Source of the DNA: a virus | Reading direction: 5' to 3' (one strand) | DNA length: 64,000 bases | Virus record (IMG/VR): IMGVR_UViG_3300034095_000847 | Shown here: positions 1 through 64,000 of the stretch, in pieces | Numbering within the stretch: the first letter of the stretch is position 1 | Layout: each line of letters begins with the position of its first letter | Position numbers and translations under genes: made by a program | Notes under the pieces: generated by a model | Databases searched by the model: none | Told to the model about the DNA's origin: nothing | What the model saw: the letters and a program-made list of their open reading frames with translations, nothing else

Positions 1-654
1 TTTACAAGTCAACCATCAGTATCTGGAACTACCGTAGTTAATAAAGTAATGTTCAAAGATGAAATTACTCCTGCCGGAAGTACCACTATTAGTAAATATG
101 TTTCTAATAATATTGTACTTAATCAAGTTTGTGGATATTTAAAAATAAATTTTGCCGCCAATGTTCCTGTTGGTTCTGATGTGTTTGTATATTATAAAGC
201 AATAAAATCAGGTGATATTGAAGGTTTGAATTGGATTAAAATAGAACCACCTACTCCAGTAATAAAAACTGACATAAATGATTTTATGCTTACTGATTAT
301 CATTATAATGTAGAAACAGACAAAATTATTAATATTGATGCAATTAGTGGTGTTTCTGGTGCAAGTACAATTTTAATACCTACAACTACAGGCGTTGCAG
401 TTGGAGCATTAGTAACTGGTCTTGGTGTTGGTACAGCAGCAGTGATTACTGCTATTACTGATGGTACAGGTACTGATGCAGGCAAATCTACATTAACAAT
501 GTCTGTTGTCAATGCAAGTATTGTTCAAGGTACTATTAATATTCATTCAACTACTGGTCAATTTGATACTGTTGCTGTTAAGTTAGTAATGCAATCTACA
601 AATACCTGTGCTGTTCCAACTATTAAAGATTTGAGAATTATTGCTTGCGCATAA
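1..654 (+). CDS. C-terminal part of a large virion structural protein (VrlC/DUF4815-like); 5' end lies outside the window
   Basis: Frame is open from base 1. C-terminus ...VPTIKDLRIIACA resembles the large structural protein ending the baseplate cluster in aquatic T4-like phages. Confidence 0.6.
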   Translation, partial: FTSQPSVSGTTVVNKVMFKDEITPAGSTTISKYVSNNIVLNQVCGYLKINFAANVPVGSDVFVYYKAIKSGDIEGLNWIKIEPPTPVIKTDINDFMLTDYHYNVETDKIINIDAISGVSGASTILIPTTTGVAVGALVTGLGVGTAAVITAITDGTGTDAGKSTLTMSVVNASIVQGTINIHSTTGQFDTVAVKLVMQSTNTCAVPTIKDLRIIACA

Positions 655-655
655 T

Positions 656-880
656 ATGAAATATTTAAAAGTAACTGGAAATACTGATTTAGTACGGGAT
701 GCAGAGTCCCGTGCTATAATCAATACATCAGATAATGGATATAATGAATATATGAATAAAAGAAATATGCAATTATATCAAAGGGATTTGATTGCACGTC
801 AAGATAATGAAATACAGATGTTGAAAAATGATATTAGTGACATAAAACAAATGTTATTAACATTAATAAATAATAAATAA
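656..880 (+). CDS. small hypothetical protein with C-terminal coiled coil
   Basis: MKYLKVTGNTDLVRD...EIQMLKNDISDIKQML; ATG at 656 directly after the upstream stop. Confidence 0.6.
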   Translation: MKYLKVTGNTDLVRDAESRAIINTSDNGYNEYMNKRNMQLYQRDLIARQDNEIQMLKNDISDIKQMLLTLINNK

Positions 881-908
881 GTAAATATACTGTTAACAGG
901 ATAAATTA

Positions 909-2834
909 ATGGCTGCTATAACTACTCGATCAACTGCAGGAACAGGTGCAACGGTTAAAAATTCAACATTAACCAATGCTGAGGTTGATAACAACTTTAT
1001 TAATTTAAATGTTGATATACAAACAAGACTATTAAAAACTGGTGGAACAAATTTATATATCGGTAGTCAAGCAAATTCTACAAGATTTCCAAATTCAATT
1101 ACTGTATTTTCAAGTGTTGCTTCGGGTATTCAAAAAAACGAATCACATAATATTGGTTTAGCATCAGAAAATACAGGATCTTTTTTAGCTAAAACTATTG
1201 TTACAGGTTCATCAGGTGGAACTACTATTACACTTAGTGATGTAGCAGGAATATATATTGGGCAAGTTGTTTCTGCAACTGGGGTAGCTAGTGAAGCTAT
1301 TATAACAAATATTAATACAGGAACAAATGTAGTCACACTATCTATTGCTAATACTGGTATTCCTTCAGGAACTGCTAATATCATAGCGTATGGCGTAGGT
1401 GCTTATGGTATAGGATATACTAGTGGTGGATGTACAGGTATTGGTGTAATAGGTGAAGCTCATGTAAATATAAGTAGTGCTTCAGGAAGAGCAATTGGAG
1501 TTAAAGGATATTCTAATGATACTCATGCAAGCGGTTCTAATATAGGTTTATATGGTTCTGCTGAAAATGGACTTACAAATTATAGTTTATATTTAAATGA
1601 GGGTGATATCTATAGTAAAAGCGCTGTAAATAAAACTTGGTATCTAAATTCAAATTTAACTTTTTCAAGTGTTAGTGGATCTTATAGCGTAACTATACCG
1701 CAATTAGTTTTAGGAATAGATTTAGCAGTTTCTCAAGGTGGAACAGGTGCATCTTCATTTACTACAAATGCTGTCTTACTTGGAAATGGCGGAGGTTCAT
1801 TTCAAACTGTTTCTCCAGGTACAAGTGGAAATGTATTATTGTCAAATGGTAGTACCTGGATTAGTTCAACAGTATCATCATCTTTTGTAACAACTGCTTT
1901 AGGATTTACTCCATATAATTCTACAAATCCAAATGGATATATTTCTGGAATTACTTACGCTAATGTTATTAGTGCTTTAGGATTTACTCCTTATAATTCT
2001 ACTAATCCTAGTGTATATATAACTTCAGGAGGAATTACTTACGCTAATGTTATTAGTGCTTTAGGTTTTACTCCATATAATTCTACAAATCCAAATGGAT
2101 ATATTTCAGGAATTACTAGTGGTAATGTAACTACTGCTTTAGGATTTACTCCTTATAATTCTACAAATCCAAATGGATATATTTCTGGAATTACTAGTGG
2201 CAAAGTAATTACTGCTTTAGGTTTTACTCCATATAATTCTACAAATCCAAATGGATATATTTCAGGAATTACTAGTGGCAAAGTAATTACTGCTTTAGGT
2301 TTTACTCCATATAATTCTACTAATCCTAATGGATATATAACTTCAGCAGGAAGTGCTGATTATGCAAATAGTTCTGGTAGTGCTGATAGTGCAACAACAT
2401 TTACTAGTACAACCCAAAATTCAAGATTTAAGTCTTTAGGTGTAGGTACTAATGCTTCAGAGGTAACTGGAGAAATTAGAGCAACTGGAAATATAACTGG
2501 ATTTTTTTCTTCTGATAAAAAATATAAAGACAATATTAGAGACATTGATGGTGTTTTAGAAAAAGTAGTTTCAATAGGTTCTAAATATTTTGATTGGACA
2601 GATGATTATATTAATGATCATGGTGGAGAAGATGGATACTTTGTTCAAAAATCTGACTTTGGAGTAGTTGCTCAAGATGTTCAAGCAGTATTTCCACAGG
2701 CAGTAAAACAACGTGAAGATGGTTCTCTTGCGGTAGATTATGCAAGACTTGGTGTTTTGTCCTTTGGAGCTATTTCTGAATTGCAAAAACAAATAAATGA
2801 ATTAAAAGAAATAATTAATAAAATTACTTCTTAA
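909..2834 (+). CDS. tail fibre protein with C-terminal intramolecular chaperone (peptidase S74-type)
   Basis: N-terminal LTNAEVDNNFINL, G/S/T-rich body, SDKKYKDNI autocleavage motif, GVVAQDVQAVFPQAV, C-terminal coiled coil. Confidence 0.8.
   Translation: MAAITTRSTAGTGATVKNSTLTNAEVDNNFINLNVDIQTRLLKTGGTNLYIGSQANSTRFPNSITVFSSVASGIQKNESHNIGLASENTGSFLAKTIVTGSSGGTTITLSDVAGIYIGQVVSATGVASEAIITNINTGTNVVTLSIANTGIPSGTANIIAYGVGAYGIGYTSGGCTGIGVIGEAHVNISSASGRAIGVKGYSNDTHASGSNIGLYGSAENGLTNYSLYLNEGDIYSKSAVNKTWYLNSNLTFSSVSGSYSVTIPQLVLGIDLAVSQGGTGASSFTTNAVLLGNGGGSFQTVSPGTSGNVLLSNGSTWISSTVSSSFVTTALGFTPYNSTNPNGYISGITYANVISALGFTPYNSTNPSVYITSGGITYANVISALGFTPYNSTNPNGYISGITSGNVTTALGFTPYNSTNPNGYISGITSGKVITALGFTPYNSTNPNGYISGITSGKVITALGFTPYNSTNPNGYITSAGSADYANSSGSADSATTFTSTTQNSRFKSLGVGTNASEVTGEIRATGNITGFFSSDKKYKDNIRDIDGVLEKVVSIGSKYFDWTDDYINDHGGEDGYFVQKSDFGVVAQDVQAVFPQAVKQREDGSLAVDYARLGVLSFGAISELQKQINELKEIINKITS
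1887..2346 (+). repeat. six tandem ~78-bp (26-aa) coding repeats ALGFTPYNSTNPNGYISGITxxxVxx
   Basis: GCTTTAGG(A/T)TTTACTCC at 1896, 1974, 2058, 2136, 2214 and 2292. Confidence 0.95.
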
Positions 2835-2848
2835 TGATATTTAAAACT

Positions 2849-2856
2849 TATAAATA
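2849..2856 (+). promoter_or_regulatory. T4-type late promoter
   Basis: Intergenic TATAAATA upstream of ORF 2885; gp55 is encoded in the window. Confidence 0.75.
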
Positions 2857-2884
2857 ATATATAATTACATAAAAGAGAAATACT

Positions 2885-3130
2885 ATGACTGAAATAGACT
2901 ATTCTGATGCGATTGCTAATGCAAACCCAACTGATGCACCGTTAATATATACTTCAAAGGGTAATATTCCTGAAGCTGCTTTGACATATAAAACCGAGTG
3001 GATTGTAGAATCTGCATATATTTTGTTCGGTGAAAAATGGTTTTTAGGTGATGAATTAGTGAAATCAAACGCTCACACTTACACAAATAATCCATTTGGA
3101 CAACTTGGCGTAGAACAATCAACTTTTTAA
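2885..3130 (+). CDS. hypothetical protein
   Basis: 81-aa ORF after a late promoter. Confidence 0.6.
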   Translation: MTEIDYSDAIANANPTDAPLIYTSKGNIPEAALTYKTEWIVESAYILFGEKWFLGDELVKSNAHTYTNNPFGQLGVEQSTF

Positions 3131-3148
3131 ATTTAAGGAAATACAAAA

Positions 3149-3604
3149 ATGGCAAATACTGCAGGTTTATGCAATACTTTTAAAACTGATTTAATGAACG
3201 GAGTTCATGCATTTTCTATTGCTACAGGTGGTAAAGCAGCAGCAGATACATTTTATGGTGCATTGTACTTAGCAACTGCTACATTATCTTCAGCATCGGG
3301 TGCTTATACAACATCCGGTGAAATTTCAGCAACTGGTACTTATGCTGCCGGCGGCCAGGTAATTACTAATGCTTCTGCTCCAGCAAATACTGCTGGTACA
3401 ACTTATTGGACTCCTTCTGGTTCAATGACTTGGACAGGTGTTACTATTACTGGTTTTGATACCCTGTTAATATACAACTCAACTGTAGCAGGTAAAAATG
3501 CTGTTGGTGTGTTTACATTCTCATCACAAAGTATTACTTCAGGTACTTTTACATTGACAATGCCTACAAATAACAGTACCACTGGTTTAATTCGTATTGC
3601 TTAA
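3149..3604 (+). CDS. putative virion structural protein
   Basis: AAGGA RBS; A/G/T-rich 151-aa ORF in the structural cluster. Confidence 0.6.
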   Translation: MANTAGLCNTFKTDLMNGVHAFSIATGGKAAADTFYGALYLATATLSSASGAYTTSGEISATGTYAAGGQVITNASAPANTAGTTYWTPSGSMTWTGVTITGFDTLLIYNSTVAGKNAVGVFTFSSQSITSGTFTLTMPTNNSTTGLIRIA

Positions 3605-3623
3605 TAAATAAAAGAGGATTTAA

Positions 3624-3962
3624 ATGGCAACGGTTGCTAATCTATTTGTAGATGCAGGTGCTGATTATAGTAATATAATTACTGTTGCAGCATCAACTAC
3701 TATACCGCTAAATTTGACTGGTTTTACAGCAAAATCACAGATGCGTAAATCGTATAGTTCATCTGTTGCCTTTAACTTTAACACTACAATTTATGATGCT
3801 GTTGCAGGTAAAGTTCGTATCCAATTAACCTCATCTGAATCAGGAGCAATACCTCCTGGTAGATACCTTTATGATATTGAGATAACACAAACAAACACTG
3901 GAATAAAAACAAGAGTCATCGAAGGGATAGTTACAATAACACCACAGATAACGCAGATATAA
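3624..3962 (+). CDS. putative structural protein (BppU-like beta domain)
   Basis: LNLTGFTAKSQMRKSY...GRYLYDIEI...RVIEGIVTITP pattern common in aquatic T4-like phages. Confidence 0.6.
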   Translation: MATVANLFVDAGADYSNIITVAASTTIPLNLTGFTAKSQMRKSYSSSVAFNFNTTIYDAVAGKVRIQLTSSESGAIPPGRYLYDIEITQTNTGIKTRVIEGIVTITPQITQI

Positions 3963-3963
3963 T

Positions 3964-4206
3964 ATGGCAGATATTATTGCAATAGTAGATCAAAACCATT
4001 TAACTGCATCGGTTGGATATGATACGGGACCATACGTTTCAACTAATTTAGCAAACCCGGCAATACTTGGTTCTATATCTGATATAGGTGATGTAGATAC
4101 CTCGATTATACAAAATGGTTCGGTACTTGTATTTAATTCTACTACAAATAAATGGACATCCACCATACATCTTGATTTACAAGATATGGAAGCTGGCGAA
4201 TTTTAA
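3964..4206 (+). CDS. hypothetical virion-associated protein
   Basis: DIGDVD...NGSVLVFNSTTNKW fibre-type motif. Confidence 0.55.
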   Translation: MADIIAIVDQNHLTASVGYDTGPYVSTNLANPAILGSISDIGDVDTSIIQNGSVLVFNSTTNKWTSTIHLDLQDMEAGEF

Positions 4207-4222
4207 CGGAGATAACTAAAAA

Positions 4223-6805
4223 ATGGCATCAACCATAAGAATTAAAAGAAGTACAGTCAGCGGGAATCCAAGTGCTCTTGCCGCAGGCGAAATGGCGTAT
4301 TCAGCTTTAACCGATAATGGTAGTAATGGTGGCGATAGACTTTATATTGGTATAGGTACAGAAACGGCAGGAAATGCTACAAACCATTATATAATAGGTG
4401 GTAAATATTTTACCGACATGTTGGATCAGTCTCCTGGGACTCTTACTGCATCATCTGCTATAGTTGTTGATTCTAATAGTAAAATCAATAATATTAATGT
4501 AGGTAATATTACCCTTACAGGTTCTACTAATACTATTAGTTCAACAAATACTAATGGTGATATTGTTCTTACACCTAATGGTACTGGAAAAACTATAATC
4601 ACTAATCCATATATTGGTGATAATGCAACTCCATTATCAGAATATATTTACGATACTGTTGGTGGAGCAGTTACTGCTGGTACCGGTATTACAGTTGCAA
4701 ATAGTGATGGTGGTAATACAACTACAATTTCTATTACAAATACTACTGTAAGTGCTAATACATATGGTTCTGCTACGGCAATCCCTGTAATTACTGTTAA
4801 TGCTCAAGGTCAACTTACAAATGTAACTACTGCATCAGTAGCATCTAGTTTAAATATTTCGGGTGATACTGGAACAGATGCGGTTGCTTTATTATCAGAT
4901 ACACTAATATTTATTGGAGGCAATGGACTTACTTCTGCGATAACAAATAATACTGTTACATTTGATATTGATACTACTGTAGTTACGTTAGCAGATACTC
5001 AAACACTACAAAATAAAACACTAACACTACCAACTATTGGTGGTACCGGTGCTAAGTTTAATGGTTCATCTTCAGGTACTATTACTGTTTTAGCTACAGC
5101 AACTGCCGGTGTTAATTCATTAACATTACCTGCAGATACTGATACCTTAGTAGGTAAGGCGACAACAGATACATTTACAAATAAAACCTTTAATACTGCC
5201 GGTATAGGTAATAGTTTTAGTATTAATAGTAATGCAATTACTGCATATACTGGTACTGGTGCGACAGTTGTATTAGCAACTACACCTAGTATTTCAGGTG
5301 GTATTAATTTTACCGGCAGTATTAGTGGACAAACTACTTTAACAACAAATGGTGCTGCTTCAGGTATATTAACATTACCTGCTGCTACAGATACATTAGT
5401 TGGTAAAGCAACAACAGATATATTTACAAATAAATCAATTAGTGGTTCTACAAATACATTTACTAATATTGGTAATAGTGCACTTGTTAATACCTCAGTT
5501 ACCTTTGGTTCTACAACTGTTGCCTTAGGTGCGGTCTCTACAACACTTATTGGATTAACAGAATTAGCTATTGATAATATTAATATTAATGGTAATACTA
5601 TATCATCTACTGATACTAATGGTAATATTTCATTAGATCCAAATGGTACAGGTACAGTTGATGTTAATGGAGCAAGAATTACAAATCTTGCAACTCCAAC
5701 TACTGGAAACGACGCTGTAACAAGAGATTATGTTGATAATAAAATAACCGGTTTAACCTGGAAACAAGCAGCAAACTTGTTGGCAAGTTCAAATGTTCCA
5801 TTAACTGGTAGCACAGGAACAGTATCTATTGATGGTCATAGTGCATTAACACAAGCACATGGTGATGGATATCGTCTGTTATTAATTGGCCAATTAACAC
5901 CGTCTGATAATGGTATCTATGTATACAGTGATAATGGTACTACCTACACATTAACAAGACCGTCTGATGCTGATACTTATGATGAGTTGATCGGTATGTC
6001 GATCTTCATCATGGAAGGTAGCACTTATGCTAATACTGGTTGGGTACAATCAAATCATTATATAACAAGTTTCAGTAATCAAAACTGGGTACAATTTTCA
6101 GGTGCAGGTGCTTATACAGCAGGTGATGGTTTAGGTCAATCTGGAACTACATTCTTTGTACAAGCTTCTGCTACTGGCGGCATAGAAGTTGCTGCTGATT
6201 ATCTACAATTAAAATCAACTGTTGCTGGAGATGGTTTAACATTAACTTCCGGTGTTCTTGATGTAGTTGGTACTGCAAGTAGAATCACAAGTAATGCTAA
6301 TAGTATAGATATTGCTTCTACTTATGTAGGTCAATCTTCTATTACTACATTAGGTACTATTACAACAGGTGTTTGGTCAGGAACAGTAATAGCTTCTGCT
6401 AAAGGTGGAACGGGAGTATCTAATTCAAGTACAATTACACTAGGTGGAAATATTTCCACCGCTGGAGCATTTAGTACTAGTGGTGCCTTTGCTATTACTC
6501 TTACAGCAACTGCTATAACTTCTGTTACATTACCTATAACTGGAACTTTATCAACTCTTGCGGGTTCTGAGGCATTAAGTAATAAAACAATTACTGCTTC
6601 ATCTTTTAGTGGTACTACAGTTGCTGCTTCAGGTAATATAACATTTACTTCTGTTACCGATGCTTCTGCCCTTGGAACTGCTCCAGTTGTATTAAGTGGT
6701 GGTTTATCTGTTGCTAAAGCAATATATGTTGGTACTAATATTACCGGAGCAGGTGCTTCTACATCTACTTTAGATGGATTTAATATCGACGGCGGTACAT
6801 ACTAA
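4223..6805 (+). CDS. long tail-fibre-like structural protein
   Basis: MASTIRIKRS...LAAGEMAY N-terminus, T/G/S-rich repeats, RITNLATPT..DAVTRDYVD motif, ends IDGGTY. Confidence 0.75.
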   Translation: MASTIRIKRSTVSGNPSALAAGEMAYSALTDNGSNGGDRLYIGIGTETAGNATNHYIIGGKYFTDMLDQSPGTLTASSAIVVDSNSKINNINVGNITLTGSTNTISSTNTNGDIVLTPNGTGKTIITNPYIGDNATPLSEYIYDTVGGAVTAGTGITVANSDGGNTTTISITNTTVSANTYGSATAIPVITVNAQGQLTNVTTASVASSLNISGDTGTDAVALLSDTLIFIGGNGLTSAITNNTVTFDIDTTVVTLADTQTLQNKTLTLPTIGGTGAKFNGSSSGTITVLATATAGVNSLTLPADTDTLVGKATTDTFTNKTFNTAGIGNSFSINSNAITAYTGTGATVVLATTPSISGGINFTGSISGQTTLTTNGAASGILTLPAATDTLVGKATTDIFTNKSISGSTNTFTNIGNSALVNTSVTFGSTTVALGAVSTTLIGLTELAIDNININGNTISSTDTNGNISLDPNGTGTVDVNGARITNLATPTTGNDAVTRDYVDNKITGLTWKQAANLLASSNVPLTGSTGTVSIDGHSALTQAHGDGYRLLLIGQLTPSDNGIYVYSDNGTTYTLTRPSDADTYDELIGMSIFIMEGSTYANTGWVQSNHYITSFSNQNWVQFSGAGAYTAGDGLGQSGTTFFVQASATGGIEVAADYLQLKSTVAGDGLTLTSGVLDVVGTASRITSNANSIDIASTYVGQSSITTLGTITTGVWSGTVIASAKGGTGVSNSSTITLGGNISTAGAFSTSGAFAITLTATAITSVTLPITGTLSTLAGSEALSNKTITASSFSGTTVAASGNITFTSVTDASALGTAPVVLSGGLSVAKAIYVGTNITGAGASTSTLDGFNIDGGTY

Positions 6806-6814
6806 TAGTATTCA

Positions 6815-6837
6815 GGGGAGTTATTACTCCCCCTTTT
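6815..6837 (+). terminator. rho-independent terminator
   Basis: GGGGAGT-TATT-ACTCCCC followed by CTTTT. Confidence 0.75.
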
Positions 6838-6860
6838 ATTAATCCTTTTTAGGAATCACA

Positions 6861-8453
6861 ATGGCAAACACAGTTCTATTAAAGAAGTCTTCTGTTGCTT
6901 CTAAAGTCCCATTAACTACTGATTTAGCTTACGGTGAATTAGCATTAAATTATACAGATGAAAAACTGTATTTTAAAAATGCATCTAATGTAATTAAATC
7001 TTTAAATGTAACTTCATCCGCGTTAACTATTGGTACAGGTCTTTCAGGTACTTCATATAATGGATCTTCTGCAGTTACTATTGCTATAGATTCTACAGTT
7101 ACTACATTAACTGGTTCTCAAACTCTTACAAATAAAACTCTTACTTCTCCTACAATTAATACAAGTACTATTTCAGGTGGTACATTAAACAATTGTATTA
7201 TTGGTGGAACTACAACCGCAGCAGGTTCATTTACAACAGTAACTGCATCAGGAATTGTAAGTGGTTCAGAATTAACTTCATCTAATTCTGATGCTGATGA
7301 AGGCGGACAAATCAATTTAGCAAAACCACTAACTAATACTACATTAGGTGGCGGTGTTACAATTGATGTTTACCAAAATAAATTACGAATTTTTGAACAA
7401 GGTGGAACTGCTAGAGGAGTTTATATTGATTTAACTGCTGCTGGTGCTGGAGTAGCTACAAGTTTACTTGGTGGATCTGGTTCAGTAACTTCTGTTTCTA
7501 TTGTATCTGCTAATGGATTTGCCGGTACTGTAGCGACAAGTACCTCAACTCCGACTATTACCTTATCAACTTCTATTACTGGAATATTAAAGGGAAATGG
7601 AACAGCAATAAGTGCTGCTATTGTAGGTACTGATTATGCATCTCCTTCTCAAACAATGTTTATTGGATCTACATCAGTTGCTATCAATAGATCAAGTGCT
7701 AATCTCGCATTGACTGGTATAAGTTCAGTTACATTATCTGGAAGCACTTCTGGTACTGTTCAATTAATTCCTACGGCCGCGGTTGGTACTGGTACAATAT
7801 TAACAATACCTGCAACTACAGGTACTATAGTTACTACTGGGGATACCGGTACTGTTACTAGTACAATGATTGCCGATGGTACAATTGTTAATGAAGATAT
7901 TAATGCATCTGCCGCAATAGCAGTTTCTAAACTTTCTGCTAGTACTATTTCAGGTGTTACACTTGGATCAAACCTTAATGCCTTAACAATTGGTACTGGA
8001 CTTTCAGGTACAAGTTTTAATGGATCTGCCGGAGTAACAATTGCAATTGATTCTACTGTAGCTACATTAACTGGTTCTCAAACATTATCAAATAAATCAT
8101 TAAATGCCTTTGATATTAAAACTGGCACTACAACAATTGTTAATGAAAATGTAATTCAAGCAACTGTTGCAACAGTATCTCAAACTGCAATAGATACATT
8201 TGCTGTTGCTACATATAGATCAGCAAAATATATTGTACAAATAACTCAAGGAACAAATTATCAAGTTTCAGAAATCCTTGTTATTCATAATGATACTACT
8301 ACTACTATGACTGAATATGGTATGATGAATACCAACGGATCTCTTGGAACATTTGCTACAGATATTAATACTGGCAATGTTAGATTACTTGTAACAATGG
8401 GATCAGCAACTTCAGCAACTATAAATATATCAAGAACAACAATGGTTGTATAA
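6861..8453 (+). CDS. tail-fibre-like structural protein
   Basis: LAYGELALNYTDEKLYFKN N-terminus; repeated LTIGTGLSGTS.NGS..VTIAIDSTV.TLTG.QTL.NK motif; C-terminal YRSAKYIVQI domain. Confidence 0.7.
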   Translation: MANTVLLKKSSVASKVPLTTDLAYGELALNYTDEKLYFKNASNVIKSLNVTSSALTIGTGLSGTSYNGSSAVTIAIDSTVTTLTGSQTLTNKTLTSPTINTSTISGGTLNNCIIGGTTTAAGSFTTVTASGIVSGSELTSSNSDADEGGQINLAKPLTNTTLGGGVTIDVYQNKLRIFEQGGTARGVYIDLTAAGAGVATSLLGGSGSVTSVSIVSANGFAGTVATSTSTPTITLSTSITGILKGNGTAISAAIVGTDYASPSQTMFIGSTSVAINRSSANLALTGISSVTLSGSTSGTVQLIPTAAVGTGTILTIPATTGTIVTTGDTGTVTSTMIADGTIVNEDINASAAIAVSKLSASTISGVTLGSNLNALTIGTGLSGTSFNGSAGVTIAIDSTVATLTGSQTLSNKSLNAFDIKTGTTTIVNENVIQATVATVSQTAIDTFAVATYRSAKYIVQITQGTNYQVSEILVIHNDTTTTMTEYGMMNTNGSLGTFATDINTGNVRLLVTMGSATSATINISRTTMVV

Positions 8454-8480
8454 TTTTAATCTTGTGGATAGGGAAATGAG

Positions 8481-11462
8481 ATGGCAAACGAGTTTGTAGT
8501 AAAGAATGGGGCAATCACACCTAATCTTCAATTAACTGGATCAACATCTGGTACTATTACTGTTTTAGCAACTGCTACTGCGGGATCAAATACACTTACA
8601 TTACCTGCAGTAACTGGAACCGCAGTAACAACGGGTGATACTGGTTCTGTTACAAATACCATGTTGGCAGGTTCAATTGCTAACACTAAATTAGCAAATA
8701 GTTCAATTACTGTAAATGGATCATCTATTAGTTTAGGTGGATCTACAACAATTACCTCAAATACTACTAATGCCTTAACAATTGGCTCAGGCCTATCAGG
8801 TACAAGTTTTAATGGATCTGCCGGAGTAACAATTGCAATTGATTCTACTGTTGCAACTCTTACTGGTATTCAAACTCTTACTAATAAAACTCTTACTTCG
8901 CCTGCAGTTACAACTAGTTTAACAACTGGAAGTACATCATTTGATTTATTAAATACCACAGCAACTACTATAAATTTTGGCGGAGCATCAACTGCTATAT
9001 CCATAGGTAATACTGCCCATACAGGTACAACATCAATTCAACATGATCTATATGTGTATGGTAATATTACCTTTGGTGGCGGTGCAACTCAATTATCTGG
9101 TACCCAACTTGTTATTGATGATCCACTAATTTATATTGGAGATAATAATGTTGCAGATATTACAGATCTGGGTATTATCGGTGCTTATAATAATGGGACA
9201 CATCTACATACCGGATTAGTAAGAGATGCTTCTGATAGTGTATGGAAATTATTTAGTGGAATGACTTCTGAACCTAGTTCATCTACAGTAGATTTTACAG
9301 GTGTAACATATGCACCATTAAAAGTCGGAAACTTAGAATACACAGGCACACTCACAGGCTCAACAGGCGTACTGAACATCGGCTCAGGTCAGGTTTATAA
9401 AGATGCGTCAGGCAACGTGGGGATTGGGACTACTTCGCCTACAAGCGGTGTAAAACTTGATGTAAACGGAACAATTAAAATTGGTACTGGTACTTCAGCT
9501 TCTGCTGGTTGTATTTTTACAAATGCTAACTTCGGGATGTTGTTTCAAGCCTATCAAGCATCTCCAGCGCTAGCCGACTTTAGTTGGTTAAATTCAGCAG
9601 GCACAGAACGCATGCGCATCGACTCCAGCGGCAAAGTGGGGATTGGGAATACTAATCCACTAACTAAACTGGATGTTTATGGCGCACAAGTTTTAAATCG
9701 AGGGGTAATTCAAGCAATAGATTCAACAGCACAAGCAGCAGGCACAGGAGCTGGGTTAGTATTGGGTGGATTTTATAGTGCCTCACAAACAACTTCAGGA
9801 GTACAAATAAAAGCATCAAAAACAAATGGAACTGCTGGTGATTATGGTTTTGATATGTCTTTCTTAACCTTACAAAATAGCACTTCAAATTTAACAGAAC
9901 GTATGCGCATCACCTCCGCAGGTGGTATTTCTTTTGGTTCATCGGGTACAGCGTATGGTACATCTGGACAAGTATTAACATCGGCAGGTAACGCAGCACC
10001 CACATGGATAAACCAATCTTCTATAGCTGCTGGAACTGCTACTAACATAACAGCCTATACAATAAACCAAAACGTAGGAACTGCAAACGCTGTTCAACAT
10101 AGTGATATAACAACAGCAAGGGTAGGGTCTTTAACTACTGGGTATGTGTATTACGGCAATACTGGTACTAAATATGCAGGGTTTGATGGTACAAATTTTG
10201 TAACTTCTATGCCTATGAGTTTTAATATTCTGGGTTCTTCAGCATCTTGCACAGGCAACGCTGCTACGGCTACAACTGCTACTAATGTGTCTGGAGGGTC
10301 TGGTGCATTTGGTGGACTGATAAACACAAAAACTAACAACGCATCGTTTGCTGGTTCAAATGATTCTACCTTGTCAGTAAGAGGTGACCCCTCGTATGGG
10401 GCAGTTATGTCATTTCATAGGGCAGGAGCATATGCAGCTAACTTTGGACTAGATACAGATAACGTACTTAAATACGGTGGATGGAGTGTGGGGAGTGTCT
10501 ATCCTGTATATCACGGTGGCAATCCACAACCAAGTGTAACAGGCTCGTCAGGTTCCTGCACAGGCAACGCTGCTACTGCTACAACTGCTACTTCTGCTAC
10601 TTACCTTAATTCATCAAATTATATTTCAAGGGCAGGGAGTAGTGGTAACGCTAACACAGATTTCCAAAACACACCAGCTGGCTCTGTACGACACAATGGA
10701 GATGATGCAAATCTTACAAATGGACCTGGAAATTCTTGGTGGTTTTATAATAATTATAGACATTCCAATGGAAGTAACTATTGGGGTACTCAGGTGGCTT
10801 GGGGTTGGGAAGATAATGCTAATAGATTAGCTACTAGAAACGTATCGGGCGGAGGGTTTGGTGCGTGGGTTTATTATCTAAATAGCTCAAATTATACTTC
10901 GTACGCTCCATCATTAACAGGTAGTGGTGCTTCTGGAACTTGGGGTATATCAGTAACAGGTTCATCAGCTTCTTGCACAGGCAACGCTGCAACAGCTACA
11001 ACATCTAATAAACTTAATCCACTATCAGGGGATGCTAATTATAAACTAGCATATACAGCGGATGGGCAAAGATCTAATGCTGGTGAGTGGGGAAGGGTTG
11101 TAATGCAATATCAACCTAATGCTCAGACTTATGGTGTAAGGGTTGATAGAGCAGATTATGCAGATTCTGCTGGAAATGCAATAGGAGTTGGTCAAACTTG
11201 GCAAAACTTACTGACAAGTAGAGCCAAAACCACTACTTACACTAATTCAACAGGACGAACTATTATGTTAGCAGTAACATTTAATGCCCTCGCCAGTGGA
11301 GCAGGATGTACTCATATACTCGATGGTGTGACAGTTTTTGGGTTTGGGTTTTCTGCATCAGGGGGTGCTGGCAGTAATGGAGCTGTTATGTTAGTACCTT
11401 CCGGTTCTACCTATAGCGTAACAAATGGCGGCACACTTAGAACTTGGTTTGAGCTTAGATAA
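8481..11462 (+). CDS. tail fibre / receptor-binding protein
   Basis: GNVGIGTTSP and TERMRI.S.G repeats, three SCTGNAATAT repeats, C-terminal IGVGQTWQ...YTNSTGRTI...WFELR tip domain; followed by an assembly chaperone. Confidence 0.8.
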   Translation: MANEFVVKNGAITPNLQLTGSTSGTITVLATATAGSNTLTLPAVTGTAVTTGDTGSVTNTMLAGSIANTKLANSSITVNGSSISLGGSTTITSNTTNALTIGSGLSGTSFNGSAGVTIAIDSTVATLTGIQTLTNKTLTSPAVTTSLTTGSTSFDLLNTTATTINFGGASTAISIGNTAHTGTTSIQHDLYVYGNITFGGGATQLSGTQLVIDDPLIYIGDNNVADITDLGIIGAYNNGTHLHTGLVRDASDSVWKLFSGMTSEPSSSTVDFTGVTYAPLKVGNLEYTGTLTGSTGVLNIGSGQVYKDASGNVGIGTTSPTSGVKLDVNGTIKIGTGTSASAGCIFTNANFGMLFQAYQASPALADFSWLNSAGTERMRIDSSGKVGIGNTNPLTKLDVYGAQVLNRGVIQAIDSTAQAAGTGAGLVLGGFYSASQTTSGVQIKASKTNGTAGDYGFDMSFLTLQNSTSNLTERMRITSAGGISFGSSGTAYGTSGQVLTSAGNAAPTWINQSSIAAGTATNITAYTINQNVGTANAVQHSDITTARVGSLTTGYVYYGNTGTKYAGFDGTNFVTSMPMSFNILGSSASCTGNAATATTATNVSGGSGAFGGLINTKTNNASFAGSNDSTLSVRGDPSYGAVMSFHRAGAYAANFGLDTDNVLKYGGWSVGSVYPVYHGGNPQPSVTGSSGSCTGNAATATTATSATYLNSSNYISRAGSSGNANTDFQNTPAGSVRHNGDDANLTNGPGNSWWFYNNYRHSNGSNYWGTQVAWGWEDNANRLATRNVSGGGFGAWVYYLNSSNYTSYAPSLTGSGASGTWGISVTGSSASCTGNAATATTSNKLNPLSGDANYKLAYTADGQRSNAGEWGRVVMQYQPNAQTYGVRVDRADYADSAGNAIGVGQTWQNLLTSRAKTTTYTNSTGRTIMLAVTFNALASGAGCTHILDGVTVFGFGFSASGGAGSNGAVMLVPSGSTYSVTNGGTLRTWFELR

Positions 11463-11472
11463 GGAAGTAAAA

Positions 11473-11829
11473 ATGTTATACTACAAAGATTTAACTGATG
11501 ATGTTGTTTATGCTTATGATGAAACAGAAGCATCACAGCTTCCTTATATTCAACAAGCTATAGGTAATGGTTGGGAAGATATTACAGGTAATTGGCCTCT
11601 GCCTCCTGAGCCTACAAGCGCTGAAGAAAATAAAGCTAAGGCTTCTCAATTACTTTTAGAAAGTGATTGGGTCACGCTCCCTGATGTATTAGACCCTAAT
11701 ACTTTACCCTATCTGACCAATCAAGCTGCTTATTTGACTTATAGAGCAGCTTTAAGAGTTATTGCGGTTAACCCTGTTGATGGTGATATAGTATTTCCAG
11801 TTAAACCAATTTCAGAGTGGATTACATAA
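11473..11829 (+). CDS. tail fibre assembly chaperone
   Basis: AAGGA RBS before ATG 11473; LLLESDW.TLPD...YRAALR...FPVKP motif. Confidence 0.7.
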   Translation: MLYYKDLTDDVVYAYDETEASQLPYIQQAIGNGWEDITGNWPLPPEPTSAEENKAKASQLLLESDWVTLPDVLDPNTLPYLTNQAAYLTYRAALRVIAVNPVDGDIVFPVKPISEWIT

Positions 11830-11981
11830 TGTTTGGAATAGATGATGCAATAACTTCAGTAGCTGACCCTGTAGCTTTAGCGGATATTGAAGCTAAGAAA
11901 CAAGTGCTACGAGATGCAACTAAACAGGTAGATAGCTTGACGACACTTGATGAACTTAAAGCAGCCCAACTGCCTGTATAG
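11829..11981 (+). CDS. 50-aa ORF, probably a chimeric remnant (chaperone-like C-terminus)
   Basis: TAATG stop/start overlap; MFGIDDAITSVADPVALADIEAKKQVLRDATKQVDSLTTLDELKAAQLPV; not in the ORF track. Confidence 0.4.
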   Translation: MFGIDDAITSVADPVALADIEAKKQVLRDATKQVDSLTTLDELKAAQLPV

Positions 11982-12047
11982 GCGGTGCAACCGCTTGACA
12001 AGTCCAAATTGATGAACTGAAAGAACTTATAAACAAAGGAGAATAAA

Positions 12048-12272
12048 ATGGCAATTACAAAAACACAAAAATTAATTAGTATTACTTATCGAGAAGATAT
12101 GGTAACTATACCTCAACAGTTATATGTTGAATACCTAATTACTCTTGATGACCCAGATGATTCTTCATTACCTGTTTATACTAATAAAGGTTATACATTG
12201 GTAGAAGATTCAGATATTAGCAATGAAGAAGAGTTGGTCCAAAATATGTTCAATTTGGTGTTTAATAAATAG
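12048..12272 (+). CDS. hypothetical protein
   Basis: AGGAG RBS; 74 aa. Confidence 0.6.
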   Translation: MAITKTQKLISITYREDMVTIPQQLYVEYLITLDDPDDSSLPVYTNKGYTLVEDSDISNEEELVQNMFNLVFNK

Positions 12273-12339
12273 TATATAAAACTAATTATTGGAATAGTAA
12301 GATGACAATTAATACAAGAGAAGGACTCAAACAATATGC
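12237..12339 (+). repeat. direct repeat copy 1 (3' end of ORF 12048, late promoter, gp13-like start)
   Basis: Near-identical to 13654-13759. Confidence 0.9.
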
Positions 12340-12355
12340 TAGTAAGCCATACTAA
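12302..12355 (+). pseudogene. truncated duplicate of the gp13 5' end (MTINTREGLKQYASKPY*)
   Basis: Matches the gp13 start MATVNTREGLKQYA. Confidence 0.75.
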
Positions 12356-13010
12356 AAAGTTTATATTTTTAAAAACAATATCTGCCGCTGGAACTTCCAT
12401 AGAAAGTTACTTAGAAAAGTATTGTATGGATGAAGCAGAATGGGAATTAAGAATAAGCACTGAAACAAAAGTAAGTGAGTATGGAATTGTAGGGCAACGG
12501 TTTTTAGGTGGCACTGAACGTCCTGAATATTATGCGCATCAGCGTGCAACTATGTTAAAACCTATTTTAGGTGATGACATATGGAATAATTATTTTAAAA
12601 TTTGTTCAGTAAGAAATCCATATGAAAAACTTATATCTACGTTTTTTAAACTATATCCACATATGAATTCATCAGACCCTAGTTTAGAGGCTCTTTTTTA
12701 TAGTTGGGTAACAGCGGGACAATTAGCAGAACTTAGCACAAAAGATTCAGGTATTTACACAATAGACAATGAGCTATGTGTAGATTATGTTATACGGTAT
12801 GAAAACTTATATGAGGATATGAATGAAGTTTGTACCAGATTAGATATTAATTGGAATGAATCATTATTTAATGTATTGAAAAAAGATGAAACCATACAAC
12901 CATCAAAATATGATTTAATTAAAAGACTTATTACTCCTGAGATTAAAGAAATTATAGATGTTTGGTATGCTTTTGAATTATCACATTTTAATTATCAATA
13001 TCCTGAATAA
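12336..13010 (+). CDS. sulfotransferase family 2-like protein
   Basis: KKFIFLKT...AGTSIE, SVRNPYEKLIS and DYVIRYENL motifs. Confidence 0.75.
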   Translation: MLVSHTKKFIFLKTISAAGTSIESYLEKYCMDEAEWELRISTETKVSEYGIVGQRFLGGTERPEYYAHQRATMLKPILGDDIWNNYFKICSVRNPYEKLISTFFKLYPHMNSSDPSLEALFYSWVTAGQLAELSTKDSGIYTIDNELCVDYVIRYENLYEDMNEVCTRLDINWNESLFNVLKKDETIQPSKYDLIKRLITPEIKEIIDVWYAFELSHFNYQYPE

Positions 13011-13021
13011 GGTAGGTAAAT

Positions 13022-13654
13022 ATGGCAGACTTTTTAACAAATAAAAATTTATTAGGTGTCGTTGGCAACTCATTTTCCAATTTTTATGGGGCAAGTGAGT
13101 ATTGTCCTGCATCCGGTCCAATAAGCATGAGTCAAATGGGTACGCAAGCGACAACAAATGGTGATGGTAGTCCAGCAACTATTTATCCGATTGGTAGTGG
13201 TGTTGTTGACGGTGGATATGTGGTAGGTAATTATAATTCTGGCGATGATGTTCGTCGAATCATTTGGAATGGCTTATACGCTGCGAAGGCGTACAAAACC
13301 GCTAATACTACTAATACTGTCATTACCACAGCAATGTCGCAGACAGCTACTTACCCTGCTTCAAACTATGCGTATCTTACAGCTCCAACCGGCACTTGGA
13401 GCTTTATAGCTCCCCCCGGTTTTGGCGGTCCCACGATCAGATATGCATTTGCCGTCTCTGGCAGATTTAGAGGTTTAGCAGGGGCTAGTCCATACATGTC
13501 TGGCACTAATGTATGGACTAGCGGTACGCAATCTACGGCTACTACTGCTCCTTACATAGATATTACCACTGGGGTATCAAGCACGGCTACCAAAACAACA
13601 TTAAATTATTCATACCCATTGAAACTAGGAGGAGCCCAATTTTGGTACTTGTAG
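13022..13654 (+). CDS. hypothetical protein (T/G/A-rich, higher GC)
   Basis: 210-aa ORF with AGGT RBS. Confidence 0.6.
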   Translation: MADFLTNKNLLGVVGNSFSNFYGASEYCPASGPISMSQMGTQATTNGDGSPATIYPIGSGVVDGGYVVGNYNSGDDVRRIIWNGLYAAKAYKTANTTNTVITTAMSQTATYPASNYAYLTAPTGTWSFIAPPGFGGPTIRYAFAVSGRFRGLAGASPYMSGTNVWTSGTQSTATTAPYIDITTGVSSTATKTTLNYSYPLKLGGAQFWYL

Positions 13655-13759
13655 TCCAAAATATGTTCAATTTGGTATTTGATAAATAGTATATAAAACT
13701 AATTATTGGATCATTAAGATGGCAACAGTAAATACAAGGGAAGGTTTAAAACAATATGC
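13654..13759 (+). repeat. direct repeat copy 2, including the gp13 late promoter (GATAAATA) and start
   Basis: Near-identical to 12237-12339. Confidence 0.9.
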
Positions 13760-14699
13760 ATTAAGAGCATTAGGTGCACCAGTGCTTGAAATAAATGTTG
13801 ATGATGATCAACTAGAAGATCGTATTGATGAAGCAGTAGAATATTGGAGATTATATCATCCAGAAGGTATTGAACAAGTATATGCCAAATATATGATTAC
13901 TGCTTCTGTGTTAAATCTTACAACTAATAATGCTGCATCTTTTGGTGATGCAACTGAAGTTACTGGAGCAACATCTGGTGCTACAGCATTTGTAGTTTTA
14001 GATGAAGGTACTAGAACAGAATCAAGAACATCTACAGGAAATGTTCTTCTTGTAGTTAATATAACCGGTAATTTCCTTGCTGGAGAAACTATTTCAAATG
14101 ATATAATTTCTGCTACATTAAGTTTAACTTCTCCAGTAGTTAAAGGTGTATTTGATAATAGATATATTACGCTTCCTGATTTATTGTATGGTGTGACTAG
14201 AGTTATTCCTATGTCTCAAGCATCTTCTTCAAAGAATATGTTTGATTTACAATATCAATTACGTTTGCATGACTTATATGATGTTACATCTACATCAATG
14301 ATCTATTATAAGACAGTTATGCAACATCTTGATATGTTGGATTTCGAACTTAATGCCAAACCTGATATTCGGTTTAATAGATTTACAAACAAACTATATC
14401 TTGATATTAAATGGCAAGCAGATGCTCTTATTGGTCAATATCTAATGGTTGATGGTTATGGTGCTTTAGATCCTGTCACTGCTCCTAGAATGTGGGGAGA
14501 GTTATGGTTAAAACATTATACAACTGCATTGTTTAAAAAGATGTGGGCAACTAATATCAAAAAGTTTTCCGGTATACAACTTCCAGGTGGTGTAACATTA
14601 GATGGTGATTCTCTATATAGAGAGGCAGTTGATGAGATTAAAGATTTAGAAGATGAATTGATGACAAAGTCTGCTCCATTAAGTTGGTTCATGGGATAA
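13719..14699 (+). CDS. gp13: neck protein gp13
   Basis: LRALGAPVLEINVDDDQLEDRIDEA; KKFSGIQLPGGVTLDG. Confidence 0.92.
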   Translation: MATVNTREGLKQYALRALGAPVLEINVDDDQLEDRIDEAVEYWRLYHPEGIEQVYAKYMITASVLNLTTNNAASFGDATEVTGATSGATAFVVLDEGTRTESRTSTGNVLLVVNITGNFLAGETISNDIISATLSLTSPVVKGVFDNRYITLPDLLYGVTRVIPMSQASSSKNMFDLQYQLRLHDLYDVTSTSMIYYKTVMQHLDMLDFELNAKPDIRFNRFTNKLYLDIKWQADALIGQYLMVDGYGALDPVTAPRMWGELWLKHYTTALFKKMWATNIKKFSGIQLPGGVTLDGDSLYREAVDEIKDLEDELMTKSAPLSWFMG

Positions 14700-14702
14700 A
14701 TC

Positions 14703-15608
14703 ATGACAACAACTAATGTATATTTTACGCATGGTACTAAAAACGAACAATATCTTGTAGAAGATCTAATAATTGAATCACTTCGTATGTATGGAAATGA
14801 AGTGATGTATATTCCTAGAACATTAGTTGCAAAAGATAATATTCTAGGAGAAGATAGATTATCTCAATTTAAAACCGCATTTCCAATAGAAATGTATTTT
14901 GAAAACATTGATTCATTTGGTGGTCAAGGATTCATGATTCAAAAGTTTGGATTAATGGTAGAACAATCAGCAACTCTTGTTGTTGCTAGAAGAAGGTGGG
15001 AACAATTTGTAGGCAGATATGGGGTAACAACCGTACCTACTAGACCAAATGAAGGAGATTTAATATATTTCCCATTGTCAAAAGGTTTATTTGAAATTAA
15101 ATTTGTACAACATCAAGATCCATTCTATCAATTAGGCAAATTATATGTCTATAAACTTCAAGTAGAATTGTTTCAATATGCATCTGAAAGAATTGATACA
15201 GGTCATACTGATATTGATGTATTTGAATCATTAAAAACATTCTCTACTGATATCACAGATAGTAATTTCGGTGAGGTAACTGCTATTAATATTACAAATA
15301 CTGGATCTGCATATTCAACTGCCACAGTACAATTTACATCTTCTACTGGATATGGAGCAACTGCAACCACGGTTATTGGAACTGGAAGTAATGCCGGTAA
15401 AATTGTTGATATTATTATCACTAATCCAGGTACAGGTTATAAATCAATACCTTATGTTGAAATAATTGGAAATGGTACTGGAGCAGTTATTCAAGCCGTT
15501 GTTAAAGTTAATATAGATAAACCAGATTCATACGGTGATAACAACTCATTTTTAGATGAAGCATCTACTGTTGTATGGAATACTAATAATCCGTTCGGAG
15601 ATATTTAA
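14703..15608 (+). CDS. gp14: neck protein gp14
   Basis: EQYLVEDLIIESLRMYG...RPNEGDLIYFP...FYQLGK; NPFG at the C-terminus. Confidence 0.92.
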   Translation: MTTTNVYFTHGTKNEQYLVEDLIIESLRMYGNEVMYIPRTLVAKDNILGEDRLSQFKTAFPIEMYFENIDSFGGQGFMIQKFGLMVEQSATLVVARRRWEQFVGRYGVTTVPTRPNEGDLIYFPLSKGLFEIKFVQHQDPFYQLGKLYVYKLQVELFQYASERIDTGHTDIDVFESLKTFSTDITDSNFGEVTAINITNTGSAYSTATVQFTSSTGYGATATTVIGTGSNAGKIVDIIITNPGTGYKSIPYVEIIGNGTGAVIQAVVKVNIDKPDSYGDNNSFLDEASTVVWNTNNPFGDI

Positions 15609-16348
15609 TGTACGAAACTCCATTTTATCACGGAATTATAAGAAAAACTATTATTGGTTTTGGCAGTCTTTTTTCTAATATAAAAATAGAAAGAAAGGAA
15701 GGTGGTTCTGTTACTGGAACTACAATTCAAACCTTAAAAGTTCCTATAGGATATGCACCAAAGGAAAAGTGGCTAGTAAGAATAGATTCTGATCCTACTT
15801 TAGAAGGACATACATATACATCATTGCCTAGAATATCCTTTGAAATTACCGGTTATTCTTATGATTCTGTAAGAAAAACAAACAGAATGCAACAAATAAA
15901 ATGTGGTGATGGTTTAAGTTCTCTAAGTACATTAAGTTCTGTTGTTCCGTATAATCTTGACATTTCATTGTATATTTTGACAAAAACTCAAGAAGATGCA
16001 TTACAAATAATAGAACAAATTTTACCTACATTTACTCCTGAATACACATTATCAATTAATGCAGTTCCTGAAATGAATGTTATTCAAGACATTCCTATTA
16101 TTTTAAATAGCATTTCGGTTCAAGATGATTATGATGGAGATTTTACTACTAGAAGATTTGTAACTCATACATTAAATTTCACTTTGAAATTAAATTTATT
16201 TAGCGGAAATAGCACAAGTGGTATCATTACTACTGTTAAAGCAAATATTAATGATATTATTACTCAACAACCACTTAGTAATTATACTGTTATTGGTGAT
16301 CCTGCTGATGGTAGTATTACATCAGAATCATGGTTAGAACATTTTTAA
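15608..16348 (+). CDS. gp15: tail sheath stabiliser / completion protein gp15
   Basis: FYHGIIRKTIIGFGSLF...LPRISFEI...QIIEQILPTFTP. Confidence 0.92.
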   Translation: MYETPFYHGIIRKTIIGFGSLFSNIKIERKEGGSVTGTTIQTLKVPIGYAPKEKWLVRIDSDPTLEGHTYTSLPRISFEITGYSYDSVRKTNRMQQIKCGDGLSSLSTLSSVVPYNLDISLYILTKTQEDALQIIEQILPTFTPEYTLSINAVPEMNVIQDIPIILNSISVQDDYDGDFTTRRFVTHTLNFTLKLNLFSGNSTSGIITTVKANINDIITQQPLSNYTVIGDPADGSITSESWLEHF

Positions 16349-16363
16349 ATTTAAATTTTTATT

Positions 16364-17965
16364 ATGGCTGCATTAACATATAATAGTAATCCTCAATTAA
16401 AAGCAGCGAATGTGCCTGTTCAGTATACTCAGGAGCAAATACAAGAGTATATTAAATGTAAAAATGATCCCATTTATTTTATTGATACTTATTGTCATAT
16501 TATCCATGTTGATTATGGCATTATACCATTCAAACTATATGATTGTCAAAAGAATAAAATAAAGATTATCCATGAGAATAGAAAAGTTATTCTTATGGAA
16601 GGCAGACAACAGGGAAAGACACAAACCTCTGCTGCATATATTCTTTGGTATACTAATTTCCACGATGCAAAGAATGTTGCTATTCTTGCTAACAAAGCAT
16701 CCGCTGCTAGGGAAGTAATGTCTAGATACCAAATGATGTTTGAATTATTACCTCCTTGGTTACAACAAGGTGTTAAAACCTGGAATAAAGGTGATATTGA
16801 ATTAGAAAATATGTCTAAGGTTTTTACTGCAGCTACTACCGGCGCAGGTATTCGTGGTAAAACAGTGAATATGTTATACATCGATGAAACAGCATTTATT
16901 CCAAACACAGTTGCAGAAGCTTTCTTCACTTCAACATTTCCGACAATATCTTCTGGTAAAACAACTAAAATTTTACTAAGTTCTACTCCACTTGGTTATA
17001 ATCATTTTTGGAAGTTTTGGACAGATGCAGAAAAAGGACATAATGATTTTGTAACATTATTCATTCCATATACAGATATTCCTGGAAGAGATGAAACTTG
17101 GGCTTCAGAGCAACGTAGACAATTAGGTGAACTGAAATTCTGCCAGGAAGTACTTTGTTCCTTTCTTGGTTCTAGTTTAACTTTGATACCTCCTGATACT
17201 TTATCTAAACTAACTCCGGATCAAATAGATTATTCTAATGAAGGTCTTGATATATTTAAACGGCCTGAAAAGGGAAAGAATTATGTAATGACAGTTGATC
17301 CTTCTAAAGGCGTTGGAGGTGATAATTCGGTAATTCAAGTGATTGACATATCAGAAATACCATACAAACAAGTTGCTAAGTATAAAGATAATACAATAAG
17401 TCCGCTTATATTTCCTAACATTATATATAAAATAGCAAAAGATTATAATAATGCACATGTTTTAATTGAGATAAATATATCTGAACAGGTGGCACATATT
17501 TTACATCATGAGTTAGAATATGAAAACATGATTATTATAAATAAAAAACCAAAGGGATTAGACAGAGGACAATCTGCAGGTGGAGGGTTCGGAGGTAGAC
17601 CATTCTTAGGTGTAAACACAGATAAAAAAACAAAAAGAATTGGATGTGCCAATTTAAAATCATTAATGGTAGAAAATAAATTACTTATTAATGATATGGA
17701 TACTATTTCTGAACTATCTACTTTTATTGAAGTTAAAGATTCATATGCGGCTGATGATGGTTATAAAGATGATTTAGTAATGGGACTTGTTATTTTCTCA
17801 TGGTTAACTACACAACCATATTTTAAAGAATTAAATAACGTAGAACTTAGAAAAATGATGTATCAAAACCAAATGAGATTAATAGAAGAAGAGTTAACAC
17901 CATTTGGTTTTTATGATGATGGACAAATAGAATCAGAAGCACCTATTATGCTTTTGAATTTCTGA
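16364..17965 (+). CDS. gp17: terminase large subunit gp17
   Basis: Walker A GRQQGKT, Walker B LYIDE, SSTPLG, nuclease DDLVM. Confidence 0.95.
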   Translation: MAALTYNSNPQLKAANVPVQYTQEQIQEYIKCKNDPIYFIDTYCHIIHVDYGIIPFKLYDCQKNKIKIIHENRKVILMEGRQQGKTQTSAAYILWYTNFHDAKNVAILANKASAAREVMSRYQMMFELLPPWLQQGVKTWNKGDIELENMSKVFTAATTGAGIRGKTVNMLYIDETAFIPNTVAEAFFTSTFPTISSGKTTKILLSSTPLGYNHFWKFWTDAEKGHNDFVTLFIPYTDIPGRDETWASEQRRQLGELKFCQEVLCSFLGSSLTLIPPDTLSKLTPDQIDYSNEGLDIFKRPEKGKNYVMTVDPSKGVGGDNSVIQVIDISEIPYKQVAKYKDNTISPLIFPNIIYKIAKDYNNAHVLIEINISEQVAHILHHELEYENMIIINKKPKGLDRGQSAGGGFGGRPFLGVNTDKKTKRIGCANLKSLMVENKLLINDMDTISELSTFIEVKDSYAADDGYKDDLVMGLVIFSWLTTQPYFKELNNVELRKMMYQNQMRLIEEELTPFGFYDDGQIESEAPIMLLNF

Positions 17966-17977
17966 AATACAATTTTT

Positions 17978-18017
17978 TATAAATAATACAATGAATCATA
18001 CTTAAGATTCATTGTAT
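17978..18017 (+). promoter_or_regulatory. late promoter TATAAATA followed by a 12-bp 5' stem-loop
   Basis: TATAAATA at 17978-17985; ATACAATGAATC (17986-17997) pairs with GATTCATTGTAT (18006-18017). Confidence 0.8.
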
Positions 18018-18048
18018 ACCCAGAATATTATTTCTTAGGAGAATTTAA

Positions 18049-19968
18049 ATGGCATATGCACTATCGCCAGGAGTTACAATAGTAGAAAAAGATTTTACTA
18101 ATATTGTGCCCGCAGTTTCATCATCTACTGGAGCATTTGCAGGTAAGTTCCAGTGGGGTCCAATCGAATACCCAGTACAATTATCATCAGAAGTTGAATT
18201 AGTAAAACAATTTGGCAAACCTAATGATAGTACCTTTGAATCTTTTTTTACTGCTGCAAACTTTTTGTCTTATACAAGTAGTTTGTATGTATCTAGAATC
18301 GATTCTGTACTTGCTAAAAATTCAGTTAGTGCTGGTGGTACTGCTGTTAAAATTAAAAATATAGATGCTTATGATGCTTTAACTACTTCAACATATAACT
18401 GCTTATGGGCAGCTAAATATGCCGGTATTTTAGGTAATTCATTAAAAGTATCAATTGCTGATTATAATACATTTAAAAATTTAGCTTTAACTAGTGTTAC
18501 ATCTTCAAGCATTGTTCCTGTAGGTGGAACTACTGTTGTTGGTGTAAGTACTCTTTTTACTACACAAGTACATGTAGGCGCTATTCTTAAAACAGATGCT
18601 GGTTTAATCATTGGTACCGTTAAATCTATTGAATCTAATACATCCTTAACTTTAGATGATCCTGGATCTTTAATTTCTGTTCCTGCTGGTTCTGCATTAA
18701 AAGTAGATTGGGCATATGCGGATCAATTTGATTTTGCACCTGGAACTTCTAATTATGTTGCTAATTCTAATGCTACTAATGATGAATTACATGTTATTGT
18801 TATAGATGAAGATGGTGTATTTTCAGGAATAAAAGGTACAATTTTAGAAAAATTTGCTTTTGTTTCTAAAGTATCAGATGCTAAAAAATATGATGGTACA
18901 ATAAACTATTATAAAGAAGTGATTAATACACGTTCACAATATATTTGGTGGATGAAACATACTACAAATATTAATAGTGGTGGAACTTGGGGTACTCCAG
19001 TTGTTGCAGGTACTGAGTATTCTCCTTTAAAAGGCGCTATGAATGATTCATTTGCTGATGGTGTTGATGACTTTGATGATACAGAGGGCGATTTTGCAGT
19101 AACCTCTTGGGAATTATATTTAAATGATAGTCAATATGATATTAGTTTAATTCCAGTAGGTAAAGCTTCTTCAGTTACTGCTAATTATGTAATTCAAAGT
19201 ATCGCTGAAGTTCGTAAAGATTGTGTGGTTTTTGTATCTCCTCAAGATGTATCAAGTGGTGATGTTATTATAGGCAGTGGTTCAGCCGCAACTGATAAAA
19301 TTAATGCTTACAGAAATGTTATGACATCTTCTTCTTATGGCATTATGGATTCAGGTTATAAGTATCAATATGATCGTTATAATGACACATACCGTTGGGT
19401 ACCACTAAATGGTGATATTGCGGGTATGACTGCTCGTACTGATTATACCAATGATGCTTGGTGGTCTCCAGCAGGTTATAATCGTGGTCAAGTTAAAAAT
19501 GTTGTAAAACTTGCAGTTAGCCCAAGCAAAACAGATAGAGATACATTATACAAAAATGGTGTTAATCCAGTAGTTACATTCCCTGGACAAGGTACTGTAT
19601 TATTTGGTGATAAAACTATGCTTGCAAAACCATCTGCATTTGATCGTATCAATGTTCGTAGATTGTTTATTGTTCTTGAGAAAGCAATTTCTACTGCATC
19701 TAAATATCAATTGTTTGAATTTAATGATGCATTTACAAGAGCACAATTCAAAAATATCGTAGAACCTTTCTTAAGAGATGTTAAAGGTCGTCGTGGTGTT
19801 ATTGATTTTAGAGTTATATGTGATGAAACTAATAATACTGGTGAAGTAATTGATCGTAATGAATTTGTAGGCGATATCTATATCAAACCTGCACGTTCAA
19901 TTAACTATATTACTTTAAACTTCATAGCAGTAAGAAGTGGTATTAGTTTTTCTGAAGTTGGTGGTTAA
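18049..19968 (+). CDS. gp18: tail sheath protein gp18
   Basis: LSPGVTIVEKD, WWSPAGYNRG, FDRINVRRLF, YIKPARSINYITLNF. Confidence 0.96.
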   Translation: MAYALSPGVTIVEKDFTNIVPAVSSSTGAFAGKFQWGPIEYPVQLSSEVELVKQFGKPNDSTFESFFTAANFLSYTSSLYVSRIDSVLAKNSVSAGGTAVKIKNIDAYDALTTSTYNCLWAAKYAGILGNSLKVSIADYNTFKNLALTSVTSSSIVPVGGTTVVGVSTLFTTQVHVGAILKTDAGLIIGTVKSIESNTSLTLDDPGSLISVPAGSALKVDWAYADQFDFAPGTSNYVANSNATNDELHVIVIDEDGVFSGIKGTILEKFAFVSKVSDAKKYDGTINYYKEVINTRSQYIWWMKHTTNINSGGTWGTPVVAGTEYSPLKGAMNDSFADGVDDFDDTEGDFAVTSWELYLNDSQYDISLIPVGKASSVTANYVIQSIAEVRKDCVVFVSPQDVSSGDVIIGSGSAATDKINAYRNVMTSSSYGIMDSGYKYQYDRYNDTYRWVPLNGDIAGMTARTDYTNDAWWSPAGYNRGQVKNVVKLAVSPSKTDRDTLYKNGVNPVVTFPGQGTVLFGDKTMLAKPSAFDRINVRRLFIVLEKAISTASKYQLFEFNDAFTRAQFKNIVEPFLRDVKGRRGVIDFRVICDETNNTGEVIDRNEFVGDIYIKPARSINYITLNFIAVRSGISFSEVGG

Positions 19969-19975
19969 TTAATAT

Positions 19976-19999
19976 TTGGGAGTTGAAATACACTCCCAA
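19976..19999 (+). terminator. stem-loop after gp18
   Basis: TTGGGAGT...ACTCCCAA inverted repeat. Confidence 0.6.
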
Positions 20000-20007
20000 T
20001 ATTTAAC

Positions 20008-20015
20008 TATAAATA
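20008..20015 (+). promoter_or_regulatory. T4-type late promoter
   Basis: TATAAATA upstream of gp19. Confidence 0.8.
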
Positions 20016-20044
20016 ATATAAAGTCATATACCTAAGGAATAAAA

Positions 20045-20647
20045 ATGGCAAATATATCAGATTTTAAATCTCAGTTGATTGGAGGCGGAGCAAGAGCCAA
20101 TCAATTTAGAGCATATTTAAATTTTCCATCTTATGTGTCAGCCGGCGCATTTGAAGGATCAAGAGCACAATTCTTATGTAAAGCAGCTCAACTTCCTGGT
20201 TCTACTATAGCTAATGTAGAAGTACCATATAGAGGTCGAGTTGTTAATATTGCAGGAGAACGTAATTTCCAACCTTGGACTGTAACACTTATTAATGATA
20301 CAACTTTTGGTTTACGTAATGCATTTGAATCTTGGCAAGCAGGCATTCAAAGATATGCAGCCACTGAAGGTAAAACAAATCCTGCCGATTATCAAGTAGA
20401 TTTAGAAGTTCATCAATTAGATCGTAATGGTGCTACTTTAAAAGTATATAAATTTGCAGATGCATATCCAACAACTATTGGGGCTATTCAATTAGACTTT
20501 GATGTAATAAACCAACTTGAAACTTTTGATGTAGAATTTACTTATAACTACTTTACATCAAATACTGGTACAGATACAGACGGTTCTTCTTTTGGTACTA
20601 ACATATCAATTGATACACCAGTAGGTACAATTCCATTTAGTTTCTAA
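20045..20647 (+). CDS. gp19: tail tube protein gp19
   Basis: GGARANQF...AAQLPGS...AGERNFQPWTVT. Confidence 0.95.
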   Translation: MANISDFKSQLIGGGARANQFRAYLNFPSYVSAGAFEGSRAQFLCKAAQLPGSTIANVEVPYRGRVVNIAGERNFQPWTVTLINDTTFGLRNAFESWQAGIQRYAATEGKTNPADYQVDLEVHQLDRNGATLKVYKFADAYPTTIGAIQLDFDVINQLETFDVEFTYNYFTSNTGTDTDGSSFGTNISIDTPVGTIPFSF

Positions 20648-20677
20648 TCATTTTTCATTATAATTTTGAGATAAAAT

Positions 20678-22165
20678 ATGCAAATTTTTGGTATCGAGTT
20701 GGGTAAGAAGAAATCCGTCAAGGAAAATCCGCTTAGTGTAGTTCCACCAAGTTCGGAAGACGGTAGTACTGTAATAACAACAGCATCAGGTGCTGCGAAT
20801 TATTATGGTCTTGTTCTTGATATGGATTCTATTGTCAAGAATGAAAATGATCTTATCCGTCGATACCGAGAAGTTGCACAATATTCTGATTGTGATTCAG
20901 CTATAACAGATATTGTTAATGAATCAATTATAACTGAAGATGATAAATCTATTGAACTTAATCTGGATAATTTAAAAGTTTCAGATGGCATTAAGAAAAA
21001 AATCACCGATGAATTCGAAGAAGTATTAAAACTATTTGATTTCGAAGAATTCGGTCCAGACATTTTCCGTCAATGGTACATAGATGGTAGAGTATATTAT
21101 CAAGTATTGATTGATCCTGCTAATATCAAAAAAGGTATTACAGAATTACGTAAGATTGATCCAAGAAAAATAAGAAAGATCAAGAACGTAATGAAACAAC
21201 GTAATGAAAAAGGCATTGATGTTGTTAAATCTATAGATGAATTTTACATCTATAATGATAAAGGAATTAGTGAGCAAACATCACAAGGTGTTAAACTATC
21301 TCTTGATTCAGTTATCTATTGCCCTTCTGGTTTAATTGATCCTAATTCAGGAATGACATTAGGCCATTTACATAAGGCAGTAAAACCAACCAACCAGTTA
21401 AAAATGATTGAAGATGCGGTAGTAATTTATCGTATATCAAGAGCACCTGAAAGACGTATATTCTATATTGATGTTGGTAACTTACCTAAGTTAAAAGCAG
21501 AACAGTATGTAAATGATATTATGAATAAGTTTCGTAATAAAATTGTTTATGATGCTACTACTGGTGAAACAAGAGATGATCGTAAACATTTGTCTATGAT
21601 GGAAGATTTCTGGATGCCAAGGAGAGAAGGCGGTAAGGGTACAGAAATAACTACTCTGCCGGGCGGACAAACTCTAGGTCAAATAGAAGATGTACAATAT
21701 TTTCAAAGTAAATTATATCAAGCTTTAAATGTTCCATTAGGAAGATTGCAACCTTCAACAGGATTTAGTATTGGCCGTTCTACAGAAATTACTAGAGAAG
21801 AAGTAAAGTTCAATAAATTTGTAACAAGATTACGTAAAAAGTTTGCTAATTTACTTGTAGATGCATTGAGAATACAATTAATTTCTAAAGGTATCATTCG
21901 AGACGATGAATGGTATGATATTAAACAAAGTATTCAGTTTGATTTCCAAAAAGATAATTACTTTTCAGAATTAAAAGAAAGTGAAGTTCTTAATCAACGC
22001 ATTGTAACCTTACAACAAATTGATTTATATGTAGGTAAATATTATAGTATTGAATGGATTCAAAAGAATGTATTAATGCAATCTGAAGAAGATATAAAAG
22101 AAATAGCTGCTCAAAATAAAGAAAATCCTCCACCTGTTCCAGAAGATGCACAAAGTGCACAATAA
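20678..22165 (+). CDS. gp20: portal protein gp20
   Basis: IYRISRAPERRIFYIDVGNLP; EDFWMPRREGGKGTEITTLPGG. Confidence 0.97.
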   Translation: MQIFGIELGKKKSVKENPLSVVPPSSEDGSTVITTASGAANYYGLVLDMDSIVKNENDLIRRYREVAQYSDCDSAITDIVNESIITEDDKSIELNLDNLKVSDGIKKKITDEFEEVLKLFDFEEFGPDIFRQWYIDGRVYYQVLIDPANIKKGITELRKIDPRKIRKIKNVMKQRNEKGIDVVKSIDEFYIYNDKGISEQTSQGVKLSLDSVIYCPSGLIDPNSGMTLGHLHKAVKPTNQLKMIEDAVVIYRISRAPERRIFYIDVGNLPKLKAEQYVNDIMNKFRNKIVYDATTGETRDDRKHLSMMEDFWMPRREGGKGTEITTLPGGQTLGQIEDVQYFQSKLYQALNVPLGRLQPSTGFSIGRSTEITREEVKFNKFVTRLRKKFANLLVDALRIQLISKGIIRDDEWYDIKQSIQFDFQKDNYFSELKESEVLNQRIVTLQQIDLYVGKYYSIEWIQKNVLMQSEEDIKEIAAQNKENPPPVPEDAQSAQ

Positions 22166-22180
22166 TTAAGGATACCAAAA

Positions 22181-23362
22181 ATGATTAAAGAATCTATTAA
22201 AGATTTAATTAACGCAATTGCTGAAGGCGATTCAATTGCTATTGAAGATAGTTTTAACTATGTGATGGCTAGTAAAATATCTGACCATTTAGATAATATG
22301 AGGGTATCTGTTGCACAAGGTATGTTTGGTTCAGTTGTAGAAGAAGGTTATGATTCACGTGATGCATATGACTTGCATGATCCAAAGCATCCTGATTTTG
22401 TTAAAAACCATACAAAATGGAAAAAAGCTAATCCAGAAGGAAAGCTTGGTGACTTCATAGCTCATATGAAAACTAAAAGATTCAATGTTACAGAAAGTGC
22501 TGGTGCATATGAAACGTGGGATCCTAAGCATCCTAAATTCAAAGAAAAATTAATAAAGCATCATGCTCAAGGTGGAACTACTAAAAGTTTTATCGAAAAA
22601 GAAAAAGCAAAAGCATGGAAACAATTAACTAGAGAATCAGTTGAAGAATTCACTCTTGAAGATTATTCAGTTGAAGAACTTGAAGACTTTATGATGTCTG
22701 AAGACTTTGAACAACTGGACGAAGTATCTAAGAAAACTCTAGGCTCTTATGTAAATAAAGCCCATGACCAATTGATGAAACATACTGCAGCCGTTAATTT
22801 CAAATCAGGTCGTGGGGATAAAGATGTATTATCATATACACACGAACCAACAACAGCAAGAAAAACTGCAAACCGAACTAAAGGTGTTACTACAGCAATT
22901 AGCAAATTAACCAAAGAAGAAGTTGAAGAGTTAGATGAATTATCAAAAGCAACTTTAGGCTCTTATGTTAAGAAAGCTACTACAAGTGCTATTATTAGTG
23001 GTGAAGCTCTAGGTAAAGGCGAGAAATGGTCAAAATCTGGCCAAATTGCTTCTAAGCGTGAAAAAGGTATTGGTAAAGCAGTCGACAAAATGACTAAAGA
23101 AGAATTCACTCTTGAAGATTATTCAGTTGAAGAACTTGAAGACTTTATGATGTCTGAAGACTTTGAACAACTTGATGAATTATCAAAAGCAACTCTAAGT
23201 TCTTATGTTAATAAAGCAAGTGCTAATGCTAGCCAGAACGCATTTAATTCCGGTGGTGCATACGCTCAACTAAGATCAAAACAAGGAAACAAGGACATGA
23301 CTAAGACAATTAAACGTCTTAAAAATGTTGGCAAAGCAGTCGGCAAATTGACTAAAGACTAA
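22181..23362 (+). CDS. gp67-like prohead core protein extended by repeated modules
   Basis: Position after the portal; N-terminal DLINAIAEGD...F...MASKI...L...R..VA resembles gp67; internal repeats. Confidence 0.65.
   Translation: MIKESIKDLINAIAEGDSIAIEDSFNYVMASKISDHLDNMRVSVAQGMFGSVVEEGYDSRDAYDLHDPKHPDFVKNHTKWKKANPEGKLGDFIAHMKTKRFNVTESAGAYETWDPKHPKFKEKLIKHHAQGGTTKSFIEKEKAKAWKQLTRESVEEFTLEDYSVEELEDFMMSEDFEQLDEVSKKTLGSYVNKAHDQLMKHTAAVNFKSGRGDKDVLSYTHEPTTARKTANRTKGVTTAISKLTKEEVEELDELSKATLGSYVKKATTSAIISGEALGKGEKWSKSGQIASKREKGIGKAVDKMTKEEFTLEDYSVEELEDFMMSEDFEQLDELSKATLSSYVNKASANASQNAFNSGGAYAQLRSKQGNKDMTKTIKRLKNVGKAVGKLTKD
22643..23172 (+). repeat. 74-bp exact direct repeat (22643-22716 and 23099-23172)
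   Basis: Encodes EEFTLEDYSVEELEDFMMSEDFEQL twice. Confidence 0.9.
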
Positions 23363-23919
23363 TGTATTATTCACAGTTTTCTAAAAAGTTAAAAGAAACG
23401 GTATCAGGTATGGGTATACAGGAGTGCACCCATTACTTTGGTAATACTATTCAGATAACTAATGATAATACTATACTAATTAATAATGAAGTAACTCAGT
23501 TTAGAAATTTGTCGGAAGCAAAAAATCATATTAAATATTCAGAACAAGCAAAAGATATTATCAATAATTTATATGAAGAATTCTTTTCTGAAAATATATT
23601 AAAAATTGCAGACGTAATTAAAGAAGAACACAATATTAAAGTCACAAATAAAATAGTCGAACAATATATTAAAATAGCTTCCGACAAATCCTTTTCAATT
23701 GATCCAGTTGTTTCTAATATTCGTGAAATGAATGAATTTGATTCTATTATTAATGGTAAAATACATTACATTCTAGAAGATGAATCAGTTATTGCAATAG
23801 ATATTCAAACCCAACAAGATATAAATAACTTACTAGAAAATAAAGTAGAGGTTGTCGAGTTCATGAAAGAAAGTTCGGATAACTTCCTAAAAATACTCGA
23901 TGTAATCATTAAGGAATAA
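23362..23919 (+). CDS. putative prohead core protein (gp68 position)
   Basis: Synteny between the gp67-like gene and gp21. Confidence 0.5.
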   Translation: MYYSQFSKKLKETVSGMGIQECTHYFGNTIQITNDNTILINNEVTQFRNLSEAKNHIKYSEQAKDIINNLYEEFFSENILKIADVIKEEHNIKVTNKIVEQYIKIASDKSFSIDPVVSNIREMNEFDSIINGKIHYILEDESVIAIDIQTQQDINNLLENKVEVVEFMKESSDNFLKILDVIIKE

Positions 23920-23921
23920 AG

Positions 23922-24596
23922 ATGGCAGCATTAACAAAAACCATTATTAAAGCATCAGAAACTGAGGCAATTATTAAAATTGCAGGTTCAGATACTGCTG
24001 CATCTATAATAAATTTAACTACAGATTTGTTACCTTATGCCAATATTATTGTTGGCGCAGGAACTGTAACAATAGGCACAGGTGCTACATCAATTGTTGG
24101 TGTAGGAACAAGTTTTGATACTAATGTTCATGTCAATGCTAAAGTATATACTAGTGCAGGTGTTTATGTAGGTCTTATCACCTCAGTTACTAATGCAACT
24201 AATGCTGTATTATCTGCAAATGGTGCTGCAGTTATAGCAGGTACTACTTATAAAATTCAATATGCTGCACAAGTTATAATAGGTACTCCATCTGTTTCTA
24301 TTACTGCGCTTCAATGGGCAGGTGAACCAGGAGCTATATATAAAGTAGATAGAAATGGTGTTCGCATTGTTACTCCTCTTGCAGATAATGGTAACCTTAT
24401 TGATATGATGGGTACATATTTCCCACCTGATAATGTTAATGCAACATATTCTATCAGTGTTACTATTGTAGATAAACTTGCTGCTGCAGTCCAAGGCGAA
24501 ATTTGGATTAAAGTTAGAAAGAATTCAGGTTATTATGGTAAAATAGAGACCACTCAGTTTGGTGCTCTTGATAACGAATTAGTATACGGAAGTTAA
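23922..24596 (+). CDS. hypothetical head-region protein
   Basis: AAGGA RBS; TATAAATA at 23820-23827 upstream. Confidence 0.6.
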   Translation: MAALTKTIIKASETEAIIKIAGSDTAASIINLTTDLLPYANIIVGAGTVTIGTGATSIVGVGTSFDTNVHVNAKVYTSAGVYVGLITSVTNATNAVLSANGAAVIAGTTYKIQYAAQVIIGTPSVSITALQWAGEPGAIYKVDRNGVRIVTPLADNGNLIDMMGTYFPPDNVNATYSISVTIVDKLAAAVQGEIWIKVRKNSGYYGKIETTQFGALDNELVYGS

Positions 24597-24597
24597 T

Positions 24598-25248
24598 ATG
24601 AAACTAATTAGGGAAGTTAACGAAACATTAAATATGGTTGTAGAGGAAAAACTCGGTAAAGGTAAACAACTTTATGTAGAGGGTGTATTTCTTCAATCAA
24701 ATATTAAGAATCGTAATGGAAGAATGTATCCAGAATCAATTATGGATAATGAAGTTCAACGATATATTAAAGAAAAAGTAGAAAAGAATTCTGCCTTTGG
24801 TGAATTAGGACATCCTGAATCACCTTCAATTAATCTTGATAGAATTTCACATCTAATTACTAACTTAAGAAAAGAAGGTAATAATTGGATAGGAAAGGCT
24901 AAAATTCTTGATACTCCTATGGGTAGAATTGCTGAAGGTATTCTTAAAGGTGGCGGAAGAATTGGTACGTCAAGTCGTGCTTTAGGTTCATTAAAAATGA
25001 ACAATGAAGGTATTAATGTAGTACAAAATGATTTTATGTTAAGTACTGCCGGCGATTTAGTAAGTGATCCATCTGCACCTGATGCCTGGGTTCAAGGAAT
25101 CATGGAAGGTGCATCTTGGGTTTATGTTGATGGAAAGTTTGAGAAACATGTTGATGAAGCTAGAAAAACAATAACAAAAGCAACGTCAATGAATTTAGAA
25201 GAGCAAAAAATACTTGCCTTTCAACACTTTTTACGTAGCATTAAGTAA
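24598..25248 (+). CDS. gp21: prohead protease gp21
   Basis: KNRNGRMYP, GELGHP, GTSSRALGS, DLVSDPSAPDA. Confidence 0.96.
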   Translation: MKLIREVNETLNMVVEEKLGKGKQLYVEGVFLQSNIKNRNGRMYPESIMDNEVQRYIKEKVEKNSAFGELGHPESPSINLDRISHLITNLRKEGNNWIGKAKILDTPMGRIAEGILKGGGRIGTSSRALGSLKMNNEGINVVQNDFMLSTAGDLVSDPSAPDAWVQGIMEGASWVYVDGKFEKHVDEARKTITKATSMNLEEQKILAFQHFLRSIK

Positions 25249-25260
25249 AAGTTTAATTTT

Positions 25261-25268
25261 TATAAATA
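25261..25268 (+). promoter_or_regulatory. T4-type late promoter
   Basis: TATAAATA upstream of gp22. Confidence 0.8.
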
Positions 25269-25297
25269 ATAAGATATATCAAAATTAGGAGATATAA

Positions 25298-26395
25298 ATG
25301 TCTATTGATAGCAAAATCGCTGAGATTATGGAAGAATCCAAATTGGCAGGATTAGTTTTAGAAAACGAAGAAATTGTTGAAGAAGAATTAGATGAAGATT
25401 TCATCACTGAAGAAGAATATGATTCTTTAGATGAAGAAGAACAAGCATTGTTTGAATTATCTGCTGACATAAAACAAAGAGCTTATGTTAAACGATATAA
25501 TAAAAGTGATGATGAATCAGATAATGACAAAGCACAAAAAACTTTATCACATATTAAAAAAAGAGAAGGACAGAAAGCAGCATTTAAAGCAGCTATGGAT
25601 GCTGATGCACCGCCAGATGAACATAGAAAACAAATGAAAAGAGATTTTCTTTCAAAAGAATCAATTGACGTTTCTACCGATGTAGATGCATTAATGTTTG
25701 GTGAATCTTTATCTGAAGAGTTTAGAGAAAAAGCAGCGACTATTTTCGAGTCTGCTGTAGTTGTACGTGTTAAAGAAGAAGTTGCACGTTTAGAAGAAGA
25801 ATTTGAAGAAAAACTTGCTGAGCAAGTAGATTCAATTACTGAGGGTCTGGTTGAAAAAATTGATGGTTACCTCGACTATGTTGTTGAGCAGTGGATAGAA
25901 CAGAATGAAATAGCCCTTGAAAATGGACTTAAGTCTGATATCATGGAATCCTTTATTACTGGTATGAAAGGTCTTTTTGAAGAACATTATATTGATGTTC
26001 CTGAAGAAAAGTACGACGTTATCGGTGAAATGGAAACTAGGATTGATGTACTAGAGTCTAAGTTAAACGAACAAGTTGAAAGAAATATTGATTTGAAAAA
26101 ATCACTTTCTGAATCAACTCGTAAAGAAATCGTAAATATGGTTAGCGAAGGTTTGACTGATACAGAAACTGAAAAATTTGTAGCATTAGTAGAAGAATTA
26201 TCTTATGATGCTGAAGATACATTTAAAGTAAAAGTACAAACAATTCGTGAAAACTATTTCACAGGCAAACAAAGCGCTTTGGTAGAATCTTTTGTTACTG
26301 ATTCTCCAGTAGAAGAAATCAAAGAAAACAAATATGTAAACGTTGATCCTACTGTTGCTGCGTATGCTAAAGCATTACAACAATATAACCAATAA
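25298..26395 (+). CDS. gp22: prohead scaffold protein gp22
   Basis: LSEEFREKAATIFESAV...YLDYVVEQW...LFEEHYIDVPEEK. Confidence 0.92.
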   Translation: MSIDSKIAEIMEESKLAGLVLENEEIVEEELDEDFITEEEYDSLDEEEQALFELSADIKQRAYVKRYNKSDDESDNDKAQKTLSHIKKREGQKAAFKAAMDADAPPDEHRKQMKRDFLSKESIDVSTDVDALMFGESLSEEFREKAATIFESAVVVRVKEEVARLEEEFEEKLAEQVDSITEGLVEKIDGYLDYVVEQWIEQNEIALENGLKSDIMESFITGMKGLFEEHYIDVPEEKYDVIGEMETRIDVLESKLNEQVERNIDLKKSLSESTRKEIVNMVSEGLTDTETEKFVALVEELSYDAEDTFKVKVQTIRENYFTGKQSALVESFVTDSPVEEIKENKYVNVDPTVAAYAKALQQYNQ

Positions 26396-26421
26396 TTTTA
26401 ATAAAAATAAGGAAACTTAAG

Positions 26422-27825
26422 ATGGAATTAAATCGTTCTGCCCTTTTAGAAAAATGGGCTCCTGTAATTGACGCTGATGGCGCTCCTGCTATTAAAGACT
26501 TTACTCGTCGTGGTGACTTAGCTGTTATCCTAGAAAACCAACAACGTGAAATGAATGCTGCTAGTCAAGCTAACGGTATGCTTTTCGAAGCTGGTACAGG
26601 CGGTGTTTCTACTAACATTGGTGGTGGTGGCAACTATGGTGTCAATACTACTGGTACTGGTACATACAATGCTGGCGCTGCTGGTACTGGTGGTGTAGCT
26701 GGTTTTGATCCTGTGTTGATTAACTTAGTACGTCGTGCTATGCCTCAGTTGATTGCATATGATGTTGCTGGTGTTCAACCAATGACTCAACCAACTGGTT
26801 TGATTTTTGCAATGAAATCTCGTTACACTAGTCCAAGTGGAACAGAAGCATTGTTTAACGAAGCAAACACTAGCTTTACTGGTACTTCAGGCGCTACTGG
26901 TACTGATCCTACCGGCGCTACTGGTTTATCAACTGGTTCATACCAAACTGGTTTAGGTTTGTCTACTGCTAATGCTGAAATTTTAGGTTCTACTTCAGGT
27001 GAAGCATTTCCTGAAATGGCATTCTCAATTGAAAAAACTTCAGTTGTTGCTAAAACTCGTGCATTGAAAGCTGAATACTCTATCGAATTAGCACAAGACT
27101 TGAAATCAGTTCATGGTCTTGACGCTGAAGGCGAATTAAGCAAAATTCTTTCTACTGAAATTCTTGCTGAAATTAACCGTGAAGTTATTCGTACTATCTA
27201 CACTGTTGCTAAACAAGGTGCTGCTGTTGGTACTGCTACTGCTGGTATTTTTGATCTTGACGTTGACTCTAATGGTCGTTGGTCAGTTGAAAAATTCAAA
27301 GGTTTGTTGTTCCAAATCGAAAGAGAAGCTAACGCTATCGCTCAACAAACACGTCGTGGACGTGGTAACTTCATCATCTGTTCTTCAGATGTTGCTTCTG
27401 CTTTAGCAATGGCTGGTGTATTAGATTATGCTCCTGCTCTTTCTACTGGTTTGAATGTTGATGAAGCATCTACTACTTTTGCTGGTATCTTAAACGGCAA
27501 ATATAAAGTTTATGTTGATCCTTACACTGGTGGTAACAACCCATCTGCTGCTGGTCTACAATTCTTTACTGTAGGTTATAAAGGTACTTCTGCGTTTGAC
27601 GCTGGTTTGTTCTATTGCCCATATGTTCCATTGCAAATGGTTCGTGCGGTTGATCCACAAACTTTCCAACCTAAAATTGGCTTCAAAACTCGTTACGGTA
27701 TGGTTGCTAACCCAATGGTTGATATTGATGACGCTTCAATGTCTGCTACTTCAAATGCTGACAACTCAATGACAGCTCGTAAAAATTATTATTATCGGAT
27801 CGTGAAAGTTACAAATTTAATGTAA
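26422..27825 (+). CDS. gp23: major capsid protein gp23
   Basis: LVRRAMPQLIAYDVAGVQPM, RALKAEYSIELAQDLK, YCPYVPLQ, GFKTRYG. Confidence 0.98.
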   Translation: MELNRSALLEKWAPVIDADGAPAIKDFTRRGDLAVILENQQREMNAASQANGMLFEAGTGGVSTNIGGGGNYGVNTTGTGTYNAGAAGTGGVAGFDPVLINLVRRAMPQLIAYDVAGVQPMTQPTGLIFAMKSRYTSPSGTEALFNEANTSFTGTSGATGTDPTGATGLSTGSYQTGLGLSTANAEILGSTSGEAFPEMAFSIEKTSVVAKTRALKAEYSIELAQDLKSVHGLDAEGELSKILSTEILAEINREVIRTIYTVAKQGAAVGTATAGIFDLDVDSNGRWSVEKFKGLLFQIEREANAIAQQTRRGRGNFIICSSDVASALAMAGVLDYAPALSTGLNVDEASTTFAGILNGKYKVYVDPYTGGNNPSAAGLQFFTVGYKGTSAFDAGLFYCPYVPLQMVRAVDPQTFQPKIGFKTRYGMVANPMVDIDDASMSATSNADNSMTARKNYYYRIVKVTNLM

Positions 27826-27856
27826 TAAAATCAATTACTTAGGTAATTTTAAAATT

Positions 27857-27883
27857 AGAAGGGTCTTTTGACCCTTCTTTTTT
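27857..27883 (+). terminator. rho-independent terminator after gp23
   Basis: AGAAGGGTC-TTTT-GACCCTTCT plus T tract. Confidence 0.85.
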
Positions 27884-27916
27884 ATTTTGATAGATTAATG
27901 GCTTTAATAAATCATT

Positions 27917-27991
27917 AATAAATAAGTTGTAGATCACGGATCCCTCAATCCTATCTACTCTAAACATTCTAACAACTATTAAGGAACAGTT
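27917..27991 (+). promoter_or_regulatory. late promoter (AATAAATA) plus structured leader of endonuclease gene, copy 1
   Basis: Homologous to 29848-29923, with compensatory stem changes. Confidence 0.75.
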
Positions 27992-28783
27992 ATGTCCAGC
28001 ACAAATATATATTCAATATATCTTATAACAAATTTAATCAATAATAAGAAATATATTGGTTATACATCAAATAAATTAGGTCATAGATTTAATGACCATT
28101 GTAAAACTACCAAACCAAAATATCAAGAAAGATCTCCTTTATCTTTTGCTATTGAAAAATATGGCAAACACAATTTTTCTTATAATGTTATTTTGCAATC
28201 TAATGATTATGAATATTGCAGATTAATAGAAACTGATTTTATTATTCAATATAATTCATTGACTTCTACTCAAGGAGGTCATGGTTATAATATAGATAAA
28301 GGCGGAAGGGGTCATAAAAGATCACCTGAAACTATTGAAAAACATAGACAAAAAATAAAAGGTAGACCTCAATCAGAAGAACATAAACTAAAAAAAGGGT
28401 TTAAATCGGGTAATCAAAGTGGTAAAAAAAATAAAGGTAAGACTCGTACAGAAGAGCAAAGAAAAACATATAGTGAAATGATGAAAAATAATATATCATC
28501 TGGAAAAAGATTAGCTTGTGGGGTTGACAGAGATTGGAAAAATGACTATCCAGAATCATTAAAAAAGATGAAACAAACAAAATATAATAATAGAATAATA
28601 AACAATAAATTTAAAAATGTAGTAATTAAAAATATAATAACACAAGAATTACATCAACTAAACCATAATTATCAAGATTTCTTTAAAGAACATAACTTAA
28701 ATAATTTTATGGCTAAATGTATAAAAAATAATGCATGTAATATAAAAGGTTTTATGTTAGTTTCTTATGAATTAAATGGATAA
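27992..28783 (+). CDS. free-standing GIY-YIG homing endonuclease (Seg-like)
   Basis: SIYLITNLINNKKYIGYT...RFNDH...GYNI; NUMOD3-like repeats (RSPETIEK, SEEHKLK, RTEEQRK). Confidence 0.88.
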   Translation: MSSTNIYSIYLITNLINNKKYIGYTSNKLGHRFNDHCKTTKPKYQERSPLSFAIEKYGKHNFSYNVILQSNDYEYCRLIETDFIIQYNSLTSTQGGHGYNIDKGGRGHKRSPETIEKHRQKIKGRPQSEEHKLKKGFKSGNQSGKKNKGKTRTEEQRKTYSEMMKNNISSGKRLACGVDRDWKNDYPESLKKMKQTKYNNRIINNKFKNVVIKNIITQELHQLNHNYQDFFKEHNLNNFMAKCIKNNACNIKGFMLVSYELNG

Positions 28784-28788
28784 TTAGT

Positions 28789-28810
28789 GGGGCCGAAAGG
28801 CCCCTTTTTT
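28789..28810 (+). terminator. rho-independent terminator
   Basis: GGGGCC-GAAA-GGCCCC-TTTTTT. Confidence 0.9.
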
Positions 28811-28856
28811 ATGTCAGAAATATATAATAAATAGTAAAACACTATCAGGTACTATA

Positions 28857-29387
28857 ATGGCAATAACAACTACATGTCCGTTTCCAACAAATATAAATCC
28901 ACTATCAAGTAATGGGTTTAATTTTTCTATTTCAAAATTACCGGAAGTATCATTCTTTTGTCAAGAAATTAATCTTCCAGGTATGTCTTTACCTACATTT
29001 GAAGTGAACACTCCTTTATCGGCTTTGCCATTTAGTGGGGAAATACTTTCATTTGAAGATCTAAATATACAGTTTATTATAGATCAAAATATGAGTAATT
29101 ATATTGCTGTATATAATTGGATGATAGGACTTGGTTTTCCAGAAGATAATAATCAATTTACTGATTTTATTAATTTACAAGATACAGGGTATAGTAGAAC
29201 AAGTAAAGAATATTCTGATGCTACTTTGCAAATATTAGGAAGTAATAATCTACCGGTAAAAACTGTAAAGTTTATAGATATTCTACCATTGAATTTAAGT
29301 TCAATGAATTTTCTATCTACAAATACAGATGTATCATATTTAGTTGGGAATGTAACATTTAAAATAAGTAGATACGAATTTATATAA
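28857..29387 (+). CDS. gp3: tail tube terminator gp3
   Basis: NPLSSNGFNF...FFCQEINLPG...NYIAVYNWM...SDATLQIL. Confidence 0.85.
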   Translation: MAITTTCPFPTNINPLSSNGFNFSISKLPEVSFFCQEINLPGMSLPTFEVNTPLSALPFSGEILSFEDLNIQFIIDQNMSNYIAVYNWMIGLGFPEDNNQFTDFINLQDTGYSRTSKEYSDATLQILGSNNLPVKTVKFIDILPLNLSSMNFLSTNTDVSYLVGNVTFKISRYEFI

Positions 29388-29401
29388 TTTTTGAGGATAT
29401 T

Positions 29402-29842
29402 ATGGCTACAATTGATGAACTTTTATCAGAATGGGATGACGATTCTGTAATGGACGACAATCATATCTCGAATGAATCCATTCGAGTTCCAAAGTTGCAT
29501 GCTAAGTATATAAGATATTTAATGCAGGCAAAACTTAAAGTTACAAAATATAATAATGATTATAATGTTCTAAAAAAGACTAAGTTTAGATACTATAGAG
29601 GCGAACTTTCAAGAGAAGAATTGTCTACCTTGCAATGGGAACAATGGTTAGGTGTCAAACCTATGAAGAATGAGATGGATCAATTTCTTGATGGTGACAC
29701 TGATCTTAACAATATGAAAGTTAAAATAGAATATTTACAAACTATGAGTTACCTACTTGAATCTATCCTAGGTCAAATAAAAGCTAGAGATTGGCAATTA
29801 AAAACCGTTCTAGAACATAAAAAGTTTTTAGCTGGAAATTAA
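29402..29842 (+). CDS. uvsY: recombination mediator UvsY
   Basis: ESIRVPKLHAKY...RYYRGE...IKARDWQLK. Confidence 0.9.
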   Translation: MATIDELLSEWDDDSVMDDNHISNESIRVPKLHAKYIRYLMQAKLKVTKYNNDYNVLKKTKFRYYRGELSREELSTLQWEQWLGVKPMKNEMDQFLDGDTDLNNMKVKIEYLQTMSYLLESILGQIKARDWQLKTVLEHKKFLAGN

Positions 29843-29847
29843 AAATA

Positions 29848-29923
29848 TATAAATAAGTATAGGTCACGGAACTGCAATTCCTACCTATTCTAAACATTCT
29901 AACAACTATTACAAGGAACAGTT
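29848..29923 (+). promoter_or_regulatory. late promoter (TATAAATA) plus structured leader of endonuclease gene, copy 2
   Basis: Homologous to 27917-27991. Confidence 0.78.
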
Positions 29924-30616
29924 ATGTCCAGCGAAACTATATATCAAGAAATAATTCCAACATATCTCTATATAAAACAACATTCAATTACTGGTCTAAA
30001 ATACTTTGGTAAAACAACCAATGATCCTTATACCTATAATGGATCTGGAGTTTATTGGAATGATCATATTAAAAAGCATGGTAAAGAACATATAGTTACA
30101 TTATGGGTGTCTAATCTATTTCATGATAAATCTATTGTTGATTATGCTTTACATTTCTCAGAAGAGAACAATATTGTAGAATCCAAAGAATGGGCAAACC
30201 AAAAACCAGAAAATGGTTTAGAAGGCGGGGCAACTACTAATGGAAAAATATGGATTAATAATGGTGTAACTAATTTGTATATACATAAATATGATCTTAT
30301 ACCACTAGGTTATAAAAAAGGAAGATTGTGCAAATTTAATGACCCTAATTTTCAAAGGGAAATGTCTTCTAAGGTAGATAGGATTAAACAATCAAATGCT
30401 ATGAAACAAAAATGGAATGAAGGAACGTTTATTAGAGATCATTCTAAATGTGGTAAAAAAGGTGCAGATAATGTCTCAAAAAGACCTGAAGTTAGAAATA
30501 AACTGTCTATAGTCGCTAAAAATAGACCCCTGATAACGTGTCCGCATTGTACTAAAATAGGAATAACCTCTCCTGGAATGTTTAAACACCATTTTGATAA
30601 TTGTAAAAATAAATGA
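29924..30616 (+). CDS. free-standing GIY-YIG-type homing endonuclease (Seg-like)
   Basis: YLYIKQHSITGLKYFGKT...YNGSGVYW; WINNG motif; C-terminal CPHC...HFDNC. Confidence 0.82.
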   Translation: MSSETIYQEIIPTYLYIKQHSITGLKYFGKTTNDPYTYNGSGVYWNDHIKKHGKEHIVTLWVSNLFHDKSIVDYALHFSEENNIVESKEWANQKPENGLEGGATTNGKIWINNGVTNLYIHKYDLIPLGYKKGRLCKFNDPNFQREMSSKVDRIKQSNAMKQKWNEGTFIRDHSKCGKKGADNVSKRPEVRNKLSIVAKNRPLITCPHCTKIGITSPGMFKHHFDNCKNK

Positions 30617-32100
30617 TTAAAGTTGAAAAATTTAATGAATCTTATATTAGAATATTTTCTGATAAATCCATTGAACAAGAACTATCTGATTTCTTTAAAT
30701 TTAGAGTTAAAGGATATCAATATATGCCAGCATATAAAGCTGGCATGTTTGATGGGTTTGTTAGACTGTATAACCTGCAAACTAAAACTCTTTATGCTGG
30801 TTTATTACAGTATGTTAAAGAATTTGCAAATAGAAATGATTATGAATTAACTATTGGCAAAGGTATAGAGAATTCAAATACATATTCTGAAAAAGATATT
30901 CAATTATTTGCAGATAGTCTTAATTTATCTGCTAGAGGTCAACCTATATCACTTAGAGATTATCAAGTAGATGCTCTTTTAAAAGCTCTTAATAGAAATA
31001 GAGTAACATTATTAAGTCCTACCGCTTCAGGTAAATCCGGTATTTTGTATGCTATAATGAGATGGCATCTAAATGCAAATAGAAAATTACTTCTGATAGT
31101 ACCTAATACCATGCTTGTTGAACAAATGTATTCAGATTTTGCCGATTATTCAAGCGCAAATGGATTTGATGTTGAACATAATGTACAAAAACTATATTCA
31201 GGATTTACAAAGGATTTTACTAAAAATGTTCTTATCTCTACATGGCAATCATTAATTACTATAAAACAAAAATCCTTTTATCAGCAATTTGATGTGGCTA
31301 TGGTTGATGAATGTCATCTTGCTAAAGCTGCTTCTATATCTGGTATTATGGAAAAATGTGTTAATACCAAATACAGGATTGGGGCTACAGGTACTATTGA
31401 CGAAAGTTCTAAAACTAATAAACTAACACTTGAAGGATTATTTGGACCAGTATATCAGGTAACTACAACCAAAAAATTAATGGATGAAGGTTCAGTAGTT
31501 AATCTAAAAATCAAGCAATTAATTCTTAAATATGATGAAGAAACATGTAAGATGTTTAAAGGTACTGAGTATATTAAAGAACTTGATTGGTTAGTTACAA
31601 ATCCTGTCAGAAATAAATTTATACGGAATTTAGCAATATCTACTACAGGCAATACTCTAGTACTTTTCAACTATGTACAAAAACATGGCAAAGTAATATA
31701 TGAAGATATAAAAAATAAAGTACATCAAGATAGACCTGTATTTTATATTCATGGAGGAGTTGATACAAAAGATCGTGAAGAAATTAGAAATGTATGCAGT
31801 AAATATAATAATGCAATAATAGTAGCCTCGTACGCGACTATGAGTACAGGTACTAATATGCCTTCAATAGAAAATATTATATTTGCTCATCCTTCAAAAT
31901 CTAAAATAAGAAATCTTCAATCTATTGGTAGAGGTCTACGTTTAAATGATGGTAAAAATGAATGCCGGCTTTTTGATTTAGTTGATGATCTACATTGGAA
32001 GTCTTGGAAGAATACCACGTTAACCCATGGCATAGAGAGATATAAGATATATATTACGGAGCAGTTTTTAGTTAACATAGTTGAAGTGGTGTTGAAATGA
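30613..32100 (+). CDS. uvsW: DNA helicase UvsW
   Basis: LRDYQ, SPTASGKS, DECH, LQSIGRGLR. Confidence 0.95.
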   Translation: MIKVEKFNESYIRIFSDKSIEQELSDFFKFRVKGYQYMPAYKAGMFDGFVRLYNLQTKTLYAGLLQYVKEFANRNDYELTIGKGIENSNTYSEKDIQLFADSLNLSARGQPISLRDYQVDALLKALNRNRVTLLSPTASGKSGILYAIMRWHLNANRKLLLIVPNTMLVEQMYSDFADYSSANGFDVEHNVQKLYSGFTKDFTKNVLISTWQSLITIKQKSFYQQFDVAMVDECHLAKAASISGIMEKCVNTKYRIGATGTIDESSKTNKLTLEGLFGPVYQVTTTKKLMDEGSVVNLKIKQLILKYDEETCKMFKGTEYIKELDWLVTNPVRNKFIRNLAISTTGNTLVLFNYVQKHGKVIYEDIKNKVHQDRPVFYIHGGVDTKDREEIRNVCSKYNNAIIVASYATMSTGTNMPSIENIIFAHPSKSKIRNLQSIGRGLRLNDGKNECRLFDLVDDLHWKSWKNTTLTHGIERYKIYITEQFLVNIVEVVLK

Positions 32101-32459
32101 TTGAGCATGAATATATTACCTTAAAGTTAGTTAATGGAGATAACGTCATATGTGTAAAAATAGGTGAGGATGATCATAAATTTATAATTATGTACCCTAT
32201 CCAAATGAAAACCGTCAACTTTGATTTTGAAGGTAAAAATAAAGAAGTATTAGCCGGTTCTCCTTGGTGTTCTTTTACAGATGAACAAATCTTTACAATA
32301 TGGAAAGATGATGTCATAATCATTAAACCTTTAAATGAATCTACTATTGAATACTATAAACGTCTTATAGATGTTCAAATAGGTCAATTAGTATTACCTG
32401 AAGAGGAATATGATTTAGAAACAATTAGTTTTAATCTATCTAATGAAACAATACATTAA
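32097..32459 (+). CDS. hypothetical protein (Sm-like fold suspected)
   Basis: TLKLVNGDNVIC; lies between uvsW and gp55. Confidence 0.6.
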   Translation: MIEHEYITLKLVNGDNVICVKIGEDDHKFIIMYPIQMKTVNFDFEGKNKEVLAGSPWCSFTDEQIFTIWKDDVIIIKPLNESTIEYYKRLIDVQIGQLVLPEEEYDLETISFNLSNETIH

Positions 32460-32593
32460 CCTAGAAAAACCTGGTATAACCAGTATATCACAAAAGTAAA
32501 CAGTTGTAAACAGTAAAATAAAAATATATTTTAATGTACTTTTTATCAATCATAGGATATAATAGTTCTATATTATAAATTGAGGGAGTAGAA

Positions 32594-33133
32594 ATGAGCA
32601 AGAAACTAAATTATATTAATAATGAAGAATTCTTTGTAGCTATGCAAGAACGTATTGCTTTAGTTAAGGATTGTGAATCAAAGGGAATTCCCAAACCTAG
32701 AATCTCTGAATATATTGGTGGATGTATATTTAAGATTGCTACTAATTTCTCCAATCTTAGAAGCTTTAATGGATATTCATTTAAAGAGGATATGATTCTT
32801 GATGGAGTAGAAAATTGTTTAAAGGTTATTGATAATTTTGATGAGAATAAAACACATAATCCTTTTTCCTATTTTACTCAAATTGTTTATTTTGCGTTTC
32901 TACGTAGAATAGCAAAAGAGAAACGACAAGTCTATATTAGAAGCAAACTACTTACCTCAAATGCTTTAGATCTTACTGAACTACAAGCTCATGATGAACA
33001 GGGAGATTTCACTAATAATTATATTGAATACATGAAAGCATATAATAATTTTGATGGTTCTTCATTTGAAAAACCTAAAAAGGAAAAGATTAAAAAAGAA
33101 GTGTACTCACCTTTAGAAGATTTTTATAATTAA
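32594..33133 (+). CDS. gp55: late-transcription sigma factor gp55
   Basis: YINNEEF...EDMILDGVENCL...NPFSYFTQIVYFAFLRRIAKEK. Confidence 0.95.
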   Translation: MSKKLNYINNEEFFVAMQERIALVKDCESKGIPKPRISEYIGGCIFKIATNFSNLRSFNGYSFKEDMILDGVENCLKVIDNFDENKTHNPFSYFTQIVYFAFLRRIAKEKRQVYIRSKLLTSNALDLTELQAHDEQGDFTNNYIEYMKAYNNFDGSSFEKPKKEKIKKEVYSPLEDFYN

Positions 33134-33151
33134 TTATTGAGAGAATATATT

Positions 33152-33334
33152 ATGAATGAAGTTATAAAGCAATATCGTTTATTTGATGAAGAATCTAAAA
33201 GATGGGAAGATTGGAAAACTTTAGAAAATTATGAAAAAGAACATACAATCAAGTATGCAATAGCTCAAGGATGTAAGTGCCAACTTAAAACATTTGAACA
33301 AACAAGTATTGAAGGTTGGGGGTTGAATGAATAA
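33152..33334 (+). CDS. hypothetical protein
   Basis: Short ORF overlapping the gp47 start. Confidence 0.5.
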   Translation: MNEVIKQYRLFDEESKRWEDWKTLENYEKEHTIKYAIAQGCKCQLKTFEQTSIEGWGLNE

Positions 33335-34385
33335 GGTTTGTTTAATAACTGACCAGCATTTCGGAGCTAGAACAGGTTCTACAATTATAATTGACCATCA
33401 ACGTAAATTTTATGAAGAGGTATTCTTTCCATATCTTTCTAAAAATAATATTGACACAGTTATTATTTTAGGTGATACTTTTGATACTCGTAAATTTACT
33501 AACAATTATGTTATAGAACAAAGTAAATTATTTTTCTTTAATCAATTAAAAGACAGAAATATAACTGTCTATATGATAGTTGGTAATCATGATATCTATT
33601 TTAAACAAACCATTTATCCAAACACTCCTAGTTTGTTATTGGCAGAATATGATAATATTAGTCTTATAGAATATGCTCAAACTGTTTCTATCAAAGGTAT
33701 TGATGTTGCAATGATACCTTGGATCTGTAATGATAATTATGAAGAATGTTATGAAGAGATTAGAAGTTCACTATCTGATATCTGTATGGGTCATTTCGAG
33801 ATAGGTGGATTTCAAATGTATCGTGGCGTAGAATCCCATGGAGGCATGTCAAGTTTAATGTTTGATCGATATGACAAAACCTTCTCAGGTCATTATCATC
33901 ATAGGTCTACCAAGAACAATATTACCTATCTTGGAACTCCATATGAGATTACTTGGCAAGATTACGCTGATCCAAAAGGATTTCATATGTTTGATCTTGC
34001 AACACGAGAACTTGAATTTATTGAGAATCCAAATAAATTATTTGTGAAACTAGAATATAATGATTTAAACCAAGAACCAGTTGATCTAAGTAATATAGAT
34101 ATTAAAGACACTTATGTTAAACTTATAGTGGTTAACAAAACTGATTATTACAAATATGACACATTCTTGACTAAATTATATAATAAAGGTGCTCATGAAA
34201 TTAAGATTATTGAAGACATTGGAGACTTCTCTTCAGGTGAACTATCTGATGATATTAAATTAGAAGATACACAATCTGTTTTAAACCATTATATTGAATC
34301 TATAGAGACTGATATAGAAACATCAAAGATAAAATCTTATGTGCAGTCTTTATATACAGAAGCATTAAATAGTGAAATTGCATAA
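33327..34385 (+). CDS. gp47: recombination nuclease gp47 (Mre11/SbcD-like)
   Basis: TDQHFG, LGDTFD, VGNHD, GHFE, SGHYH. Confidence 0.95.
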   Translation: MNKVCLITDQHFGARTGSTIIIDHQRKFYEEVFFPYLSKNNIDTVIILGDTFDTRKFTNNYVIEQSKLFFFNQLKDRNITVYMIVGNHDIYFKQTIYPNTPSLLLAEYDNISLIEYAQTVSIKGIDVAMIPWICNDNYEECYEEIRSSLSDICMGHFEIGGFQMYRGVESHGGMSSLMFDRYDKTFSGHYHHRSTKNNITYLGTPYEITWQDYADPKGFHMFDLATRELEFIENPNKLFVKLEYNDLNQEPVDLSNIDIKDTYVKLIVVNKTDYYKYDTFLTKLYNKGAHEIKIIEDIGDFSSGELSDDIKLEDTQSVLNHYIESIETDIETSKIKSYVQSLYTEALNSEIA

Positions 34386-36103
34386 TGTCTACATTACATT
34401 TTAAGTACATTAGTTACAAAAACTTTCTATCGACAGGTAATGTTGAAAATAAAATCCTATTAGATAAGTCAAGAACTACCTTGATTATGGGTAAAAATGG
34501 TGATGGCAAATCTACCATACTTGATGCCATAACATTTTGTTTATTTGGTAAACCTTTCCGTGATATTAAATTAGGCCAGTTAGTTAACTCTATTAATGGC
34601 AAACAACTATTAGTAACATGTGAATTCCTTATTGGTATTAAATCTTACAAGATTATCCGTGGAATAAAGCCCGGTATATTTGAGATATATTGTAATGATG
34701 TCTTATTGAATCAAGAAGCGGCAAATAAAGATTACCAAAAGATTTTAGAACAACAGATACTTAGACTTAACTATAAAACCTTTACACAGGTAGTTATTCT
34801 AGGTTCAGCATCTTTTGTTCCATTCATGCAACTTAAATCTAGTCAACGTAGAGAAGTTGTTGAAGATATTTTGGATATCCGTATCTTCTCGGTAATGAAT
34901 CAAATATTGAAGGATCGTGTAGCATCAACAAAAGATTCTATCGCAAGATTAGAATCAGATATTAAAATAGCACGAGCAAAAGTTGAGTCTCAGACTGCTA
35001 TAATTTCAGCAATGAATAATGCAAAGTCTGATACTGTTAGATTATTATTGGATAAAATTACTAAAAATGATCATCAAATTGAGCAATCACAAGTAACTTC
35101 CGATTTACTAGCAGCAGAACTAGTTCATTTAAGAGAAAAGATTAGTGACAAAGATAAACTTGATGAAGATATTCAAGGTGTTAATAGGTTACTTAGCAAA
35201 GTTACTGCAATCCATAATCATCATGTAACACACAAACATTTCTTTTGCGAAAATGATGTATGTTCAACGTGTTCACAGGAAATTACCGATGAATATAAAC
35301 AAATAGTAGTTGCAGATATTCAATCTAAAATAGATGAGGAAGATTCTAAACTCCAAGCTTTGGAAAAAGCTTATGCTAATCTAAAAGAATCTTTGAAAAA
35401 TATTCAACTAATACAAAATAATATTACCGATAAAAATATTGAGTTATCGACAACAAATAGTACTATCACTCTATTGAATAGACAAAACTCTCAGTTCCTT
35501 ACAGAGATTGAAGGTGTAGAACAAAATACTACAAACGTAGATGAAGAGAAACGTAAATTAAAAGAACTTGCAAATAGTACTATAGAACAAATAACTGAGA
35601 AAACCTCCTTGATGGAACTTAGAGGGTTACAAGATATTTCAAATCAGTTGCTTAAAGATACTGGAATTAAGACTGCTATTATCCGTGAGTATCTACCTGT
35701 AATGAATACTTTGATTAATAAGTATCTTGCAATTATGGACACGTATATTAAGTTTGAATTAGATGAGTCATTCAATGAAACTATTAAGTCAAGATTTCGA
35801 GATGAGTTTACATATGCATCATTTTCTGAAGGAGAAAAACGTAAACTTGATGTGGCAATCCTATTTGCTTGGAGACAAATAGCTAGACTTAAGAATTCAG
35901 TCAATACTAATTTGTTAATATTAGATGAGATTTTCGATTCGTCTCTGGATTCTAGTGCTACAGATTTATTGCTTCAATTACTAGATGAAGTCTCGAAGGA
36001 CACAAATGTATTTGTCATCAGTCATAAAGGGGACATATTAAATGACAAATTTCATTCAATCCTGAAGGTGGAAAAACGCAATGAATTTTCAGTCATAGTT
36101 TGA
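34385..36103 (+). CDS. gp46: recombination ATPase gp46 (Rad50/SbcC-like)
   Basis: GKNGDGKST, CSTC hook, FSEGEK, LILDE. Confidence 0.95.
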   Translation: MSTLHFKYISYKNFLSTGNVENKILLDKSRTTLIMGKNGDGKSTILDAITFCLFGKPFRDIKLGQLVNSINGKQLLVTCEFLIGIKSYKIIRGIKPGIFEIYCNDVLLNQEAANKDYQKILEQQILRLNYKTFTQVVILGSASFVPFMQLKSSQRREVVEDILDIRIFSVMNQILKDRVASTKDSIARLESDIKIARAKVESQTAIISAMNNAKSDTVRLLLDKITKNDHQIEQSQVTSDLLAAELVHLREKISDKDKLDEDIQGVNRLLSKVTAIHNHHVTHKHFFCENDVCSTCSQEITDEYKQIVVADIQSKIDEEDSKLQALEKAYANLKESLKNIQLIQNNITDKNIELSTTNSTITLLNRQNSQFLTEIEGVEQNTTNVDEEKRKLKELANSTIEQITEKTSLMELRGLQDISNQLLKDTGIKTAIIREYLPVMNTLINKYLAIMDTYIKFELDESFNETIKSRFRDEFTYASFSEGEKRKLDVAILFAWRQIARLKNSVNTNLLILDEIFDSSLDSSATDLLLQLLDEVSKDTNVFVISHKGDILNDKFHSILKVEKRNEFSVIV

Positions 36104-36297
36104 TTCTAACATATTGATTCTATTTAATAAAGTGAAAAAATAATGCGTTCGGTGCACACCTTTTTATTTTAAGGGTGATATATCTACCATATTGTGCAAA
36201 AAACCCACTTTTTCATAAAAATAGTATATTATAATCAATAACTTAGAAGTGCACTTTTTCACACTCTAGGATAATTTTAAAATACTGAAAATAAATA

Positions 36298-36345
36298 TAT
36301 ACATTTACAGAAAAGGTGATATAATAGACTCATAAATTTAAAAAG
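36298..36345 (+). promoter_or_regulatory. early (sigma70-type) promoter cassette
   Basis: TATACA-N16-TATAAT followed by AGACTCATAAATT, shared with the cassettes at 38406, 53953, 55859 and 56454. Confidence 0.7.
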
Positions 36346-36358
36346 TGAGAATTATAAT

Positions 36359-38389
36359 ATGAAAACCCTTGATTTAACCGCAAAACTTCTTGCTAATGAA
36401 AATGTATCAATAATAAGAGCTGCAGTTAAAACTGCTTCTTTCAATGTCAAATCTAGACAACTAACTCTACCTATCTTTAAAGATATGACTTCTGAAATAG
36501 AAGAAATGTTGGTTGCTCATGAGACCGGTCATGCATTGTATACAACTATGGATATGATGGAAGCTTCAAAAGAAGATTACAAAATCCATGACTATATCAA
36601 TGTAGTTGAAGATGTTCGTATTGAAAAATTAATGAAACGTAAATATCCCGGTCTTAAAAAGACTATGATTGAGGGTTATAGACAACTTAATGAAAAGGAT
36701 TTCTTCGGTATAAGCAAGATTAAAAATGTAAGAACTCTTAACTTAATTGATAGAATTAACCTTTGGTTCAAAGTAGGTATTTCTTCTGGAGTTTCATTCT
36801 CTGAACAAGAAAAATTATTTGTTACTCGCGCAGAAAAAACTGAAACTTCCATTGAAGTTGTTCAATTAGCAAAAGATATTTATGAATTTTGTAAAAATGA
36901 ATTAGAAAACCCAGAAAGTAAAGATTCATCATTTAATAATGAAAATACTGAAGAATCTGAAGAGAATGAAAGTTATGAAGAATCTGAAGAGAATGAAAGT
37001 TATGAAGAATCTGAAGAGAATGAAACAAAATCTCCTGAAGAAATAGAAGAAGAATTAGAATCTAAAACTAATAAATCTTTAATGGAAAATTTAGATAATT
37101 CTGTAGATATGAATGCAGAATATAATTATTTAAGATTAGATACTGATTATGATCCTGATACAATAGTAGGTTATAAAACCATTTTATCTGAAACTGAAAC
37201 TGAACAAGAATTTATATTAAATCGTTGGGGTTATAAAGAAGATATTCCAAGAAGTGTTGATGCAGAATATATTAAATTCAAGTCAAATACATTGAAAACA
37301 GTTAATTATCTCATAAAAGAATTTGAGATGAAAAAAGCAGCAACTCAATATAAACGTAACCAAGTATCAAAATCAGGTTCATTGGATATGAAAAAGGTTT
37401 GGGGTTATCAATTGAATGATGATTTATTTAAAAGAATTACTACTACTCAAGATGGTAAAAAGCATGGAATGATCTTTTTGATAGATTGGTCAGGTTCTAT
37501 GAACGAAGTTATTGGAGATGTAATTCAACAAGTTACTACATTATCAATGTTTTGTCATAGATTGCAAATTCCATTTCAAGTATTAGCATTTTCTGATTAT
37601 TATTATAACTGTTATGATAATAAACCTTATTCTAATAGAAGAAAAGATAGATTTCAAAAAACTAGATTAGCTACAAATTTATTAAATAATGCAACTAAAG
37701 AATGTGCTTTATTGGAATTCTTTAGTCATAAAATGTCAAATAAAGATTTTAATGATATGGCTAAAAGACTGTTTAATACTTATAAGTTTACTAGAAAAAG
37801 TGAATACTCGTTAGGTGGAACTCCATTAAATGAAGCATTAGCTTATATGACTGATCATATAGGCAAATTTATGAATCAAAATAATGTGGAAAAGATGTCT
37901 TTTATTACATTAACTGATGGAGCAGGAAGTACTTTACGTGCTTATAATGCTCCACATTATGGTAAGAATTTCTTAGTCGATCCAATAACTAAAATAAATT
38001 ATGATTTTAGATATGATGCTACTGGACAAACTAATACTTTATTAAAAATGATAAAAGATAGATATAATGTTGCTAATATTGGTTTTTATGTTGCAGGTTC
38101 TTTAGGTCGTTCAGAAATTAATTCAGCTTCATTTAATAATGGTATAGATGATATAGATATCGACGAAGTAAGAAAAGAAGTTCGCCAAAATGGTTTTGCT
38201 TCTTTCAAAACTAAAGGTCGTGATGATTTATTATTAGTTCCTGCAAAGTCTTTGAGAATTAAAGATATAGAATTGGAAGTTTCAGGTAAACAATCAACTT
38301 CTTCTATTGCAAATAAGTTCACCAAAATGATGGAAGGACGTCAAGTGAACCGTTTATTATTGAATAAATTTATCAGTTACGTTGCCTAA
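36359..38389 (+). CDS. VWA-domain / metallopeptidase-like partner of a MoxR ATPase
   Basis: HETGH (HExxH), EDVRIE, acidic linker, MIDAS DWSGS, GGTPL, TDG. Confidence 0.8.
   Translation: MKTLDLTAKLLANENVSIIRAAVKTASFNVKSRQLTLPIFKDMTSEIEEMLVAHETGHALYTTMDMMEASKEDYKIHDYINVVEDVRIEKLMKRKYPGLKKTMIEGYRQLNEKDFFGISKIKNVRTLNLIDRINLWFKVGISSGVSFSEQEKLFVTRAEKTETSIEVVQLAKDIYEFCKNELENPESKDSSFNNENTEESEENESYEESEENESYEESEENETKSPEEIEEELESKTNKSLMENLDNSVDMNAEYNYLRLDTDYDPDTIVGYKTILSETETEQEFILNRWGYKEDIPRSVDAEYIKFKSNTLKTVNYLIKEFEMKKAATQYKRNQVSKSGSLDMKKVWGYQLNDDLFKRITTTQDGKKHGMIFLIDWSGSMNEVIGDVIQQVTTLSMFCHRLQIPFQVLAFSDYYYNCYDNKPYSNRRKDRFQKTRLATNLLNNATKECALLEFFSHKMSNKDFNDMAKRLFNTYKFTRKSEYSLGGTPLNEALAYMTDHIGKFMNQNNVEKMSFITLTDGAGSTLRAYNAPHYGKNFLVDPITKINYDFRYDATGQTNTLLKMIKDRYNVANIGFYVAGSLGRSEINSASFNNGIDDIDIDEVRKEVRQNGFASFKTKGRDDLLLVPAKSLRIKDIELEVSGKQSTSSIANKFTKMMEGRQVNRLLLNKFISYVA
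36950..37025 (+). repeat. 27-bp tandem repeat, about 2.8 copies (EESEENESY)
   Basis: GAAGAATCTGAAGAGAATGAAAGTTAT at 36950, 36977 and 37004 (partial). Confidence 0.9.
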
Positions 38390-38405
38390 AAAAGTGAAAA
38401 TAAAC

Positions 38406-38460
38406 GTTTACATTTGATGAAAACGTGTTATAATAGATCCATAAACTAATTAATTGAGAT
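38406..38460 (+). promoter_or_regulatory. early promoter cassette
   Basis: GTTTAC-N17-TATAAT-AGATCCATAAA. Confidence 0.8.
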
Positions 38461-38470
38461 AAACTATATT

Positions 38471-39586
38471 ATGAAAACAATTCCAAACTTTATTCCTACT
38501 ATGTACCAAATGTTTCCTGATGCTGAAACAACCGGTACTATCACTCGTAAACAACTCAAAGAAGTAAAAGATCAAATGAATTGCGATTGGCCAGATTGGT
38601 TAATGCAAAACAAAGTTGCTAGAGGTGTTTATAGATTACCAACTGCAGAAATGCCTATGAAAGAATTGAAAATAGTTTCCATTCCTAAAGGTGGAACTTC
38701 TCTCGTGCCAGAAAAAGATCCTAACTTTGTACCCTTCGGTAACTTCAAAGATTTAGAGTCTATCATTAAATCCGGCATTTTTTATCCCTCGTATATTTAC
38801 GGACCTACGGGTAATGGTAAATCTACAATGGTTGAGCAAATATGCGCTAAGCATAAAAAACCTTTGATTCGTGTTAACTTGAACATGATGACTGACGAAG
38901 AGCAGTTGATTGGTTCTAAAACTCTTCAAGAAGGCAATGTTGAGATTGTTGAAGGACCAGTATTGGTTGCTATGCGTACAGGTACTACTTTGTTACTTGA
39001 TGAGATAGATGCAGGTTCAGCAAATACTTTATTATGCTTACAACCTATTCTTGAAGGTAAACCATACTACTTCAAGTTGAAGAATGAAATGATTATTCCT
39101 GCAGAAGGATTCAATATACTTGCTACAGCCAATACTAAAGGTAAAGGTTCTGATGATGGTCGTTATATTGGTACTAATGTATTGAATGAAGCATTTCTTG
39201 AACGATTTGCGGTTACATTTGAACAAGAATATCCAAGTGCAAACATCGAATTAAAAATTGTTAAGAATCTAATGGAACAATTTAATTGTGTTGATGAACC
39301 TTTTGCTGAACTGTTAGTTAAATGGGCAGACGCAATTCGTAAAACTTATGATGATGGAGGTGTTGATGAACTAATTACAACTCGTCGAATGGTTCATATC
39401 ATTCGTGCTTTTGCAATCTTTGGTAATAAAGTAAAAGCAGTTCAATTGTGTTGCAATCGTTTTGACTCTCAAACTAAGGCAGCATTTATTGATTTACTTG
39501 ATAAAATGTCTGAACCAGAACTTTCTGAAATAGATCCTGCAGAAGTAATTATATCTATTGATGAATTTGATGAAATCCCTTACTAA
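38471..39586 (+). CDS. MoxR/CobS-like AAA+ ATPase
   Basis: GPTGNGKS, LLLDEID, ATANTKG, NEAFLERF. Confidence 0.88.
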   Translation: MKTIPNFIPTMYQMFPDAETTGTITRKQLKEVKDQMNCDWPDWLMQNKVARGVYRLPTAEMPMKELKIVSIPKGGTSLVPEKDPNFVPFGNFKDLESIIKSGIFYPSYIYGPTGNGKSTMVEQICAKHKKPLIRVNLNMMTDEEQLIGSKTLQEGNVEIVEGPVLVAMRTGTTLLLDEIDAGSANTLLCLQPILEGKPYYFKLKNEMIIPAEGFNILATANTKGKGSDDGRYIGTNVLNEAFLERFAVTFEQEYPSANIELKIVKNLMEQFNCVDEPFAELLVKWADAIRKTYDDGGVDELITTRRMVHIIRAFAIFGNKVKAVQLCCNRFDSQTKAAFIDLLDKMSEPELSEIDPAEVIISIDEFDEIPY

Positions 39587-39653
39587 TAAAAATGAATTAT
39601 TCAGTTTACTTTTATGGGATTATGTAATATAATTATTATTTTATGGAGTTATT

Positions 39654-39854
39654 ATGAGTAAATACGAAGATGCAGTATGTGAAAAAATCCAACAAAGAGC
39701 TAAATTTGGATTAGATAAGTACGGAGTTTCATTAGAGAGAACTGACTTGAATGAATTAGATTGGTTAATCCATGCACAAGAAGAAGCCATGGATTTAGCA
39801 AATTATCTTGAAGTGATTATACAACGAAAAATTAAAACTATGGAGACATTATGA
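39654..39854 (+). CDS. phage hypothetical protein
   Basis: RAKFGLDKYG...WLIHAQEEAMDLANYL. Confidence 0.7.
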   Translation: MSKYEDAVCEKIQQRAKFGLDKYGVSLERTDLNELDWLIHAQEEAMDLANYLEVIIQRKIKTMETL

Positions 39855-40504
39855 AAATCAGTAAAGACACAATTAATATCCTTAAGAACTATGCATCAAT
39901 CAATAGCAACTTGTTGTTAACACCTGGAAATAGATTGAAGACTACTTCGGTAAATAAAACTGTAGCATCAAGTATAACTGTAGTTGAGCAATTCCCTATT
40001 GAATTTGGCATATATGACCTTAATTCATTTTTAGGAGCAATTTCTTTATTCACTGATCCTGAATTAGAATTTGAAGAAAAGTATGTTAATATTCAAGAGA
40101 AAAATAACAGAATTAAATTTTTTGCTGCCGATGCATCTTTATTGAAAACTCCAAGTAAAGATATAGTGTTTCCTGCTGCAGATATTAATTTTGACTTATC
40201 TGAATCATTATTTGCTGCTATTCAAAAAACTGCCGGTGTTTTAAAAGCTTCTGATCTTTCTATTGTGGGCGATGGAACTAGTTTAACTTTAACAATTGGT
40301 GATAAAAAGAATGCTACTAGCAATTTATATGAATCAATTGTAGGTACTACTGATAAAACTTTTAAAGCTAATATTAAAATTGAAAACCTGAAAATGTTAC
40401 AAGGTAATTATACAGTAACTATTCATTCTAGAATCGCTAGATTTGAATCTACAATTGGTGATTTAGTTTATTATTGTGCAATTGAGGCTGATAGTACGTT
40501 CTAA
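39851..40504 (+). CDS. gp45: sliding clamp gp45
   Basis: MKISKDTINILKNYASIN...FGIYDLNSFL. Confidence 0.93.
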   Translation: MKISKDTINILKNYASINSNLLLTPGNRLKTTSVNKTVASSITVVEQFPIEFGIYDLNSFLGAISLFTDPELEFEEKYVNIQEKNNRIKFFAADASLLKTPSKDIVFPAADINFDLSESLFAAIQKTAGVLKASDLSIVGDGTSLTLTIGDKKNATSNLYESIVGTTDKTFKANIKIENLKMLQGNYTVTIHSRIARFESTIGDLVYYCAIEADSTF

Positions 40505-40569
40505 AATACATTTACTTTTTGATAAAGTCATGATATAATGTATCATGACTATTTTACTATGGAGACATT

Positions 40570-41523
40570 ATGACTATCGAATCTAAAGACAATCAATTTT
40601 TGTGGGTAGAAAAATACCGCCCGCAATCCATCAGTGAATGTATTCTTCCTGAATCCATTAAAACTACATTCAATAATTATATTAAGCAAGGTGAATTACC
40701 CACACTTTTATTAACTGGTTCTGCCGGTGTAGGTAAAACTACTATAGCAAAAGCCCTTTGTAATGAAGTAGGTGCTGACTATATAATGATTAACGGTTCC
40801 GATGAAGGTCGTAAAATTGATACTCTTAGAACTACAGTAAAAGAGTTTGCCTCGTCTGTATCCTTGACTGATGCAAAGAAGGTTATTATTATTGATGAAG
40901 CAGATTACATGAATGCTGACTCGGTTCAACCCGCATTAAGATCATTCATTGAAGAGTTTAGTAATAACTGTCGGTTTATATTTACTTGTAATTTTAAAAA
41001 TCGTATTATAGATCCATTGCATTCACGATGTGCTATTATAGATTTTAAAATAGATCCTAAAGATAAACAAGAAATGGCTGCATTGTTTTTCAAACGTGCT
41101 ACCCGTATATTGAAGCAAGAAAAAATAGAGTTTGATCCAAAAGTGGTTGCTGAATTAGTAACAAAACATTTTCCAGATTATAGAAGGATATTAAATGAAT
41201 TGCAAAGATATTCTGTTGCGGGTAAAATTGACTCTGGAATTTTTGTCAATGTATCTACAGACTCTTATAAAGAATTAATTAAAGGTCTTAAAGAAAAAGA
41301 TTTTACGTCTGTACGTAAATGGGTTGCTAGTGCAGATGCAGATGCTTCATCATTATTCAGACATTTATATGATAATGCATTAAATGTTTTAGATCCATCA
41401 AGTATTCCGCAATTAATTATTATTATCGGTGACTATCAATATAAGAGTGCCTTTGTAGCAGATCAAGAGATAAATACAATGTCAGCAATGGTTGAAATAA
41501 TGTCTTCTTGTAAATTTAAATAG
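40570..41523 (+). CDS. gp44: clamp loader large subunit gp44
   Basis: LWVEKYRP, GSAGVGKT, IIDEAD, SRC. Confidence 0.95.
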   Translation: MTIESKDNQFLWVEKYRPQSISECILPESIKTTFNNYIKQGELPTLLLTGSAGVGKTTIAKALCNEVGADYIMINGSDEGRKIDTLRTTVKEFASSVSLTDAKKVIIIDEADYMNADSVQPALRSFIEEFSNNCRFIFTCNFKNRIIDPLHSRCAIIDFKIDPKDKQEMAALFFKRATRILKQEKIEFDPKVVAELVTKHFPDYRRILNELQRYSVAGKIDSGIFVNVSTDSYKELIKGLKEKDFTSVRKWVASADADASSLFRHLYDNALNVLDPSSIPQLIIIIGDYQYKSAFVADQEINTMSAMVEIMSSCKFK

Positions 41524-41531
41524 GTATTAAT

Positions 41532-41867
41532 ATGGAAATGGATTATCTAACTTTAATATTAGTACTATTGAATGGAGGAATAGGATATTGGTATGGAGTT
41601 CGTAGAACTATAAGTAAATTCCAAAATGGAGAGTTATATATAGAATATGATGAAGATGAATATATAGATGAAGATAATCAAATAATAGTAAATGATATAT
41701 TGGCATACTTAGAAGTACATGACAATATTATTTATATGTATAAATTAAAAGATCATACATATCTTTCACATGGAACTTCTATAGAATCTTTACAAGATAA
41801 ATTGTTAGATAGATTTCCAAATAAAACTTTTGCTATTGCATTAGATGATGAAGAAGGAATTTTATAA
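41532..41867 (+). CDS. hypothetical membrane-anchored protein
   Basis: N-terminal hydrophobic helix. Confidence 0.55.
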   Translation: MEMDYLTLILVLLNGGIGYWYGVRRTISKFQNGELYIEYDEDEYIDEDNQIIVNDILAYLEVHDNIIYMYKLKDHTYLSHGTSIESLQDKLLDRFPNKTFAIALDDEEGIL

Positions 41868-42244
41868 TGAATCCATTTGATTTTATTACTGCCATTACAC
41901 AAACTAAAGAAAATCTGTTTGTTGATCCGCAGGCATATAAAGATTATAATTCATTTATGGTGAATAGAGGATTATCCCAGCATTCAGATACTATTTTATA
42001 TGCTAATGAGATGAATAAATTTTATAATTTAGATAATGATATGCAATTTAAATATTTAATAAATACAATAGCTAAGAAGAAACGATTTGGTAAATGGGCA
42101 AAGAAAGATAAAGACTCTAAATCATTTTTATTAGTTAAAGAATATTTTAAATATTCTGATGAGAAGGCAAGACAAGTATTGGATATCCTAACCAATGATC
42201 AACTTGCTATTATTGAAAAGAAATTGTATAAAGGCGGGTATTAA
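41867..42244 (+). CDS. gp62: clamp loader small subunit gp62
   Basis: YNSFMVNRGLS...ANEMN...KKKRFGKW...YSDEKA. Confidence 0.9.
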   Translation: MNPFDFITAITQTKENLFVDPQAYKDYNSFMVNRGLSQHSDTILYANEMNKFYNLDNDMQFKYLINTIAKKKRFGKWAKKDKDSKSFLLVKEYFKYSDEKARQVLDILTNDQLAIIEKKLYKGGY

Positions 42245-42245
42245 A

Positions 42246-42656
42246 ATGGATATTTTTTATGACTGGGACTATAACAGTATGCTTGAGGTGACGTTACCTG
42301 ACCCTGATGCATTTTTGAAAGTATGTGAAACTTTAACTAGGATTGGTATTGCTTCTAAAAAAGACAATACGCTATATCAATCTTGCCATATATTGCATAA
42401 GCAAGGCAAATATTTTATCGTCCATTTCAAAGAGTTGTTTGCATTGGATGGTAAAGAATCCAATATCACTAATAATGATATTGAGAGAAGAAATGCTATA
42501 GCTAGTTTGCTGGGTGACTGGGGATTATTAACTATAGTAACTGCTGCGCAAGCAGAAAATAAAGCGTCATTATCCCAGATTAAGATTGTCTCTTATAAAG
42601 ACAAAAAGAACTGGACTTTAACATCAAAATATACTATTGGAAACAAGAGAAAATAA
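42246..42656 (+). CDS. regA: translational repressor RegA
   Basis: FLKVCETLTRIGIAS...LYQSCHILHKQGKYFIVHFKELF; ATG at 42246. Confidence 0.95.
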   Translation: MDIFYDWDYNSMLEVTLPDPDAFLKVCETLTRIGIASKKDNTLYQSCHILHKQGKYFIVHFKELFALDGKESNITNNDIERRNAIASLLGDWGLLTIVTAAQAENKASLSQIKIVSYKDKKNWTLTSKYTIGNKRK

Positions 42657-42658
42657 AT

Positions 42659-42874
42659 ATGAACGAAGAACAAAAATTGAAAATTGAAGAAAGTTTTATT
42701 GATTTAAAACTAAATGTACGTGGTGTTAATACAATTTTAGCATCATTAGCAAAACAATCTTATGAAGTTGTTGCAGAATTGATCAATGAAATTAGATCTC
42801 AAGGAACTTCTCAAGTTGGAGAAATTGAAAAAGCCATATTGGCTGAAATTCCTGAAGTTAGCAACGAAGAATAA
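42659..42874 (+). CDS. hypothetical protein
   Basis: 71-aa ORF after regA. Confidence 0.6.
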   Translation: MNEEQKLKIEESFIDLKLNVRGVNTILASLAKQSYEVVAELINEIRSQGTSQVGEIEKAILAEIPEVSNEE

Positions 42875-42892
42875 AAGAAAACTCCTTCTCCC

Positions 42893-43008
42893 GAGGTAGG
42901 TAGTCTTTATCACTATAGACTTTAAATAATAGTGCGTGAAGGACCAGGATGTCCGCCGATCGATACCCACGTAAGAGGTATTCCAGATTCGTAACTGGAA
43001 CCCCACCA
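42893..43008 (+). ncRNA. candidate structured ncRNA with H-type pseudoknot and tRNA-like 3' end
   Basis: GC-rich intergenic stretch with several stems; ends ...CTGGAACCCCACCA. Confidence 0.5.
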
Positions 43009-43010
43009 TT

Positions 43011-43063
43011 CTATGCCGTAAGGATAGAAATATTAATTAATCTCGCAGAAATGGAGACGCAAC
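43011..43063 (+). promoter_or_regulatory. hsp20 leader: GNRA hairpin plus SD-sequestering stem
   Basis: CTAT-G-CC-GTAA-GG-ATAG; TCTC (43041) can pair with GAGA of the GGAG RBS. Confidence 0.5.
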
Positions 43064-43528
43064 ATGAATACAACCGCACATATGGCTTTTGGCTCACATC
43101 TAAATCAATTCGTAGGTCTTGAGAGACTATTGAAAGATATGGAAATGTCAACAAGCGATTATCAATTATCAACTAAGTATCCTCCCCATAATATCATTAA
43201 ATACAATGACAATGAATATGTTGTTGAATTAGCAGTAGCTGGTTTTTCTAGGGAAGAATTGGAAATTACTGTTGAGGACTGCGTTCTTATTATGACTGGT
43301 ACTAAAGGCGAATTTGATAATGAAATTGAATATCTTCATAAAGGTATTAGTGCAAAATCATTTAGGAAAACAATAAAACTAGCCGAAACTGTAATTGTAA
43401 AAGATGCAGAATTCATTGATGGTATTTTATCTGTTTACCTTGAAAATATTATTCCCGAACATAGGAAGCCCAAAAAGATTCTTATTGGTGACGGAAAGCA
43501 AGATGTTGAGATGTTTTTGACTGAATAA
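43064..43528 (+). CDS. small heat-shock protein Hsp20 (IbpA-like)
   Basis: YPPHNII...ELAVAGF...YLHKGIS...DGIL...IPEHRKP. Confidence 0.93.
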   Translation: MNTTAHMAFGSHLNQFVGLERLLKDMEMSTSDYQLSTKYPPHNIIKYNDNEYVVELAVAGFSREELEITVEDCVLIMTGTKGEFDNEIEYLHKGISAKSFRKTIKLAETVIVKDAEFIDGILSVYLENIIPEHRKPKKILIGDGKQDVEMFLTE

Positions 43529-43540
43529 ATTATAACAACG

Positions 43541-43620
43541 CCTCCCACGCCTCTCTACGCCCATAATAGAAGCATCTTAGGATGACAAGGGACGTGAAGC
43601 GCACCATGGGAGGTTTTTTT
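43541..43620 (+). terminator. terminator-like long interrupted hairpin after hsp20
   Basis: CCTCCCA (43541) pairs with TGGGAGG (43607), followed by T7. Confidence 0.6.
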
Positions 43621-43638
43621 AATATAGCGAGAAATATA

Positions 43639-43932
43639 ATGAGTGATATAAGAGTTTTTAAATCCCAAATCGGGGAAGATATGATTGGTGAAGTAGTTGA
43701 TGTTACTAATATATGGTATGATATCAAAAATCCCGCAAATATTGTCCTTCAAGAAACAGAATCAGGTGTAAGAGTTGCTATCGCCCCTGTAATGCCGTTT
43801 GCAAAAGGCAATATCAAAGTATATTTTCATTCAATAGCTATTGAAGCAGATCCTGCAGAAGCACTTGTAACTGAATATAAACGAGTATTTAGTCCAATTG
43901 TAGTTCCAACTTCAAAAATAATTTTAAAGTAA
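43639..43932 (+). CDS. hypothetical protein (Sm-like fold suspected)
   Basis: FKSQIGEDMIG...IKNPA...YKRVFSPIVVP; ATG 43639 preferred over 43582. Confidence 0.65.
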   Translation: MSDIRVFKSQIGEDMIGEVVDVTNIWYDIKNPANIVLQETESGVRVAIAPVMPFAKGNIKVYFHSIAIEADPAEALVTEYKRVFSPIVVPTSKIILK

Positions 43933-43938
43933 TTAACA

Positions 43939-44211
43939 ATGAATACTAATAATTTAAGCAATCAAAAGTTACTTGAAGATTCTGTTAAATTTGTAAACAT
44001 AAGACTTCAAGGTTGGGTCGCAAGCAAAGTATATGCTGAAGGTAAAATTATATACTCAAGACTTAATAAAGATTCTGTTGCTATTATAGGTGTTACAGTA
44101 TTGGAAAAAATTGAATTTGATGTTTATGAGAAACACTTAGAATTTAGTGTGATGAATGATAAATTAATTCCAATGATACCTTTAAGAGCATTATGCGACG
44201 TAATAGGGTAA
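43939..44211 (+). CDS. hypothetical protein
   Basis: 90-aa ORF in the operon. Confidence 0.5.
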   Translation: MNTNNLSNQKLLEDSVKFVNIRLQGWVASKVYAEGKIIYSRLNKDSVAIIGVTVLEKIEFDVYEKHLEFSVMNDKLIPMIPLRALCDVIG

Positions 44212-44381
44212 AAATATCTCTCACAGATTTTAATGAAATAGTTCGGGATTCTGAAAAACCGATTTATATTCAATGTGGATTTAATAGATTTGCTATAGGT
44301 ATAATTAGTGAAGAAGAAGATTGTATATTATTAGTAATAGAAGAAGACGCAAATAACCCGTGTAAAGGAGAAAATAAATGA
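44193..44381 (+). CDS. hypothetical protein
   Basis: 62-aa ORF overlapping both neighbours. Confidence 0.45.
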   Translation: MRRNRVKISLTDFNEIVRDSEKPIYIQCGFNRFAIGIISEEEDCILLVIEEDANNPCKGENK

Positions 44382-45154
44382 TAAAATTAGATCAACTGAA
44401 GAAGATTTGCCCGAACAATAAACAACCTGAAGCATTACTTGAGGTTCTTAATAAAGTTCTACCGTTATATGAAATTAATACCAGAAAACGAGTTGCTGCT
44501 TTCTTGGCACAATGTGGACACGAATCTGCTCAGTTTACTGCCTTGAAAGAAAACTTGAATTATTCTGCCGATGGTCTTTGTAAAGTTTGGCCAAAAAGAT
44601 TTATCTCTGTTGCAATGGCTGCTCCTTATAATCGTAATCCAGAAAAGATTGCTAATAAGGTTTATGCCGATAGAATGGGTAATGGTTCAGAAGCATCAGG
44701 TGAAGGATTCAAATTCCGAGGTCGTGGATGTATTCAATTAACTGGAAAGGATAATTATTCGAAATTTGCTAAGTCTATTGGTAAAACATTAGATGAAACT
44801 GTTGCATATTGTGAAACATTAGAGGGTGCTATTTGTTCAGGTGCGTTCTTCTGGCAAACTAATAAACTAAATCAATATTGTGATTCTAGTGAGTTTACTA
44901 CATTAACCAAAAGAATTAATGGTGGTACTATTGGTTTGAAAGACAGACAACATCATTATGATATCGCATTGAGTGCTATTGATGAAGATGTATTTTCTAA
45001 ACCAGTTCCTGTTGCTATTGTAGCACCTGCTGTAGCTGCTGCTATCATTGCTCCTATTGTATTAGTAGAAGTTGCAATTCCTGATGAACAAGCAGTAGAG
45101 AAAGACGATGACTTTCTGGATTCTGTTTCTAAATTCTTCACGGATTTGTTTTAG
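44378..45154 (+). CDS. glycoside hydrolase family 19 endolysin
   Basis: AAFLAQCGHES, ENLNYS, FRGRGCIQLTGKDNY, TKRINGGTIGL. Confidence 0.92.
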   Translation: MIKLDQLKKICPNNKQPEALLEVLNKVLPLYEINTRKRVAAFLAQCGHESAQFTALKENLNYSADGLCKVWPKRFISVAMAAPYNRNPEKIANKVYADRMGNGSEASGEGFKFRGRGCIQLTGKDNYSKFAKSIGKTLDETVAYCETLEGAICSGAFFWQTNKLNQYCDSSEFTTLTKRINGGTIGLKDRQHHYDIALSAIDEDVFSKPVPVAIVAPAVAAAIIAPIVLVEVAIPDEQAVEKDDDFLDSVSKFFTDLF

Positions 45155-45162
45155 GATATAAT

Positions 45163-45921
45163 ATGAATAAATTTTTATTATTACTATTGTTATCTAGTAA
45201 TGTATTTGCCAATGGCATTGATGATAAATGCCCTAAAATAGTTATTTGGGGCGCTCCTCAGATAACTAAAGAAGGCAATAATCAATACATATGTAAATCT
45301 GATTATGCTATAAATTATGATTATAAGACTAAAGTAGCTTATTTTGTAGTTGAACATATTACTAAAGATGAAATTGCAGTTAAATCTGCTTCTAGAAAAG
45401 ATGATTTTCGGGAAGATATGGAAGTTCCTGTTGAATATCGAGTAACTTTAAAAGATTATACAGGTTCCGGTTTGGATAGAGGACATATGGCTCCGGCAGC
45501 AGACTTTGTATCTAACTCTAAGTTAATGTCCGAATCTTTTTTCTTATCTAATATGATGCCTCAAGCACCAGGAAATAATCGAGGTATTTGGAAGTCAACA
45601 GAAGAACGTGTTAGAGCTTGGGCAACTAAATCAGATGTATATGCAATAACAGGTACTCACTTTGATAAAGGTTATAAAACAATGGGTAATAAGGTAGGTA
45701 TTCCTACTCATGTTTATAAGATTGTTATTCAACCAGCAAATAAACGTATGATTGCTTTTTGGTATCCAAATGAAAAATTAGATCCAAAGCAAATTGCAAA
45801 ATATGTGGTATCAGTTAAGGACATAGAGGCTAAAACTGGTATTGATTTTTCACCTAGAATTCCTAAAGATTTAAAACCTTTGGAAACTATTGTCGCAAAT
45901 TACGAAGATTGGAATAAATGA
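45163..45921 (+). CDS. secreted DNA/RNA non-specific endonuclease (NucA/EndoG family)
   Basis: Signal peptide; DRGHMAPAAD, ESFFLSNMMPQ, N.GIW..E. Confidence 0.9.
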   Translation: MNKFLLLLLLSSNVFANGIDDKCPKIVIWGAPQITKEGNNQYICKSDYAINYDYKTKVAYFVVEHITKDEIAVKSASRKDDFREDMEVPVEYRVTLKDYTGSGLDRGHMAPAADFVSNSKLMSESFFLSNMMPQAPGNNRGIWKSTEERVRAWATKSDVYAITGTHFDKGYKTMGNKVGIPTHVYKIVIQPANKRMIAFWYPNEKLDPKQIAKYVVSVKDIEAKTGIDFSPRIPKDLKPLETIVANYEDWNK

Positions 45922-46319
45922 AAAGATTAATATTGATTGTTTTATTTGCAACCTTATCTGGTTGTGCAATGCTTGATGCTTATAATATGGCTGGATTTGA
46001 TGCTAATGAATATCAACTAGCAACAAAAGTTAGGTCTAAGGCAGAAATATCTAAAACAGATTGTCCTGATGTAGCATTAACTAGACGCAATGTTAGTAGT
46101 ATCTTAAGTGTTGCAACTGAGTTCAAGAATTATACTGCTAGTATTCCCCATAATGAAGAAGCAACTGATATGTCTAAGAATCTTTTACTTGAAGTTCAAG
46201 GATTATCAGACAGATATAAAACTACTACACCATCCGTACCATATTGTTTTACTAAGATGAATATCATTGAACGATCTGCTAAAACTATTCAAACTGTATT
46301 AGGAACTAAGCCACGATGA
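45918..46319 (+). CDS. putative lipoprotein
   Basis: MKR + hydrophobic stretch + lipobox LSGC. Confidence 0.7.
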   Translation: MKRLILIVLFATLSGCAMLDAYNMAGFDANEYQLATKVRSKAEISKTDCPDVALTRRNVSSILSVATEFKNYTASIPHNEEATDMSKNLLLEVQGLSDRYKTTTPSVPYCFTKMNIIERSAKTIQTVLGTKPR

Positions 46320-46585
46320 AAATTAATGAAGTCTTAAACCAGTTAAATGGTTATGATGCTAAAGAGAATGAAGAACTGGAAACTATTGCTGCAACGGTAC
46401 TTGACTTAACTAAGATGTATGAAGAAAAAAGTATATCTGATTCTGAATACAAAGAACTGTTATCTGATTTACAATTGGAAAAGTCTATTACAATGGATGC
46501 TTCTGATTTGAATGCTAAAGCACAATTGAAGTTTATTATTGATACTGCAATTACTATTGCTGCTACAGCTGCCAAGGCAATCTGA
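46316..46585 (+). CDS. hypothetical protein
   Basis: ATGA overlap with the upstream ORF. Confidence 0.6.
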   Translation: MKINEVLNQLNGYDAKENEELETIAATVLDLTKMYEEKSISDSEYKELLSDLQLEKSITMDASDLNAKAQLKFIIDTAITIAATAAKAI

Positions 46586-46914
46586 TGAAGAAACTACTAT
46601 TATTATCTATACTATTATTTTCAACGCCTATATTTGCTGGGGATACATATGTAAACCCTGCAATATGTCCTGAATGTGATATTGAACTTAAATATGAAGT
46701 TAAAATATTCAATAAACATATTGGAGAAACATCATTATTAAATTCTAAAATAATTATTGATGGGTTTGCTCCAATGCCGTGTAATTTTATACAGAAATGT
46801 AAAAAACCAATATACAAACAACAACTTGCCACATCTTTGAAAGTATTAAAAAAAGATATTGCTGTGCTTGAAGCGATAATGTCGGATGACCCTTTAATAC
46901 CATTGCGTAACTAA
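46585..46914 (+). CDS. hypothetical exported protein
   Basis: Signal peptide MKKLLLLSILLFSTPIFA; CPEC. Confidence 0.6.
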   Translation: MKKLLLLSILLFSTPIFAGDTYVNPAICPECDIELKYEVKIFNKHIGETSLLNSKIIIDGFAPMPCNFIQKCKKPIYKQQLATSLKVLKKDIAVLEAIMSDDPLIPLRN

Positions 46915-46915
46915 T

Positions 46916-48964
46916 ATGAAGAAACTACTTTTATCCCCTTGGCTTTCCTTAGTAACATTAGGTTTAATTATAGGGTTAAGAGTAGTTGACCCAACATTTG
47001 TAGAGAGTATTCGCCTTCGGTATTTTGATACTCTCCTTACACAAGATATTCAACAATCAGATATAAAAATAGTAAATATAGATGATGCATCCCTAAAAGA
47101 AAAAGGTCAATTCCCATTCCCTCGGAATGAATATGCTAATCTTATTAAGGATTTGTATATCCGAGGTGCTGGTCTTGTTGTTTTTAATCTCTTTATGCCT
47201 GAAACTGATAGATTTGGTCAAGATGATGCCTTAACACAGGTTCTTCAAGAATATCCAGTTGTATTACCTCAAACTGGTACTAATGAACCTTTCACTGAAA
47301 CTTATAAACCATTTAGACCAGGAGTTTCTGTTATAGGTACTGGTGATGTAGGAGTAAAATATGAAAACATACTTCCAAATATACAAGTCTTCAATGATAA
47401 TTCTGTTGGTATTGGTGTCGTTAATACACTCCCAGAAATTGATGGCGTTACCAGACGAATCCCAATGGTGGTCAGTTCCAAAGGATTATTGTATCCGAGT
47501 ATCAGTCTCGAAACCTTGCGTGTTGCATCAGGAGATCCATCATTCCAAGTTAAAGTCAACAATGGATCAATCGAAGCAGTCAGAATACCAAAGTTCGGAA
47601 GAATCAATACAGACTCCCTCGGTCGCATTTGGATTAAACCAAATACCATTAGTGAATATTCATCAAGCAAACTCCCAGAGTCCTTTGGTTCCGCAATCGT
47701 CATTGTTGGACTCACTGGAAGAGGGCTCAACAACCCCGTTGCAACTTCTGCTGGATCAGTCTTTCCACATCACGTTCAAGCAGCAATTTTAGATACACTT
47801 ACAAAAGGTATAAATATCTCAAGACCCGATTGGGCAACTGGTGCAGAGTTACTTACTGTATTGGTATTAAGTATCATATCAATTTTAATAGCAAGGTGGA
47901 AATATGGAATTCTTATATTTTGCGGCATCATTATCTCTCTTTATCCTATTTCTAATTATCTATATACCAACCTATATTATCTTTTCGATATTACATTACC
48001 TGTATTTGCAATTGTCACAGTTTATGGTCACACTTATACGGTCAAATTCTTAACAGAATTAGGTCAGAAACTCCAAATCAAAAAACAATTCGGTTCTTAT
48101 GTTTCACCTATTATGGTAGAGAAACTTCAGAAGAATCCAGAATTGATTAAACTTGGTGGTGAACGTAAAGAACTTTCTATTGTTATGACTGACCTTCGGG
48201 GATTTACTACTCTAGGTGAATCTTATGGTGATGATGTAGAAGGTCTGACTGCCATTATGAACGATTATATGACTGCTATATCAGAACCAGTATTAAAGAA
48301 TGATGGGTGTCTTATCAAGTTTATTGGTGATGCTAGTCTTCACGTTCACGGTGCTCCTTTAGATGATATCAATCACGCAAAGAATGCTGTTAAAACTGCA
48401 TTAGAAATGATTGCTTCTGTTGATGGATTCAATGAAACTTTAGTAGCTCAATGTAAACCAATTATAGGTATGGGAGCAGGCGTTAATACTGGTCAAACTC
48501 TTATAGGTAACATTGGTTCAAAGACTAGATTTGGATATGATGTATTAGGCGACTCAGTATCTACTGCTGCTAGATTAGAAGGTCAAACTAAATCGTATGG
48601 TGTATTATTAATCATTGGACCTGAAACTGCTAAACTTGTCAAAGATGATTACTTTGTTATTAAGTTGGATAACATTGCTGTAAAAGGAAAGACAGTTGGA
48701 TTAGACATCTATACAGTATTACAACCAGATAGATACAATAGATTAGAGTTTGCTAACACTAGAACACTACATAATAAGATGTTAAAGCATTATAAGAAAC
48801 AAGAATGGGCATATGCCATTACACATTGTATGGATTTGAAAGGTTCATTTGATGGTGAATTAGATTACTACTATAATATGATGAGAAAAAGAATAACAGA
48901 ATATATGAATGATGAGTCTTTCCCCAAGAACTGGAAAGGAACTTTTGTGGCAACAAGCAAGTAG
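46916..48964 (+). CDS. CHASE2-domain class III adenylate cyclase
   Basis: IVNIDDASL..KGQFPFPR and DGVTRRIP (CHASE2); TM helices; TDLRGFT, KFIGDA, YDVLGDSVSTAARLEG. Confidence 0.92.
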   Translation: MKKLLLSPWLSLVTLGLIIGLRVVDPTFVESIRLRYFDTLLTQDIQQSDIKIVNIDDASLKEKGQFPFPRNEYANLIKDLYIRGAGLVVFNLFMPETDRFGQDDALTQVLQEYPVVLPQTGTNEPFTETYKPFRPGVSVIGTGDVGVKYENILPNIQVFNDNSVGIGVVNTLPEIDGVTRRIPMVVSSKGLLYPSISLETLRVASGDPSFQVKVNNGSIEAVRIPKFGRINTDSLGRIWIKPNTISEYSSSKLPESFGSAIVIVGLTGRGLNNPVATSAGSVFPHHVQAAILDTLTKGINISRPDWATGAELLTVLVLSIISILIARWKYGILIFCGIIISLYPISNYLYTNLYYLFDITLPVFAIVTVYGHTYTVKFLTELGQKLQIKKQFGSYVSPIMVEKLQKNPELIKLGGERKELSIVMTDLRGFTTLGESYGDDVEGLTAIMNDYMTAISEPVLKNDGCLIKFIGDASLHVHGAPLDDINHAKNAVKTALEMIASVDGFNETLVAQCKPIIGMGAGVNTGQTLIGNIGSKTRFGYDVLGDSVSTAARLEGQTKSYGVLLIIGPETAKLVKDDYFVIKLDNIAVKGKTVGLDIYTVLQPDRYNRLEFANTRTLHNKMLKHYKKQEWAYAITHCMDLKGSFDGELDYYYNMMRKRITEYMNDESFPKNWKGTFVATSK

Positions 48965-48970
48965 GATATT

Positions 48971-49156
48971 ATGAAAAAAGTGTTTGGAAGAATTGTGAGT
49001 GAGATATTATATCTACTTGGTGATTGGGTTAGTTATCCAATGGCTTATCTTGATTGTGGTTGGTTATATCCAACTTATAGCAAATTGATGGGTTGGAGTG
49101 GTGATGTTCAAGATTGGGCAGGTAACGATAAACCTTGGACTAAATTAAGAGAATAA
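48971..49156 (+). CDS. hypothetical protein
   Basis: AGGA RBS; 61 aa, Trp-rich. Confidence 0.6.
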   Translation: MKKVFGRIVSEILYLLGDWVSYPMAYLDCGWLYPTYSKLMGWSGDVQDWAGNDKPWTKLRE

Positions 49157-49302
49157 TGGAAGCTCAGTTCGATTTAGAAAGAATGAAAGAATCTATAGAA
49201 TGTGCATTCTATACCATGCCAGGAGGTCTGACATTTGAAGAATTCTTAGACTTTATGTATAAATTAGGAGAAGAAGATGAAGTGGAAAACCCCGACTTAT
49301 AA
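49156..49302 (+). CDS. 48-aa hypothetical protein
   Basis: TAATG coupling; MEAQFDLERMKESIECAFYTMPGGLTFEEFLDFMYKLGEEDEVENPDL; not in the ORF track. Confidence 0.5.
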   Translation: MEAQFDLERMKESIECAFYTMPGGLTFEEFLDFMYKLGEEDEVENPDL

Positions 49303-49351
49303 AGATATCAGAATAGGATTTGAAGTTACTTGTTATATTTTGAATAGGTAA
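49277..49351 (+). CDS. pqqA: pyrroloquinoline quinone precursor peptide PqqA
   Basis: MKWKTPTYKDIRIGFEVTCYILNR (24 aa) with the E-x-x-x-Y core; AGGAG RBS at 49266-49270. Confidence 0.88.
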   Translation: MKWKTPTYKDIRIGFEVTCYILNR

Positions 49352-49358
49352 ATGTATC

Positions 49359-49395
49359 ACATAGTGTACATAAAGACTTATTATGTACACTATGT
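49359..49395. terminator. perfect 15-bp inverted repeat between convergent transcripts (putative bidirectional terminator)
   Basis: ACATAGTGTACATAA-AGACTTA-TTATGTACACTATGT. Confidence 0.75.
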
Positions 49396-49410
49396 ATCAT
49401 ATTTAATACA

Positions 49411-49767
49411 TTATTCTTTAGCTTCAGCCATCTTTTCTTTAGTTCTACCAAAAGCAGTAATACCGATAATAGCACCCATAGATAGATGATATAATCCTCC
49501 GCCTTGTAATGTAACTGCTTGCCACATTTCTAAATGTTGTCCAGGATTCATATATTGAAGTACATTATATAGAATTGGACCAACCATAAAGTCAAATAGA
49601 CAAATTGCCATATAACTAATAGCCATCATTGGTCGCCATTTAGAAGTCATAAAATCTTCTTTTACTGCAGGTGAGACTGGTGTAGGTTCTTTTGCTAAAT
49701 CAATCATTGGTTCAATTTCCTTTTTAATTACTGGTTTTCTAGGTTTTCTCACTACTATATCTGCCAT
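49411..49767 (-). CDS. putative holin (3TM/GTA-holin-like)
   Basis: KWRPMMAISYMAICLFDF...LYHLSMGAIIGITAFGRTKEK; GGAG RBS before ATG 49767. Confidence 0.6.
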   Translation of the reverse strand: MADIVVRKPRKPVIKKEIEPMIDLAKEPTPVSPAVKEDFMTSKWRPMMAISYMAICLFDFMVGPILYNVLQYMNPGQHLEMWQAVTLQGGGLYHLSMGAIIGITAFGRTKEKMAEAKE

Positions 49768-49768
49768 A

Positions 49769-50827
49769 TTAATTTGCTCCTTGTTTAATAAAAATTTTAT
49801 TAGTGGTTGTATCTGCACTTTGCAATTTCACCGTTGTTCCATCCTGTACCAGTGTTATATTGTAACCTCGGTCTTTGTTGAGTAATAATGTAGCGCTATG
49901 TTTTACTGATCTTTGTACCATCCAATTAGTCTGTTTATCAAATATGTACACTTGATTCTGTGAATTATATCCAGGAGCAAATGTACCTACTGCAAAAGCA
50001 TCTTCTAATGCATTTGCCAAATATTCTATCAATAATGCATCAACATCTAATTCATTAAACTTTGCATACGGGTCAATGAATACTCTTACAGATAAAGCAT
50101 CTTTATCTAATCCATTAAAATCTAGTGATGAACCAGATTTATTATCCTCAATTAATTTTTGTGTAATCTCTTTTGGTGGTTTTACTATCATCATATTAGT
50201 AATAGCAGATTCATTGATTAACAACACTACCGGCTTCAATGGTTTAATTTCATTTGAAGTTGTTACTGTAGCCTGAAAAGCTTGATTCAATACAACAGAA
50301 CCTACCGCAGTTCTAACTTCAATTTCACCTACTGAACCATCTAAGTTAGGTAACAATATAACCATTGACTGACCAATTTCATCAACTGTCATAGTGAAAG
50401 CTGTACCTCGAACCGCTATAGTTGCTGTAGGTGTATTAATAGCCACATTCTTATTATTAGCATGCGCTATATTACCAGAGGCATATCGTACAGTACCAAT
50501 AGCGCATTTCAATGCCAACTTACCGACAGACTTGTTATTAGGATCATAGACGAAATCATCTATCACCAACTTACTATTATCTGTTACTTTTACTTGTGTA
50601 TCATCATCAAAAGATATACCTACTTCACCTTTACCTGTTTCAACTATATCTAATGATTCTATACTAACATCTTTCTTTGATTCTATTACTGTTTTATCAC
50701 GTGTGATAGAAGCATTGCCTTTATGATTTATTACTGTACCAATACCAGCATTAATGTTGTGTGATATTAACAGTAGCGCCAGAACCAGTAAGATTAACAA
50801 TGGCCGAATTTGGATTTGTTGTTCCAT
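49769..50827 (-). CDS. exported FecR-domain protein
   Basis: Signal peptide; DIVETGKG...F.DDT.V.V..NS.L.ID...TPTATIAVRGTAF. Confidence 0.85.
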   Translation of the reverse strand: MEQQIQIRPLLILLVLALLLISHNINAGIGTVINHKGNASITRDKTVIESKKDVSIESLDIVETGKGEVGISFDDDTQVKVTDNSKLVIDDFVYDPNNKSVGKLALKCAIGTVRYASGNIAHANNKNVAINTPTATIAVRGTAFTMTVDEIGQSMVILLPNLDGSVGEIEVRTAVGSVVLNQAFQATVTTSNEIKPLKPVVLLINESAITNMMIVKPPKEITQKLIEDNKSGSSLDFNGLDKDALSVRVFIDPYAKFNELDVDALLIEYLANALEDAFAVGTFAPGYNSQNQVYIFDKQTNWMVQRSVKHSATLLLNKDRGYNITLVQDGTTVKLQSADTTTNKIFIKQGAN

Positions 50828-51461
50828 CTTGACTAATTCCTATGGTATTATTGCTTCCAATATTGGATATGGCGATATTATTACCAGCAATAAGATTAGT
50901 ACCATTAGCACCAGTTTGAGTAGTTGTGATTGCATTACCAGACCCCGTTACTATAAAAGTATTCTCAGTGTATTTACTATTAATAGTGCTCGTTAAAGTG
51001 TTATTACTACCTGTAATGTTTGAAAGATATGAATAGTTTCCAGAATCATGTAATACTCCAATATTCAATACTGATGTGTTATTACTACCCGTGAAATTTA
51101 AACTTAAAGTACCTGAACCAGTACCCATATTACCCATATTTAAATCAGTAGAGTTGCTATTACCAGTTTGTGTAATATCAGCAGTTGCTCCGCCACCAAT
51201 TAGATTACCTGTTATAGCATTATTCATACCATCTTGTATAATATCAAACAACATAGAGTTGCCTTCTATTTGAAAAGAAGGTGACCCAATAGAATCTGGG
51301 TCACCTACAGTATTATTTGCGCCGGTTTGTGTAATATTTACAGTAGAGTTATCAGCATTAGTTTGATCAATATAAACAGAATTGCCTCCACTGTCTCCTA
51401 TTGATGATTGATTTATTACTGTAAGCATAACAAACAGTAATAGATTTCTTATGATGTTCAT
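50751..51461 (-). CDS. curlin-like secreted repeat protein (CsgA/CsgB-like)
   Basis: Signal peptide; N/G/T/S-rich repeats ITQTGANN, IIQDGMNN, ITQTGNSN, TGSNN; directly downstream of csgG. Confidence 0.7.
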   Translation of the reverse strand: MNIIRNLLLFVMLTVINQSSIGDSGGNSVYIDQTNADNSTVNITQTGANNTVGDPDSIGSPSFQIEGNSMLFDIIQDGMNNAITGNLIGGGATADITQTGNSNSTDLNMGNMGTGSGTLSLNFTGSNNTSVLNIGVLHDSGNYSYLSNITGSNNTLTSTINSKYTENTFIVTGSGNAITTTQTGANGTNLIAGNNIAISNIGSNNTIGISQDGTTNPNSAIVNLTGSGATVNITQH

Positions 51462-52250
51462 TTAATTATTCCTAAAAGTTGTTGAAAATTTCCATAATCT
51501 TTTTCTTTCGCCTTTAATGATTAATTCTTCCACTGCTAAATCTAATGCCGATTTAAGAGCATATATTCCTGCCTCAGTCTTAGTAGCACCAACTTCATTT
51601 TCAAATGATTGTGTTCCCATATCAAAAAACTTAAATACAGCAACACCAACCGTATAACTTAATATCGTCTTTTGTACATTAATAGTGAGTAAAACCTCAC
51701 CAGTTTGTGTACTGATTGCTCGTAATGAAACAGTTACCATATCTTCCTGATATTGTGTATCTGGTCCAATTCCCATATAACGAAGTCCAATACCACCAGT
51801 TCTAATATTAGTATCATACGATACTATTGATCCTTCAATTATCATACCGGCATAAAGAATCGAACCTATTTGTTTATCATCTTGTGCTTCATCACGAGCA
51901 GACCTAATCAATTGTCTTTCTTTTAATAAATTATCAAGTCCAACTCGTTCTACAACTCTAAACCAATTACCTTCACCGGCATCCTCCAATGACTTTAATA
52001 ATATAGATTCACCTCCTTGTGTTACAGCAGATGATAATTTTGCTATAGTGGCAGAATCTTTCCTTTGACCTGTCTTATCTAAAAATGAATATACAGCAAC
52101 AACTACCTTACCATCTTTAGGAGGAGGTAAGATTATTTCTCTTTTTTCCTTAACTGCTAATACTTCAGGTTCATTAGTAAATACATTAAACGGAGTTAAT
52201 ATACCACCTGAACATCCAGTTAATAATATGCACAATAATATAATACGCAT
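51462..52250 (-). CDS. csgG: curli secretion channel CsgG
   Basis: Lipobox LTGC; VAVYSFLDKTGQRK, SSAVTQG, WFRVVERVGLDNLLKERQLIR, IIEGSIVSYD. Confidence 0.93.
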   Translation of the reverse strand: MRIILLCILLTGCSGGILTPFNVFTNEPEVLAVKEKREIILPPPKDGKVVVAVYSFLDKTGQRKDSATIAKLSSAVTQGGESILLKSLEDAGEGNWFRVVERVGLDNLLKERQLIRSARDEAQDDKQIGSILYAGMIIEGSIVSYDTNIRTGGIGLRYMGIGPDTQYQEDMVTVSLRAISTQTGEVLLTINVQKTILSYTVGVAVFKFFDMGTQSFENEVGATKTEAGIYALKSALDLAVEELIIKGERKRLWKFSTTFRNN

Positions 52251-52681
52251 TAGAATGTAAAACTACCGACAGGTATTATTACTTGTGTTACATTACCATC
52301 CGCACCTGTAATAGTCATTGATATTTGGTCAGCTGTCTTGGTATACGTTATAGTATTACCTTCAATCTGAACTGTTCCACTATTCTTTGGATTTTCACCA
52401 AATAAGTTGTTAATCAATTGGGTTGATAATTGAGCATAAACACGGCTTTCAAAGTTATTCAGAAATTTCGAAAGATTAGTGTTCTTAGCTAATGCTGCAG
52501 CATCCTTGGCATCTTGTAATTTCTGTACCTCTAATGCTTGTTTTCTAGTTGTTTCAGTATTTTCTATAGTTTGAACATGTGAAGAATATCCTATACCACT
52601 AAAGGCAGGCGATTTAAATGAAAAGATTTGTTCTGCTAATACATTACTTGATAATAATAAAAATAATATTAGAATTCTCAT
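52250..52681 (-). CDS. csgF: curli assembly component CsgF
   Basis: Signal peptide then FSFKSPAFSG (cf. CsgF FQFRNPNFGG); F..N.ESRVYAQLS.QL...LFG. Confidence 0.85.
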   Translation of the reverse strand: MRILILFLLLSSNVLAEQIFSFKSPAFSGIGYSSHVQTIENTETTRKQALEVQKLQDAKDAAALAKNTNLSKFLNNFESRVYAQLSTQLINNLFGENPKNSGTVQIEGNTITYTKTADQISMTITGADGNVTQVIIPVGSFTF

Positions 52682-52941
52682 TCGTTATCCTTTTGCTTAT
52701 GTGCATTCTCCCGCATTTGTAACACAGTGTTTAGTTTTGCTGTGAGTCTAAGTAAATCATTATCAAGTAATCGTATTCTATCAATCAAAGTGATTAATTC
52801 TTTTGATGCTTCACCTAATACAGGATTAATTTCTTCAATGGTAAATGACCATACATACTTTACCATTCGTAACATATAACCTGCTGCTATGATTGGAAAA
52901 CCATATTTGTTTATAAGTTCGGCAATTTGTGTTATGTCCAT
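52678..52941 (-). CDS. small membrane protein (TM + coiled coil), paralogue 3
   Basis: INKYGFPIIAAGYM...LIDRIRLLDNDLLRL. Confidence 0.7.
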   Translation of the reverse strand: MDITQIAELINKYGFPIIAAGYMLRMVKYVWSFTIEEINPVLGEASKELITLIDRIRLLDNDLLRLTAKLNTVLQMRENAHKQKDNE

Positions 52942-53225
52942 TAGTCTCTCCTAGCATCATTTTTGCCATCCATTCTGGATATTCTGTCTAAATCCGGCCT
53001 AAGTCCTAATACCGAAGATATAGTAACATCAATCTTAATCAATTCATGTGAGCAAGTTTTAACCCTATTCTCTAAAGCCATTACAATACTTGCTAATGTT
53101 TTAACTGAAGTAATAACATCACTTAAAACAAATTTTAATGCTGTAAATATGAATGCTCCGAGTACACAACTACCAAGTATTGGAGTTAGTGTGTCAGAAA
53201 AAAACTTAATATATTCTGGATTCAT
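52941..53225 (-). CDS. small membrane protein (TM + coiled coil), paralogue 2
   Basis: PILGSCVLGAFIF...LENRVKTCSHELIKID. Confidence 0.7.
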   Translation of the reverse strand: MNPEYIKFFSDTLTPILGSCVLGAFIFTALKFVLSDVITSVKTLASIVMALENRVKTCSHELIKIDVTISSVLGLRPDLDRISRMDGKNDARRD

Positions 53226-53653
53226 TTCTTAAGTTTTCCTACTTTCTCAACTATTTTAGTAGCATCATCAACTACCTCTTGTGCTTTTTCAACACCATCA
53301 GAAATCTTTTTCATTATAGTTGATTGTTTCTTTGGTGTAGACGTAACAGGAGTAGCACCATTATTATTCATTATTGCTGCAACTTCATGATGAACTTTTA
53401 ACGGAAGTGAATCAACATCAAGTGAATTAGATACTAATTTATCTAATTCTAATATATCAACGTTCATTTGACGAACTCTACCGTCCATGGACTTAATGAG
53501 TCCTATAATTTTTTTGATTGATTTTATTACAGATCCAAGCACTAATGAAATTGCTTGCATTATGAACCATCCACATACCACTGCTAGTGCTATAGGGAAT
53601 CCACATTGTTGGACAAGACTGAAAAAGTCAAAGTTAGGAATTCCGATATCCAT
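53222..53653 (-). CDS. small membrane protein (TM + coiled coil), paralogue 1
   Basis: VQQCGFPIALAVVCGWFI...MDGRVRQMNVDILELD. Confidence 0.7.
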   Translation of the reverse strand: MDIGIPNFDFFSLVQQCGFPIALAVVCGWFIMQAISLVLGSVIKSIKKIIGLIKSMDGRVRQMNVDILELDKLVSNSLDVDSLPLKVHHEVAAIMNNNGATPVTSTPKKQSTIMKKISDGVEKAQEVVDDATKIVEKVGKLKK

Positions 53654-53681
53654 ATAATTAATCCATTAAATATATATATCC

Positions 53682-53689
53682 TATTTATA
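53682..53689 (-). promoter_or_regulatory. T4-type late promoter heading the minus-strand csg operon
   Basis: TATTTATA on + reads TATAAATA on -, about 30 nt upstream of ATG 53653. Confidence 0.75.
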
Positions 53690-53720
53690 ATTTATTTACT
53701 TTTACTTGAGGCATTTAATA

Positions 53721-53912
53721 ATGATTGAAAACTTTATAAATGAAATTAGTGTTGTTAATACCACATCTGATGGTGAACCTATTTACTTTTACCATGGAGA
53801 TGGACAGGGCGACTTTGAAAAGATGTATAGTAAAATTAAATCAATTAAATTATTAGATGATTATGAAGAGTATTTGAACACTCAACTAGAATACATAAAG
53901 GCTTCGCGTTGA
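53721..53912 (+). CDS. hypothetical protein
   Basis: GAGG RBS; ATG 53721. Confidence 0.5.
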   Translation: MIENFINEISVVNTTSDGEPIYFYHGDGQGDFEKMYSKIKSIKLLDDYEEYLNTQLEYIKASR

Positions 53913-53952
53913 TTGTTTCTTTAAAAGAAATAGTCTATTTCCAAAATAAAAC

Positions 53953-54005
53953 GTTTACATTTCCTAAAACTATGATATAATAGACTCATAAATTAATTAA
54001 ATGAG
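53953..54005 (+). promoter_or_regulatory. early promoter cassette with stem-loop
   Basis: GTTTAC-N17-TATAAT-AGACTCAT...ATGAG. Confidence 0.82.
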
Positions 54006-54012
54006 AACTAAA

Positions 54013-54183
54013 ATGAAAACAATACCTTATACCGAAATGCCTTTAAACGAATACGAAGAGTATGATCTTGATACGTTCACTGATGAACAACTTGAAGATT
54101 ATTACTATGATAATCCTGATGATAACGATGAAAAGATGGCAATCTATAATAACTATGGATACGAACTATGGGCACGAACCTAA
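54013..54183 (+). CDS. small acidic early protein
   Basis: First ORF after the early promoter; D/E/Y-rich. Confidence 0.55.
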   Translation: MKTIPYTEMPLNEYEEYDLDTFTDEQLEDYYYDNPDDNDEKMAIYNNYGYELWART

Positions 54184-54356
54184 TGAATGAGTTGAAAACA
54201 TATAATGTGAAAGTAGTAAATAAAAAAGCTGTTGGTGTTTGGCCAAGAGCAGATGTTATTAGTGAATATGATAACCTTAGTTATGACCAAGTAACTAAAA
54301 TAAAAGAAATATGGGCAACTACTGTCTATAATGTTGTTATTAAAGAAAGTGAGTAA
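54183..54356 (+). CDS. hypothetical early protein
   Basis: TAATG coupling. Confidence 0.5.
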   Translation: MNELKTYNVKVVNKKAVGVWPRADVISEYDNLSYDQVTKIKEIWATTVYNVVIKESE

Positions 54357-54360
54357 TAAA

Positions 54361-54768
54361 ATGAACAAACAAGATATTATAAATCTATTAAACAATAATG
54401 ATACTGCTATTTGCCGAGCTTTAGTAGTTATTAATGAAAGACAAACTGAAACTGAAAAGACCGCTTTAGGAACCATTAATGCAAATGGTCGTGGATTTAC
54501 TCCTGCCGATGCTTATATGGGTACTTCAATGGCTACTTATTATGATAAGTTTAAAAAACTATCTGAAAAGCAATTAGCGTATTGGAAAAAACCAAATGCT
54601 AAAGGTACTCCCCGTATATGTAAATATGCAGGCCAACTCCTTGAAATTTCCTTGAACAAAGCAAGACTTCAAGCAGAAACTGATGATAGAGAAATGAATC
54701 GTATAGTGTTTGAAGCAGAAATGAAATCTGAACAGAGTGCATTCTCTAACAAATTTGCTAGAGGTTAA
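54361..54768 (+). CDS. phage hypothetical protein
   Basis: RALVVINERQTETEK...NGRGFTPADA...LSEKQ...KYAGQL. Confidence 0.65.
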   Translation: MNKQDIINLLNNNDTAICRALVVINERQTETEKTALGTINANGRGFTPADAYMGTSMATYYDKFKKLSEKQLAYWKKPNAKGTPRICKYAGQLLEISLNKARLQAETDDREMNRIVFEAEMKSEQSAFSNKFARG

Positions 54769-54808
54769 AAGATAAATAAAGTAAATGTTAATCAAAGAAG
54801 TAAAGAGA

Positions 54809-55423
54809 ATGGAATCATTTAAAAAGTTTTTATCAGAAGACAGTAAATTAGGTAGACTTAGTATATTTGATATAGATGATACATTATTTCATACAACTGC
54901 GCAAATTGCATTAATGAAAGATGGTAAAGTCCTAAAAAAACTATCTAATCAAGAATTTAATACATACATATTAAAAAAAGGCGAATCTTTTGATTTTGGA
55001 GAATTCAAAGATGCTAAAAAGTTTAATAAAGAATCCAAACCTATATCAAGAATGTTTGATAGAGCAAAAGCAATCTTATCACATTCAGTTAAAAATCCAC
55101 TTAGTAAAGTCATAGTTGTTACTGCAAGAGCAAACTTCGATAATAAAGAAGTTTTTCTTAATACATTCAGAAAATATAAATTCAATATTGATGATGTTCG
55201 TGTAGAACGTGCAGGTAATATAATTGATATTGCCGCAGCTGCCGATAAAAAGTTTGTAATCATACACAACTATCTAAAGACAGGTCAATTTGATAGAGTA
55301 AGTCTATTTGATGATGCAATAACTAATTTGACTAAGTTTCTTGAATTAAAAAAATTATTCCCAAAGATCAAATTTGAAGCATATTTTGTTAGTCATGAAG
55401 GATCAATAAAATTAATGAAATAA
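54809..55423 (+). CDS. HAD-superfamily phosphatase with a capsid-targeting-like N-terminus
   Basis: FDIDDTLF (motif I), VVTAR (II), FDDA (IV); begins MESFKKFLSE; GATAAATA at 54771. Confidence 0.75.
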   Translation: MESFKKFLSEDSKLGRLSIFDIDDTLFHTTAQIALMKDGKVLKKLSNQEFNTYILKKGESFDFGEFKDAKKFNKESKPISRMFDRAKAILSHSVKNPLSKVIVVTARANFDNKEVFLNTFRKYKFNIDDVRVERAGNIIDIAAAADKKFVIIHNYLKTGQFDRVSLFDDAITNLTKFLELKKLFPKIKFEAYFVSHEGSIKLMK

Positions 55424-55432
55424 GGAAATAAA

Positions 55433-55807
55433 ATGAAAACCTTTAAAGAATTTACCGAAGATTGCAATTGCTGGAAAGGATATAAAAGAGTTCCTGGAAC
55501 TAAACCATGCGCACCTAAAAGCTGTGTGAAAGAAGAAGAACTTACTGAATATGCTATTGATGCTAAAGGCCATAAGAGTTCAGAAGGTGGATTGACTCAG
55601 AAAGGTGTAGATGATTACAATAGAAAAACTGGTGGTCATTTACAGATGGCTGTAACAACTCCTCCTTCTAAGTTAAAACCTGGAAGTAAAGATGCTAATC
55701 GTAGAAAATCTTTTTGCGCTAGAATGTCTGGTGTTGAAGGTCCTATGAAAGATGAAAAAGGTAGACCTACAAGAAAAGCTTTAGCATTAAGAAAATGGAA
55801 CTGCTAA
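55433..55807 (+). CDS. putative internal head protein
   Basis: MKTFKEFTE capsid-targeting-like start; basic body GGLTQKG...RRKSFCARM...ALRKWNC. Confidence 0.65.
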   Translation: MKTFKEFTEDCNCWKGYKRVPGTKPCAPKSCVKEEELTEYAIDAKGHKSSEGGLTQKGVDDYNRKTGGHLQMAVTTPPSKLKPGSKDANRRKSFCARMSGVEGPMKDEKGRPTRKALALRKWNC

Positions 55808-55858
55808 AATAGTTTCTTTTTAGTAAACAGTCTATTTCCTTTTTAGTTAAAAATAATC

Positions 55859-55912
55859 GTTTACATTTCCAAAAATCATGATATAATAGACTCATAAATT
55901 AAATAAATGAGT
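55859..55912 (+). promoter_or_regulatory. early promoter cassette with stem-loop
   Basis: GTTTAC-N17-TATAAT-AGACTCAT...ATGAGT. Confidence 0.82.
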
Positions 55913-55921
55913 AACTATATT

Positions 55922-56026
55922 ATGAATAAAGAAATATTAAAACCAGTAACAGATTTACTACTAAGCATACCAGTTATGTTTCAGTTAATCATCCCAACAG
56001 TTATCCTTGCATTGGATAACATTTAA
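55922..56026 (+). CDS. 34-aa hydrophobic early peptide
   Basis: MNKEILKPVTDLLLSIPVMFQLIIPTVILALDNI, first ORF after the promoter cassette. Confidence 0.45.
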   Translation: MNKEILKPVTDLLLSIPVMFQLIIPTVILALDNI

Positions 56027-56047
56027 ATTATTGAGGAATTATATATT

Positions 56048-56239
56048 ATGAGCAACAAAATCGTAGAAAAATACAAAGCAATGCCAATCGAAGACCTTTT
56101 CGGAGAATTCTCTGATTGGTTCAAAGATGTTAATGGTGTTCGCCCTCGTCATATTGCTCCAACTGATAGAGATTCTATCATTGCTTGGATTATTAATGAA
56201 GTCGTTTTTGACGACCCTTCTTACTACAAAGAGGTTTAA
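56048..56239 (+). CDS. hypothetical early protein
   Basis: FSDWFKDVNGVRPRH; GAGG RBS. Confidence 0.65.
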   Translation: MSNKIVEKYKAMPIEDLFGEFSDWFKDVNGVRPRHIAPTDRDSIIAWIINEVVFDDPSYYKEV

Positions 56240-56241
56240 TT

Positions 56242-56451
56242 ATGTTTAAATATGGTGTTTATAGTTTTAATGGTGCAAACGGCGAAGAAGGTACTACTAT
56301 GGTAAAATCTTTCGATAAGAAAGAAGATGCTAAGAAATGTGCACAAGGTTATAACGCAGTTTTGACTAGAGATGAAAAAAGATTTTTTGAAATGAAGTAT
56401 AAAGTTAGAATCTTCAGAGTTGGTGAAACAATTGATATTAATTTAATATAA
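56242..56451 (+). CDS. hypothetical early protein
   Basis: GAGG RBS; 69 aa. Confidence 0.55.
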   Translation: MFKYGVYSFNGANGEEGTTMVKSFDKKEDAKKCAQGYNAVLTRDEKRFFEMKYKVRIFRVGETIDINLI

Positions 56452-56453
56452 AC

Positions 56454-56506
56454 GTTTACATTCTCTGAATTTATGATATAATAGACCCATAAACTAATTA
56501 ATTGAG
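56454..56506 (+). promoter_or_regulatory. early promoter cassette
   Basis: GTTTAC-N17-TATAAT-AGACCCATAAA. Confidence 0.8.
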
Positions 56507-56516
56507 ATATTATATA

Positions 56517-57851
56517 ATGATACTACAAATACTGAATGAACTTCAAGCAAACAATTCTAGAAACTTCAAAATCGAATTACTTACCAAACATAAAGACAAT
56601 GAACTCCTAAAAGAGGTTTGTAGATTAGCAAATGATCCATTCACCCAGTTCTATCAAAGAAAGATTCCAAAGTATGAACCTAATACTTTTCTCCTAAGTG
56701 ATAATAATCTAGATTGGGCTATCCAAGAATTAGTTGAACAATTAGCTAGTCGCAAAATTACTGGTAATAATGCTATTACACATTTGGAGTTTATTCTTGA
56801 AAATGTAACAGCAAACAACGCCAAGGTCATTGAACGTATCATACAGAAAGACTTGAAGTGTGGTGTTAATACTTCTACAGTCAATAAGGTTTGGAAGAAC
56901 CTAATACCAGAGTTCCCTTGTATGTTATGTTCTCCATTTGAACAGAAGTTGGTTGATAAGATTACATTCCCCGCCATAGTCCAAAAGAAAGAAGATGGTA
57001 TGAGATTTAATGCTATTGTTAAATTTGATAAGGATTTAAAAGGTACAGTTGAGTTTCGTTCAAGGAATGGTAAAGAGATTTCATTACTAGGCAGTCTGGA
57101 AAAAGAATTCATCGAATTAGCATATGGTAAAGATCTTGTGTTTGATGGTGAACTTCTGGTGTATGATACAGTTGAAACAGATTCAAAAGGTAAGATATGT
57201 GATAGGCAAACAGGGAATGGTATCCTAAACAAAGCAGTAAAGGGAACTATATCAAAAGAAGAAGCAGATAGAGTTGTTGCTACTCTTTGGGACCAAATAC
57301 CATATAAAGATTTCCTCGCTGGTAAATGTGACCAGCCTTATAGATATAGATTAAAAAGATTAGACTATCTTTTGGCACGATTACCAAGTGAAGCTAAGAT
57401 TGAATTAGTTGAAACCTTTGAGGTTCATTCATTAGAACAAACTCAAACAATATTCCAAAACTATCTAGATGATGGCGATGAAGGCATCATTCTTAAAGAT
57501 CCAAATTCATTATGGGAAAACAAAAGATCTAAAGGACAAATAAAGTTCAAAGCTGAATTAGATTGCGATCTGAAAGTAATGAGTGTTATATCTGGAACAG
57601 GTAAATATGCTGATGCTATAGGTTCATTATATTGTGAATCTTCTGATGGTAAAGTAAAGGTATATGTTGGTTCAGGATTTACTGATGAGCAAAGAAATGC
57701 ACCACCGAGTGAATACTTTGACAAAATTATTGCTGTGAAGTATAATGCTAGAATCAAGAATGTTCAAGGTGAAGAATCTTTGTTTCTCCCAATATTTTTA
57801 TGTTTGAGACCAGATAAGGATGAAGCAGATAATTCAACTAAAATTAAATAA
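56517..57851 (+). CDS. gp30: ATP-dependent DNA ligase gp30
   Basis: KEDGMR, FDGEL, EGIILK, WENKRS, VGSGFTD, LFLPIF. Confidence 0.95.
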   Translation: MILQILNELQANNSRNFKIELLTKHKDNELLKEVCRLANDPFTQFYQRKIPKYEPNTFLLSDNNLDWAIQELVEQLASRKITGNNAITHLEFILENVTANNAKVIERIIQKDLKCGVNTSTVNKVWKNLIPEFPCMLCSPFEQKLVDKITFPAIVQKKEDGMRFNAIVKFDKDLKGTVEFRSRNGKEISLLGSLEKEFIELAYGKDLVFDGELLVYDTVETDSKGKICDRQTGNGILNKAVKGTISKEEADRVVATLWDQIPYKDFLAGKCDQPYRYRLKRLDYLLARLPSEAKIELVETFEVHSLEQTQTIFQNYLDDGDEGIILKDPNSLWENKRSKGQIKFKAELDCDLKVMSVISGTGKYADAIGSLYCESSDGKVKVYVGSGFTDEQRNAPPSEYFDKIIAVKYNARIKNVQGEESLFLPIFLCLRPDKDEADNSTKIK

Positions 57852-57881
57852 ATAATGTTTAATAATTAATAACTTATAATA

Positions 57882-58028
57882 ATGCGACATAAATTTTACT
57901 ATAAAAATGGATTATGGTATTGCGAATTTGGTTCATTCCATTGCCTAGGAAGTGGATCAACACCAAAGGAAGCATTTGAACTATTCCAAAGTATGGTATG
58001 TAGATTATACGTTCCTACACAAAGTTAA
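57882..58028 (+). CDS. 48-aa hypothetical protein
   Basis: MRHKFYYKNGLWYCEFGSFHCLGSGSTPKEAFELFQSMVCRLYVPTQS; not in the ORF track. Confidence 0.45.
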   Translation: MRHKFYYKNGLWYCEFGSFHCLGSGSTPKEAFELFQSMVCRLYVPTQS

Positions 58029-58099
58029 ATATTATTTTTATAATGGTTTACATTTTATGGATTCTATGATATTATAGATCTATATTAATTGGAGGTGAA

Positions 58100-58666
58100 A
58101 TGTATTGTTTTGATTTAGAAAGTTTAGGAGTTGAATCAAACTCCGTTGTATTATCTGTTGCAATAGTTTATTTTGATCCAGATGAAGATCTTAATTATGA
58201 TAAACTATTGAACAGAACTTTGTTCCTAAAACTTGATGCTAAAGATCAAGTCAAACGCCTTAATAGAGTCATTGATAAAGGTACTCTAGAATGGTGGTCT
58301 AAGCAACACAAATATCTACAAGATATTAGTCTGCACCCAAAGCCCGATGATCTAAAAGCTGAAGAGGCTATTCAAAAAGTAAAAGACTATATTAATATGT
58401 TCCCAAATCCAGAGAATCAAACCATTTGGGTTAGAGGTTCAATGGACCAGCCGATGATCGATAGTTTATCTAAAGCAGTATCCACCGATCCAATTATGAG
58501 ATATAATAACTATAGAGATCTTAGAACTGCAATTGATATTATGTATGGTTCATCTAATGGCTATTGCGAAGTTGAAGACTTTAGTAAAGATAAAGTAATT
58601 AAGCACCATCCAGTCCATGATATCTGCTATGACGTAATGATGTTACTAAAAGGAAAACATGTCTAA
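58100..58666 (+). CDS. dexA: 3'-5' exonuclease, DexA-like
   Basis: FDLESLG, TLEWWSKQ, WVRGSMD, RDLRT, HHPVHD; GGAGG RBS. Confidence 0.8.
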   Translation: MYCFDLESLGVESNSVVLSVAIVYFDPDEDLNYDKLLNRTLFLKLDAKDQVKRLNRVIDKGTLEWWSKQHKYLQDISLHPKPDDLKAEEAIQKVKDYINMFPNPENQTIWVRGSMDQPMIDSLSKAVSTDPIMRYNNYRDLRTAIDIMYGSSNGYCEVEDFSKDKVIKHHPVHDICYDVMMLLKGKHV

Positions 58667-61163
58667 ATTCTATACAAGTGTACTACAAGTATCTAATAAC
58701 ATCTTACTTCGAGGTTATGAAGATGGCAAACGAATCCATACAAAGGTTGACTTCAAACCTACCTTATTTGTCTCATCCAAGACTCCAACCAAATGGAAGA
58801 CTCTTACTAATGAATACGTAGGTGAACTACATCCTGGTAGTATAACTGACACTAAAGAGTTTATCAAAAGCTATGGTGAGGTTGAGAATTTCAAAATATA
58901 CGGAATGCAAGACTTCACTAAACAGTTTATATCTGAATATTATCCAGGTGAAATCGAATATGACCAATCAGTAATGAATATCACAACTATTGATATTGAA
59001 ACTACCACTGAGCATGGCTTAAGCATTGATGAAGTTATTAAAGATCCAGTAGAAGAGATTACCCTTATATCAGTAAAAAATAGAAACTCAACTGATATTG
59101 TAACCTTTGGTACAAAGCCGTATGATAAGGTAAATGCTGATGGTCCATATATTAAATGCCAAAGTGAGGCTCATTTACTTCGTGAGTTCATGACTCATTG
59201 GACTTTGAATTATCCTGATATTGTAACAGGTTGGAACACCAACGGATATGACTTTCCATATCTAATCCGTAGAATGGCCAGAATTATAGATGATCAAATC
59301 ATTAATAAATTATCACCTTGGGGTCGTGTTCGTGAACGATTGTATAAAGACCAGAATGGTAATGATAAGATCGGTTATAATATTGAAGGCATTGCAATGC
59401 TTGATTATAAAGAACTATTTGCTAAGTTTGGTAAAATCCCTGTAGATGATATGAAACTTGATACAGTTGCCAATACAGTTCTTGGTGAAAAGAAACTTGA
59501 AAATCCATATAATTCCTTTAAAGACTTTTATACAAAAGATTGGTCATTATTTGTAGACTATAATAGGACCGACGTTAGACTTGTAGATAAATTGGATGAG
59601 AAGCTTAAACTTATTCAGATTGCTGTATCACTTGCATATTATTCAAAGATTAATCTTGACGAAGTATATGGTCCAGTAAATATGTGGGACTCAATCATTT
59701 ATAATAGACTAAAGAACAAGAATATTGTTATACCACCTAAGAAGAATTCTATTAAAACAGGTAAGTATGAAGGTGCATATGTTCAGATACCGGTAGTTGG
59801 CAAACATAAGTACATTGCATCATTCGATTTAGCATCTCTATATCCGCATTTGATTATGCAATACAATATTAGTCCTGAGACTCTTACTGATACTAGAATA
59901 CCTTGTACTGTCGATGAGCTATTATCAAAGTCATTTGATAATTCCCATATTAAAGAGCAGAATTTATCTCTAACTGCAAATGGTTGGTGTTATCGTAAAG
60001 ATGTTCGTGGCTTCTTACCTGAAATTATGGAAGAAGTATATGCCGACCGTAGTAATTATAAAAATGAAATGCTTAAGTATGAGCAGTTAATTGAATCTGA
60101 TAAGTACAATAAAGAATATCAGAATGCTCAAAGTTCTTCCAATGCTATGCAATTAGCAGTAAAAGAAGCATTAAACAGTGTGTATGGCGCAATAGGTAAT
60201 TCATGGTTCAGGTATTATGACTTAAGAATGGCAGAAAGTATTACTCTATCAGGTCAGTTATCTAATCGATGGAATGCTAATATGTTGGATGAGTATTTTA
60301 ACAAAGCAAATAAAACAGAAGATATCCAATATGTTATTGCTGGTGATACCGATTCTAATTATCTAACCTTAGAAGCAGTTGTAGAATCTGTATGTCCTGA
60401 TAAATCTATCAATGAAAAGATAGCTTTCATGGATACATTCTGTGCTAAAATAATTGAACCTTTGATTGACCGTTCATATATAAAAATGGCAGACTATATG
60501 AATGCCTATGAACAGAAAATGAAAATGAAACGTGAAGTATTGGCTGACGTTGGAGTATTTGTAGCCAAGAAAAGATACTTTCTTCGAGTACATAATTCTG
60601 AAGGTGTTCAATATGCTGAACCTAAACTAAAAGTAACTGGCCTAGAGTTGGTTAAGTCTTCTACACCTCAGGTATGTAGGAAAAAACTAAAAGACTCATT
60701 GAATATTATATTAGATGGTGATCAAGATCAAATCAATAAGTATGTGAATGACTTTAAAATTGAGTTCGAATCTCTTGCTTCATCAAGTATTGGTCGACCT
60801 TCAGGTATTAATGGTCTTAAGAAGTTTAGTGATAAGACTAATGTATTTGCTAAAGGTACTCCCATGCATGTACGCGGAGCTCTTTGGTATAATCATTTAA
60901 TAGACAAATATAAACTATCAAAGACACATGAAAAAATACTTGACAGTGATAAAGTAAAGGTAGTGTTCTTGAGAACTCCAAATCCCATTAATCAAAATGT
61001 AATATCCATCAAAGATAAAATACCGGAAGAATTTGGATTAGAAAAATATATCGATTATGATACACAATTTGAAAAAGTATTTATAAACCCTCTTCAAATT
61101 ATGCTTGAACCAATCGGTTGGAAATTAAATAACTCAGCAAACCTGGATGAATTTTTTGGATAA
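58659..61163 (+). CDS. gp43: family B DNA polymerase gp43
   Basis: DIETT, GWNTNGYD, SFDLASLYP, K..LNSVYG, GDTDS, KKRY. Confidence 0.97.
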   Translation: MSKFYTSVLQVSNNILLRGYEDGKRIHTKVDFKPTLFVSSKTPTKWKTLTNEYVGELHPGSITDTKEFIKSYGEVENFKIYGMQDFTKQFISEYYPGEIEYDQSVMNITTIDIETTTEHGLSIDEVIKDPVEEITLISVKNRNSTDIVTFGTKPYDKVNADGPYIKCQSEAHLLREFMTHWTLNYPDIVTGWNTNGYDFPYLIRRMARIIDDQIINKLSPWGRVRERLYKDQNGNDKIGYNIEGIAMLDYKELFAKFGKIPVDDMKLDTVANTVLGEKKLENPYNSFKDFYTKDWSLFVDYNRTDVRLVDKLDEKLKLIQIAVSLAYYSKINLDEVYGPVNMWDSIIYNRLKNKNIVIPPKKNSIKTGKYEGAYVQIPVVGKHKYIASFDLASLYPHLIMQYNISPETLTDTRIPCTVDELLSKSFDNSHIKEQNLSLTANGWCYRKDVRGFLPEIMEEVYADRSNYKNEMLKYEQLIESDKYNKEYQNAQSSSNAMQLAVKEALNSVYGAIGNSWFRYYDLRMAESITLSGQLSNRWNANMLDEYFNKANKTEDIQYVIAGDTDSNYLTLEAVVESVCPDKSINEKIAFMDTFCAKIIEPLIDRSYIKMADYMNAYEQKMKMKREVLADVGVFVAKKRYFLRVHNSEGVQYAEPKLKVTGLELVKSSTPQVCRKKLKDSLNIILDGDQDQINKYVNDFKIEFESLASSSIGRPSGINGLKKFSDKTNVFAKGTPMHVRGALWYNHLIDKYKLSKTHEKILDSDKVKVVFLRTPNPINQNVISIKDKIPEEFGLEKYIDYDTQFEKVFINPLQIMLEPIGWKLNNSANLDEFFG

Positions 61164-61704
61164 TATTAGAATAATTAAAACTGGAATTAATGTCTCAAAG
61201 ATATTAAAACAATTAGAAAAGTATCCTAATGATTGGGGTGCTCAAAAAACAATGGAAGGAGCATTGTCTATGCTTGACAAAGGTTTTCCTGAAATTAGTG
61301 CAGGTGTTCTTCAATTAGTAATGGGTGGTGTTGAGAACATAGATCAATATGTTGGAGATACAGATATTTGCGTAGAAACTCCTGCATATAAAAGGCATAC
61401 TGAAATAGTAGGTTTTCTGAAACGTAATTTCAAAAATTCCAGTAGATGTGGTTTTTTATCTTTACCTATTGGTGGAATAGTTGGTAGGCATATTGATATT
61501 GGAGATTATTATCTTACAAGAGATAGGTATCATTTATCAATTCAAGGAACTTATCGATATTCAGTAGGAGATGAATCTGTTATTGTAGAACCTGGAACAT
61601 TACTTTGGTTTAATAATAAGTTAGAACATGGAACAGAAAACTTAGGCGATTGTATAAGAATTACCTTTGTATTCGATGTACCACATTCTAAAAATAATCC
61701 ATAA
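61147..61704 (+). CDS. 2OG-Fe(II) dioxygenase (Asp/Asn beta-hydroxylase-like)
   Basis: HID...RYHLSI...GTLLWFNNKLEH...RITFVFD. Confidence 0.8.
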   Translation: MNFLDNIRIIKTGINVSKILKQLEKYPNDWGAQKTMEGALSMLDKGFPEISAGVLQLVMGGVENIDQYVGDTDICVETPAYKRHTEIVGFLKRNFKNSSRCGFLSLPIGGIVGRHIDIGDYYLTRDRYHLSIQGTYRYSVGDESVIVEPGTLLWFNNKLEHGTENLGDCIRITFVFDVPHSKNNP

Positions 61705-61769
61705 TAATAGTTTACAATATTAATAATTTATATTATAATAGTTGAATAAATTAACAAATGAGGTAATTA

Positions 61770-62633
61770 ATGAGTGCATTATTAGAACGAATTAAAAAGA
61801 ATAGTACGATTAAAGATTCTTCAATATTATCATCTTCAAAGTTCTTTACTAAGAAAGATATGGTAACAACTCCAATCCCTGCTCTTAATATCGCATTATC
61901 CGGTAGAATTGATGGTGGATTAACTCCAGGTCTTACTTTATTTTGTGGACCAAGTAAGCATTTTAAATCATTATTCTCTTTGATACTTGCTAAGTCTTAT
62001 ATGGATAAGTATCCAGAATCTGTATTGATATTCTATGATTGTGAATTTGGTACGCCCGAATCTTATTTCGATTCTCTTGCCATTGATAAAGAACGGGTAA
62101 TACATACACCCATTATGAATATGGAAGAGTTTAAATTTGATGTAATACATCAATTACAAGAAATTAAACGTGGTGATAAAGTTATCTTTATTATAGATTC
62201 ACTTGGTAATATGTCGTCAAAGAAAGAAATGGACGATGCTATTGATGGTAAATCTGTTACAGATATGTCAAGAGCAAAGCAAATGAAGTCTATCTTTAGG
62301 ATGATAACTCCATATCTAGTTAAGTATGATATCCCAATGGTTGCAGTAAATCATATCTATATGTGTGGAACTGAAGAAATGGAAGTTATCTCAGATAAAG
62401 GATCTATAAGCTTAAAAGATATTATTCCAGGAATGTTAGTAGAAACTACTAAAGGTCTTCAACCAGTAACAAATGTTTTTAAATACGAAGATGCCTTTAT
62501 TACAGATATTGAAATGGAAGATGGAACTATATTATCATTTACTCAAGGTCATAAGTTTATGATAAATGGTGAATGGGTTTTAGTTGAGGATTTAGTTGAA
62601 GGAATGGAATTGGATGTGAAATCAGGTTTTTAA
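61770..62633 (+). CDS. uvsX: UvsX recombinase N-terminal fragment (198 aa) fused to a split-intein N-half (89 aa)
   Basis: GPSKHFKS Walker A, IDSLGN, AVNHIYM, then CGTEEMEV...FTQGHKF (intein blocks A and B) from 62364. Confidence 0.92.
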   Translation: MSALLERIKKNSTIKDSSILSSSKFFTKKDMVTTPIPALNIALSGRIDGGLTPGLTLFCGPSKHFKSLFSLILAKSYMDKYPESVLIFYDCEFGTPESYFDSLAIDKERVIHTPIMNMEEFKFDVIHQLQEIKRGDKVIFIIDSLGNMSSKKEMDDAIDGKSVTDMSRAKQMKSIFRMITPYLVKYDIPMVAVNHIYMCGTEEMEVISDKGSISLKDIIPGMLVETTKGLQPVTNVFKYEDAFITDIEMEDGTILSFTQGHKFMINGEWVLVEDLVEGMELDVKSGF

Positions 62634-63545
62634 TAAATAAATCATATATACATTTTAAAGGAATTAAAAATATGGATTATTTAAAGCATTATGAATTATT
62701 AATTAATAGAGCAAAAAATAGAACAAAACTTATTGGGTATATTGAAAAACACCACATTGTTCCTAGATGTGTAGGTGGTACTGATGATGAGGAAAATATT
62801 TGTGAATTAACTGCTGAAGAACATTATGTAGCACATCAACTTCTAGCAAAAATGAATCCAGATAATATAGGTTTATGGTCAGCCTGCAAATTGATGAGCA
62901 AAAGATGCGGGGTGACTAATAATAAAGTATATGGTTGGATAAGAAAAAAATCAAATATTTTGGTTGGCAAATCAATATCAAAATCTTATGTAGACAAGAA
63001 AGATAAAATTGCGATATTAGCAGGATTTAAAAATTATGACGATATTTCAAAAACCATATGGCACTTATTTATTAATGAAAAACTACATTATAATACTATA
63101 ACAGAAAAATTTGATATAAAACGCTATTTTGTGACAAAGTCTTTACAACAATATTCAGACAATAATAATTTAAGTGATATTTTTAAACAAGGCCAATATG
63201 ATCTTAAATGCAGAAGTCAAAAAATAGGTAGATCTAAATTTACAAAAGAACAAGAAACTTGTAGGATAAATTCGGTAAAATCTATGGATTATGCATCAAG
63301 AACATTGAAAACTGGAAGTAGAATTGGTGAATTAAATCCAGTATTTGGTAAAACTTGGGTACATAAAATTTTATTATGTCCGCATTGTAATAAAGAAGTT
63401 GGCGGTAAACGTTGGCATTTTGATAATTGTAGGAGTAAAAATGAAAATAAAATCGATTAAATTTAATACCAGAAGAGCAGATGTTTATGATATTGAGACT
63501 CCAACACATGATTATATATTAAAGAATGGAATAATTTCGCATAAT
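62364..63545 (+). mobile_element. naturally split intein (IntN 62364-62630, IntC 63441-63545) with an intervening HNH endonuclease gene
   Basis: Cys1, TxxH, VYDI, terminal SHN and Thr+1; the joined exteins restore a contiguous UvsX. Confidence 0.9.
62672..63460 (+). CDS. free-standing HNH homing endonuclease (MobE-like)
   Basis: YIEKHHIVPRCVGGTDDEENICELTAEEHYVAHQLL; C-terminal CPHC...WHFDNC; AAGGA RBS; AATAAATA at 62632. Confidence 0.88.
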   Translation: MDYLKHYELLINRAKNRTKLIGYIEKHHIVPRCVGGTDDEENICELTAEEHYVAHQLLAKMNPDNIGLWSACKLMSKRCGVTNNKVYGWIRKKSNILVGKSISKSYVDKKDKIAILAGFKNYDDISKTIWHLFINEKLHYNTITEKFDIKRYFVTKSLQQYSDNNNLSDIFKQGQYDLKCRSQKIGRSKFTKEQETCRINSVKSMDYASRTLKTGSRIGELNPVFGKTWVHKILLCPHCNKEVGGKRWHFDNCRSKNENKID

Positions 63546-64000
63546 ACACAAGAGATGTACAGTAAACCAGTAGTATCTGGTGGAACAGGTATATACCTTT
63601 CAGCCGATAACATCTTTATACTTGGTCGTCAACAAGAGAAAGATGGAACTGAGTTAGCAGGTTATAACTTTATCATTAATGTAGAGAAGTCTAGACAGTC
63701 CCGTGAAAAGTCCAAGATACCAGTTACAGTTAAATTTGAAGGTGGTATTAGTAAATGGTCAGGTTTATTGGAAATGTCTTTAGAATCAGGTCATGTAATT
63801 AAACCAAGTAATGGTTGGTATTCAAAAGTTAACACTGAAACAGGCGAAGTAGAAGATAAAAAGTACAGAATAAAAGATACTGATACTAAAGACTTTTGGT
63901 TACCTATTATATCAAGTACCAGTTTCCAAGAATGGATTAAAAAGAATTATCAAGTTTCAAATGGTGCTATTATATCAGATGAATCTATTGAAGAAGAATT
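63441..64000 (+). CDS. uvsX: split-intein C-half (35 aa) fused to the UvsX C-terminal fragment; runs off the window
   Basis: AGGAG RBS at 63431; MKIKSIKFNTRRADVYDIETPTHDYILKNGIISHN/TQEMYSKPVVSGGTGIYLSADNIFILGRQQEKDG...NVEKSR...KWSGLL...KPSNGWY; not in the ORF track. Confidence 0.92.
   Translation, partial: MKIKSIKFNTRRADVYDIETPTHDYILKNGIISHNTQEMYSKPVVSGGTGIYLSADNIFILGRQQEKDGTELAGYNFIINVEKSRQSREKSKIPVTVKFEGGISKWSGLLEMSLESGHVIKPSNGWYSKVNTETGEVEDKKYRIKDTDTKDFWLPIISSTSFQEWIKKNYQVSNGAIISDESIEEE

Follow-up and report, generated by a model that had tools for sequence, protein, structure and literature searches.

Homing endonucleases shape the evolution of phage genomes and the competition between co-infecting phages. 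To our knowledge, the few examples of their control all come from T-even phages and work through mRNA hairpins or autorepression. For another selfish gene, that of IS10/Tn10, the gene's own promoter is opposed by a second one that lies within the 5' end of the gene and yields RNA-OUT, a small and stably folded antisense RNA spanning the ribosome-binding site. Among the T-even examples, I-TevI, I-TevII, I-TevIII, segB, and Aeh1 mobE combine a late promoter with a hairpin that sequesters the ribosome-binding site (review PMC2988022). Hairpins have also been described in the 5' UTRs of free-standing endonuclease genes at 'fractured gene' loci in marine metagenomes; 10 of 16 of them include TATAAATA, and two complementary conserved motifs are described in them (Dassa et al., 2009; PMC2677866). 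The T4-like cyanophage S-PM2 has an experimentally detected antisense RNA, CfrI, that overlaps the 5' end of a gene for a homing endonuclease (Millard et al., 2010, as summarized in PMC2984593). Finally, the PeSL cassettes of T4-type phages consist of early sigma-70-type promoters and terminator stem-loops before small ORFs whose function is not known (Arbiol, 2010, PMC2839356; PMC4122927). The word 'late' is absent from the latter paper, and homing endonucleases are named there only as a separate route of exchange (Comeau, 2014).

The window examined here is a 64-kb stretch of DNA from an uncultured virus (IMGVR_UViG_3300034095_000847). As the original prediction described, 27917-28000 and 29848-29932 have in common a late promoter, a bulged hairpin that covaries, and two stretches of identical sequence. 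The genes behind these two leaders encode dissimilar nucleases. Both ORFs start with MSS and, in agreement with the earlier comparison, diverge thereafter. The first, HEG1 (27992-28783, plus strand), encodes a GIY-YIG homing endonuclease of 263 aa (Pfam PF01541, E = 4.6e-7; phrog_314, E = 8e-25). HEG1 is missing in a related phage between 27795 and 28803, and its cassette lies, on this comparison, at the 5' boundary of an optional insertion. The second, HEG2 (29924-30616, plus strand), encodes 230 aa, and its stop codon overlaps the start of uvsW (ATGA). It has no Pfam match and a weak homing-endonuclease match to phrog_655 (E = 9e-4). Its N-terminus carries a YLY...YFGKT form of the GIY-YIG motif (YLYIKQHSITGLKYFGKT), and proteins of the cassette family that share this N-terminus match PF19835 (SegE_GIY-YIG). 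HEG2 is thus probably a SegE-like GIY-YIG endonuclease.

In copy 1, a forward late-promoter-like octamer, AATAAATA (27917-27924, plus strand), is followed after the 4-nt spacer AGTT by a hairpin, P2 (27929-27958, drawn on the minus strand), of 6 bp, C-A-C facing U, 4 bp, and a 6-nt loop. Its sense sequence is GTAGAT-CAC-GGAT-CCCTCA-ATCC-T-ATCTAC, and on the minus strand it reads GUAGAU-A-GGAU...AUCC-GUG-AUCUAC, then AACUUAUUUAUU. In copy 2, the forward late promoter TATAAATA (29848-29855, plus strand) is followed by AGT and then by P2 (29859-29888, minus strand; sense ATAGGT-CAC-GGAA-CTGCAA-TTCC-T-ACCTAT). Three P2 pairs differ on both sides between the copies, which are the compensatory changes first reported. 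The two hairpins fold with -8.9 and -8.3 kcal/mol (z about -3.5). A 22-mer, TCTAAACATTCTAACAACTATT, occurs exactly twice in the 64 kb, where 0.03 occurrences are expected, and AAGGAACAGTTATGTCCAGC lies downstream of it in both copies. Exact matches to this 22-mer in viral contigs came from near-identical strains only. The cassette is absent from the other late promoters and NATAAATA sites within the window, and on that ground it was rejected as a typical late-gene leader of this phage.

The motif had not been recognized, and Rfam 15 agrees, with no match at gathering scores in the window. Over 27850-30000 there were chance-level matches only, with nothing on leader copy 2; a sub-threshold chance match to BTnc231 overlaps leader copy 1, scoring 18.7 bits where the gathering score is 80.4. 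The hairpins described by Dassa et al. (2009; PMC2677866), however, resemble it.

The two "identical" stretches also pair with each other. On the counts given below, they form a second covarying helix, P1, made by CTAAACAT with ATGTCCAG. In copy 1, the strands of P1 lie at 27960-27967 and 27992-27999, and in copy 2 at 29890-29897 and 29924-29931, all drawn on the minus strand. The second strand contains the start codon of HEG1 or HEG2, respectively. A different pairing had been proposed here, GGA(A)CA with TGTCC, that would hide the Shine-Dalgarno and the AUG. It is weak, at about -3 kcal/mol, and is not conserved, and P1 takes its place. The Shine-Dalgarno sequences, both AAGGAA, lie on the plus strand at 27981-27986 and 29913-29918, and in copy 1 the complement of this sequence is at the top of P1 in the minus-strand fold. 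The P1 region is identical between the two cassettes of the window, and P2 is different. Two further pairings were tried and rejected. A pseudoknot of the P2 loop with CCAGC showed no complementarity by eye, and the 3' arm of the inner stem, as an anti-Shine-Dalgarno toggling with the real one, fails in the GATG/CATC and GATA/TATC classes, which mismatch their Shine-Dalgarno sequences.

Two independent pattern scans of viral contigs yielded at least about 170 distinct copies, a count of sequences and not of independent events. The first scan left the stems free, and a perfect outer stem of many different sequences was present in about 75 of the 90 distinct matches listed. The second had the two promoters, GGAG, and CCAGC as its sole anchors, and the same bulged hairpin was found in 97 of the 103 distinct matches listed. 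Among the listed copies, promoter and hairpin are separated by 5 nt in 62, by 4 nt in 13, and by 3 nt in 16. Both window copies have the forward (N)ATAAATA 3-5 nt before a hairpin of 6 bp, C-R-C/Y, and 4 bp. Both also have the second helix, CTAR and 4 nt with ...CCAG by the start codon, and a free-standing nuclease gene behind the cassette. The family model R1 gives copy 1 62 bits and copy 2 69.5 bits. By these features, the window leaders are members of a very large family of portable cassettes of about 80-100 bp in uncultured T4-like phages. A blastn search with one family member against a collection of cultured phages found chance matches only. The cassette model had no match in metaG-MbCM1, HTVC008M, Aeh1, or S-CRM01. 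It had none in S-PM2 either, so CfrI was set aside as a member and serves as a precedent only.

The genes behind the listed copies are GIY-YIG, HNH, NUMOD3, and Vsr-like genes. Among 60 downstream ORFs that were scanned, there were matches to NUMOD3 (18), GIY-YIG (10), SegE_GIY-YIG (5), HNH (10), and DUF559 (Vsr-like, 1), with further matches to HNH_5, HNH_3, and HNH_4. Most of the 60 thus carry nuclease or homing-endonuclease DNA-binding domains, and the association with nuclease genes that was expected of homologues is present, in support of the portable expression-control module that had been proposed. Several ORFs downstream of cassettes have no Pfam match, and for this reason the cassette could act as a sequence tag in the search for nuclease families that are new.

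The family also allowed covariation to be counted. In the sense alignment of P2, 99.4% of positions are paired, 8 of 10 pairs have changes on both sides, and none of 500 shuffles was as good; the covariation anticipated among homologues is therefore present. The internal loop had been called an invariant CAC. This is correct for the two window copies, whereas CGC is as common as CAC in the family. Only the flanking C...C is invariant (G...G on the opposite strand). P1 pairs were counted with fixed anchors and without optimization. Pairs k4 to k6 are Watson-Crick in 82, 92, and 75 of the 97 listed copies, with three to four pair types each, and nothing was gained by register shifts of -2 to +2.

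The non-Watson-Crick positions of both helices have a direction. Read on the gene strand they are always A.C, which makes them G.U on the opposite strand. In copy 1, the sense A.C pairs of P1 at 27962/27997 and 27963/27996 are G.U pairs on the minus strand. Among the 97 listed copies, pair k2 of P1 is a sense A.C in 95; pair k3 is G-C in 54, A.C in 40, and G.U in none; and the middle pair of P2 is G-C in 55, A-U in 20, A.C in 22, and G.U in none. Fisher's test gave 1.9e-9, uncorrected for relatedness. The antisense strand folds better than the sense strand in 95 of the 97 listed cassettes, with means of -18.5 and -13.7 kcal/mol, and the P1 region averages -7.7 kcal/mol on the antisense strand and -2.7 on the sense strand. 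For the window, the values are -22.1 (antisense) and -12.2 (sense) kcal/mol in copy 1, and -19.4 and -12.7 in copy 2. In the antisense alignment A5, 98.4% of the pairs are standard and 12 of 16 have double changes, while slid controls reach 31-50%. Because an A.C that is fixed or frequent on the sense strand is a G.U on the antisense strand, and this is so in both helices, the conserved fold is, by the pattern of its exceptions, selected on the strand opposite the mRNA. The original prediction of a selected structure in the mRNA was right about selection and appears to have named the wrong strand.

It is possible, although unlikely, that the sense strand is the one that matters. P2 would then be a cis-acting 5'-terminal stem-loop of the late nuclease mRNA that protects it from 5'-end-dependent decay or binds a protein at C-R-C/Y, and the rest of the leader would tune translation. 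T4 late transcripts start about 6 nt after TATAAATA, and with the forward promoter 3-5 nt before P2, this rule places the mRNA start at the base of the helix. The stems of P2 are almost purely Watson-Crick apart from the middle pair, so P2 can be formed on both strands; it is 99% Watson-Crick and folds on the sense strand too (-8.3 to -8.9 kcal/mol). The invariant Cs that flank the internal loop are what would be expected of a recognition site, and they are counted against the antisense reading. Such hairpins were also read as mRNA leaders in earlier work (Dassa et al., 2009; PMC2677866). However, P1 covaries as strongly as P2 and yet has one fixed and one frequent sense A.C and no G.U. The 22 to 0 excess of A.C at the middle pair of P2 and the poor sense fold of the P1 region speak against a sense leader as well.

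A sense leader also gives no reason for a promoter motif that is fixed on the opposite strand. TATTTAT, which reads ATAAATA on that strand, stands exactly 5 nt after CCAGC in 37 of 70 listed copies, a set that was not selected for the motif. It is shifted by 1-2 nt in about 17 more of these 70, and TATATAT is present in 8. TATTTAT occurs in more than one reading frame (family copies L142, L088, L092, L069, L103, and CCAGCAATGCTATTTAT), and CCAGC lies before or after the ATG among family copies. Since several frames are used and CCAGC can be on either side of the ATG, both are nucleotide-level elements and not codons. The MSS codons and the following 'IY' are, by the same evidence, by-products of CCAGC and of the reverse-strand ATAAATA. 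Because the opposite strand reads ATAAATA, TATTTAT is a candidate late promoter facing the forward one, with a predicted start at the G of GCUGG. In the window, the heptamer at this position is ATATATA in both copies (28006-28012 and 29938-29944, minus strand), 5 nt before G28000 and G29932, respectively. It is one mismatch from ATAAATA, and for this reason the antisense promoter may be weak or dead in the window copies.

The same heptamer bears on the classical T-even mechanism of I-TevI and mobE, in which a hairpin in read-through RNA hides the ribosome-binding site and late transcripts start inside the hairpin and are translated. The cassette has a late promoter immediately upstream, a structured leader, and a nuclease gene behind it, and in principle UAUAAAUA could pair with the downstream UAUUUAU on a read-through RNA. 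This pairing was rejected. In the window the heptamer is TATATAT without a matching change in the promoters, so compensation is absent, and seven A-U pairs closing a 90-nt domain would be very weak. Moreover, both helices lie downstream of the forward start and would thus be present in late and read-through RNAs alike, while P2 does not touch the Shine-Dalgarno and the sense P1 is mismatched. The T-even mechanism is thus very improbable here.

The reading that we favor, and consider probable, is that the cassette produces a cis-antisense RNA of about 85 nt that covers the nuclease's ribosome-binding site. Two late promoters would face each other. From the forward (T/A)ATAAATA, followed by about 5 nt, transcription of the nuclease mRNA would begin with the first base of P2. 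For the reverse ATAAATA, the sense TATTTAT in codons 5-7, the start would be the G of GCUGG (sense CCAGC), 5 nt away. From this G, P1 would form between GCUGG with 3-4 further nt and the complement of CTAR and 4 nt, with the anti-Shine-Dalgarno in its loop. P2 on the opposite strand would then precede the U-rich complement of the forward promoter, so that the RNA would have one hairpin at its 5' end, a second that resembles a terminator, and a U tail. The predicted RNA of copy 1 is about 84 nt (27917-28000, minus strand; start G28000, GCUGG...); it contains P1 and P2, and its 3' end would be the U-rich stretch complementary to the forward promoter. That of copy 2 is about 85 nt (29848-29932, minus strand). 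Such an RNA could base-pair along the full length of the 5' leader on the late nuclease mRNA, including the Shine-Dalgarno and, in the ATGTCCAGC form, the AUG. The outcome would possibly be limited translation or triggered cleavage, and less likely protection of the mRNA. We infer that the reverse motif would fire and that P2 would terminate the transcript, and likewise the direction of the effect. A simple terminator scan of the minus strand did not call P2. Compared with a canonical intrinsic terminator, its stem is interrupted, its outer stem has 2-3 G-C pairs, and the U tract comes 2 nt after the stem. This U tract is forced by the forward promoter and so is not independent evidence for a terminator. 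Parts of the stretch are present in 11 metatranscriptome runs, as assembled contigs that carry neither strand nor transcript ends; the four that were examined cover g23 and the tail-tube gene and do not reach the leaders, where RNA of neither strand was observed. P2 may also have a role on the mRNA, since the forward promoter puts the start of the mRNA precisely at the base of this helix.

Selection on the opposite strand could also act on DNA. The hairpins would then form in template-strand ssDNA or as a cruciform, and would serve recombination, repair-copying, or movement of the cassette, in the manner of the folded single-stranded sites of integron cassettes or of IS200/IS605 ends. The almost exclusively Watson-Crick stems fit this, and so does the asymmetry if it is the bottom strand that folds. 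G.T is the best-tolerated DNA mismatch. The HEG1 cassette, in addition, lies at the 5' boundary of an optional insertion (the relative without HEG1, 27795-28803), and unrelated nuclease families have the cassette in common, as if it were exchanged as a unit. Against this, no recombinase or transposase is linked, and a donor site is not needed for homing. Facing promoter motifs, each 5 nt from the base of its helix, and an anti-Shine-Dalgarno in the loop of P1 are explained by an RNA only. A DNA element is therefore improbable, more so than a sense leader.

If the cis-antisense RNA is real, GIY-YIG, HNH, and Vsr-like nucleases of environmental T4-like phages would share a common, transferable, RNA-based brake. 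The cassette would then also be a large structured-RNA family new to Rfam and a compact part with a late promoter driving each strand. In a more speculative and rather doubtful extension, the cassette would be a self-contained switch between sense and antisense RNA and stand for a new, very abundant kind of small RNA gene in phages, one that selfish nuclease genes from several unrelated families take along and that acts as a brake on nucleases in trans. Since the P1 region is identical and P2 different within one genome, the antisense RNAs might act across cassettes or across co-infecting phages. The fixed G.U and the two bulged Gs would then be a recognition site for a nuclease or a chaperone, and the result would be a genome-wide or competitive limit on homing nucleases. 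Should the antisense reading be wrong, the family would still be among the best-covarying unexplained leader elements of phages.

The cassette can be compared with each of the described systems. The PeSLs are likewise short repeated modules of promoter and stem-loop before variable genes and may mediate shuffling, but the promoter motifs of the cassette are of the T4 late type and its genes are nucleases. With the T-even hairpins, it shares a late promoter and a structured leader that hold a selfish nuclease to late infection. Those hairpins, however, contain the ribosome-binding site and have the late start inside them, whereas the inferred start of the cassette is upstream of both helices. 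P2 of the cassette ends 22-24 nt before the Shine-Dalgarno, the Shine-Dalgarno lies in the loop of P1, and the sense helix has A.C mismatches; its fold appears to be selected on the other strand. CfrI is likewise an antisense RNA that overlaps a homing endonuclease gene at the gene's 5' end and is co-expressed with it, but it is about 225 nt long and extends into psbA. RNA-OUT and RNA-IN would share with the proposed RNA the cis-antisense control of a selfish gene. Their genes and promoter types are other than those of the cassette, which is known from its sequence and has T4 late promoters, two hairpins, and a fixed G.U. The closest likeness is to the hairpins of Dassa et al. (2009; PMC2677866). 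In that paper, the genes downstream of the hairpins are free-standing GIY-YIG and Vsr-like endonuclease genes from T4-like phages, and the 3' end of the endonuclease gene overlaps the start of the next gene, as HEG2 does with uvsW. Its text reads them as mRNA translational hairpins of the mobE type and makes no mention of antisense, a second helix, or a reverse promoter. Compared by description, they are probably identical with the cassette.

The window comes from a low-G+C T4-like myophage. Its major capsid gene, g23 (26422-27825; Pfam Gp23, E = 2e-141), is followed by a GIY-YIG homing endonuclease gene, HEG1 (27992-28783), a tail-tube-like gene (28857-29387), uvsY (29402-29842), a second nuclease-like gene, HEG2 (29924-30616), and uvsW (30613-32100), with g55 next after it. 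The stop of HEG2 overlaps the start codon of uvsW in the sequence ATGA (30613-30616). Strain-level relatives, one binned genome and several IMG/VR contigs, are near-identical to the window from g23 to uvsW except in two segments. One is the g23 3' end, including its terminator (27800-27891). The other is the C-terminal half of HEG1, with an identity of only ~40-70% between the window (28392-28837) and one relative (L013). Since the leader and the catalytic N-terminal half of HEG1 are unchanged, the DNA-binding module looks to have been exchanged. In a metatranscriptome contig (run X1), position 27795 is linked to 28803 by 74 other letters. A related phage therefore lacks the entire HEG1 cassette where g23 gives way to the tail-tube gene, and HEG1 is an optional insertion.

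Both genes are headed by a leader (copy 1, 27917-28000; copy 2, 29848-29932) in which the late promoter, hairpin, and shared stretches of the original prediction were all found. Copy 1 reads AATAAATA, AGTT, and then GTAGAT-CAC-GGAT-CCCTCA-ATCC-T-ATCTAC. Copy 2 reads TATAAATA, AGT, and then ATAGGT-CAC-GGAA-CTGCAA-TTCC-T-ACCTAT. Three base pairs of the hairpin, here P2, are changed on both sides between the copies, and the fold energies are -8.9 and -8.3 kcal/mol, respectively (z ~ -3.5). A shared 22-mer occurs twice in the window against 0.03 expected. The two identical stretches are the opposing arms of a single long hairpin that carries the Shine-Dalgarno at its tip. The pairing of GGAACA with TGTCC, proposed to hide the Shine-Dalgarno, is only marginal. 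A model of the cassette matches these two copies alone in the window, and the leaders behind ordinary late promoters are short and lack structure. A third nuclease gene, of the HNH type and flanked by the halves of a split uvsX (62632-62700, ~62.6 kb), has the AATAAATA late promoter without the cassette, which is therefore not universal among the homing endonuclease genes of this phage.

Loci fetched with the HEG1 and HEG2 proteins included three diverged leaders (L015, L019, and L056/L057) that share the hairpin and add more compensatory changes. Among these loci, the hairpin was absent from the more distant GIY-YIG ones. A first scan of viral contigs required only ATAAATA, TCACG, one A, and TCTARA, leaving both stems free. 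A perfect 6-bp outer stem was present in ~75 of the 90 distinct matches listed, in many different sequences and with a varying inner stem. The covariation among homologues that had been put forward as a test is strong for P2. In 70 first-scan hairpins, 99.4% of positions were paired and 8 of 10 pairs were altered on both sides; none of 500 shuffles did as well, and slid controls were 33-50% paired. The anchors of a second scan were TATAAATA, GGAG, CCAGC, and TATTTAT alone, so that hairpin and TCTARA were unconstrained. The same bulged hairpin was nevertheless found in 97 of the 103 distinct matches listed and is thus a required component of the cassette. The internal loop, described as an invariant CAC, is C-R-C in the family, as seen in further copies found with the model and in the second scan.

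In many contigs (L146, L280, L179, L097, L138, L148, L149, L139, L132, and L104), two or more cassettes lie a few kb apart at most. The copies in L146, like those of the window, have an identical second-helix region and a different P2, and in L280 both helices differ. P2 loops occur as reverse-complement pairs (CGCCAA/TTGGCG, CGGCAA/TTGCCG, and CTGCAA/TTGCAG), and many hold four self-complementary bases in a row (TGCA or GGCC, for example). These features may hint at a loop-loop contact or at use of the hairpin in both orientations.

The proposed link to nuclease genes is borne out by 60 downstream ORFs that were scanned against Pfam, most of which have nuclease domains or the DNA-binding domains of homing endonucleases. 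Matches were to NUMOD3 (18 ORFs), GIY-YIG (10), SegE_GIY-YIG (5), HNH (10), HNH_5 (4), and, in one ORF each, HNH_3, HNH_4, the Vsr-like DUF559, the MTES_1575 nuclease, and the I-TevI DNA-binding domain. Several of the 60 had no Pfam match, and a few downstream ORFs are short remnants. The sole cultured carrier found is an isolate, Pseudoalteromonas phage vB_Psh_XG4. Its cassette, upstream of a GIY-YIG-like ORF (L291:1500-1575; PP712099.1:56134-56183), has diverged: both promoter motifs are degenerate, and the first pair of the second helix is altered on both sides (GTAG...CCAC replacing CTAG...CCAG).

This second helix, P1, is formed by the bases directly 3' of the hairpin, (T)CTAR plus 4 nt, which pair with ...CCAG adjoining the start codon. 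In the window, CTAAACAT (27960-27967 and 29890-29897) pairs with ATGTCCAG (27992-27999 and 29924-29931), and the helix is lengthened by AACTATT pairing with AACAGTT. Pairs were counted with fixed anchors and no optimisation in 97 second-scan cassettes, where the 5' strand was unconstrained. Positions k0 and k1 were C-G and U-A in 94 of 97 each, k2 was A.C in 95, and k3 was G-C in 54. Watson-Crick pairs, of four types at k4 and k5, were present in 82 (k4), 92 (k5), and 75 (k6) of the 97. The signal was lost on register shifts of -2 to +2, and the first-scan set, with its 3' strand unconstrained, gave the same picture.

Every recurrent non-Watson-Crick position is A.C when read on the gene strand and hence G.U when read on the other. 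In P1, k2 is fixed as sense A.C, and k3 is sense A.C in 40/97 and 15/70 copies of the two sets and never G.U. The middle pair of P2, formed by the central R of C-R-C and the Y that faces it, was G-C in 55, A-U in 20, and A.C in 22 copies, and never G.U (Fisher's test, 1.9e-9, treating related sequences as independent). In an alignment of the opposite strand, standard pairs fill 98.4% of cells, and 12 of 16 pairs are altered on both sides. Of 97 cassettes, 95 also fold better on the opposite strand (mean -18.5 vs -13.7 kcal/mol). That strand is likewise the more stable one in the P1 region alone (means of -7.7 vs -2.7 kcal/mol) and in the window leaders (-19.4 and -22.1 vs -12.7 and -12.2 kcal/mol). 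An element acting at the level of DNA is improbable. A purely sense leader is unlikely, although P2 folds on the mRNA too, at its very 5' end, which also counts against an antisense reading. The classical T-even mechanism is very improbable, as it fails both of its defining features that can be tested here. The observation behind the original prediction stands, and its interpretation is supported in part: the leader is a portable control element of nuclease genes, but the fold favours the opposite strand.

A promoter motif faces the nuclease promoter. In 70 cassettes not selected for TATTTAT, it lay exactly 5 nt 3' of CCAGC in 37, was displaced by 1-2 nt in ~17 more, and was replaced by TATATAT in 8. 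It is read as T-I-Y in most copies, as I-Y-L-Y in L142 and L092, and as L-F-I in L069 and L103, while CCAGC immediately precedes or immediately follows the ATG (e.g., ATGTCCAGC). Because frame and position vary, both are nucleotide-level elements, and the shared "MSS..IY" is their by-product. The other strand reads ATAAATA, 5 nt, and GCUGG, mirroring the forward TATAAATA, ~5 nt, and first base of P2. In T4, transcription starts ~6 nt after TATAAATA; by this rule, the first base of each RNA would sit at the foot of a helix. After P2, the opposite strand continues with AC and then with a U-rich run complementary to the forward spacer and promoter. This resembles a terminator, but the U tract is the complement of the forward promoter and not independent evidence.

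The most economical model, and a somewhat probable one, is that the cassette encodes a cis-antisense RNA of ~85 nt. It would consist of GCUGG, P1 with an anti-Shine-Dalgarno in its loop, P2, and a U tail, and its whole length would complement the 5' leader carried by the late mRNA of the nuclease. The transcript is a predicted one, and the metatranscriptome contigs lie outside the leaders. Both window copies have ATATATA and not ATAAATA at the reverse-promoter position, P2 is atypical as a terminator, and the invariant bulged bases are left unaccounted for by the antisense RNA.

No Rfam family matches the leaders. The papers searched did not contain a second helix, an asymmetry between the strands, or a promoter facing the first, nor did they show how large and broad the family is. 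The existence of a leader hairpin has very probably been published already. In marine T4-like phage loci, the account of Dassa et al. (2009; PMC2677866) covers the 5' UTRs of 16 free-standing genes, GIY-YIG or Vsr-like, and places hairpins in 15 of them. Its passages on these hairpins read them by analogy with Aeh1 mobE and leave antisense unmentioned. The loci it describes, with invading endonuclease genes, are like the window in that the 3' end of the endonuclease overlaps the start of the next gene, here HEG2 and uvsW. An antisense RNA over a homing endonuclease gene, CfrI, has been experimentally detected in S-PM2 (PMC2984593), a phage without this cassette. The cassette resembles two known kinds of system, regulated homing-endonuclease leaders and the cis-antisense control of selfish genes.

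Follow-up and report, generated by a model that had tools for sequence, protein, structure and literature searches.

Why should a virus carry a curli-type secretion channel and its substrate beside a membrane adenylate cyclase, and do these parts belong to one system? The question is raised by positions 46,916 to 53,689 of the window, the whole 64,000-nucleotide stretch of viral DNA that was analysed. A preliminary description, made from the sequence alone, had recognised three paralogous membrane proteins, CsgF, CsgG, a curlin-repeat protein, a FecR-domain protein, a holin-like protein and a CHASE2 cyclase, and all of these genes were recovered at their positions with matches to their families. 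The minus-strand operon, which runs from the first paralogue (p1) to the holin-like gene, is tightly coupled, with a stop and a start abutting or overlapping at every junction, and is preceded, as had been described, by the T4-late-promoter-like octamer TATAAATA (53682..53689, minus strand; exact match), situated in a 66-nt divergent intergenic region and 28 nt 5' of the ATG of p1, the operon's first gene. Across the window the octamer shows no enrichment, with 12 occurrences against 18 expected, so the argument for a promoter is one of position and not of frequency. A 15-bp hairpin (49359..49395), likely a bidirectional terminator, separates the converging transcription units. The observation is confirmed, and the interpretation attached to it, a circuit leading from the cell surface to cAMP, is partly supported.

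The system had also been put forward as a new candidate, but the block, FecR and cyclase included, had already been published in 2022, when Wittmers et al. (PMC9599517) described the arrangement HK-CsgF-CsgG-CsgA/B-FecR-(CsgA/B)-AC in SAR11 podo- and myo-pelagiphages and reported its transcripts in metatranscriptomes; the viral curli region had been described earlier by Zaragoza-Solas et al. 2020 (PMC7029224). CHASE2 is not mentioned in PMC9599517, where FecR is read as an iron regulator. Pelagibacter phage HTVC008M and Methylophilales phage Melnitz (PMC9004378) hold the same genes in identical order, and the protein identity of the window block to both is 36-48%. Judged from its sequence, the window block, which belongs to an uncultured T4-like phage, is a rearranged member of this pelagiphage-type viral type VIII secretion (curli) region. 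The families, the core order (paralogues, CsgF, CsgG, curlin, FecR, cyclase) and the T4-like genome background are shared, whereas in the window the cyclase is inverted and follows a GH19 endolysin encoded on the same strand, the slot of the missing second curlin is occupied by a GTA-type holin-like gene, the TM paralogues number three instead of two, and the cyclase has Ser for Asn. The inversion, the replacement and the substitution are traits of the window's subclade, to which the third paralogue copy is also limited among the IMG/VR loci compared.

The pore is represented by two genes. CsgG (51462..52250, minus strand; Pfam CsgG, 183 bits) is an outer-membrane channel lipoprotein with the lipobox LTGC, whose Cys is retained in 60 of 61 phage homologues, and it aligns with E. 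coli CsgG over the full length (residues 7-256, E 4.6e-46). CsgF (52250..52681, minus strand; Pfam CsgF, 60.5 bits) has a signal peptide and keeps the N-terminal motif by which CsgF is inserted as a plug into the CsgG barrel in E. coli curli; the motif, F-K-S/N-P-S/A-F-S/N-G, is near-invariant, with F, P, F and G present in 63/63 phage CsgF. A secreted curlin-repeat protein (50751..51461, minus strand) is likewise common to both systems. It matches Pfam Curlin_rpt in 5 stretches (24.9 bits against a cut-off of 20.7) and NCBIfam CsgA at E 1.1e-5, far under that model's cut-off, while N, G, S and T account for 55% of its residues, and it is likely a fibre subunit. A second curlin/PA14 adhesin-like protein is present in marine clades. 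Against E. coli curli, the phage has one curlin gene and not a CsgA/CsgB pair, the constriction residues Y51/N55/F56 of CsgG are replaced by S/K/L (S or G / K or S / F or L among phage homologues), and CsgE, which had been noted as unrecognisable, indeed went undetected on the near-identical phage contig of G001. The phage genes are moreover virus-encoded, and the known hosts, SAR11 and OM43, lack curli (PMC7029224, PMC9004378).

The operon begins with the three paralogues, all matching phrog_18771: p1 (53222..53653, minus strand; 143 aa, E 1.3e-14), with a short N-terminus, one TM helix predicted at about residues 21-39, a coiled coil and a long C-terminal tail, followed by the TM and coiled-coil proteins p2 (52941..53225, minus strand; 94 aa, E 3.4e-23) and p3 (52678..52941, minus strand; 87 aa, E 3.1e-23). 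The class of p2 was termed 'HK' (histidine kinase) by Wittmers et al. (PMC9599517), a naming of the pelagiphage papers which domain searches do not support: profile searches gave no HisKA or HATPase_c match for p2, and the His of the p2 'SHEL' motif is retained in just 37 of 59 orthologues. The assignment was rejected, and the two or three paralogues would rather be constant inner-membrane accessories.

The FecR-domain protein (49769..50827, minus strand; 352 aa, signal peptide; Pfam FecR, 31.7 bits against a cut-off of 24) is composed, in its AF2 model, of a FecR-type beta domain (about 28-205), a disordered acidic linker (205-280) and a small all-beta C-terminal domain (283-349). The N-domain model resembles the cell-surface-signalling domain of PupR (CCSSD; 6ovk, Z 15.2); the C-domain, modelled alone with a pLDDT of 90.8, had no clear match in a PDB structure search. 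The membrane CHASE2 class III adenylate cyclase (46916..48964, plus strand; Pfam CHASE2, 119 bits, and Guanylate_cyc, 61.5 bits) consists of TM1, a periplasmic CHASE2 domain (about 22-306), predicted TM segments (about 307-380), the catalytic domain and a conserved C-terminal tail. Its catalytic residues were placed by alignment to the solved structures CyaB (3r5g) and Cya2 (2w01), and five of the six canonical ones are present. None of 48 phage homologues departs from D426, K468, D472 and R553, and all of them keep both metal Asp, the Lys/Asp adenine pair and the Arg. Adenine is specified by D542; in the window Ser549 takes the place of the transition-state Asn, for which 20 of the 48 homologues likewise have Ser. 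This Asn was reportedly found by Yan et al. in 1997 to be important to catalysis in mammalian class III cyclases. With Ser in its place, the cyclase may have low activity or may need to be activated. The near-identical phage contig was found to encode no cNMP-binding protein, and both points speak against a sensor that works through cAMP.

In a survey of 80 IMG/VR loci, the csgG, csgF, FecR and CHASE2 cyclase genes that the preliminary description had joined into one circuit were always found together. CsgF and the paralogues are present in 75/75 loci with room upstream, FecR in 65/65 assessable loci and the cyclase in 45/45 loci extending at least 3.6 kb past FecR, and 21 loci show a 4-nt overlap of the FecR stop with the cyclase start. 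Synteny of the block persists to 30-45% identity, which supports a linkage of its parts by selection. Within the cyclase, co-variation with FecR, CsgG, CsgF and curlin is high for the CHASE2 half (r 0.86-0.90) and lower for the catalytic half (r 0.62-0.71), which has been exchanged between lineages. Against a special tie of FecR to the cyclase, FecR co-varies more with curlin and CsgF (0.56-0.65) than with CHASE2 (0.27-0.31) when CsgG distance is controlled for.

The most likely reading, which we hold with somewhat more conviction than doubt, is that of a fibre-export pore combined with a FecR/CHASE2 envelope sensor making cAMP. The minus-strand operon would be transcribed late in infection from the T4-late-type promoter, CsgG and CsgF would assemble in the outer membrane of the host into a curli-type channel, and the N/G/S/T-rich curlin-repeat protein would leave through it as a fibre subunit. 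The FecR-fold protein would be exported to the periplasm and, we infer, contact the periplasmic CHASE2 domain of the cyclase, the two forming an envelope sensor that would be linked to the pore and whose output, cAMP, would act on a putative target.

That FecR proteins often neighbour CHASE2 proteins in bacteria had been part of the initial argument, and a recurrent pairing is borne out by the 80 nearest bacterial CHASE2 cyclases, where a FecR homologue lies within 10 kb of about 30 and is directly adjacent in 22 (median 63 nt), as well as by literature cases such as the Burkholderia BiofilmReg operon of a LysM-FecR protein and a CHASE2 histidine kinase (PMC5192318) and a Campylobacterota cluster of a CHASE2 cyclase, a FecR protein and a phosphodiesterase (PMC9239204). 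These share with the phage an exported FecR-domain protein beside a membrane CHASE2 sensor, often coupled, but the phage pair has neither a receiver nor a phosphodiesterase adjoining, and the bacterial loci never come with csg genes. Since none of the 80 bacterial cyclases has csgG, csgF or curlin in its neighbourhood, the union of pore and sensor is phage-specific, without bacterial precedent, which counts against the favoured reading. The sole experimentally studied trans-envelope signalling to a CHASE2 cyclase found in the literature is that of S. meliloti, where the outer-membrane barrel NsrA relays an extracellular protein signal to the cyclases CyaD1/CyaD2/CyaK and then to Clr (PMC13001267 and references therein). 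An outer-membrane protein and inner-membrane CHASE2 cyclases occur in both, although NsrA is a different beta-barrel and not CsgG, and the S. meliloti system is cellular rather than viral, with Clr as its known receiver.

An unlikely alternative, but the one that survives best, is a lysis-timing device in which CsgG/CsgF would act as a gated pore of the outer membrane or as a trigger of the pinholin kind, the paralogues and the holin-like protein as holin and antiholin, and FecR and the cyclase would time lysis; such a role of CsgGF was proposed for Melnitz from structure and synteny (Buchholz et al. 2022, PMC9004378). The late-type promoter fits it, as does the holin-like gene (49411..49767, minus strand; 118 aa), whose likely true start, ATG 49767, lies one base past the FecR stop with GGAG 9 nt upstream, coupling it translationally to FecR. 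The holin-like character noted initially stands, with a likeness to GTA_holin_3TM (Atlas score 0.94, 26 of 30 matches in GTA_holin_3TM clusters; phrog_3427 holin, E 1.6e-4), but its 23.7 bits fall under the Pfam cut-off of 24.8. It is the sole GTA_holin-like match on the near-identical phage contig, where T4 holin T was not found with a model that was silent in control genomes too. Among the paralogues, p3 weakly matches the holin family phrog_4898 (E 1.7e-6), and p2 found viral hypothetical clusters only in the Atlas, the nearest named ones being YvrJ (0.90) and Holin_BhlA (0.86). Upstream of the cyclase, on the plus strand, lie a GH19 endolysin with a hydrophobic C-terminus (44378-45154), an exported Endonuclease_NS (45163-45921), a lipoprotein (45918-46319), an 89-aa coiled-coil protein (46316-46585) and, directly before it, a secreted 109-aa protein (46585-46914), each overlapping the next or separated from it by a few bases; these genes only adjoin the module and are taken as context, their membership being unproven. 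The loci L004 and L006-L009 likewise have an endolysin match ahead of the cyclase on the same strand, in L009 at no more than about 20 nt from the cyclase ORF. Given the inverted cyclase downstream of the endolysin and the coupling of the holin-like gene to FecR, the sensor may feed into lysis or be expressed with it. However, apart from the window itself, only 7 of the 80 IMG/VR loci have lysis genes adjoining the module, and the holin-like gene is confined to L003-L009 among the loci compared. The FecR-to-cyclase junction is a cargo hotspot, filled in other clades by unrelated genes (a second curlin/PA14 protein, HemE-like, HAD-like, metallophosphoesterase), so the holin-like gene may be incidental cargo. 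Every holin match is weak or under threshold, the conserved curlin and the second curlin of marine clades are unexplained by a lysis pore, and the CsgG channel is far too narrow for virion release (PMC7029224).

Slightly less probable again is the production of fibres only, for sibling capture, aggregation or a superinfection shield, with FecR and the cyclase as expression regulators or passengers. Pore, CsgF and curlin subunit make up the full minimal curli-export set, the second curlin of HTVC008M bears a PA14 adhesin-type domain, and the reading is that of Zaragoza-Solas 2020 (PMC7029224) and Wittmers 2022 (PMC9599517); yet Melnitz-infected cultures did not clump (Buchholz et al., PMC9004378), passenger status is at odds with the constant co-occurrence of the cyclase and its 4-nt overlaps with FecR, and a late phage operon leaves little time for transcriptional feedback by cAMP. 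An uptake pore, with CsgG ungated for want of CsgE and altered at its constriction admitting nutrients or cofactors to the periplasm and FecR sensing iron or siderophores, was raised in PMC7029224 and PMC9599517 but is very improbable, since the FecR protein is a periplasmic domain only, lacking an anti-sigma N-domain and a TM helix, profile searches of the window genes found neither FecI nor FecA as a partner near its gene, its fold serves protein-protein signalling and not iron binding (6ovk), and CsgF and curlin are left unexplained, an objection also made in PMC7029224.

For the favoured combination of fibre-export pore and envelope sensor, a further comparison concerns the FecR N-domain, residues 26-121 of which superpose on the RIN plug of MpIBP (5ix9; Z 10.5, rmsd 2.1 A, 73/76 residues, 23% identity). 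In MpIBP/LapA-type T1S adhesins this periplasmic N-terminal plug retains the adhesin in the outer-membrane pore (PMC5550230), whereas the phage protein is small and carries a Sec signal peptide, the pore is CsgG and not TolC-like, and no protease is encoded near the FecR gene. Neighbours in the bacterial CHASE2 loci are cAMP phosphodiesterase, cNMP-binding, GAF-HD, FHA/PP2C or type I secretion genes. The alphaproteobacterial cyclases most closely related to that of the phage adjoin an ABC exporter, an HlyD protein and a LapG-like BTLCP protease. The neighbourhood of the cyclase in L096 also includes a 977-aa protein with an N-terminal FecR domain and no signal peptide.

The region holds two converging transcription units with a 15-bp hairpin at 49359-49395 between them. 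The minus-strand unit lies 28 nt behind an exact TATAAATA at 53682-53689, a motif showing no enrichment in the window, and the stops and starts of its successive genes abut or overlap. It is headed by three paralogous proteins, p1 (53222-53653), p2 (52941-53225) and p3 (52678-52941), each with one transmembrane (TM) helix and a coiled coil and all matching phrog_18771. These are followed on the same strand by CsgF with a signal peptide (52250-52681; PF10614, 60.5 bits against a cut-off of 25.8), the lipoprotein CsgG with lipobox LTGC (51462-52250; PF03783, 183 bits against 20.8), a secreted curlin-repeat protein (50751-51461; PF07012, 24.9 bits against 20.7, in five stretches), a FecR-domain protein with a signal peptide (49769-50827; Pfam FecR, 31.7 bits against 24) and a holin-like membrane protein resembling GTA_holin_3TM, whose likely ATG is at 49767, one base past the FecR stop. 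The plus-strand unit ends with a CHASE2 class III cyclase of 682 aa (46916-48964), assigned through Pfam. The operon genes and the cyclase named in the preliminary description were thus all found, each with its family match, although that of the holin-like protein is just under the Pfam cut-off.

CsgG aligns over its whole length with E. coli CsgG (3x2r, residues 7-256, E 4.6e-46), and its lipobox cysteine is kept in 60 of 61 homologues. In CsgF, the motif F-K-S-P-A-F-S-G, which would form the segment inserting into the CsgG barrel, is conserved in 63 homologues. N, G, S and T make up 55% of the residues of the curlin-repeat protein, and a hydrophobic leader can be read at its N-terminus, although it falls below the TM threshold in prediction; the protein is described as putatively Sec-exported, with tandem Curlin_rpt units. 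Inside its gene, about 155 nt past the start, a GC-rich hairpin of 11 bp precedes a T-run (51279-51306, minus strand); this element may be an internal attenuator or a product of chance.

The linkage of these genes was assessed in 80 IMG/VR loci fetched via CsgG and scored with profiles of each block family; relatives of the region were found at the protein level only, megablast against the phage collection returning no nucleotide relatives. CsgF and the TM paralogues were present in 75/75 loci with upstream room, FecR in 65/65 with downstream room, and the cyclase in all 45 loci extending at least 3.6 kb past FecR, so that the co-occurrence of csg genes, FecR and cyclase expected in phages was borne out wherever there was room to observe it. 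Among the 62 loci holding both FecR and cyclase, the FecR stop and the cyclase start overlap by 4 nt in 21, a second curlin-type gene lies between them in 14, other cargo does so in 19, and the cyclase is inverted in eight. The paralogues are relocated in L027, L030, L032, L066, L067, L070 and L071, where they are found on the far side of the cyclase, still within the block.

This block is already known from marine phages. The occurrence of csgF and csgG in pelagimyophages was reported by Zaragoza-Solas et al. 2020 (PMC7029224), a CsgGF pore was proposed as a gated lysis trigger by Buchholz et al. 2022 (PMC9004378), and the full cluster, 'HK'-CsgF-CsgG-CsgA/B-FecR-(second CsgA/B)-adenylate cyclase, was described in podo- and myo-pelagiphages by Wittmers et al. 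2022 (PMC9599517). In the latter work the viral cluster was recovered from all 65 GOV2.0 stations and from metatranscriptomes, its genes amounting to ~0.1% of assembled ocean viral proteins, and the second curlin was frequent, not constant (PMC9599517). The function of the viral curli genes is called a mystery in the three papers, which leave CHASE2 unmentioned and take FecR for a regulator of iron (PMC7029224, PMC9004378, PMC9599517). By tblastn, the cultured Methylophilales phage Melnitz and Pelagibacter phage HTVC008M carry the same gene set, co-linear and on one strand. Compared with the pelagiphage T8SS/FecR/AC region, the window has all families present in order, but its cyclase is inverted and the second curlin is missing. 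The window is therefore a variant architecture of the published module and not a new system: proposing the operon as a new candidate was a reasonable reading, but its novelty is lost to the earlier publication of the block (PMC9599517). What the window adds is this variant architecture, together with corrections concerning the 'HK' genes, which are not kinases, and the cyclase, in which a catalytic Asn is replaced by Ser.

The first correction concerns p1-p3, the small upstream genes labelled histidine kinases ('HK') by Wittmers et al. (PMC9599517). Their products are only 87-143 aa long and gave no Pfam or NCBIfam match to HisKA or HATPase_c, even under relaxed limits (E 5 for Pfam, 0.1 for NCBIfam). 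The sole candidate phospho-accepting histidine is H60 of p2, within the H-box-like motif 'SHEL', and 19 of 59 orthologues have Asn at this position. Lacking both domains and with a variable candidate histidine, these proteins are ruled out as histidine kinases. Judging from the distribution of charges, their N-terminus would be short and periplasmic and their coiled coil cytoplasmic, and their only named resemblances, all weak, are to small holin-like families.

In the cyclase, CHASE2 is matched with 119 bits over residues 14-323 and Guanylate_cyc with 61.5 bits over residues 418-593, with hydrophobic segments at 6-24 and 307-349; the predicted layout is an N-terminal TM helix, a periplasmic CHASE2 domain, TM helices and a class III catalytic domain. 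Alignment to the solved CyaB and Cya2 structures and to 47 phage homologues located five of the six canonical catalytic residues, D426, D472, K468, D542 and R553, in the window protein. No variation was seen in the alignment at the metal-binding D426 and D472, at Lys468, which specifies adenine, or at Arg553, a transition-state residue; position 542, Asp in the window, varies, with Asp in 21 homologues, Thr in 23 and Ser in 4. The position of the transition-state Asn is occupied by Ser549, and Ser is found there in 20/48 homologues, always together with Asp542. Its retention across lineages only ~40% identical (window versus Melnitz) would argue for a working variant as opposed to decay.

The two halves of the cyclase have different histories. 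Pairwise distances of the CHASE2 half track those of FecR, CsgG, CsgF and curlin (r 0.86-0.90), whereas those of the catalytic half are decoupled from the other block genes (r 0.62-0.71). Relative to the window, CHASE2 identity is 74% in L007 and 75% in L008, two loci of its own subclade, while catalytic identity is 94% and 55%, respectively; the sequences indicate recombination within the cyclase gene. This decoupling fits a periplasmic half tied to the envelope parts, and plain physical linkage accounts for it equally well. A specific co-evolution of FecR with CHASE2 was also sought in the distance correlations and rejected: the partial r of 0.27-0.31 is below those of FecR-curlin and FecR-CsgF, and the measure is uninformative because all block genes share one history.

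A further view of the sensor genes comes from bacteria. The 80 nearest bacterial CHASE2 cyclases, 25-35% identical and with the best matches in Alphaproteobacteria, were taken with 10-kb flanks. A FecR homologue occurs in the flank of ~30 of the 80 and is directly adjacent in 22, with a median gap of 63 nt, in line with the claim that FecR proteins neighbour CHASE2 in bacteria. Published cases agree: a LysM-FecR and CHASE2 kinase operon in Burkholderia (PMC5192318) and, in Campylobacterota, a cluster combining a CHASE2 cyclase with a FecR protein and a phosphodiesterase (PMC9239204). Moreover, the CHASE2 cyclases of S. meliloti receive a protein signal via the outer-membrane barrel NsrA (PMC13001267). 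Other recurrent neighbours are class II cAMP phosphodiesterase, cNMP-binding, GAF-HD, FHA and PP2C proteins, a CHASE2 Ser/Thr kinase and an MshE-like ATPase. None of the 80 loci held csgG, csgF, curlin or a p-type paralogue within the 10-kb flanks. Since the bacterial loci have the sensor pair without csg genes, the phage block can be described as the union of a minimal curli exporter with a FecR/CHASE2 sensor, and this union was seen only in phages.

Upstream of the cyclase, the closest alphaproteobacterial loci, from MAGs (L084, L086, L088 and L096), carry an ABC exporter of type I secretion. The presence of HlyD was confirmed for L086 and L096, and in L084 and L088 the neighbour clusters with the same family; in L084 and L086, a gene for a LapG-like BTLCP protease converges on the cyclase from downstream. 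L096 also encodes a 977-aa protein that has no signal peptide and combines FecR at its N-terminus with a NIDO domain; it looks like the secreted substrate. The cluster as a whole looks like a Lap-type adhesin system with a CHASE2 cyclase in the place of LapD. Judging from these gene neighbourhoods, the FecR/CHASE2 sensor in bacteria goes with secretion and adhesin systems. With FecR and CHASE2 read as a sensor pair that is found beside bacterial adhesin-secretion genes too, the vague label of 'regulator' becomes a testable mechanism, and Melnitz/OM43 and HTVC008M/SAR11 offer culturable hosts for studying the block.

The FecR protein family alone has more than 5,800 relatives among metagenome proteins. 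The member in the window lacks a cytoplasmic anti-sigma domain and any TM helix beyond a cleavable-type signal peptide, and therefore it is termed a FecR-domain protein and not a true FecR; the operon holds no sigma factor or TonB receptor genes. The AlphaFold2 model, built on an alignment of 57 sequences, predicts a confident beta domain at residues 28-205 and a small one at 283-349, joined by an acidic linker that is disordered (205-280). The modelled N-domain resembles the cell-surface-signalling domain (CCSSD) of the anti-sigma regulator PupR (6ovk_R), with 134 aligned residues at Z 15.2 and rmsd 2.6 A, as well as BDI_1681, at Z 14.0. Residues 26-121 also match the NMR structure of the MpIBP RIN (5ix9; Z 10.5, rmsd 2.1 A, 73/76 residues, 23% identity), RIN being a domain that acts as a plug on the periplasmic side and so retains LapA-type adhesins in the pore of the outer membrane (PMC5550230); in the structural alignment this match falls in the N-domain and not in the C-domain. 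Modelled alone, the C-domain is predicted as a compact beta domain (pLDDT 90.8), with no clear match in the PDB (best Foldseek E 0.7; best structure-search Z 4.1). The C-terminus, ending 'I-x-I-K-Q-G', was considered as a curlin repeat and rejected, as hhalign against the phage curlin profile was not significant (E 0.008-0.02, probability 2-5%) and the C-domain is compact beta.

Taken as a whole, the block has a slightly better than even chance of being a late-expressed curli-type exporter joined to a FecR/CHASE2 envelope sensor that makes cAMP. A connection between pore and sensor, a receiver of cAMP and a role in lysis are further elements that we infer; no cNMP-binding receiver was found on the near-identical phage contig. 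A more elaborate mechanism, which we regard as improbable, would make the FecR-fold protein a tether threaded through the CsgG channel. Its N-domain, like the LapA/MpIBP plug, would stay periplasmic against the channel, the 75-residue disordered linker would thread the pore, and the small beta domain at the C-terminus would reach the outside, fold there and attach to the curlin fibre or cap it. CHASE2 would then sense whether the plug is occupied, pulled or released, answering surface events, for instance contact, fibre load or superinfection by another phage, with cAMP, and in the window's subclade this signal would be relayed to holin and endolysin timing.

That subclade comprises L003-L009, the nearest relatives (82-100% CsgG identity), all with an inverted cyclase and with the holin-like gene placed behind FecR; elsewhere an inverted cyclase was seen in one locus, L052. 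A GH19 endolysin is encoded upstream of the cyclase on the same strand in the window and in L004 and L006-L009, the subclade loci reaching past the cyclase. In the window, the gap between endolysin and cyclase holds genes for an exported Endonuclease_NS, for a lipoprotein and for two small proteins that are exported or of coiled-coil type. The holin-like call is mixed: the resemblance holds in the Atlas (0.94, with 26/30 matches in GTA_holin_3TM clusters) and in PHROG (holin, E 1.6e-4), but the score against GTA_holin_3TM (PF11351), 23.7 bits, is under the 24.8 cut-off, and the copy on the near-identical contig scores 21.5 bits. This gene is the only GTA_holin-like match on that contig, where the T4 holin T model gave 0 matches, as it also did in control genomes. 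The endolysin/holin-like arrangement and the sole GTA_holin-like match lend some support to a link with lysis. Conversely, the FecR-cyclase junction is a cargo hotspot elsewhere, so the holin-like gene may be incidental: in other clades this junction receives a second curlin/PA14 protein (20 loci), a HemE-like protein (9), HAD-like proteins or a metallophosphoesterase. With the block lying between endolysin and holin-like gene, the window's subclade is a natural test of the lysis-timing idea.

Several observations accompany these results. The near-identical contig, 99% identical to the window, is binned as the contig numbered first in a 3.2-Mb, 80%-complete MAG; the binning is probably an artefact, and thus the MAG is not to be taken as host. 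In HTVC008M, gp018 (L002 6639-7964), annotated as 'hypothetical' and occupying the FecR-cyclase slot, combines a PA14 domain with a curlin repeat; its product would have an adhesin-type head and a curlin tail. In the marine loci L060, L062, L064, L065, L076, L077 and L080-L082, the same slot holds a gene for a protein of ~311 aa that resembles HemE (uroporphyrinogen decarboxylase) by eye. At its end, the endolysin of the window (44378-45154, plus strand; GH19-type, phrog_181 E 4e-71) carries a long hydrophobic stretch rich in Ala, Val and Ile and, behind it, an acidic tail; this C-terminus may be a membrane anchor, which to our knowledge is unusual in endolysins. The Endonuclease_NS between endolysin and cyclase (45163-45921, plus strand; 183 bits) has a signal peptide, and its homologues occupy the FecR-cyclase gap of L025 and L034, while in L011-L013, L019, L020 and L022 they are found upstream of csgG at a distance of a few kb, so that an exported nuclease recurs near the block. 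Lastly, a 24-codon ORF in the interval between cyclase and holin-like gene (49277-49351, plus strand) matches Pfam PqqA with 34.7 bits against a cut-off of 21.1 and is conserved in L003, L004 and L006 (79-96%); a phage PQQ precursor peptide of this kind hints at a methylotroph or other PQQ-using host.

Follow-up and report, generated by a model that had tools for sequence, protein, structure and literature searches.

The cofactor PQQ is made from a short peptide, PqqA, whose glutamate and tyrosine are cross-linked during biosynthesis and become PQQ. The peptide is consumed in the process, one molecule for each PQQ. In abundant aquatic bacteria, methanol and alcohols are oxidized by dehydrogenases that depend on PQQ. 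Among phage genes, cyanophage psbA is an established case of resupply: it encodes the D1 protein, replenishes a host component that is rapidly turned over, and has been shown experimentally to function in infection.

A viral PqqA has also been described. Coutinho et al. (2020, Microbiome, PMC7678222) reported one in VP_266, a T4-like population from Lake Baikal that was predicted to be a Methylophilaceae virus, and proposed for it the same auxiliary role that we consider below, namely, support of PQQ-dependent methanol oxidation. Among bacteria, Methylophilaceae carry 3 to 12 copies of pqqA, and every strain except one has the remaining pqq genes in one set only (PMC4109929); in Pseudomonas brassicacearum the transcript of pqqA reaches a log2 TPM of 12.8, compared with 6.0 to 6.9 for pqqB-E (PMC6722718). 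The multiple copies in the former and the overexpression in the latter suggest that PQQ-dependent bacteria boost only pqqA.

Here, we analyze a 64,000-nucleotide stretch of viral DNA (IMG/VR record IMGVR_UViG_3300034095_000847; hereafter, the window) in which an earlier inspection of the letters alone (the sequence-only reading) had proposed an unannotated, phage-encoded pqqA. We find that this open reading frame (ORF) is a genuine PqqA-family peptide gene that stands alone in a phage genome. VP_266 resembles the window in its lone PqqA gene, its T4-like character, and its GC content of about 35%. It differs in carrying a methanol dehydrogenase gene, whereas the window has no dehydrogenase gene. 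Set against VP_266 as described, which was assigned to Methylophilaceae, the window also differs in its peptide, which is of the D-I-R type and has a cysteine at position 19 (Cys19). The novelty implied by the sequence-only reading is overstated: viral PqqA has been in print since 2020 and is common in viral contigs, so the window gene is a further example rather than a new kind. What is particular to this case is the D-I-R peptide type, the restriction of Cys19 to one clade, and the linkage of pqqA to genes for a CHASE2 cyclase and for FecR-domain and curli proteins.

A stand-alone pqqA in a T4-like phage

The proposed ORF comprises 24 codons and a stop, and its translation equals the peptide that had been reported. 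The Shine-Dalgarno motif is likewise where it had been placed, 6 nucleotides (nt) ahead of the start codon (Table 1). Both the length and the possession of its own translation signals agree with what is expected of PqqA genes, which encode about 20 to 40 residues. The profile search that had been suggested as a check also confirms PqqA identity. The peptide scores 34.7 bits on the Pfam model PF08042 (gathering score, 21.1) and 38.7 bits on the NCBIfam equivalog TIGR02107 (cutoff, 20), covering 21 of the 21 positions of the latter, and it thus exceeds both curated models by about 14 to 19 bits. The E-x-x-x-Y pair (Glu16 and Tyr20) is intact, and both residues are invariant across all viral and bacterial PqqA copies that we read. 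When the pattern W-x2-P-x5-R-x-G-x-E-V-T-x-Y was back-translated, it matched the window once and 100 shuffled sequences not at all. The gene is rightly described as unannotated: a collection of about 15 billion called proteins does not contain the exact peptide.

Bacterial PqqA peptides share with that of the window their length, the W-x-x-P leader, the R-x-G-F-E-V-T-x-Y core, and the Glu/Tyr pair. The window copy departs from them in lying in a phage, in its GC content of about 32%, and in the Cys that precedes the Tyr.

The window belongs to a T4-like myophage. Its terminase large subunit, tail sheath, portal, and major head proteins match PHROGs families at E values from 1e-50 to 1e-196, and further PHROGs identifications include baseplate and fiber proteins, an SbcC-like nuclease, and an endolysin. 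On either side of pqqA lie T4-like genes for structural proteins and replication. The GC content of the window is uniform (28 to 40%), with pqqA at the level of the phage, and no tRNA genes were found in the window. In the major head protein, the window shares ~57% identity with Melnitz (a Methylophilales phage), HTVC008M (a Pelagibacter phage), and many cyanomyophages, which indicates that its phage forms a lineage of its own among aquatic T4-like phages.

Table 1. Features of the window and pqqA genes of cultured methylophages. Positions refer to the window unless an accession is given.
Feature	Position	Strand	Evidence or remark
Terminase large subunit	16364-17965		PHROGs
Tail sheath	18049-19968		PHROGs
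Portal	20678-22165		PHROGs
Major head protein	26422-27825		PHROGs
Hsp20/alpha-crystallin gene	43064-43528	+	PF00011, 53 bits
CHASE2/class III nucleotidyl cyclase	46916-48964	+	PF05226, 119 bits; PF00211, 61.5 bits
48-aa phage ORF	49156-49302	+	phrog_17259; 3′ end overlaps pqqA start by 26 nt
Shine-Dalgarno motif AGGAG	49266-49270	+	6-nt spacer to pqqA ATG, read directly
pqqA	49277-49351	+	ATG start, 24 codons + stop
Hairpin	49359-49395		Perfect 15-bp stem, 7-nt loop; between convergent pqqA (+) and holin-like gene (-)
Holin-like 3-TM gene	49411-49818	-	phrog_3427, E 1.6e-4; PF11351, 23.1 bits, just below the 24.8 cutoff
DUF6321 protein gene (124 aa)	55433-55807	+	PF19846, 92.6 bits
pqqA of Melnitz	MZ577097.1, 76134-76205		
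pqqA of P19250A	KX815270.1, 28085-28153	complement	Same as L005:2998-3066 (+)
pqqA of MEP401/402	OP830907.1, 43050-43118	complement	

Lone pqqA genes in other phages

A tblastn search with the window peptide against 50,697 phage records returned lone pqqA genes in cultured methylophages: four Melnitz isolates, P19250A, MEP401, and MEP402. These genes have 23 to 24 codons and their own ribosome-binding sites (RBSs), and their peptides score 34 to 41 bits on TIGR02107. None of the cultured methylophage records returned by the search has pqqA annotated, and the gene goes unmentioned in the papers describing Melnitz and the MEP phages. The case thus illustrates how much content can lie below gene-calling thresholds. 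Like the window gene, the methylophage copies are stand-alone ORFs unaccompanied by other pqq genes. However, the peptides of Melnitz, P19250A, and the MEP phages are of the Methylophilaceae type and only about 50 to 54% identical to that of the window, and the window gene occupies a different genome position from that of Melnitz.

In Melnitz, a hypothetical gene, MelnitzEXVC044M_152 (L004:4967-5062, minus strand), is annotated opposite the pqqA ORF (L004:5001-5072, plus strand). That ORF scores 34 bits on TIGR02107 and has a strong RBS, and the annotated gene is probably a miscall that hides the real one. The P19250A peptide is letter for letter the PqqA of Ca. Methylopumilus and other Methylophilaceae, the family of its host. 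P19250A was said to have none of the auxiliary genes reported from Lake Baikal (PMC7678222), a statement that the pqqA in its sequence contradicts. Matches to "Acinetobacter phage MD-2021a" were rejected as phage genes; they are bacterial contigs with pqqABCDE and served as a positive control only.

The general PqqA pattern was found on at least 120 IMG/VR contigs, which count as viral by IMG/VR classification only, each with an ORF of 23 to 25 codons and nearly all with an RBS. An AGGA/GGAG-type motif lies at the same distance from the start in nearly all of the 120 listed viral loci and in the members of the window clade described below. No pqqB-E genes occur in the fetched flanks of these contigs. 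Lone pqqA genes recur in unrelated phage types, including myophages, siphophages, and Zobellviridae.

Two further gene families accompany pqqA on some of these contigs. Hsp20 homologues are present on about ten pqqA-bearing IMG/VR contigs, and about 15 of the 120 contigs listed have a DUF6321 homologue 0.1 to 2 kb from pqqA; in L033 and L039, it is directly upstream. The DUF6321 gene, being so often near pqqA in viral contigs, was considered as a phage-encoded PqqD and rejected on its assignment to DUF6321.

Genomic neighborhood and expression signals

In the window, pqqA closes a run of co-oriented genes that includes the cyclase gene. It converges with the holin-like gene, which is itself the last gene of a FecR/curli operon. 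The CHASE2 cyclase gene and the FecR-domain/curli (CsgG/CsgF-like) operon form a module around pqqA, spanning positions 46916 to 53653. Homologues of the cyclase lie a few kilobases from pqqA in seven other loci (L260, L262, L274, L277, L278, L129, and L061). Proximity of pqqA to the cyclase and FecR/curli genes, within a few kilobases, persists even where gene order has been rearranged (L275-L277), and the same linkage is seen in the Melnitz-like L061 and L129, which have the other peptide type. In Melnitz, by contrast, pqqA lies about 20 kb from these genes. No functional link between pqqA and the cyclase/FecR/curli module is evident.

The overlap between the 48-amino acid ORF and the start of pqqA points to cotranscription with the upstream genes. 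This ORF is kept in seven clade loci; L274 lacks it, and there the cyclase gene is followed directly by pqqA. The region just upstream of pqqA has no exact copy of the T4-type late promoter TATAAATA. We considered TATAAATT at 49258-49265 as a promoter and rejected it, since it is too near the RBS to serve the gene and overlaps coding sequence. Sigma-70-like matches were no commoner than in shuffled sequences.

The hairpin that had been noted just downstream of pqqA is present. It folds at -22 kcal/mol, compared with -10.9 ± 2.6 kcal/mol for dinucleotide shuffles (z = -4.3), and is the sole terminator-like site between positions 46500 and 50000. An Rfam search of the hairpin gave subthreshold noise only, with no family near threshold. 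Because it lies between pqqA and the 3′ end of a minus-strand gene, it probably terminates both transcripts; we predict that it acts as a two-way terminator and mRNA stabilizer.

A clade of uncultured phages with a distinct peptide type

The clade pattern W-x-T-P-T-Y-x-D-I-R-x-G-F-E-V-T-x-Y matched 8 IMG/VR and 16 metagenome loci. Seventeen matched loci are low-GC contigs of related, uncultured phages, all with pqqA, and 15 of the 17 have flanking genes in common with the window: those for the CHASE2 cyclase, the 48-amino acid ORF, the holin-like protein, the FecR-domain protein, and the curli proteins. Flanking proteins are ~100% identical to those of the window in L279 and 85 to 96% identical in L278, L260, L262, and L274. 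The lowest values are those of L275-L277 (cyclase, 60%; FecR protein, 41%), and there, too, the peptide core is kept. All five clade peptides tested score 39 to 44 bits on TIGR02107.

The core of the clade peptides is D-I-R-[I/L]-G-F-E-V-T-[C/L]-Y, which is the gammaproteobacterial (D-I-R) type. Almost all other viral copies listed instead have the Methylophilaceae-type core E-M-R-F-G-F-E-V-T-M-Y. With the window, lone viral pqqA extends to a second type of peptide and to a distinct clade of phages, which widens the likely host range of pqqA-bearing phages and leaves the concept unchanged.

The L275-L277 sub-clade, with its 60%-identical cyclase, is also represented by a contig of 292,584 bp (L267, Ga0214238_1000002). 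CheckV rates fragments of 38 to 43 kb as 11 to 12% complete, which suggests that this sub-clade comprises jumbo phages with genomes of roughly 300 kb or larger.

Proposed role of the phage peptide

We consider it likely that the window carries a functional phage pqqA whose peptide host enzymes turn into PQQ. The sequence-only reading had presented the gene as a minimal auxiliary metabolic gene that supplies the consumed substrate to the host PqqB-E machinery. Of this, membership in the PqqA family and the stand-alone, phage-borne setting are borne out, and substrate supply is the most economical reading of them; the conversion of the peptide to PQQ we infer.

Under this proposal, the phage would bring only the consumable part of the PQQ pathway. 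During infection, pqqA would be translated from its own RBS, as the end of the cyclase-gene block, on a transcript that would end at the downstream hairpin and probably be stabilized by it. The PqqD, PqqE, PqqB, and PqqC of the host would then convert the phage peptide to PQQ. Host shutoff by a virulent T4-like phage would cut the supply of PqqA while the host enzymes persist, and the added PQQ could keep PQQ-dependent dehydrogenases in the periplasm charged with their cofactor, and the flow of energy intact, during the shutdown of host expression. Since PQQ is a cofactor and not a consumed metabolite, the phage would benefit only if infected cells lost PQQ or had too little of it.

The logic would be that of cyanophage psbA, in that the phage would bring along only what is exhausted after host shutoff and leave the rest to the machinery of the host. 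The two differ in what is supplied, an enzyme subunit in the case of psbA and a sacrificial substrate in the case of PqqA, and in that the role of psbA rests on experiment whereas that of viral pqqA rests on sequence. If true, a phage gene that sustains PQQ supply would tie viral infection to one-carbon turnover.

Cys19 and a possible altered product

The residue that sets the window peptide apart, Cys19, directly precedes the cross-linked Tyr and is restricted to this clade. It occurs in none of the 128 bacterial and 120 other viral PqqA peptides that we read and in none of 401 Gammaproteobacteria genomes, which were sampled irrespective of whether they carry pqqA. Within the clade, it is encoded by both TGT and TGC, and it is kept across members whose flanking proteins are 41 to 60% identical. 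PqqE belongs to the SPASM group of radical-SAM enzymes, some members of which act on Cys.

These features allow a speculative and, in our judgment, unlikely synthesis: D-I-R-type pqqA with Cys19 might mark a T4-like clade, some of whose members are probably jumbo phages, that infects PQQ-making bacteria other than Methylophilaceae and is tied to the CHASE2-cyclase/FecR/curli envelope module, with the Cys changing peptide maturation so that host PQQ synthesis is blocked in a controlled way or a modified product results. The same features would suit a decoy or variant substrate that binds PqqD/PqqE and either blocks PQQ formation or yields a modified product, perhaps via Cys19, in which case pqqA would serve host takeover rather than cofactor supply. 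However, residue 19 is excised and does not appear in the final PQQ. The position also looks tolerant (M, L, A, or C); sister sub-clades have Leu there, as do the nearest bacteria, so position 19 may simply be free to vary. The remaining PqqA features of the peptide are all intact, and the host-identical peptides of other phages argue for supply and not blockade. We therefore regard the decoy as improbable.

Purifying selection on pqqA

A tiny gene with no partner genes, whose position relative to its neighbors is rearranged between sub-clades, could be a neutral passenger, an unused scrap of host DNA. Its pattern of variation speaks against this. Among 12 distinct DNA versions of pqqA, pS is 0.57 and pN is 0.09 (pN/pS = 0.16). 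Of the 22 third codon positions, 19 vary, compared with 7 first and 5 second positions. A ratio this low, despite flanking proteins that have diverged to 41 to 60% identity, indicates that the window pqqA is under purifying selection and is no chance ORF.

Translation signals are kept as well, with either ATG or GTG as the start. In a near-identical relative (L279:10776-10829, minus strand), GTG replaces ATG, the peptide is otherwise the same, and AGGAG is retained; the start is thus preserved. Meanwhile, the DNA just 3′ of pqqA is unrelated between sub-clades, several of which have their own unrelated hairpin there, so that pqqA has been retained while the sequence immediately downstream diverged beyond recognition. 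Together with the recurrence of lone pqqA across unrelated phage types, these observations make a passenger very unlikely.

Search for partner genes

Equally improbable is that the peptide feeds a phage-encoded enzyme, either a radical-SAM maturase or a PQQ-dependent protein, located elsewhere in the genome and giving a phage-specific product. Two facts leave room for such an enzyme: the phage genome extends beyond the contig that we searched, and radical-SAM genes were noted in a related Baikal population (Coutinho et al., PMC7678222). The searches argue against it. In the window, tblastn with PqqB, PqqC, PqqD, PqqE, and PQQ alcohol dehydrogenase gave nothing better than an E value of ~1, in agreement with the earlier statement that the window has no other pqq genes. 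We also searched a contig of 103,585 bp (G001:C1) that is 99% identical to the window; neither of the two has a pqqB-E, radical-SAM, or PQQ dehydrogenase gene. Profile models of PqqB-E, PQQ alcohol dehydrogenase, PmoC, and the radical-SAM domain had no match on this 103.6-kb contig, and four related viral records had no match with any of the models run on them, a set that varied by record.

Accordingly, the window pqqA does not adjoin pqqBCDE in either the window or G001:C1. Such adjacency is not strictly defining for PqqA, because orphan copies are common in bacteria; most of the gammaproteobacterial pqqA loci that we fetched have no pqqB-E within 8 kb.

GenBank files G001:C1 (CAYWLC010000001.1; L001 and L165) in an "uncultured Luteolibacter" metagenome-assembled genome (MAG), but the notion that the region is bacterial DNA can be dismissed with near certainty. 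Loci on this contig have 33 to 35% GC, whereas six loci from five of the bin's other contigs have 58 to 63%, T4-like structural genes are present on the contig, and no match to PqqC, PqqE, or PQQ dehydrogenase in the bin reaches the cutoff. The GC gap and the T4-like genes identify the contig as a misbinned phage, and this binning artifact says nothing about the host. Luteolibacter was rejected as a host on the same difference in GC and the lack of PQQ genes in its bin.

Likely hosts

The sequence-only reading had also pointed to a PQQ-dependent proteobacterial host, plausibly a methanotroph or methylotroph. A genome scan for the D-I-R peptide type returned at least 120 loci, mostly in Gammaproteobacteria and some in Rhodocyclales, and among these the exact peptide occurs in the misbinned phage contig alone. 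The best nonphage peptides among the matches listed share 16 to 18 of 22 positions with that of the window and come from a Ca. Spongiihabitans (Arenicellales) chromosome and a gammaproteobacterial MAG; the single nearest bacterial peptide among them shares 18. Both of these bacteria have pqqB-E beside the peptide gene, and their PQQ alcohol/methanol dehydrogenase matches score 761 and 473 bits against a cutoff of 480.

The D-I-R type and the dehydrogenases of the nearest carriers lend some support to an alcohol- or methanol-oxidizing proteobacterial host, and the phage probably infects a PQQ-making gamma- or betaproteobacterium. The methanotroph part of the suggestion is unsupported and was rejected: neither the phage records nor the two nearest bacterial genomes had a match to PmoC/AmoC, although the control genomes likewise had none, which makes this negative a weak one.

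Marine gammaproteobacterial MAGs of low GC (32 to 36%), labelled Legionellales or Thiotrichaceae (L186, L254, L248, L253, L183, and L158), carry dispersed orphan pqqA genes that encode one near-invariant peptide and lack pqqB-E in the surrounding 8 kb. It may be that some of the contigs are phage DNA themselves.

Follow-up and report, generated by a model that had tools for sequence, protein, structure and literature searches.

Introduction

Fractured genes whose halves carry split inteins were described by Dassa, London, Stoddard, Schueler-Furman, and Pietrokovski (2009), who reported gp41-1 to gp41-9, NrdA, NrdJ, IMPDH, DnaE, ligase, and terminase loci from ocean metagenomes (PMC2677866). 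[quoted passage not shown] In Aeromonas phage Aeh1, a Mob-type HNH gene lies between the halves of an essential T4-like phage gene, nrdA, according to two reports on the work of Edgell and co-workers (PMC2677866, PMC3045599).

Here, we analyze a stretch of viral DNA of 64,000 nucleotides, hereafter the window (IMG/VR record IMGVR_UViG_3300034095_000847). Its source is an uncultured T4-like phage from a lake, whose recombinase gene uvsX is divided in two. A reading made from the sequence alone had stated that fractured genes with split inteins around a free-standing endonuclease are already known, and the layout of the locus is indeed of the type described by Dassa et al. (2009). We regard uvsX in the window as a fractured gene, and we hold a split-intein cassette with trans-splicing and HNH homing to be the explanation with a probability of about 0.88.

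Results

The uvsX gene is cut into two genes

The features of the locus are compiled in Table 1. The first open reading frame (61770–62633) encodes 287 aa, of which 198 belong to UvsX and the following 89 to IntN, and it ends with a stop codon at 62631–62633. Every coordinate and count that the sequence-only reading had given for the locus proved correct. The Cys1 codon (62364–62366) directly follows the N-extein, and this boundary is fixed by the empty allele described below. The second frame begins with the 35 codons of IntC, continues with Thr+1, and encodes the rest of UvsX, as had been proposed; the domain after IntC matched Pfam T4_UVSX_C with an E-value of 2.6e-18. The complete C-extein comprises 164 aa both in a near-identical phage contig (G001:C1) and in another phage (L004). 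A separate gene encodes each intein half; the first has its own stop, the second its own start and ribosome-binding site, and this arrangement is conserved in six cassettes. The total number of sigma-70-like sites did not exceed that of shuffled sequences, and the site upstream of the first gene is a consensus match only.

Table 1. Coordinates of the features of the split uvsX locus in the window
Feature	Position	Strand	Evidence or remark
Candidate sigma-70-like promoter (TTTACA, 17 nt, TATAAT)	61711–61739	+	Upstream of the uvsX N-gene; 11/12 consensus matches, best of the region
UvsX N-extein, residues 1–198, ending in ...VAVNHIYM	61770–62363	+	phrog_97 UvsX-like recombinase, E 2.4e-63, residues 1–198
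IntN, 89 aa plus stop; Cys1, block B Thr60...His63, acidic	62364–62633	+	Profile match to gp41-1 intein; dN/dS 0.03–0.22
38-nt spacer (62634–62671) with late-promoter-like motif AATAAATA at 62632–62639, overlapping the stop codon, and HNH ribosome-binding site AAGGA at 62658–62662	62632–62671	+	Conservation
Free-standing HNH homing endonuclease gene, 262 aa	62672–63460	+	Pfam HNH, phrog_655; last 20 nt overlap the IntC gene in a different frame
Shine-Dalgarno sequence AGGAG of the C-gene	63431–63435	+	Inside HNH codons for Arg-Ser; 5 nt upstream of ATG 63441
IntC, 35 aa; basic start, block F VYDIE...H, block G ...SHN	63441–63545	+	IntC profile versus PDB; dN/dS 0–0.20
UvsX C-extein, first residue Thr+1 (TQEMYSKPVVSGGTG...)	63546–64000	+	Cut off by the window edge

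The joined exteins had been claimed to be colinear with T4 UvsX. The 362-aa intein-free allele of the near-identical phage, which has identical exteins, aligned to T4 UvsX (PDB 3IO5; E 6.4e-111), and the alignment runs through the junction ungapped. The cassette interrupts uvsX in frame between codons 198 and 199, where the region aligning with the L2 DNA-binding loop of RecA begins. The break falls three residues downstream of His195, which we take to be the switch residue of UvsX.

Both extensions are related to intein halves

IntN starts with CGTEEMEV, and its Cys1 is invariant across the aligned IntN sequences. The block B motif FTQGH (Thr60-Gln-Gly-His63) is present as claimed, with Thr and His invariant in the variants inserted at the site of the window (site a). 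IntC ends with ...NGIISHN followed by Thr+1, its blocks F to G reading VYDIETPTHDY...ISHN/T. Six sequences share without exception the block F Asp (D17 of IntC), the block G His34-Asn35, and Thr+1; the block F His (H23) is common to the four site-a sequences. Two features were counted against the intein assignment: Cys and Ser are commoner +1 nucleophiles than Thr, and block A (CGTEEMEV) departs from the usual pattern with its Gly2 and with neither Thr nor Ser at position 6. The charge pattern noted from the sequence was borne out: IntN contains 18 D/E versus 6 K and no R (pI 4.1), and the first 13 residues of IntC include 5 K/R and no acidic residue.

Both halves were searched with intein profiles, as the sequence-only reading had suggested. 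Among solved structures, the IntN profile matched the gp41-1 intein (6QAZ) best, with an E-value of 4.8e-9 over positions 7–85 of 86. For the IntC profile, the 30 PDB matches listed at E-values up to 1 were all intein C-termini; the best among them was the IntC of Npu DnaE (4QFQ_B), aligned end to end with an E-value of 4.8e-5. The Pfam Intein_splicing model recognized the N-half (E 0.023) and the C-half (E 1.6e-4). With 14.9 and 22.0 bits, neither half alone reached the gathering score of 35.8 bits, which we also counted against the assignment; this is expected for halves because the cutoff was set for the whole domain. Two designed beta-propellers in PDB, Ika8 and Tako8, also matched IntN, but spuriously, as sums of weak repeats, each with an i-Evalue above 4. 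Apart from IntN and IntC themselves, HMM searches with the two halves revealed no intein halves of the same family in the window. A tblastn search of 50,697 phage records with IntN yielded no match. Thus, metagenomes are the only source of the site-a intein known so far.

A structure prediction for the complex of IntN (with 8 extein residues) and IntC (with 15) gave a score of 0.60, the best of three controls reaching 0.00. Of 78 solved complexes, 51 reached the mark, as did 2 of 108 mismatched pairs; scores up to 0.60 included only 5 of the 78 solved complexes and all four mismatches that passed (of 180). The runs agreed in at least 89% of contacts, with a partner pLDDT of at least 65. The prediction lends weak support to an association of the halves, and the pass may reflect likeness only, because split-intein complexes have already been solved.

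Relatives of the cassette and selection

Two uncultured relatives carry one-piece inteins at the same site. In P0011, a contiguous mini-intein (...NHIYM/CGTED...VISHN/TQEMF...) is 69% identical to IntN and aligned to residues 10–136 of the 137 residues of the Npu DnaE intein (4KL6; E 1.4e-7). P0011 scored 50.1 bits with Pfam Intein_splicing, the best-scoring stretch (350–423) falling in its second intein, which is of the type found at a further UvsX site (site b, see below). P0047 is a full-length recombinase of 489 aa with a contiguous mini-intein at the same site as in the window. Proteins of 504–2000 aa with this IntN, as expected for a longer form with, for example, an embedded nuclease domain, were searched for and not found, a result that counts as weak evidence. 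Many RecA-like fragments carrying intein N-halves occur in metagenomes.

The three-gene layout is common to six cassette variants, whose IntN identity goes down to 64% at the protein level (66% at the nucleotide level). Their spacers measure 38–49 nt, and the Shine-Dalgarno sequence of the C-gene reads AGGAG or AGGAA in all six. No frameshifts or stops were found in these variants. The dN/dS values of IntN and IntC (Table 1) reveal strong purifying selection, and the exteins are likewise under purifying selection across deeply diverged cassettes. One RNA library (run X24) contained only relatives of IntN-HNH and of the C-extein with 90–94% identity, not the allele of the window.

The HNH gene and its spacer

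The gene that was said to follow IntN encodes an HNH protein, which passed the cutoff of Pfam PF01844 (E 2.4e-5; 24.8 bits versus 21.4) and matched phrog_655, “homing endonuclease”, with an E-value of 6e-46. Mob-like HNH genes with about 35% identity over the full length are present in 949 phage records. The dN/dS of the HNH gene is 0.14–0.46.

Five cassettes whose HNH genes share only 60–72% identity have the spacer motif ATAAATA..TCATA..TAC without variation, and two of them contain the full TATAAATA. Judging from this motif, the HNH gene is probably transcribed from a late-type promoter of its own. A hairpin over the HNH ribosome-binding site was also considered; the idea was dropped because the fold of 62596–62700 was no better than that of shuffled sequences (z 0.53).

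Empty alleles and mobility of the cassette

The cassette, consisting of IntN, the free-standing HNH gene, and IntC, comprises 1182 nt (62364–63545). Exactly this segment, from Cys1 to Asn, is absent from the near-identical contig G001:C1, which encodes an intact UvsX of 362 aa. The flanks of about 1300 nt differ from the window in three mismatches, one of them in the last 880 nt upstream. The empty joint, from 62363 to 63546 and with zero ambiguity, was also found in DNA contigs of two other lake metagenomes, and in one of these metagenome runs the occupied and the empty form coexist.

Phage L004 carries a cassette that is 99.7% identical to that of the window (4 differences in 1182 nt), whereas its exteins are only 90% identical. 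The identity changes within at most 16 nt of each cassette junction. A cassette of 99.7% identity in a uvsX gene that differs by 10% indicates that the cassette is moving between genomes. Natural lake populations thus contain empty sites, occupied sites, and an almost identical cassette within diverged exteins. These three states provide population-level evidence that a split intein and its endonuclease move as a unit, with almost no flanking co-conversion. We also considered target-site immunity, in which two synonymous differences close to the junction, at 63554 (GAG/GAA) and 63560 (TAC/TAT), would shield the occupied allele from the nuclease, and dropped it because an empty allele in run X19, which has a loose end at 62363, reads GAG and L004 reads TAT.

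Discussion

Since uvsX is split by the cassette into two genes, the enzyme is most likely joined as protein, and we infer from the sequence features that UvsX is trans-spliced. The split-intein interpretation given by the sequence-only reading has held up: the catalytic residues, both profile matches, the one-piece relative, the empty allele, purifying selection, and the lack of an RNA-intron match in the region searched all agree with it. In the proposed mechanism, two precursors would be made, UvsX(1–198)-IntN with 287 aa and IntC-UvsX(199–362) with 199 aa. IntN, which is acidic, would pair with the basic start of IntC to give a folded Hint domain of class 1, and Cys1, the Thr and His of block B, the Asp and His of block F, the terminal His-Asn, and Thr+1 would mediate trans-splicing. 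The product would be a UvsX of 362 aa, the same as intein-free relatives encode directly. The HNH enzyme would cut or nick intein-free uvsX in co-infecting phages, whereupon repair would copy in the whole cassette (homing). Intron homing in T4 needs the UvsX recombinase (PMC2988022). As the cassette occupies this very gene, the element would persist only if splicing restores UvsX.

A peptide bond would not be required if the UvsX fragments assembled non-covalently, with the intein halves serving as docking domains. Non-covalent assembly has been reported for the nrdA halves of Aeh1, which are split by mobE (PMC2677866, PMC3045599). Docking alone, however, would not need the catalytic residues, all of which are kept in variants down to 64% identity at dN/dS values of 0–0.22. 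A Hint domain of 124 residues that stayed in place where the L2 loop region begins would probably interfere with the filament. We therefore consider non-covalent assembly improbable. Even less credence is due to an inactivation of uvsX by the cassette, which would leave a phage that lacks its own recombinase or relies on the RecA of its host, and intein halves in decay. Beyond the fact that selfish insertions can kill genes, nothing specific speaks for this scenario, whereas the purifying selection on exteins and both intein halves across deeply diverged cassettes, the intact frames of all six variants, and the conserved ribosome-binding site and start of the C-gene speak against it.

It is very improbable that the interruption is removed at the RNA level, by a group I or group II intron, or is bypassed by the ribosome. 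Group I introns with homing endonuclease genes do occur in T4-like phages, and one resides in a Bacillus phage recA gene (PMC3239194). In the region 61700–64000, however, an Rfam search at E-values up to 1 gave no match, the codon-exact ends of the element fall on Cys1 and on the terminal Asn, profile searches identify the two flanking extensions as Hint halves, and the spacer fold is not significant (z 0.53). An assembly artefact or a chimeric contig can be given hardly any weight either. The window does come from a metagenome, and both alleles occur together in at least one sample, but the occupied form was assembled independently in different projects (L004/L017, L005/L015, L016, L007, L012, L013, L014, and L018) and from several sequencing runs.

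We return to the probably trans-spliced split intein and its implications. For protein engineers, the locus adds another compact split intein of natural origin (89 + 35 aa), whose Cys1/Thr+1 pair is unusual and whose junction residues are ...IYM / TQE...; several diverged natural variants and one-piece relatives are available for comparison. A use as an orthogonal ligation tool, as envisaged before, would be plausible. For annotation, it matters that public phage genomes list such uvsX halves under the names recombinase, DNA repair protein, or hypothetical protein. We put forward a wider picture only tentatively and with some doubt. The L2-aligned stretch of UvsX may be an intein hotspot with several independent sites, one after NHxYx, another three residues further on, and one after GGG, and the site-a cassette may be a currently homing split intein with a late-expressed HNH enzyme, whose spread depends on the recombinase that it interrupts. 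Empty, contiguous, and split alleles would coexist in lake phages and represent natural intermediates for the origin of split inteins, and the compact Cys1/Thr+1 pair would be efficient and orthogonal to existing tools.

Comparison with known systems

The sizes in the window fit those reported by Dassa et al. (2009), with a spacer of 38 nt (27–51 nt in their loci), an IntN of 89 aa (88–105 aa), and an IntC of 35 aa (33–54 aa), and their hosts are likewise phage replication and recombination genes (PMC2677866). In their study, however, UvsX appears only as a neighbouring gene and not as a fractured host, and the endonucleases are GIY-YIG or Vsr-like, HNH enzymes being only predicted to fracture genes (PMC2677866). 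The window further differs in its Thr+1 and in the direct documentation of mobility, through the empty allele and through the L004 cassette, nearly identical despite diverged exteins. With the inteins of gp41-1 (6QAZ, 6RIZ) and Npu DnaE (4KL5, 4KL6, 4QFQ), it shares the split point, the acidic IntN and basic IntC start, and the class 1 residues, but the similarity is seen by profile only, the host protein is another one, and block A of the window starts with Cys-Gly. The +1 residue is Ser in gp41-1 and Cys in DnaE, compared to Thr in the window. Hosts of the RecA family are also known. The C-terminus of the Pyrococcus horikoshii RadA intein (2LQM, 4E2T) matched the IntC profile through the +1 position (E 9e-4), and this intein has Thr+1 as well; the mycobacterial RecA inteins are a further case. 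In contrast to the split intein of the window, the RecA and RadA inteins are contiguous and located in cellular genes.

In Aeh1, the nuclease is expressed late, which resembles the conserved late-promoter-like motif in the spacer of the window, but an intein is absent and the halves associate without splicing (PMC2677866, PMC3045599). A further counterpart is the site-b split intein of UvsX, found in 25 GenBank records of cultured T4-like phages, where it is annotated only as recombinase or DNA repair protein. Its carriers (Straboviridae) include Escherichia phage HY03 (NC_031047), Shewanella phage Thanatos-1 (MT457552), Proteus PM2, Yersinia TG1, and Vibrio vB_VmeM-32, among others. Site b has the same host protein, the same fractured layout, Cys1, and Thr+1, with 44% identity in IntC and 34% in IntN. 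It differs in its insertion 13 residues downstream (...MTGG/TG...) and in an IntN of 96 aa. The endonuclease of Thanatos-1 is GIY-YIG/Seg-like by annotation, and that of HY03 is annotated only as homing endonuclease.

The sequence-only reading had known of no UvsX example. In the literature accessible without subscription, we found no paper linking UvsX with an intein as its host, so that this part of the claim stands for the papers searched; as a statement on sequences it does not, given the unannotated site-b inteins in GenBank. The UvsX split intein of the window is thus a known kind of element and not unique. New with respect to the described fractured genes are UvsX as the host, an HNH enzyme instead of a GIY-YIG or Vsr-like nuclease, and Thr+1.

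Organization of the split uvsX gene

The uvsX gene of the window is divided between two ORFs that enclose an HNH gene. The UvsX-like recombinase match of the first ORF was confined to residues 1-198 (phrog_97, E = 2.4e-63); its last 89 residues (IntN) start with Cys-Gly-Thr and contain FTQGH. The middle ORF scored above the Pfam HNH cutoff (24.8 versus 21.4 bits) and matched phrog_655, 'homing endonuclease', at E = 6e-46. The third ORF overlaps the final 20 nt of the HNH gene in a different frame. After its first 35 residues (IntC), which end with NGIISHN, come TQEMYSKPVVSGGTG and the UvsX C-terminal domain (PF21134, E = 2.6e-18). These boundaries and matches confirmed the arrangement UvsX(198 aa)-IntN(89 aa) / HNH / IntC(35 aa)-UvsX proposed in the sequence-only reading, whose charge count for IntN (about 18 D/E versus 6 K) was exact on recounting.

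Features of the uvsX region and of two related split uvsX loci
Feature	Coordinates	Strand	Remarks
Sigma-70-like site, strong	61711-61739		upstream of uvsX N-gene; sequence match
UvsX N-part + IntN	61770-62633	+	287-aa ORF
Spacer between IntN stop and HNH gene			38 nt
HNH gene	62672-63460	+	262-aa ORF; Pfam HNH, phrog_655
IntC + UvsX C-part	start ATG 63441	+	AGGAG 5 nt upstream
HY03 site-b locus (L010)	NC_031047: 99514-101999
Thanatos-1 site-b locus (L011)	MT457552: 58381-60781

Judged by the 198 N-extein residues and the colinearity to T4 UvsX, the break lies between residues 198 and 199. It is located three residues past His195 (T4 numbering), which we take to be the allosteric switch residue at the start of loop L2, equivalent to RecA Gln194.

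The gene immediately upstream of uvsX (61147-61704) is cupin/Asp-Arg-hydroxylase-like (PF05118, E = 5e-6). In cyanophage-like contigs, the ORFs listed upstream of fractured gp41 loci include UvsX and a 2-oxoglutarate oxygenase (Dassa et al., 2009; PMC2677866).

Both extensions resemble intein halves

Against the Pfam Intein_splicing profile, both halves stayed below threshold, with E = 0.023 for IntN (profile positions 37-86 of 155) and E = 1.6e-4 for IntC (positions 122-155). Profiles built from five IntN and six IntC sequences bore out the intein assignment. The IntN profile matched the gp41-1 split intein (6QAZ, cyanophage-like), with positions 7-85 of 86 aligned (E = 4.8e-9). The best PDB match of the IntC profile was the Npu DnaE IntC chain, whose 37 residues aligned from first to last (E = 4.8e-5), and all 30 PDB matches listed for this profile (E up to 1) were intein C-termini. 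The class 1 catalytic set is complete (Cys1, Thr60/His63, block F Asp and His, His-Asn, and Thr+1) and unchanged across the relatives, the block F His in the four site-a sequences.

The predicted IntN-IntC complex lent weak support: it scored 0.60 (best of three controls, 0.00), and scores of 0.60 or less occurred in only 5 of the 78 solved complexes, and in all four passing mismatches (of 180). The score mark was reached by 51/78 solved complexes and 2/108 mismatched pairs. The runs agreed in at least 89% of contacts, with a partner pLDDT of at least 65. Since split-intein complexes are already in the PDB, the score may mirror likeness only.

Contiguous mini-inteins occupy the same insertion point (site a, after NHxYx) in two relatives. 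That of P0011, an ENA metagenome protein of 427 aa, is 69% identical to IntN and aligns along its full length with the Npu DnaE intein (E = 1.4e-7); P0047 is a complete recombinase of 489 aa. By comparison with these one-piece forms, the window's split point falls where they have a short linker. Intein endonuclease domains are usually located at this linker. P0011 is itself a double-intein uvsX: 13 extein residues past its site-a intein, a second N-half of site-b type (CLEKGT) runs to the protein end.

Empty alleles and mobility of the cassette

The nearest genome compared contains a 103.6-kb phage contig, G001:C1, which is 97.7-99.6% identical to the window wherever the two align between 47619 and the window end and lacks exactly 62364-63545, i.e., Cys1 through the terminal Asn. 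Its unbroken uvsX encodes 362 aa and reads VAVNHIYMTQEMYSKPVVSGGTG at this point. The protein is colinear with T4 UvsX (3IO5, E = 6.4e-111) without a gap at the junction, as anticipated for the joined exteins. The same joint, 62363 to 63546 (1182 nt skipped, zero positional ambiguity), was present in contigs of two public lake-metagenome runs, one of which also contained an occupied contig without differences to the window.

G001:C1, phage-like and nearly complete, was binned within a bacterial assembly (3.2 Mb, 280 contigs); this placement either reflects faulty binning or hints at the host. Contig G001:C223 carries a sequence related to the 5' part of the HNH gene (69% identical). Approximately 150 nt (window 56669-56819; L009, 9054-9195) do not align between the window and G001:C1, which are elsewhere 98-99% identical.

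In L004, a 65-kb IMG/VR contig, the exteins share only 90% and the upstream gene only 87% nucleotide identity with the window, whereas the cassettes differ at 4 of 1182 positions. The extein mismatches closest to the cassette lie 16 nt upstream of the N-junction and 15 nt downstream of the C-junction. A near-identical cassette in diverged exteins, together with empty alleles in a near-identical background, is the signature of a recent horizontal transfer of the IntN-HNH-IntC unit as a whole.

Conservation and expression signals

The same three genes occur in the same order in six cassette variants (window/L004; L005/L016; L013/L014/L018; L007; L012; P0012 and P0014 types), with IntN identity down to 64% and HNH nucleotide identity down to 60%. 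In every variant, the 3' end of the HNH gene and the start of IntC share 4-26 nt. Pairwise dN/dS values (Nei-Gojobori) were 0.03-0.22 for IntN, 0-0.20 for IntC, 0.05-0.33 for the exteins, and 0.14-0.46 for HNH. Measured by these ratios, the constraint on the intein halves equals that on the recombinase. The more distant phage L012 carries a second, different HNH gene (1479-2228, 249 aa) directly upstream of uvsX, and its end overlaps the uvsX start.

The spacer preceding the HNH gene is conserved better than the adjoining coding sequence. ATAAATA was found in the spacers of all five variants, two of which contain the full T4 late-promoter consensus TATAAATA. The motif ATAAATA(A/G)(A/T)TCATA..TAC (window 62632-62655; spacers of L005, L007, L012, and L014) is invariant, with flanking genes down to 60-77% identity. 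The motif resembles a late promoter of the T4 type whose start region is conserved. The HNH nuclease would thereby be expressed late, in parallel to mobE of Aeromonas phage Aeh1, for which late expression is reported in summary form (PMC2677866). No significant RNA structure was detected in a fold around the spacer and HNH gene start, and no Rfam family in the cassette region.

We conclude from these comparisons that the split-intein cassette in uvsX is real, conserved, and mobile at present. Protein trans-splicing is the best-supported mechanism by which UvsX would be assembled.

Other UvsX inteins and comparison with known fractured genes

With the C-gene as tblastn query, two cultured T4-like phages were identified, Escherichia phage HY03 and Shewanella phage Thanatos-1, in which uvsX is interrupted 13 residues downstream of the window's insertion point (site b, MTGG/TG). 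The interrupting element is a split intein of 96 + 35 aa with Cys1/Thr+1, whose halves flank a homing endonuclease gene. This intein was present in 25 GenBank records of phages of Escherichia, Salmonella, Proteus, Enterobacter, Klebsiella, Pseudomonas, Yersinia, Vibrio, and Shewanella. None of the 25 carries an intein annotation; the products are labelled recombinase, DNA repair protein, uvsX_2, hypothetical protein, or even portal protein. Identity between the site-b intein and that of the window amounts to 34% for IntN and 44% for IntC. In the searchable literature, UvsX is not named as an intein host by any paper; UvsX split inteins nevertheless occur in public genomes. An exhaustive profile search yielded 249 cluster representatives at E up to 0.001. 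The closest ones inspected were mostly RecA-like N-fragments ending with an intein N-half, the insertion lying at site a, three residues downstream of it, or behind GGG (site b).

The fractured genes described by Dassa et al. (2009; PMC2677866) encode gp41, NrdA, NrdJ, IMPDH, DnaE, ligase, and terminase, and their nucleases are GIY-YIG or Vsr-like; possible gene fracturing by HNH is also stated there. The window's cassette shares their layout but differs in its HNH nuclease and its UvsX host. New are the host gene (in the searchable literature), the HNH nuclease for this layout, and Thr+1. The cassette belongs to the known kind of fractured genes and does not represent a novel type of system.
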